This document shows positions 1 through 5,642 of a stretch of DNA of 5,642 bases, one piece after another. Within the stretch, counting starts at the first letter, position 1. Each line of letters opens with the position of its first letter. The position numbers and the translations under genes are program-made. Under the pieces are notes generated by a model. That model did not search any database. It saw nothing but the letters and a program-made list of their open reading frames with translations, and was not told where the DNA came from. The DNA lies in IMG/VR virus record IMGVR_UViG_2698536484_000011, positions 1 through 5,642 of that record. One strand, given 5' to 3'. Source of the DNA: a virus. Its lineage: Duplodnaviria; Heunggongvirae; Uroviricota; Caudoviricetes.

Positions 1-71
1 AATTCACTGTCGGCGAAGGTAAGTTGATGACTCATGATGAACCCTGTTCCATGGCTCCAGATGACAAACAT
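1..71 (-). CDS. Possible 5' end of an unidentified gene running off the left edge (N-terminus MFVIWSHGTGFIMSHQLTFADSE...); partial
   Basis: Minus-strand ATG at 71..69 opens a frame that stays open to position 1, preceded by an in-frame stop at 83..81 and only a weak GAG Shine-Dalgarno. The plus strand is also open from 3 to 104 (stop TAG 105..107), so this could instead be the 3' end of a plus-strand gene. Too short to decide. Confidence 0.2.
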   Translation of the reverse strand, partial: MFVIWSHGTGFIMSHQLTFADSE

Positions 72-119
72 GATCTCATATCAGGGACTTGTTCGCACCT
101 TCCCTAGAGTAGATTACAC

Positions 120-358
120 CGGAAATACCCAACCCGACCAGAATAAAGTAGATCAAGAAGATAATTATAACTTCCCTATTTATACTTAAAAAACCATTAT
201 TAAAAATAATTTTTCTTTCCAAAATCAGACCCCACATTTAATAAGACAACATGATTTATTAATTATCTAAAAATCTCTGCAATGATATTGTATTACATAA
301 ATCTTCAAATAACATTAATCATTCTATCTTGAAACTTGTCTTAAACAAGATTACCTCT
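120..358. other. AT-rich non-coding spacer, possibly a horizontally acquired junction or promoter region
   Basis: Long A/T runs (e.g. ttattaaaaataatttttctttcc, taattatctaaaaatc) contrast with the GC-richer phage genes to the right. No ORF with a start and ribosome-binding site was found. A TATAAT hexamer on the minus strand (179..174) exists but is expected by chance in AT-rich DNA. Composition judged by eye, not computed. Confidence 0.45.
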
Positions 359-525
359 TTACTCTGCTGAGTCAAACAGCCTAGCCCACTCACTTGTATC
401 ACTCATCTTTAACATCGCAGCGTAGTTTCTAACTGGAGCATACCGAATATGACCGCTATTAACATTATGCCGTAACTGCATATTTAGATATTGGATTAGG
501 GGCATCGCGCTGACAGAACTCAAAT

Positions 526-545
526 GCGGGCTCTTTGCCGCCCGC
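526..545 (-). terminator. Candidate intrinsic terminator of the dam-A operon
   Basis: GCGGGC (526..531) and GCCCGC (540..545) form a 6-bp GC stem with an 8-nt loop. On the minus-strand RNA it is followed by AUUUGAGUUCUGU, a moderately U-rich tract. It lies about 60 nt 3' of the A stop codon. Confidence 0.35.
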
Positions 546-553
546 CCCCGCAG

Positions 554-597
554 AATCACGCTATCCGACGCAACCAGCTGCGACGGATAGCGTGATT
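554..597. repeat. Perfect 14-bp inverted repeat (long hairpin) immediately 3' of the gene A stop
   Basis: aatcacgctatccg (554..567) is the exact reverse complement of cggatagcgtgatt (584..597), with a 16-nt spacer whose centre is the palindrome cagctg. It is followed on the plus strand by taattcattcttt. Could be a terminator (possibly bidirectional) or a protein-binding site. Confidence 0.6.
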
Positions 598-601
598 TAA
601 T

Positions 602-3214
602 TCATTCTTTAGGGTAGCGACCTTCCGCACCCGCCAGCATTTTTTGATATTCCCCGACCGGATCAAACCGCAGGTGCGTGGCATCAATGCCGTGGTTATC
701 CCGTAAATGTTCCCATAATTTATTCACCGTCCGTGACTCATTAGGTAATTGACGCGTTATCAACTGGCCGCCAGCACTGGCTTGATAAAATTTCCCGCCA
801 ATCTCCAGACGGCTCCCCATTAACAGCGAAACGGCCTGAATCTCTGAAATCTCAACCAAACACAACGCCGCATCAGCCAGCAGACTGGCAACCGCAGGGG
901 CAAGCGCTGCCCGCCTGGCTTTATCAGCCACCGATCTGGCCTCGGTTTTTTCCACGGCAGAACGCCAGGCAACATCTAATTCGCTCCCTGGTTCATAAGG
1001 TGATCCGCTGTGCCGCCTTTTGAATGGTGCTTCACGTAGTCGCCGTATCAATTTGCGCCGCGTTGGCTGGTCCATATTTTCAAAATCGACGATTTCCTCT
1101 TCTGATTCTTCTGTAATACCCTCCACACCAGGCGAAAAATCGGTGATTTTTTCGTCTTCCGTAGAGTTATTGACAGAACTCCAAGCGTCGCCGGTTGGCG
1201 ACGGCAAAAGGTCAACCCCCAAACCGGGGCCGCTTTTGGCCCCAGTGACGGTTTTGGATTTGGCTCGAATTTTCCACTTAACCAGACGGGTGCAAATACG
1301 GGAGGCATCCCCCAGACGCGGCGACCAGACCCCGAAAACCTTTTCGGGGATCTCACAATAAGCATTCATTTCATCAGCGGGCTGATAGGCCAGACGGACG
1401 ACATAGTTTTCTCGCGGGATCAAAACACCACCCTGGCGGATGATGTAAGTAGCAAAGCATCCGACATCGGCAGCGGCGCAAACCGCATCCATTGCAGGAT
1501 CCACAAGCAATGGCGCACCACGTTTGAAGGTACTGTCAATTTTCTGTCGGGTCGTGATCTGATTACTAAGTTTGCGCAGCTCGCGGTAAACCGATATGGG
1601 CGGCTGTCCGATGGGCTGAAACTGGCGGATACGGTGAAGCGATGCCCAGGCCATTGCATATTTGGCGCTTTCATTCAGCGGCTTGCCGCTTTCGTCGTCC
1701 AGTTCACCGGCCAGCGCGTGGCCGTCGATATTCTTCGAAATGTATTTAGCGATGTATGCCGTTGCTGACCCTTTCCGTGGGTCCATTTTTTTTGACTTGA
1801 AACGAGCGCCGGTATTGCGGCCCAGCTCGTCGCGGTCTTCCGCAATGAAGTAGGTGCGAAGGATCGCAACCGTGGCTTTGACTTGCTCTTGTGGCATAAA
1901 CAGCAACGCGTGCCAGTGTGGTGTCCCATCGTGATGCGGCTCGGCGACACGGAAGCCATAAGGGCGCAAATCTTCGCGTTTCAGTTTGGCGGTTGCCCGG
2001 TTCCACACACGGCATAAATAGCACTGCGCCTGGGCGACGGTGGAATGATTCCATTTGGCGTTATGGTGGCCGGATGCAATATTACTGTGATATTTCGACG
2101 GGCAAGTGATTGTCAGGAAGATGCCAACATCGCCGCGACTTTGGGCAACAAGCTCAACCCCAGCCATTCGGGCCATAAGCTCATGGCGACGAATAGCCGG
2201 GTTTGACGTGGATTTATTAATCATGTCCTCAAGTGAGGAAACGTTGCCGTCTTCGTCTACCAGTTCATGACTTTTGAAAAAATCCCGGTTTTTACGGCGC
2301 TGTTCCTGCCACTCGATCAGGCTGGAAGCGCTAACGTATGCGTGCGCTTTTTTATTTACCGCGCCAACGGCTCGCAGCTGGTTTTCGCGCCAGTCACAAC
2401 GCAGGCGCCAGATTTTGCGCCCCCACCAGTCAGGCGAAGCCATACGCAAAATGGCCGTACATATCCGATCACGTTCCCACGGCGCATACCATGCAGGCGG
2501 CACAATGCGAAGCGCCAGCATTTCGCGGCCCAGATGACAATAAAGCCAGTCCAGTTCTTCGACGTTCATGTCGGAAACATTCTGTCCCAGGGCTTCGCAT
2601 TCCGTCCCCAGCATTTCAGCCATGCGGCTGGCGATCTCATTAGCGGCGCTTAGTGCTTCCCGCTTTGTGAAATCAGCCAGCCGTTGCCAGCGCCCGAACC
2701 AGTACGCGGCCAGTTCGCCGGTGATATCAGGCGAAACACCTTGCCTTGTGCGCACAACATCAAGACGCAGCAATGATTTTTTCACTGTCCCCATAAGAAA
2801 ATCATTGGTGTGTCTGGTTTCACGGTTGACCCGTAACCACTCAATTTTTTTACGCCAGACTTCACGAATGAAGAACGGCTCTGATAATAAACGTGCTTCG
2901 ACACCTTCTGGCGTATTGGCCCAGGCTGCCGCCGTGGCTTTAGCGGCTTCCATTTCTTGCCGGATTATATTTTGATGGGCGGCCAGTGGCAGGCCGCATG
3001 GTTCGTACCTGTCCAGCGCCTGGATGAGCGCATCACGGTCACGAACTTCGGCGGGATTGTAACCGGCACGTTTGAAGATGTGATCGATATGTTTTTTTAC
3101 GGCAGGATGATGCGCCACCGCCCCAGCAAGCGGGGCGATTTTTTTCGGTTCATAGATGTACGGGCCAACAGCTGGACGCGGTGCGTTCCAAGGCCATGCG
3201 AAAGCGTTAGTCAT
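602..3214 (-). CDS. Rolling-circle replication initiator (replication endonuclease), phage P2/186 gene A family, 870 aa
   Basis: The translation contains the HUH motif as PHWHALLF (H433-W-H435, nt 1910..1918) and the paired catalytic tyrosines YIAKYISK (Y487 and Y491, nt 1754..1756 and 1742..1744). This signature is shared by the phiX174 A and P2 A initiators. ATG at 3214..3212, stop TGA at 604..602. Long uninterrupted frame in a GC-typical coding region. Confidence 0.93.
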   Translation of the reverse strand: MTNAFAWPWNAPRPAVGPYIYEPKKIAPLAGAVAHHPAVKKHIDHIFKRAGYNPAEVRDRDALIQALDRYEPCGLPLAAHQNIIRQEMEAAKATAAAWANTPEGVEARLLSEPFFIREVWRKKIEWLRVNRETRHTNDFLMGTVKKSLLRLDVVRTRQGVSPDITGELAAYWFGRWQRLADFTKREALSAANEIASRMAEMLGTECEALGQNVSDMNVEELDWLYCHLGREMLALRIVPPAWYAPWERDRICTAILRMASPDWWGRKIWRLRCDWRENQLRAVGAVNKKAHAYVSASSLIEWQEQRRKNRDFFKSHELVDEDGNVSSLEDMINKSTSNPAIRRHELMARMAGVELVAQSRGDVGIFLTITCPSKYHSNIASGHHNAKWNHSTVAQAQCYLCRVWNRATAKLKREDLRPYGFRVAEPHHDGTPHWHALLFMPQEQVKATVAILRTYFIAEDRDELGRNTGARFKSKKMDPRKGSATAYIAKYISKNIDGHALAGELDDESGKPLNESAKYAMAWASLHRIRQFQPIGQPPISVYRELRKLSNQITTRQKIDSTFKRGAPLLVDPAMDAVCAAADVGCFATYIIRQGGVLIPRENYVVRLAYQPADEMNAYCEIPEKVFGVWSPRLGDASRICTRLVKWKIRAKSKTVTGAKSGPGLGVDLLPSPTGDAWSSVNNSTEDEKITDFSPGVEGITEESEEEIVDFENMDQPTRRKLIRRLREAPFKRRHSGSPYEPGSELDVAWRSAVEKTEARSVADKARRAALAPAVASLLADAALCLVEISEIQAVSLLMGSRLEIGGKFYQASAGGQLITRQLPNESRTVNKLWEHLRDNHGIDATHLRFDPVGEYQKMLAGAEGRYPKE

Positions 3215-4101
3215 TCACATATGCCCGTAGAAGTCGCAACCTTGAGAATACCGATCACCTCACTGGCGGCCCCTCGGGTAATGGCGTTCGCGCTGACAGA
3301 ACGGTTAACGCTAATTTCCTGGAAGTTGAAAGAGCGATAAATCTCGCAGGTGGCTGGGGTGTCGCTATTGGACAGGATCACCGGCGAACCAGTAAGGCGG
3401 TTAATATCCAGCAGAGCGGCAGCTAACTGGCGATGCTCTTTAATCCCAAACGGGGCGGTGTGGTATTGGGTGAAATTAGCGGTTTCGCTTGTTGGCAGGT
3501 ATGGCGGATCGCAATAGATAACCGCGTCACTACCAATCATGATTTTTAACGTGCTCTGGAAATCGCAGCACACGAAAATAGCTTTCGTGTCGTTAGCTTT
3601 TTCAGAGAATAAACGGATTTGTTCTTCCGGGAAGTAAGGCGGGGTTTTGTGACGCCCAAAGGGAACGTTATATCCACCCTGTTGGTTGTAGCGTACTACG
3701 CCGTTATATCCGTGACGGTTCAGGTAAAGAAATTGTGCTGCACGAAGAATCTTGCCCGCGTCCGGCCCATCTTCAAACACACTGCGCAATGACAGTAGGT
3801 CACGGGCGCGGGCGTTGAAATCATCGCGGATCCACTTATAGCCGTCTTTATCGCCGTACACTTTAAACAGTGGGCGAGCAGCGTCGATCACCGCATCAGG
3901 CCAGCGGGTTATCTGGCGATACAGGTTAATTAAATCTGGGTTGATATCACCCAGGATATAACGGCGATATTCAGTATTGAGGAAAACAGAAGCACCGCCG
4001 ACAAACGGTTCCACCAGGCAATCGGCTTTCGGCAGAATCGGCAGCAAATCAGGCATAACGCGGCCTTTACCACCGGGCCATTTAACGAGAGATCGAATCA
4101 T
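3211..4101 (-). CDS. dam: DNA adenine methyltransferase, Dam family (alpha-class N6-adenine MTase, probably GATC-specific), 296 aa
   Basis: N-terminal KWPGGK, AdoMet motif I CLVEPFVGGASVFLN, and catalytic motif IV YCDPPY (D198-Y201, nt 3499..3510). Blocks such as FLYLNRHGYNG..YNVPFGR and DPPY..ANFT..YHT align closely with E. coli Dam as I recall it. Start is preceded by a GGAG Shine-Dalgarno; the stop overlaps the A start (ATGA). Confidence 0.95.
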   Translation of the reverse strand: MIRSLVKWPGGKGRVMPDLLPILPKADCLVEPFVGGASVFLNTEYRRYILGDINPDLINLYRQITRWPDAVIDAARPLFKVYGDKDGYKWIRDDFNARARDLLSLRSVFEDGPDAGKILRAAQFLYLNRHGYNGVVRYNQQGGYNVPFGRHKTPPYFPEEQIRLFSEKANDTKAIFVCCDFQSTLKIMIGSDAVIYCDPPYLPTSETANFTQYHTAPFGIKEHRQLAAALLDINRLTGSPVILSNSDTPATCEIYRSFNFQEISVNRSVSANAITRGAASEVIGILKVATSTGICE

Positions 4102-4171
4102 TTTTACTTTCTCCAGGGTGCAAGAAGCCCGACGCGTTAGCGCCTGTTTCTTTTTTGTGGGTAGTTAGTTG

Positions 4172-4561
4172 TTAATTTACTGCGTTATCTGGCGCGGGTG
4201 GTTTGTCGCGTATCGCCTGAATTTCGGCGCGTGGTGCGGCGTAGTCCTCAAATTCCCACGGCATTGATGCTGCAAATTCGGAAAGGCGCTTAATGCCCAT
4301 CAAAAGGCACGTTTGCTCCTTTTCGGTTAGATTTTCGTAAGTACAACCCAGCTGTTTGGCGGTCAGCTTCGGCATTCCGGCTATGTATCTGGACGCATCG
4401 TTTGCCAGGATGAAAATCACCTTTTTACAGGCATCATCCAGGCGGTTAAAACGGGTTGCAGTGTCGTTCACGCGTGAGACGTTCAAACTTGCTTGCAGTC
4501 GAGCCCGTTGCTCTAAGAACTGGCGACGGCCTGGCTGTTGTCCTGTCTTATCCATCAACAT
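4172..4561 (-). CDS. Hypothetical early-operon protein, about 129 aa
   Basis: Frame open from 4567 (GTG) to the stop. I prefer ATG at 4561..4559, which sits 5 nt after a GGAGG Shine-Dalgarno (minus-strand ggggaggtggtt-ATG). Same strand and tight spacing with neighbouring genes. I could not recognise a family from the translation. Confidence 0.7.
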   Translation of the reverse strand: MLMDKTGQQPGRRQFLEQRARLQASLNVSRVNDTATRFNRLDDACKKVIFILANDASRYIAGMPKLTAKQLGCTYENLTEKEQTCLLMGIKRLSEFAASMPWEFEDYAAPRAEIQAIRDKPPAPDNAVN

Positions 4562-4576
4562 AACCACCTCCCCGAA

Positions 4577-4798
4577 CTACGCAAAGATGCCCATTAAGCG
4601 GGAAAACCAGCGGCGCTTATTACGCGGGCGCGACATAAACGGTACACGGCAGTTTTTAACAAATTGAACATCTGCCGCTTTAGGCTGGAAGAACCGCCCG
4701 TCCGGGGTTTCAATCCAGCCGCGTTGATGCTGACGGTGGGTGATCTGCTGGCCGTGGGTGAGCAGGCTGGCGAGTGAAGGGCACTGTGTTAAGTCCAT
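4577..4798 (-). CDS. Small basic hypothetical protein, about 73 aa, first gene of the minus-strand operon
   Basis: The ORF track starts at ATG 4870 (97 aa), but the internal ATG at 4798..4796 is preceded by ACGGAG with 6-nt spacing. The upstream extension lacks a Shine-Dalgarno and overlaps the candidate operator and promoter. C-terminus is Arg/Lys-rich (RPRNKRRWFSR). No helix-turn-helix or zinc-finger pattern recognised. Confidence 0.55.
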   Translation of the reverse strand: MDLTQCPSLASLLTHGQQITHRQHQRGWIETPDGRFFQPKAADVQFVKNCRVPFMSRPRNKRRWFSRLMGIFA

Positions 4799-4936
4799 GT
4801 TGATCTCCGTCATATTGAAAAGATGCCGGGATATAACCCCACGCCCGGCACGTGTTTCCTGTGATAACATCGCTATGCCTGTGTAACTTTGAGCAGTGAA
4901 TCAGGCATAACAATCACCAACACAGAAGGAGTTGTA
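4799..4936. promoter_or_regulatory. Divergent intergenic control region with an inverted-repeat candidate operator
   Basis: Lies between the start of the minus-strand operon and the plus-strand gene at 4937. Contains the 7-bp perfect inverted repeat TGCCGGG (4824..4830) and CCCGGCA (4844..4850) with a 13-bp spacer, atataaccccacg. The spacer carries -10-like hexamers on both strands (TATAAC plus, TATATC minus). A TTGAAA -35-like hexamer sits at 4815..4820. Promoter assignments are by eye only. Confidence 0.45.
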
Positions 4937-5416
4937 ATGAAATTCAATGTGTTTTTTAAAAAAGACCACGGATCACACTGGGTACTTTCCGATGGTTCCC
5001 CCCTCTTTGAAAGTCCACTATTTGAAACAAGACCTAAAGCCATTGATGACCTTGAGAACTTTGTAGGCCTTATGGAATCGCCAATTTTTATTAAGGCTGG
5101 TGACGATATTAATTCTGGCGATACAGAAAACTGTCCATCTGTAGTTATTTCTTTAAAACAGCATGAATCGCTATGGGGCTGGGAGTTATTTATCTCAAAA
5201 AATGGACAACTGTCTAAAGTTACCGAAAGTTCAGGTAATGGCTTTGACTCATTAGAATTAGCAAAGCAAAGTGCCCAGTTTTTTATTAATGCCATTATCG
5301 ACGCTCCTATTCTGGATCAAGCCGATGTCGCTATCCCCGGTATGCACTTCTCAAAATCTTTCGAGGAAACGCACCACATTGGTGACATTCACCCATCCAG
5401 TAAATGGTTCAAATAA
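4937..5416 (+). CDS. AT-rich hypothetical protein, 159 aa; likely horizontally acquired accessory (moron) gene
   Basis: ATG at 4937 is 5 nt after a strong Shine-Dalgarno, GAAGGAG (4925..4931). The tracked upstream start at 4889 is TTG with no ribosome-binding site. Composition is visibly more AT-rich than the flanking phage genes. Two internal segments (HWVLSDGSPLFESPLFETRPKAIDDLENF and WGWELFISKNGQLSKVTESSGNGFDSLELAKQSAQFFINAI) loosely fit a tandem YegP/DUF1508-like repeat pattern; this is unverified. Confidence 0.8.
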   Translation: MKFNVFFKKDHGSHWVLSDGSPLFESPLFETRPKAIDDLENFVGLMESPIFIKAGDDINSGDTENCPSVVISLKQHESLWGWELFISKNGQLSKVTESSGNGFDSLELAKQSAQFFINAIIDAPILDQADVAIPGMHFSKSFEETHHIGDIHPSSKWFK

Positions 5417-5445
5417 TCCATCACTGCGGCGTTATCGTTTTTCTT

Positions 5446-5468
5446 GTGCGAGGTGGAACATCTCGCAC
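5446..5468 (+). terminator. Candidate terminator hairpin after the 159-aa gene
   Basis: GTGCGAG (5446..5452) and CTCGCAC (5462..5468) form a 7-bp stem with a 9-nt loop, followed by gguuucuucauc. It lies 30 nt after the TAA stop at 5414..5416. The U-tract is imperfect. Confidence 0.3.
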
Positions 5469-5538
5469 GGTTTCTTCATCAACCATCAACTCATAAATTC
5501 TGATGCTGTTATCACCGTTTGATACGTCATCAAATACC

Positions 5539-5642
5539 GGTGATGCTGCCAACTTACTGATTTAGTGTATGATGGTGTTTTTGAGGTGCTCCAGTGGCTT
5601 CTGTTTCTATCAGCTGTCCCTCCTGTTCAGCTACTGACGGGG
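5539..5642 (+). mobile_element. IS1 left end (terminal inverted repeat plus insA 5' region); the element continues beyond the window
   Basis: From 5539 the sequence GGTGATGCTGCCAACTTACTGATTTAGTGTATGATGGTGTTTTTGAGGTGCTCCAGTGGCTTCTGTTTCTATCAGCTGTCCCTCCTGTTCAGCTACTGACGGGG matches the canonical IS1 terminus as I recall it. The 9 bp flanking the insertion are tcaaatacc (5530..5538). Confidence 0.92.
5594..5642 (+). CDS. insA: IS1 InsA, N-terminal fragment truncated by the window edge
   Basis: GTG at 5594 followed by codons for [15 protein letters not shown], matching the recalled InsA N-terminus [22 protein letters not shown]. Only 16 codons are in the window. Confidence 0.75.
   Translation, partial: [16 protein letters not shown]

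What the first reader, a model, noticed from the sequence alone, without database searches (positions are those of the whole stretch)
1..358. AT-rich junction and edge-truncated ORF downstream of gene A, at the expected position of the P2 accessory locus
In phage P2 the non-essential accessory genes tin and old, which are phage-exclusion or defence genes, lie downstream of gene A. In this window the A operon ends with hairpins at 526..597, followed by a visibly AT-rich stretch (120..358) and an open frame that leaves the window at position 1. The orientation of that frame is ambiguous: minus strand starting at 71, or plus strand ending at 107. This is the compositional signature of a cargo boundary, and most of any cargo would lie left of the window.
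Basis: partly seen in the sequence, partly recalled or inferred. Interest (0 to 1): 0.55.

Follow-up and report, generated by a model that had tools for sequence, protein, structure and literature searches.

The report
IS5-cut cargo gene in P2-like hotspot
The AT-rich stretch is the start of a foreign, uncharacterised membrane-protein gene in the known accessory-gene hotspot of a P2-like prophage, and the "ORF running off the edge" is an IS5 transposase gene that has cut that cargo gene after about 40 codons.

Summary
Positions 104..358 have 26.7% GC, the lowest in the window. Two strong hairpins lie at 526..597, and open frames leave the left edge.

The edge ORF is not phage cargo. Positions 1..103 are an IS5 terminus, 99% identical to annotated IS5 in 1,521 E. 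coli genomes. The minus-strand frame from 71 or 35 is the InsH transposase N-terminus. IS5 sits at a CTAG (104..107).

In 19 complete E. coli genomes without this insertion, the sequence from 104 continues left into a 2.8-kb gene of 31% GC encoding 925 aa. Its start corresponds to window 237 or 222. Next come ogr and the portal gene. This is the gpA–gpQ hotspot.

The window therefore holds only 39–44 codons of the cargo gene plus its upstream region. Homology with the closest phages (Salmonella SW5/SI7) ends at about 522, directly after the gpA terminator. Positions 374..490 are a relic of another phage's gpA tail, a recombination footprint.

The cargo family occurs only in Enterobacterales, mostly between gpA and portal. 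It has four predicted membrane helices and a helical-repeat body, and matches no defence, Pfam or PDB model. A defence role is inferred from position only. The right edge of the window is an IS1 end.

The parts
1..103 (-). Terminal 103 bp of IS5, the end next to the transposase start. The inverted-repeat terminus ...CTTGTTCGCACCTTCC ends at 103.
   Evidence: 99.1% identity over 1..110 to features annotated 'IS5-like element IS5 family transposase' in 1,521 of 5,426 E. coli genomes. Identity with IS5-free relatives begins exactly at 104.
1..71 (-). 5' end of the IS5 transposase gene insH. The long form starts at ATG 71 and the RefSeq form at ATG 35. It runs off the window at position 1.
   Evidence: Translations MFVIWSHGTGFIMSHQLTFADSE and MSHQLTFADSE. 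The annotation under the matches is IS5 transposase.
104..107 (.). CTAG, the IS5 target tetranucleotide next to the IS5 end. Only one copy is visible, so the duplication cannot be checked.
   Evidence: Relatives read ...ATAT-CTAG-AGTAG and the window reads IS5-CTAG-AGTAG. CTAG is the most common IS5 target, consensus Py-T-A-Pu (PMC5493358).
104..237 (-). 5' stub of the hotspot cargo gene: 44 native codons from ATG 237, or 39 from the RefSeq TTG start at 222. It encodes only the N-tail and the first membrane helix of a 925/930-aa protein.
   Evidence: 100% identical to the start of WP_000439988.1 / WP_249940998.1 in L001 and L002. The 930-aa form P0001 starts MWGLILERK.
76..237 (-). Chimeric 53-aa ORF created by the insertion: 44 cargo residues followed by REGANKSLI* read from IS5.
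   Evidence: ORF list compared with the intact protein.
238..358 (-). Upstream region of the cargo gene at about 25% GC. It is the presumed promoter region, with only weak sigma-70-like hexamer pairs (for example TTGAAG-15-TATCAT at 308..282 and TTGTTT-16-TAGAAT at 348..321).
   Evidence: GC values. The standard scan found 0 promoters. The relaxed scan gave only weak candidates. Promoter function is inferred, not shown.
374..490 (-). Relic of the C-terminal tail of a second, foreign gpA. The frame is open over 359..559 but is not annotated as a gene. It is a recombination footprint that arrived with the cargo.
   Evidence: 56% identity over 39 aa to residues 784-822 of the 823-aa gpA of another E. 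coli P2-like prophage that carries a cargo homolog, E=9e-15. A weaker match to the resident gpA tail. A longer relic precedes the Citrobacter chromosomal copy: E=1e-17 over 87 aa against the 93-aa ORF and E=2e-21 over 120 aa by tblastn. No similarity to the 66-aa ORF of phage SW5.
521..523 (.). Left limit of backbone homology with Salmonella phage SW5, which is the true start of the variable module.
   Evidence: 90% DNA identity over window 700..522, then none.
526..597 (-). Two hairpins ending the gpA transcription unit: a long 19-bp-arm hairpin at 554..597 and a GC stem with T-run (terminator-like) at 526..545.
   Evidence: dG -46.5 kcal/mol, z -4.65. Both are conserved in SW5.
602..3214 (-). 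gpA replication endonuclease, 870 aa.
   Evidence: Pfam Phage_GPA 3e-107. 93% amino-acid identity to gpA of Salmonella phages SI7/SW5/SW3.

Best explanation
The window is a contig of a P2-like (Irrigatiovirus-like, Peduoviridae) prophage of E. coli that ends in a repeat on each side: IS5 on the left and IS1 on the right. Reading on the minus strand, the order is as follows. gpA stops at 602. Two hairpins (597..526) end its transcript. At about 522 the conserved backbone stops and an imported low-GC module begins. That module contains first a decayed piece of a donor phage's gpA 3' end (about 490..374), then an AT-rich upstream region (358..238), then the start (237 or 222) of a single large cargo gene. 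In intact prophages the cargo gene encodes a 925/930-aa protein with four N-terminal membrane helices and fills the gpA-to-ogr/portal hotspot. In this strain IS5 inserted at a CTAG in codon 39/44, leaving a 53-aa chimeric peptide with only the first membrane helix, so the gene is a null allele. The 'ORF leaving the window' is the IS5 transposase gene. All of the anatomy above is shown. Three points are inferred. (1) The module was acquired by recombination between P2-like phages, and the gpA-tail relic is its footprint. (2) IS5 landed here because a CTAG embedded in easily melted AT-rich DNA is its preferred target. (3) The intact cargo protein is most likely a single-gene, membrane-embedded phage-exclusion or abortive-infection determinant. 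Its highly conserved membrane core would be the effector and its fast-evolving soluble helical-repeat body the sensor. I put point (3) at roughly 40-45%. The confidence given below refers to the anatomy.
For: IS5 identity and exact break. Intact locus in 19 complete genomes, ordered gpA, 2,778-bp hypothetical gene, ogr, portal, terminase. Composition: 104..358 at 26.7% GC, cargo CDS at 30.7% against 53.6% for ogr/portal/terminase; homologs in other genera have 29-32% GC in flanks of 41-59%. Variable content at the same site: SW5 has a 66-aa ORF plus a DNA methylase there, and homology ends at 522. gpA-tail relic. Small core-gene pseudogenes in P2 defence loci are described as recombination remnants in bioRxiv 10.64898/2026.02.27.708500. 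The family is hotspot cargo: of 9 independent contexts, 6 lie between gpA and portal of P2-like prophages whose gpA is only 34-37% identical to this one (E. coli, Klebsiella, Serratia, two Enterobacter). The other 3 are chromosomal islets, one of which still carries a gpA relic. Full-length ORFs of about 906-959 aa are kept at 25-58% identity despite about 30% GC. TM2 (residues 68-101) is 84% identical to the reference on average, against 26-39% for the other domains. The gpA-gpQ locus is an established anti-phage hotspot (PMC9122126). IS5 target preference for CTAG in AT-rich, destabilised DNA: PMC5493358.
Against: The window does not show the far side of IS5, so a simple insertion cannot be told apart from an IS5-bounded deletion or rearrangement. 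No promoter was found with standard criteria. No functional evidence of any kind exists for the cargo protein. It has no match in PADLOC, Pfam, NCBIfam or PDB sequences. Fold searches gave only generic helical-repeat matches. In the 2026 survey only 15-32% of unknown P2 hotspot proteins were predicted to be antiviral. The membrane topology, and so which side the large domain faces, is not settled by charge counts.
Confidence: 0.88

Rival explanations
1. One reading: the edge-truncated ORF is itself a phage accessory or defence gene, like tin or old, whose body lies left of the window.
For: The position downstream of gpA is correct for the P2 accessory locus.
Against: Positions 1..103 are 99% identical to IS5 in more than 1,500 genomes, on chromosomes and plasmids. 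The frame encodes the InsH N-terminus. The sequence is unrelated to the intact prophages left of 104.
Confidence: 0.02
2. IS5 marks a deletion or rearrangement rather than a simple insertion. The remainder of the cargo gene, and possibly ogr and the packaging genes, is absent from this strain, so the prophage is a decaying remnant.
For: The contig ends in IS5, so nothing beyond it is seen. A second IS (IS1) interrupts the early region 5.4 kb away. Decayed P2-like remnants that carry this cargo family exist, in Serratia L005/L006 and Citrobacter L004. IS5-IS5 recombination is a common cause of deletions (general knowledge; PMC5009759 appeared in the listing but was not read).
Against: The junction uses a canonical CTAG target, as expected for a primary insertion. 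A deletion formed later by recombination would keep this same junction, so this is weak evidence.
Confidence: 0.25
3. The cargo gene is real hotspot cargo but is not a defence gene. It could be a lysogenic-conversion or membrane-remodelling 'moron', a superinfection-exclusion protein acting at DNA entry, or a selfish addiction-type element.
For: It has no similarity to any of 5,027 PADLOC models, even for divergent members. No nuclease, ATPase or other typical defence domain was found by sequence or fold. A minority of unknown P2 hotspot proteins score as antiviral.
Against: The gpA-gpQ hotspot is strongly enriched for anti-phage systems, and most tested unknowns from the sister P4 hotspot protected (6 of 8). 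The pattern of a conserved membrane core with a fast-evolving soluble body resembles sensor-effector defence proteins.
Confidence: 0.45
4. The AT-rich stretch is a non-coding functional element of the phage, such as an origin, cos-proximal site or regulatory region, rather than a gene start.
For: It is AT-rich and intergenic in appearance, and no promoter was detected.
Against: The identical sequence continues into a 925-codon ORF in 19 genomes. That ORF belongs to a conserved protein family. There is no Rfam or tRNA match. The closest phage lacks this sequence entirely.
Confidence: 0.03

Closest known systems
P2 tin/old locus, the gpA-gpQ anti-phage hotspot of P2-like phages (Rousset et al. 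2022, PMC9122126)
   Same: Same genomic position (downstream of gpA, before the portal gene, near cos). The content varies between otherwise similar phages, the composition is foreign and low in GC, and the module is a single gene with its own upstream region.
   Different: The cargo matches no PADLOC model, and its accessions are absent from the supplementary tables held for the two hotspot surveys. An ogr-like gene sits between the cargo and the portal gene. Here the gene is destroyed by IS5.
IS5 insertional inactivation at Py-T-A-Pu targets in AT-rich, easily melted DNA, for example the nfsB N-terminal hotspot (PMC5493358)
   Same: CTAG target, an AT-rich context at about 27% GC, and insertion early in the reading frame that gives a null allele.
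   Different: The target is a prophage hotspot gene. The duplication and the far junction are not visible. No selective condition is known.
Salmonella phages SI7 / SW5 / SW3 (Irrigatiovirus, Peduoviridae)
   Same: The closest sequenced phages: gpA 93%, portal 99% and ogr 91% amino-acid identity. Same gene order, and the same gpA terminator hairpins.
   Different: At the hotspot they carry a 66-aa ORF and a DNA methylase instead of the 925-aa membrane protein. They also have an extra cytosine methyltransferase upstream of gpA.
Core-gene pseudogene remnants in P2/P4 defence loci (bioRxiv 10.64898/2026.02.27.708500)
   Same: A short intergenic fragment similar to a core gene (gpA) lies at the edge of the hotspot. 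Chromosomal islets carry the same cargo next to a decayed P2 core-gene fragment.
   Different: That survey reports that inactivated hotspot genes are rare. This locus is an inactivated allele, and the cause is an IS rather than point decay.
Transmembrane proteins in P2/P4 hotspot systems, for example the TIR + TM system of phage AC1 (PMC9122126)
   Same: Membrane-embedded proteins encoded at the same hotspot and thought to act as effectors.
   Different: No sequence or fold similarity was detected. There is no partner gene: the cargo is a single 925-aa protein combining the membrane domain with a large soluble body.

Membership tests
IS5 (IS5 family, IS5 group) | Terminal sequence and inverted repeat of IS5 | tested here: met
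   1..110 is 99.1% identical to annotated IS5 copies in 1,521 genomes. The terminus ...GTTCGCACCTTCC ends exactly where homology with IS-free relatives begins.
IS5 (IS5 family, IS5 group) | InsH DDE transposase gene reading inward from that end | tested here: met
   N-terminal 23 (or 11) residues MFVIWSHGTGFIMSHQLTFADSE. The rest of the gene is off the window.
IS5 (IS5 family, IS5 group) | 4-bp target duplication of Py-T-A-Pu, usually CTAG | tested here: inconclusive
   CTAG lies next to the visible end, and the intact allele has a single CTAG there. The second copy would lie beyond the far end of IS5, outside the window.
P2-like gpA-gpQ accessory/defence hotspot | Located between the replication gene gpA and the portal gene gpQ | tested here: met
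   The window shows the gpA side. In 19 genomes that are identical from 104 to 3214, the same gene is followed by ogr and portal.
P2-like gpA-gpQ accessory/defence hotspot | Content differs between phages with near-identical flanking core genes | tested here: met
   SW5 (gpA 93%, portal 99%) carries a methylase there instead, and DNA homology stops at window 522.
P2-like gpA-gpQ accessory/defence hotspot | The cargo confers anti-phage protection | not testable with these tools
   This needs cloning and phage challenge. No computational proxy gave a signal.
Catalogued defence systems (PADLOC-DB v2.0.0, 5,027 models) | Sequence match to a defence-system protein model | tested here: not met
   0 families at E<=1 for the cargo and 0 at E<=0.01 for three divergent homologs. 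There are also no Pfam or NCBIfam families.
Intrinsic (rho-independent) terminator at the end of gpA | GC-rich stem-loop followed by a T-run on the sense strand | tested here: met
   GCGGGC-8nt-GCCCGC followed by ATTTGAGTT at 545..526 on the minus strand. It is preceded by a 19-bp-arm hairpin. Combined fold -46.5 kcal/mol, z -4.65. Termination activity itself was not tested.
gpA (Phage_GPA) C-terminal tail relic at 374..490 | Significant similarity to the extreme C-terminus of a gpA protein, lying outside the resident gpA gene | tested here: met
   E=9e-15, 56% over 39 aa, to residues 784-822 of 823 in L007 gpA. E=5e-14 in the tail-only tblastn. It lies 112 nt or more downstream of the resident gpA stop.

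The most novel reading that the evidence does not exclude
The gene cut by IS5 is the founding E. coli member of an undescribed single-gene anti-phage system that is carried almost exclusively in the gpA-portal hotspot of P2-like prophages across at least eight enterobacterial genera. In this reading a nearly invariant four-helix membrane core (motif W..W...LGIHGTIAALSITFMGMF in TM2) acts as the killing or exclusion effector, and a rapidly diverging soluble body of about 750 aa (helical repeat plus alpha/beta domains) acts as the phage sensor. The IS5 knockout would then be a natural loss-of-function allele, possibly selected because the gene is costly.
Probability: 0.4. Interest if true: 0.6.

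Novelty: new member of a known kind. Interest (0 to 1): 0.3.

Why it matters
For the finding itself, the puzzling edge ORF is an ordinary IS5 end, and it also explains why the contig stops there. The window cannot reveal a defence system, because only about 5% of the cargo gene is present.

There are two by-products of modest value. First, a well-folded protein family of about 925 aa (pLDDT 85) anchored in the membrane appears to be dedicated cargo of the P2-like defence hotspot, and it has no match in any defence, domain or structure library. It is a cheap, directly testable candidate for a new anti-phage system: clone WP_000439988.1 and challenge it with phages. Second, the locus preserves a clear footprint of how hotspot cargo moves, namely a fragment of the donor phage's gpA tail carried in behind the resident terminator. 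The same kind of footprint lies next to a chromosomal copy in Citrobacter. The locus is also an example of the rarer route in which a hotspot gene is inactivated before it is replaced.

Tried and rejected
1. Cargo as a relative of tin, old or another known defence gene: no PADLOC hit at E<=1, and none for three divergent homologs.
2. ORF 359..559(-) as a real small gene equivalent to the 66-aa ORF after gpA in phage SW5: no similarity, no Pfam or PHROG match, and not annotated in RefSeq. It is reinterpreted as a gpA-tail relic.
3. Extending the sequence leftward by finding the same IS5 junction elsewhere. It was absent from 5,426 complete E. coli genomes, from the exact-protein index for the 53-aa chimeric ORF, from GTDB species representatives and from metagenome contigs.
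4. Promoter of the cargo gene: the standard sigma-70 scan found none in 1..700. My relaxed scan gave only weak hexamer pairs of the kind expected in AT-rich DNA.
5. Structured RNA or tRNA at the junction: none.
7. Prior description: the cargo accessions are absent from the indexed literature and from the supplementary files held for the two P2-hotspot surveys.
8. gpA relics upstream of the Morganella and Pantoea chromosomal copies: none detected.

Full report
WHAT IS IN THE WINDOW. Most of the 5,642-bp window is the early and replication region of a P2-like prophage, read on the minus strand. It contains a 186-type Fil homolog (4577..4870), a 131-aa protein of unknown function (4172..4567), a D12-class Dam methylase (3211..4101) and an 870-aa gpA replication endonuclease (602..3214; Pfam Phage_GPA, 3e-107). 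The closest sequenced phages are Salmonella phages SI7, SW5 and SW3 (Irrigatiovirus, Peduoviridae), with 93% amino-acid identity in gpA. Only 19 of 5,426 complete E. coli genomes carry this gpA allele, all at 99% identity or more.

CHECK OF THE OBSERVATION. Positions 104..358 have 26.7% GC, the lowest of any 255-nt window (mean 50.1%, sd 6.5%). Downstream of the gpA stop codon there is a 19-nt-arm inverted repeat at 554..597 and a GC stem with T-run at 526..545. Together they fold at -46.5 kcal/mol, z = -4.65 against shuffles. Both candidate edge frames exist: the minus-strand frame from ATG 71 and the plus-strand frame ending at TAG 105..107.

THE EDGE ORF IS IS5. Positions 1..110 are 99.1% identical to sequences annotated 'IS5-like element IS5 family transposase' in 1,521 E. 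coli genomes, with a median of 2 and up to 28 copies per genome, on chromosomes and plasmids. The minus-strand frame reads MFVIWSHGTGFIMSHQLTFADSE from ATG 71, or MSHQLTFADSE from the internal ATG at 35. From my own knowledge, these are the long and short annotated N-termini of InsH. The plus-strand frame is the opposite strand of the same IS end. An alignment with IS-free relatives shows unrelated sequence up to 103 and perfect identity from 104. The IS5 terminus therefore abuts CTAG at 104..107. CTAG is the commonest IS5 target (consensus Py-T-A-Pu), and IS5 favours such sites when they sit in AT-rich, easily destabilised DNA (PMC5493358).

THE RIGHT EDGE AND WHY THE SEQUENCE STOPS. The right end of the window (5539..5642) is an IS1A terminus, again with an exact break against relatives. 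The window therefore looks like a short-read contig that stops at repeats on both sides, which explains why the ORF is 'edge-truncated'. No other source carries this IS5 junction. I checked the complete E. coli genomes, the exact-protein index, the GTDB species representatives and the metagenome contigs. The insertion appears to be strain-specific.

WHAT THE AT-RICH STRETCH IS. In the 19 genomes that share the sequence from 104 rightwards, it continues left into a 2,778-bp minus-strand gene annotated 'hypothetical protein' (WP_000439988.1 / WP_249940998.1). An ogr/Delta-like gene, the portal gene and the terminase gene follow. The RefSeq start (TTG) corresponds to window 222, and an in-frame ATG at 237 gives the 930-aa form found in protein databases. 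The gene has 30.7% GC, against 53.6% for ogr/portal/terminase. The window therefore contains only the first 39-44 codons (N-tail and first membrane helix) and the AT-rich upstream region (238..358). IS5 creates a 53-aa chimeric ORF at 76..237 and a null allele. I could not identify a convincing promoter: there were none with standard criteria and only weak hexamer pairs with relaxed ones.

WHERE SYNTENY BREAKS. DNA identity with phage SW5 is 90% through the gpA 3' end and both hairpins. It stops at window 522, right after the terminator T-run. At the same site SW5 carries an unrelated 66-aa ORF and a DNA methylase before ogr and portal. This locus matches the gpA-gpQ hotspot that holds old and tin in P2 and many anti-phage systems in its relatives (PMC9122126).

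A RECOMBINATION FOOTPRINT. Between the terminator and the AT-rich region, window 374..490 (minus strand, inside an unannotated 66-codon frame at 359..559) encodes 39 residues. They are 56% identical to the last 39 residues of the gpA of a different E. coli P2-like prophage (L007), E = 9e-15. That prophage carries a 58%-identical homolog of the cargo in its own hotspot. The fragment resembles the resident gpA tail only weakly. In Citrobacter portucalensis the cargo homolog lies in a chromosomal islet between clpA and a U32 peptidase gene. It is preceded by a 93-aa ORF that is a longer relic of the same gpA tail (E = 1e-17 against the ORF, 2e-21 by tblastn over 120 aa). I infer that the cargo moves between P2-like phages, and into chromosomes, together with a piece of the donor's gpA 3' end. 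This fits the 'remnants of an intense process of recombination' reported for P2 and P4 defence loci (bioRxiv 10.64898/2026.02.27.708500).

THE CARGO FAMILY: DISTRIBUTION. The protein has 59 relatives at the 90% cluster level and only 45 representatives at 50% identity among 1.84 billion proteins. Every member that carries an organism name is from Enterobacterales: Escherichia, Citrobacter, Morganella, Cedecea, Enterobacter, Klebsiella, Rahnella, Cronobacter, Serratia, Edwardsiella and Pantoea. Only 3 of 185,579 species-representative genomes encode it, and no deposited phage genome does. Of nine independent genomic contexts, six lie between gpA and portal of P2-like prophages whose gpA is only 34-37% identical to this one. 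Three are chromosomal islets. All homologs have 29-32% GC, whatever the host.

MECHANISM: SHOWN AND INFERRED. Shown: the anatomy, the IS5 disruption, the hotspot position and the foreign composition. Inferred: (a) acquisition by recombination between P2-like phages; (b) IS5 targeting of a CTAG in AT-rich DNA; (c) the intact protein acting as a membrane-embedded phage-exclusion or abortive-infection determinant, with a conserved membrane effector and a variable sensor body. I rate (c) at about 40-45%. The hotspot is enriched for defence, and 6 of 8 unknown P4-hotspot loci protected when tested. However, only 15-32% of unknown P2-hotspot proteins score as antiviral, and nothing in the sequence or fold points to a mechanism. 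I cannot tell whether the rest of the gene survives beyond IS5 in this strain, and I put an IS5-bounded deletion at about 25%.

VERDICT. The finding is real but mostly ordinary: an IS5 end plus the stub of a hotspot cargo gene. The locus is correct and the composition is foreign, but the ORF was misidentified, the boundary was misplaced, and no defence identity was shown. The locus is a new, uncharacterised member of a known kind of locus, and in this strain it is inactivated. Interest: 0.3.

Noticed in passing
window 5539..5642 (and 5421..5552, minus strand): The right edge of the window is an IS1A terminus (GGTGATGCTGCCAACTTACTGAT...). It is inserted in a 115-aa early-region gene of unknown function, the homolog of L001 17317..17664, which lies between the 175-aa ORF and cox. 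With IS5 at the left edge, the window is a contig bounded by IS elements on both sides.
   Followed up: yes
L002 17317..18867 compared with window 5417..5642: The same 115-aa early gene that IS1 interrupts here is truncated by an IS3-family element in strain RM13322. That makes two independent IS hits in one 348-bp gene of this prophage lineage. It could be an insertion hotspot or selection against the gene. The gene has no Pfam or PADLOC match.
   Followed up: partly
window 4889..5416 (+): A 175-aa ORF with low GC (39.8%) lies on the opposite strand inside the early operon, between Fil and the IS1-hit gene. It matches phrog_9021 (unknown function) but no Pfam, NCBIfam or PADLOC model. It looks like a second imported 'moron'.
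   Followed up: partly
window 374..490 (-); L004 7580..7861: gpA C-terminal relics lie next to the cargo gene in this prophage and in a Citrobacter chromosomal islet. The cargo appears to carry a piece of the donor's gpA 3' end when it moves.
   Followed up: yes
[not shown]
   Followed up: no
P0001 residues 68-101 (cargo protein TM2): A nearly invariant membrane motif, W68..W73..L77..H80-G-T-I-A-A-L-S-I-T-F-M91..F94, is conserved across a family that otherwise diverges to 25% identity. It is a candidate functional core for mutagenesis.
   Followed up: partly
L007 6365..6916: In one E. coli P2-like prophage a 183-aa ORF with no Pfam or PADLOC match lies between gpA and the cargo homolog. It is absent from the other contexts. 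It could be an occasional partner gene or separate cargo.
   Followed up: partly
window 3211..3214: The Dam methylase stop codon and the gpA start codon overlap in the 4-base region 3211..3214, which suggests translational coupling. At 870 aa, gpA is unusually long; P2 gpA is about 761 aa (from memory).
   Followed up: no

Follow-up and report, generated by a model that had tools for sequence, protein, structure and literature searches.

Introduction

The P2 genes old, tin and fun(Z), and the systems found in the hotspots of P2-like prophages, are non-essential, AT-rich and variably present, and the main hotspot lies between GpA and GpQ. In lambdoid phages, rexAB and sieB (with the self-protecting esc) are accessory genes that travel with the repressor allele and are expressed in the lysogen, and in sieB/esc such a gene is joined by a factor that shields the lytic growth of the phage itself. 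Some antisense-controlled toxin loci have a convergent layout. In the annotated record of phage 186, apl, cII, fil and dhr all run in one direction and only the promoter pE points leftwards; the same record lists several anti-terminated terminators in the early region. In a 2026 survey, 8% of P2 systems lay in the integrase-primase interval, which was counted among the minor defence hotspots of P2-like prophages.

The fold considered below also has described relatives. Tandem DUF1508 domains have been described as pseudo-dimers, and DUF1508 domains have been likened to the Whirly/PC4 single-strand binders and proposed as sensors in Menshen NsnA. YegP homologues have also been found downstream of the DNA-damage-responsive regulators capK/capS. 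None of these proteins, the tandem DUF1508 proteins, NsnA or the capK/capS-linked YegP homologues, has a demonstrated function.

The gene studied here encodes a protein of 159 aa and had been annotated, from the DNA letters, as an AT-rich gene divergent from the early operon at the place where a P2-like immunity repressor is expected. We found that it is prophage accessory cargo, a well-known kind of gene in P2-like prophages, with an unusual nested and convergent layout. What is new is that it forms a conserved convergent gene pair with a second gene, PHROG 10410, hereafter called the partner.

Genomic context of the window

The window is the whole 5,642-nt stretch that was analysed, positions 1 to 5,642 of the IMG/VR virus record IMGVR_UViG_2698536484_000011, and its features are collected in Table 1. 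Positions 104-5538 were 100% identical to 19 complete E. coli genomes, and the window is part of a P2/186-like E. coli prophage integrated beside yegR/yegS. The two ends, 1-103 and 5539-5642, matched IS5-like and IS1 elements, respectively, which occur in thousands of records.

Table 1. Positions of genes, signals and element ends in the window
Feature	Position	Strand	Details
gpA	602-3214	-	early gene
Dam methylase (dam)	3211-4101	-	early gene
127-aa ORF, PHROG 7428	4172-4555	-	131 aa, 4172-4567, if the upstream GTG is used
fil, cell-division inhibitor of the 186 Fil family	4577..4798	-	first early gene downstream of the pair
Conserved GC-rich stem, GCCGGG(N13)CCCGGC	4825..4849		a short T-tract follows on the - strand, immediately ahead of fil
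Candidate extended -10 promoter, TGTGATAACAT	4860..4870	+	prediction; TG at 4862-4863, hexamer TAACAT at 4865-4870; no -35 match
5'-leader stem-loop	4874..4909	+	core GCCTG 4877-4881 with CAGGC 4902-4906
Shine-Dalgarno sequence GAAGGAG	4925..4931	+	5 nt to the ATG; AGGAG core invariant in 10 distinct homologous loci
159-aa gene, coding sequence and stop (WP_000671519.1, PHROG 9021)	4937..5416	+	ATG at 4937
Remnant of the convergent partner ORF, PHROG 10410	5421..5538	-	last ~38 codons and stop; cut by IS1; 115 aa in intact copies
Terminator-like hairpin with U-rich tail	5444..5480	+	12-pair stem in the partner's last codons, V-R-D-V-P-P-R-T
End of the IS1 copy that cuts the locus	5539..5642		identity to intact prophages stops at 5538; the rest is IS1

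In uninterrupted copies, the gene order was int(+), a 99-aa helix-turn-helix (HTH) repressor(+), cox(-), the 115-aa ORF(-), the 159-aa gene(+), fil(-), the 127-aa ORF(-), dam(-) and A(-). The repressor position proposed in the initial annotation was thus a misreading, because IS1 truncates the window at 5539: C, cox and int lie further on in intact copies, with the true HTH repressor C and cox about 0.7 kb away. The 159-aa gene does run antiparallel to fil, dam and A, as had been stated, but it is not divergent from the early operon, since in intact copies it sits backwards inside that operon, past both cox and the 115-aa ORF. In a canonical P2-type prophage that shares the attachment site, the early operon was wholly co-directional.

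The 99-aa protein of the intact copies matched PHROG 147 (E 4e-41) and repressor-type (RstR-like) NCBIfam models. Its gene was divergent from cox, and the intergenic region between them contained two tandem 19-bp direct repeats (ATTAGAG...GATAAT/C; 26049-26086 in locus L001) that overlapped the predicted early promoter and probably serve this immunity type as C operators. Because the intact copies carry this PHROG 147 HTH protein and the repeats before cox, the C/Cox switch of the prophage is the normal one, and the 159-aa gene lies in reverse within the early operon.

Several other elements of the early region were recorded. The IS5-like end cuts the 5' end of a 925-aa ORF (window 104-222, minus strand; L001 17342-20119) that belongs to PHROG 10073 and is very AT-rich (GC 0.307). 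In intact copies it fills the hotspot from gpA to ogr/portal, the old/tin position of P2. It had no match in Pfam, NCBIfam or PADLOC, and we consider it hotspot cargo and a candidate defence gene. Identity of the 127-aa ORF was 97-100% between the loci that were compared (E. coli-type, Citrobacter, Salmonella and IMG/VR), and phage SI7 has an equally long ORF at this position; beyond PHROG 7428 no family was assigned to it. In a relative (L026 1-1353), a CD-NTase and Cap15 (CBASS) pair adjoined gpA. An ORF antisense to the 159-aa gene (4873-5295, minus strand) was dropped, as it had no family match and was unannotated in all genomes examined.

IS insertions recurred in the early region, for example at window 5539-5642, L035 6814-8163 and L002 12198-12943, and the 159-aa gene was intact in every such copy. 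Six E. coli genomes and one IMG/VR contig had an IS3-family element exactly at the hairpin between the 159-aa gene and its partner, and an IS1 lay within the 127-aa ORF in one other genome. The partner was disrupted by IS elements in about 7 E. coli copies and the 159-aa gene in none.

The 159-aa gene and its protein

The reading frame, its start and its own Shine-Dalgarno sequence were confirmed as annotated (Table 1). The gene was also more AT-rich than dam and gpA, as claimed, with GC 0.396 and GC3 0.356 compared to 0.508/0.539 and 0.537/0.548, respectively. The GC content of its neighbours was 0.47-0.56, and the trend towards low GC was repeated in 11 other loci. The gene was under purifying selection, with dN/dS of 0.12-0.24 in nine pairwise comparisons, and homologues were present in Citrobacter, Kluyvera and Serratia (52-70% identity) and also in Salmonella. 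From the dN/dS values, the homologues in other genera and a confident AlphaFold model, we conclude that this is a genuine selected gene and not a chance ORF.

The AF2 model of the 159-aa protein (pLDDT 85, pTM 0.80) consisted of two beta-beta-beta-alpha units, a low-confidence linker, a structured extension and a disordered tail. The beta3-alpha repeats covered residues of about 1-56 and 68-122 and were followed by a conserved C-terminal extension at 123-159. Two internal segments had been seen to resemble each other, and a comparison of profiles of the N-half and the C-half, built on a 23-sequence alignment, bore this out (E 4.9e-6), with W15 falling on W82. That the protein has no helix-turn-helix was also correct: no Pfam HTH family matched, and the model showed two long single helices packed on sheets. 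The suggestion of a YegP/DUF1508-like protein stood for the fold, which was beta-beta-beta-alpha in the model, but not for the sequence, which did not place the protein in DUF1508. The DUF1508 (PF07411) Pfam model had no match among the 18 close members at E up to 10, and a distant member, P0038, reached 17.1 bits, under the 22-bit cut-off. When the halves were aligned with hhalign to stacked YegP repeats, the N-half gave E 0.016 in the right register and the C-half gave nothing, in both cases against a YegP profile that was shallow because the available relatives were all at least 79% identical.

Searches with the 159-aa protein gave no match in Pfam, NCBIfam, PADLOC or a PDB profile search, and Foldseek against BFVD gave no viral structure with significant similarity. 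Conservation within the family was highest in a C-terminal motif, AP[IV]xDxxGVxIPxxxFS...IxDxHPS, with D150 and P153 invariant and H152 nearly so. The protein is mildly acidic and soluble, with a net charge of -10 here and 0 to -8 in relatives; it had no recognisable enzymatic motif, and neither it nor the partner protein had a membrane segment. The string 'IGDIHP' was considered as metallophosphoesterase motif I and rejected as a superficial likeness, since the protein is too short and has none of the other motifs.

The family was small, with 19 clusters at 90% identity among 5.8 billion and 24 representatives among 1.84 billion. The latter include two spurious repeat proteins; P0041 and P0042, long proteins from the exhaustive search, were cadherin/Ig-repeat proteins and were discarded as spurious repeat matches. 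The family was confined to the early regions of P2-like prophages. In locus L025 (13919-14884 and 11741-12073), an AbiH-family abortive-infection gene stood at the far end of the prophage and the chromosomal yegP just outside it. The presence of a genuine yegP about 30 kb from a YegP-like gene appears to be a coincidence.

A conserved convergent partner

The initial annotation had treated the 159-aa gene as a single gene, but it is one half of a deeply conserved convergent pair. A PHROG 10410 ORF of 102-120 aa (longer if N-terminally extended) was found tail-to-tail with it in every locus that reached past its 3' end, apart from the two exceptions given below. In loci with both ORFs intact and uninterrupted, the stop codons were separated by -8 nt (an overlap) to +20 nt, mostly by 4 nt as in this prophage. 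The pairing was seen in E. coli, Citrobacter, Salmonella, Kluyvera, Serratia and unassigned contigs, and it was kept while the identity of the 159-aa protein fell to 43%, 32% and 30%. It occurred in three architectures: between cox and fil with gpA downstream, after fil and adjoining a Toprim primase (S. marcescens), and in loci without any fil. The two families were of similar size, with 19 clusters for the 159-aa protein and 22 for the partner, and many contigs had matching lengths.

The first exception was found in C. braakii prophages, which keep the partner and have an unrelated AT-rich ORF in place of the 159-aa gene, and in which the partner reads through to 183 aa. The replacement (L021/L022 5515-5790) was an unrelated helical ORF of 91 aa with GC 0.42, also backward-facing, with breakpoints of homology at about codon 108 of the partner and immediately before the start codon. 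The second was a distant homologue, L029 (28% identity), which has the 159-aa gene without the partner. A second backward-facing ORF of 159 aa lay in the early operon of this distant relative (L029 5872-6351), with a hydrophobic segment and a weak ATP-synt_I match.

The partner protein had no Pfam match, no HTH and no similarity to CII. Neither protein of the pair matched a toxin, antitoxin or defence model in PADLOC-DB, NCBIfam or Pfam, and PADLOC-DB v2 at E up to 0.1 gave no match for either of them, for the 127-aa ORF (taken from the 131-aa GTG start) or for the 925-aa ORF. The protein accessions and PHROG numbers of the pair were not mentioned in the literature searched.

Distribution and exchange of the pair

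The 159-aa gene was present in 19 of 5,426 complete E. coli genomes, compared to about 1,250 with related C/cox regions, and it was not found in deposited phage genomes. It was missing from the phages SI7, SW3 and SW5, in which Fil is 97% identical, and also from L034, a canonical P2-type prophage that uses the same attachment site. Its rarity, its low GC and its absence from close relatives agree with the view of an accessory, compositionally deviant, non-core gene. A comparison of loci, as had been proposed, showed that the slot is variable: it was empty in SI7 and in a P2-type prophage and held another ORF in C. braakii.

In Salmonella phage SI7, the early operon was otherwise collinear, with cox followed directly by fil, and homology to the prophage studied here broke about five codons inside fil. 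Both genes of the pair were missing together from SI7 and from the P2-type relatives. As SI7 lacks the pair and is otherwise collinear, the pair is dispensable for a P2-like phage. The AT-rich gene does not stand alone, since the AT-rich island consists of both genes (0.396 for the 159-aa gene and 0.405 for the convergent 115-aa ORF) between flanks of 0.486 (cox) and 0.559 (fil).

Compared to the Citrobacter and Salmonella prophages, dS was saturated (0.5-2) for the 159-aa gene, the partner, cox and C, and did not exceed 0.16 for fil, the 127-aa ORF, dam, A and int. Judged by this divergence, the pair is co-inherited with the C-cox immunity block. The 64% protein identity of the 159-aa gene beside near-identical flanks had been considered as a sign of positive selection and this was rejected: with dN/dS of about 0.2 and dS saturated across all four genes, the 64% identity reflects mosaic recombination.

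Signals flanking the 159-aa gene

A consensus sigma-70 scan found no promoter upstream of the 159-aa gene. The candidate extended -10 element in Table 1 coincided with conserved sequence. In a ten-locus alignment, the invariant upstream positions T49, G50, T51, G52, T54, A55, C57 and T59 formed the biggest cluster besides the Shine-Dalgarno sequence, and the ten distinct loci keep TGTG(A/G)TA(A/T)C, with TGnTA(A/T)CnT kept across different immunity types. Neither a LexA box nor a copy of the C operators was found upstream of the gene, and no Rfam family matched in the window.

The predicted 5'-leader stem-loop was present in the MFE fold. Its stem was paired in 94% of the alignment cells and had two covarying pairs (UA/CG and GC/AU), and its score was reached by 4 of 500 shuffles. 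Further upstream, the conserved GC-rich stem showed a compensatory change in L014 (GCCGAG/CTCGGC) and a variable loop. On the minus strand, this stem had the look of a weak terminator before fil in the E. coli-type loci and not in the Serratia-type loci.

The terminator-like hairpin starts 28 nt past the stop codon of the 159-aa gene and folded on the plus strand with -19.7 kcal/mol (z -2.7). Pairing was kept in 98.7% of the cells, and one pair covaried GC/GU/AU through synonymous changes. The plus strand is the one that folds best and the only one on which G.U pairs and a U-rich tail occur. In the shuffle control, 113 of 500 reached the score, so that the covariation was statistically weak; this is because most pairs are invariant and coding. 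Taken together, the conserved extended -10 element, the 5' stem-loop, the Shine-Dalgarno sequence and the one-directional hairpin terminator suggest that the 159-aa gene is an independent transcription unit with a predicted length of about 600 nt.

Discussion

We propose that the pair is a small accessory cassette on the C-cox immunity side of a subgroup of P2-like prophages, and that it encodes a lysogen-state binding protein that is opposed by early transcription. We give this reading a probability of about 0.4. In the lysogen, C would shut off the early promoter, which would silence the partner and allow the 159-aa protein to be made. Upon induction or infection, early transcription would cross the 159-aa gene in antisense to reach fil, dam and A; the partner would then be made and the 159-aa gene would be suppressed by transcriptional interference (collision) and antisense RNA. 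The two products would thereby mark opposite states of the phage. The 159-aa protein may be a prophage-state binder of protein or single-stranded nucleic acid with an exclusion-type role or one that modulates host or phage, and the early partner may cancel or replace its action once lytic growth starts. A role as a binding protein is favoured because the protein has no catalytic signature and because its repeat fold is used elsewhere as a binding or sensor module. Our confidence in any specific binding target is much lower than in the overall picture.

Several points speak against the cassette. An interaction between the two products is something that we purely infer, and the adjacency of the two genes could be explained by co-inheritance alone. 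The pairing has exceptions in the C. braakii prophages and in L029. The promoter is predicted and was missed by the consensus scan, and the terminator stem lies in conserved codons with weak covariation. Neither a defence, anti-defence or toxin-antitoxin match nor a significant viral structural neighbour was found. A more specific form of the cassette, an undescribed 'state switch', is unlikely as it stands. Here, a YegP-like binder made only in the lysogen would exclude or sense rival phages or satellites, or restrain the phage's own early functions, and a partner made only in lytic growth would neutralise it, with exclusivity arising from convergent, overlapping transcription.

It is doubtful that the 159-aa gene is simply a single-gene moron, that is, independent cargo next to an ordinary early gene, the 115-aa ORF, with adjacency coming from a common inherited block. 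Such independence would fit the replacement of the 159-aa gene in C. braakii, its occurrence without a partner in L029, its own Shine-Dalgarno sequence with apparently its own (predicted) promoter and terminator, and a location in the integrase-primase interval, a known minor cargo hotspot. However, the two genes still abut, at -8 to +20 nt, where gpA is exchanged for a Toprim primase, where fil varies in presence and position, and where the identity of the 159-aa protein falls to 30%. Low GC common to both genes, their joint loss from SI7 and the P2-type relatives, and the nearly equal size of the two families also argue for a unit of two genes.

A lysis-lysogeny control module in the slot of 186 cII is rather unlikely. 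In this reading, the partner would have as its target either the switch or the leftward promoter of the 159-aa gene, and the 159-aa protein, or its transcript antisense to the partner and cox, would bias the phage to lysogeny. The gene orders can be aligned in this sense, with apl-cII-fil and a CII-activated leftward pE inside the early operon of 186, cox-[partner, 159-aa gene]-fil here and cox-fil in SI7. The pair also co-segregates with C-cox alleles, and the predicted promoter has no -35 element, as in activator-dependent promoters. On the other hand, the partner is unlike CII, with no HTH or Pfam match, and the conserved hairpin terminator makes read-through into C and int unexpected. SI7 and the P2-type prophage L034 have P2-type C-Cox switches without any gene in the slot, and the variable spacing of the upstream GC stem is unlike that of a protein-binding site.

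We consider it improbable that the pair is toxin-antitoxin-like or an abortive-infection system in which a toxic product is neutralised by the other one. In favour of it are the small size, tight linkage, AT-richness and mobility of the genes, a convergent layout that resembles that of some antisense-controlled toxin loci, and the fact that IS elements disrupt the partner and never the 159-aa gene in the roughly 7 disrupted E. coli copies. Yet the same copies count against a toxic 159-aa protein, which would have to tolerate the loss of its antidote when the partner is cut. Neither toxin, antitoxin nor defence models matched, neither protein has a membrane segment, and convergent, differently timed expression is atypical of toxin-antitoxin pairs that work protein against protein. 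Lastly, although the 159-aa gene shares its strand with C and int and is the first in the truncated window to point away from the early genes, we rejected the idea that it is the immunity repressor or a substitute for one as hardly credible, since intact copies have C, cox and int with a standard 99-aa HTH repressor divergent from cox and operator-like tandem repeats between the two, cox and the 115-aa ORF stand between the 159-aa gene and the early promoter, and the 159-aa protein has no HTH.

A gene placed antisense within an essential early operon, with a predicted terminator inside the last codons of the convergent gene, is a compact natural case of control by convergent transcription. The system is also tractable, with two small genes and with phage SI7 as a natural 'minus' control. 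If a role in exclusion, sensing or biasing of the switch were true, it would be the first function for a YegP-like fold, which is now appearing in Menshen, Bub and CapK/CapS-regulated immune loci without known activity. If there were no phenotype, the 159-aa gene would be one more conserved phage ORF of unknown function.

Comparison with known systems

Compared to P2 old, tin and fun(Z) and the systems of the P2-like hotspots, the 159-aa gene is also non-essential, AT-rich and variably present, and it probably has its own promoter. In contrast to old, tin and fun(Z), it lies outside the main GpA-GpQ hotspot, which is occupied here by the 925-aa AT-rich ORF, and it is nested antisense in the early operon as a fixed pair with an early-operon gene. 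Its protein also differs from those genes' products and from the hotspot systems in having no homology to catalogued defence proteins.

With YegP/UPF0339 (DUF1508, PF07411; for example PDB 2K49, 6Q2Z and 3BID, and E. coli YegP), the modelled 159-aa protein has the beta3-alpha fold in common. The conserved C-terminal extension of about 37 residues is found in the 159-aa family and not in YegP.

The likeness to lambdoid rexAB and sieB/esc is an analogy only, as the pair has no sequence or structural relation to them. The closest parallel in position is the cII-pE region of phage 186. The pair occupies the same slot, between an excisionase/Cox-type gene and fil, and in both phages a leftward promoter (a predicted one here) lies in a rightward early operon and is linked to the immunity region. 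Phage 186 has the leftward promoter only and no leftward gene, whereas here a leftward gene is present and is followed by a terminator-like hairpin, and the partner is unrelated to CII.

Follow-up and report, generated by a model that had tools for sequence, protein, structure and literature searches.

A probable simple insertion of IS1 in an accessory gene of a P2-like Escherichia coli prophage beside yegR, with a likely polar effect on early genes

Introduction

The sequenced phage that comes closest to the DNA studied here is Salmonella phage SI7 (Irrigatiovirus, Peduoviridae; NC_049460.1). From gpA into fil, 78% of the query can be aligned to SI7, at 94% identity. The two share a layout in which the integrase and C repressor genes are divergent from cox and the early operon ends with dam and the gene for the gpA endonuclease. 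In SI7, cox overlaps fil directly, and the two small genes of 115 and 159 amino acids that concern us below are missing. The other known system that bears on this locus is the insertion sequence IS1, which normally duplicates 8 or 9 bp of its target (PMC12428005).

We analyzed one stretch of 5,642 nucleotides, called the window throughout. A preliminary description, made from the letters of the window, had proposed that IS1 begins near its end and has separated the two parts of a gene, of which a 38-codon frame would be the C-terminal remainder. The same description conceded that a frame this short had a substantial chance of being random, and it placed the putative gene on the immunity or integration side of the prophage. 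Here we compare the window with intact prophages, with contigs that carry the far side of the element, and with other insertions in and around the same gene.

Results

Layout of the prophage

Positions 104-5538 of the window are part of a P2-like (Peduoviridae) prophage integrated beside yegR in E. coli, and they match six intact or near-intact prophage loci at 100% identity, with 0 mismatches, up to and ending at 5538. The order of genes in these prophages is terminase, portal, ogr, a 930-aa gene, gpA, dam, a gene called at 127-131 aa, and fil (Table 1). Next is the 159-aa gene, encoded on the other strand, and after it come the 115-aa gene, cox and the divergent genes for the C repressor and the integrase. 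The 115-aa gene, in which IS1 lies, is the first gene after cox and is read in the early lytic direction. Its first placement, with the immunity or integration genes, does not hold; C, cox and int lie beyond IS1, and the contigs with the far junction carry them intact. In the intact locus L001 and others, as well as in the far-side contig L013 past IS1, we find a 91-aa protein matching PF10743 (Phage_Cox), a 99-aa helix-turn-helix protein and an integrase matching PF00589. A Cox/C repressor/integrase switch with divergent promoters is thus present, its genes lying outside the window, and a consensus scan detects a promoter-like TTGACA/TAATAT upstream of cox on the early strand. The early genes at 602..4798 on the minus strand lie downstream of IS1 in the sense of early transcription and are cut off by it from the promoter on the cox side.

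Table 1. Features of the window, with positions counted from its first nucleotide
Feature	Position	Strand	Remarks
gpA, replication endonuclease	602-3214	-	870 aa; PF05840 Phage_GPA; RefSeq label on identical DNA of L001; intact
dam	3211-4101	-	Pfam MethyltransfD12; intact
Gene called at 127-131 aa	4172-4567	-	131-aa ORF; intact
fil	4577-4798	-	Pfam Phage_186_Fil; intact
159-aa gene	4937..5416	+	phrog_9021 (unknown function); convergent with the interrupted gene; intact
3' remnant of the 115-aa gene	5421..5538	-	third base of codon 77, codons 78-115, stop 5423-5421
Terminator-like hairpin	5444..5470	+	L001 6145-6171; consensus scan and RNA fold
Target-site duplication, CAAATACC (8 bp)	5531..5538	.	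abuts the left inverted repeat (IRL) of IS1; same 8 bases after the right end of IS1 in L013/L014
IS1, left end	5539..5642	+	IRL from 5539; start of insA; reads towards the window end

At its other end, the window opens with the terminal 103 bases of an IS5 (positions 1-103), 100% identical to annotated IS5 copies. This element adjoins its target, CTAG (104-107), which falls within codon ~45 in the 930-aa gene, and the prophage holds at least two insertions (IS5 and IS1). The window has the appearance of an entire short-read contig, a 5.4-kb prophage segment broken at the IS5 and IS1 repeats.

The gene that follows gpA (window 1-237 on the minus strand; L003 2509-5301) codes for 925-930 amino acids with a hydrophobic N-terminus. 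Six alleles occur over the eight loci checked, some other loci are frameshifted, and the protein has no Pfam or PADLOC match. Its gene occupies what we take to be the position where P2 has the variable tin/old genes.

The left end of IS1

The proposed start of IS1 at 5539 was borne out. Window 5539-5642 matches a complete 768-bp IS1 in locus L004 over bases 1-104 at 100% identity, and the window is cut off 104 bases into the element. The terminal inverted repeat typical of IS1 (GGTGATGCTGCCAACTTACTGAT...) is present at the boundary, where the sequence reads ...gatacgtcatcaaatacc / ggtgatgctgccaacttactgatttag... (the slash marks the junction). Of 5426 complete E. coli genomes, 4969 have IS1 copies that match this stretch; RefSeq labels the matches "IS1 family transposase." insA starts with GTG at 5594 and runs towards the window end, with 16 codons inside the window; the corresponding gene call in the IS1 of L004 begins 55 bases in and gives a 232-aa product that matches Pfam Zn_ribbon_InsA, HTH_Tnp_IS1 and DDE_Tnp_IS1. 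The insA of the inserted element points towards cox, that is, against early transcription. The parts of this IS1 that we see are its two ends, 104 bases in the window and 83 bases in a far-side contig, and 768 bp is the length of the L004 copy.

The L004 element itself (8570-9337; strain SW071610) sits in the neighboring 127-aa gene, at the equivalent of window 4273-4281. Its target duplication can be read as 8 bp (aaattcgg), or as 9 bp when the final C of the element is included, and both of its ends are identical to those of the IS1 studied here.

The open frame beside IS1 is the end of a conserved gene

On the minus strand, a frame is open from 5537 to 5424, with a stop at 5423..5421, and its translation, VFDDVSNGDNSIRIYELMVDEETVRDVPPRTRKTITPQ followed by the stop, reproduces the one first given. 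It is identical to residues 78-115 of an intact 115-aa protein (L001 6122-6469), encoded by a gene of 348 bp and listed in RefSeq as the hypothetical protein WP_000379073.1 of NZ_CP095529.1. Because of this identity, the frame is not a chance ORF but the C-terminal end of a real gene, as the preliminary description had suspected. The remnant lacks its own start codon; the sole in-frame start upstream of it is a TTG inside IS1, which would give a 43-aa ORF.

The opposite reading, in which the frame arose by chance and IS1 sits in noncoding DNA, draws on the small number of codons and on several negative searches. The 115-aa protein matched no Pfam family, PADLOC (E <= 0.01) returned 0 families for the 115-, 159-, 131- and 930-aa proteins alike, and tblastn of the 115-aa protein against 50,697 phage records gave no match. 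Several observations nevertheless make this reading almost inconceivable. First, the exact 115-aa protein, including the identical C-terminus, is carried by at least 1000 contigs. Second, a family alignment contains relatives of the same length at 60-96% identity from E. coli, Salmonella, Citrobacter and Kluyvera, so that length and frame are kept down to 60% identity. Third, a PHROG search aligns WP_000379073.1 end to end with phrog_10410 (1-115 of 115, E 2e-80). Fourth, dN/dS is 0.04-0.28 against homologues at 68-70% protein identity. Finally, an AlphaFold model predicts, with moderate confidence (pLDDT 75.6), a small beta sheet packed against one long helix. We thus rejected the idea of a chance frame on the grounds of protein identity, family conservation, the PHROG match and dN/dS. 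The family is small: a profile search of 1.84 billion protein representatives recovered 15 relatives of the 115-aa protein, and the longer of these 15 contain no recognizable domain.

The far side of IS1 and the target duplication

For a simple insertion, the far side would be expected to read ...CATTACC-CAAATACCTGAAAAAG.... We predicted the N-terminal product that would result from reading into the right end of IS1 and then sought it as an exact match in public proteins. With an 8-bp duplication, the prediction is a protein of 80 aa that ends in ...FLFQVFG before the stop, and it has an exact record (CTT50789.1 / WP_261289638.1), which RefSeq lists as a hypothetical protein. The product predicted for a 9-bp duplication, which would end in ...FLFQVFEVMTPTY before the stop, is not in the public protein collection. 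The 8-bp product is read in five public contigs, the only ones in which the far junction was found. On this side of the element, the gene retains its first 79 codons, to which the right end of IS1 adds one extra Gly codon and TAA.

Two of the far-side contigs, L013 (assembly GCA_001286165.1) and L014 (run ERR134557), were compared with the window. Both contain yegR, int, the gene for the 99-aa C-type repressor, cox and the truncated 115-aa gene, and both finish with ...caggtatttg / ggtaatgactccaacttattgatag..., the part after the slash being the right inverted repeat of IS1. In the orientation of the window, these ends read ...GGAGTCATTACC and supply the second, imperfectly matching inverted repeat. 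The stretch of IS1 at the contig end is 83 bases in L013 and 26 bases in L014, and the 83 nt in L013 agree in full with the right end of the IS1 in L004. Over 2,200 nt past the far junction, there are 0 mismatches to the intact prophage L001.

When the flanks are joined in silico, with IS1 and one 8-bp copy removed, the result is exactly the intact allele of L001; taking out a 9-bp copy instead does not rebuild it, and the longest match between the two flanks is their 8-base overlap. The direct duplication of 8-9 bp of target that is expected of IS1 is therefore found, with CAAATACC on both sides. This is the check that the preliminary description had suggested, here run with public contigs, and it revealed the duplication as well as the continuation of the frame. 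The forecast of a duplication stood, but its length was 8 bp (caaatacc, 5531-5538) rather than the 9 bp (tcaaatacc) that had been predicted. For IS1, duplications of 8 bp are less common than those of 9 bp. The target is AT-rich, with a GC content of 34% over ~25 bases on either side, 40.5% in the gene and 50% in the window.

Because the joined flanks minus the 8-bp copy restore the intact allele, the event appears to have been a simple insertion in which nothing was deleted. A competing account is that the IS1 of the window has since mediated a deletion or rearrangement, such that unrelated DNA lies beyond it, and that L013 and L014 come from a related strain with the simple insertion. The window does stop inside IS1, which leaves the far side of that copy outside it, and IS1 is numerous in E. 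coli, with a median of 10 places per genome for the query that includes the IS1 end. Nevertheless, we consider this account very improbable. An exactly reciprocal junction exists at the same site and in the same orientation, with an 8-bp overlap and a flank that is 100% identical, and any rearranged derivative must first have passed through the simple insertion. Moreover, stops at 83 (L013), 26 (L014) and 104 bases (window) into IS1 fit one short-read assembly broken at a repeat, and no IS1-mediated deletion was seen at the junctions compared. We infer that the window and the far-side contigs L013 and L014 hold the same insertion; independent IS1 elements that hit one and the same base pair, share their orientation and have reciprocal ends are far less likely.

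The convergent 159-aa gene

The 159-aa gene next to the remnant had been described as divergent; it is in fact convergent with the interrupted gene. Its protein belongs to the orphan family phrog_9021 and has no Pfam hit. A terminator-like hairpin lies 28 bases past its stop, within the 3' coding end of the 115-aa gene. The hairpin has a stem of 12 bp in the consensus scan and 10 pairs in the RNA fold, a 3-nt loop, and then TTTCTTCATC. On the plus strand, the predicted fold has a free energy of -19.7 kcal/mol and a z of -2.7; that of the minus strand is weaker and is without the U-tract. GC content is about 40% in the 115- and 159-aa genes, against 50-56% in their neighbors. In divergent prophages, a 156-aa homologue (58-60% identity) is likewise convergent beside 115/119-aa homologues, between the cox side and fil (the pairs are at L017 2479-3297 and L018 2438-3260). 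By these sequence comparisons, the 115- and 159-aa genes are a conserved accessory pair of P2-like prophages.

Spread of the insertion, and other insertions in the gene

The IS1 junction is rare. Thirteen complete E. coli genomes, among them NZ_CP095529.1 with locus L001, carry the flank without IS1, and in these the match halts exactly at window 5538. The left IS1 junction occurs in none of 5426 complete E. coli genomes, an exact search for it found none in GTDB species representatives or JGI metagenomes, and exact look-up of the junction-spanning ORFs of 43 aa (IS1) and 53 aa (IS5) returned no record.

The 115-aa gene has also been split independently, at three other positions and in other lineages, by 1310-bp IS3-family elements with a 3-bp duplication; we take these elements to be IS629-like. 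At codon 104 (L002 6161-7470, L005 10524-11833; window-equivalent 5457-5459), the element lies in the loop of the terminator-like hairpin. This insertion is found in O45:H2 and related STEC, the 104-aa form of the protein occurring on 179 contigs and a 102-aa partial form on 487. A second element is at codons 22-23 (L007 10768-12076), and a third, at codon 90, is judged from the fusion protein P0004.

Discussion

We consider it highly probable that the window records a simple IS1 insertion in an accessory gene of a P2-like E. coli prophage by yegR, with a polar effect that is likely on precedent. In this event, a single IS1 would have transposed into codons 77-80 of the 115-aa gene, generating an 8-bp duplication of CAAATACC and no deletion. 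What could have spoken against such an event, namely the lack of a duplication, unrelated sequence on the far side, or the lack of any protein resembling the reconstructed frame, was not what we found. The annotation of the short ORF should accordingly name it as the 3' part of a gene interrupted by IS1. The interrupted gene belongs to a tiny orphan family, whose members in P2-like prophages always have the same convergent neighbor.

The insertion could have two kinds of consequence. First, the full-length 115-aa protein is presumably lost in the IS1-bearing prophage, where the cox side can still yield a fragment of 79 residues plus Gly. This loss alone is unlikely to cripple the phage because the gene is accessory; in SI7, cox abuts fil. 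Second, IS1 is a strongly and classically polar insertion. Early transcription enters it from the cox side, against the direction of insA, and would be expected to end for the most part inside the element. After derepression, fil, the 127-131-aa gene, dam and gpA would then be expressed less. With less Fil, Dam and, above all, gpA, replication of the prophage would be weakened or abolished. By analogy with this classical behavior, we consider such polarity towards fil, dam and gpA likely here. The polarity could be softened by an internal promoter, for example a second one upstream of fil, and the intact operon already reads through an antisense gene. With IS1 at this end of the contig and IS5 at the other, the prophage is probably impaired.

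Insertions in the 115-aa gene have arisen several times, and one possibility is that the IS1 insertion is one of several selected knock-outs. On this view, the lysogen would pay a cost for the 115-aa gene, or for transcription running on from cox into the replication genes, so that lineages with the gene broken by an insertion sequence would be favored and the prophage locked in. The independent breaks by 1310-bp elements at codons 104, 22-23 and 90 are what such selection might produce. Several considerations make this unlikely, however. Neighboring genes have been hit too, by IS1 in the 127-aa gene of L004 and by IS5 in the 930-aa gene of the window, and frameshifts also occur in gpA. The gene is AT-rich, which favors IS1. 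Further, thousands of assemblies (9002 index blocks), many of them from IS-rich STEC lineages, contain the prophage, so that a few independent hits are expected, and the large contig counts probably reflect one clonal event.

A related proposal concerns the pair as a whole. One of its genes would be transcribed as part of the lytic early operon and the other in the opposite direction, with a terminator of its own; as an example, the 159-aa/115-aa module could combine an effector expressed in the lysogen with a modulator of the lytic phase. That the pair is a module of lysogen-phage conflict, and that selection accounts for the repeated IS1 and IS3-family hits, seems unlikely to us, and we regard the pair as a candidate accessory module. 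In place of selection, we favor ordinary prophage decay by insertion sequences, which has probably brought IS5 and IS1 together in one rare lineage. The IS1 junction is a marker of that lineage.

The event is already known in kind: it is a textbook insertion of IS1 into an AT-rich accessory prophage gene. In its terminal sequence, in the start of insA 55 bases from the end, in its AT-rich target and in the 8-bp duplication, the element behaves as the IS1 family of the Enterobacteriaceae does; nothing in this copy is unusual, and the outcome is a classical gene disruption. With respect to PHROGs, the intact protein fits the whole profile of phrog_10410, a family of unknown function, whereas the window keeps only the last 38 residues. 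Compared with phage SI7, finally, the E. coli prophage has in addition the low-GC convergent pair, one gene of which IS1 has split, and the 930-aa gene that follows gpA.
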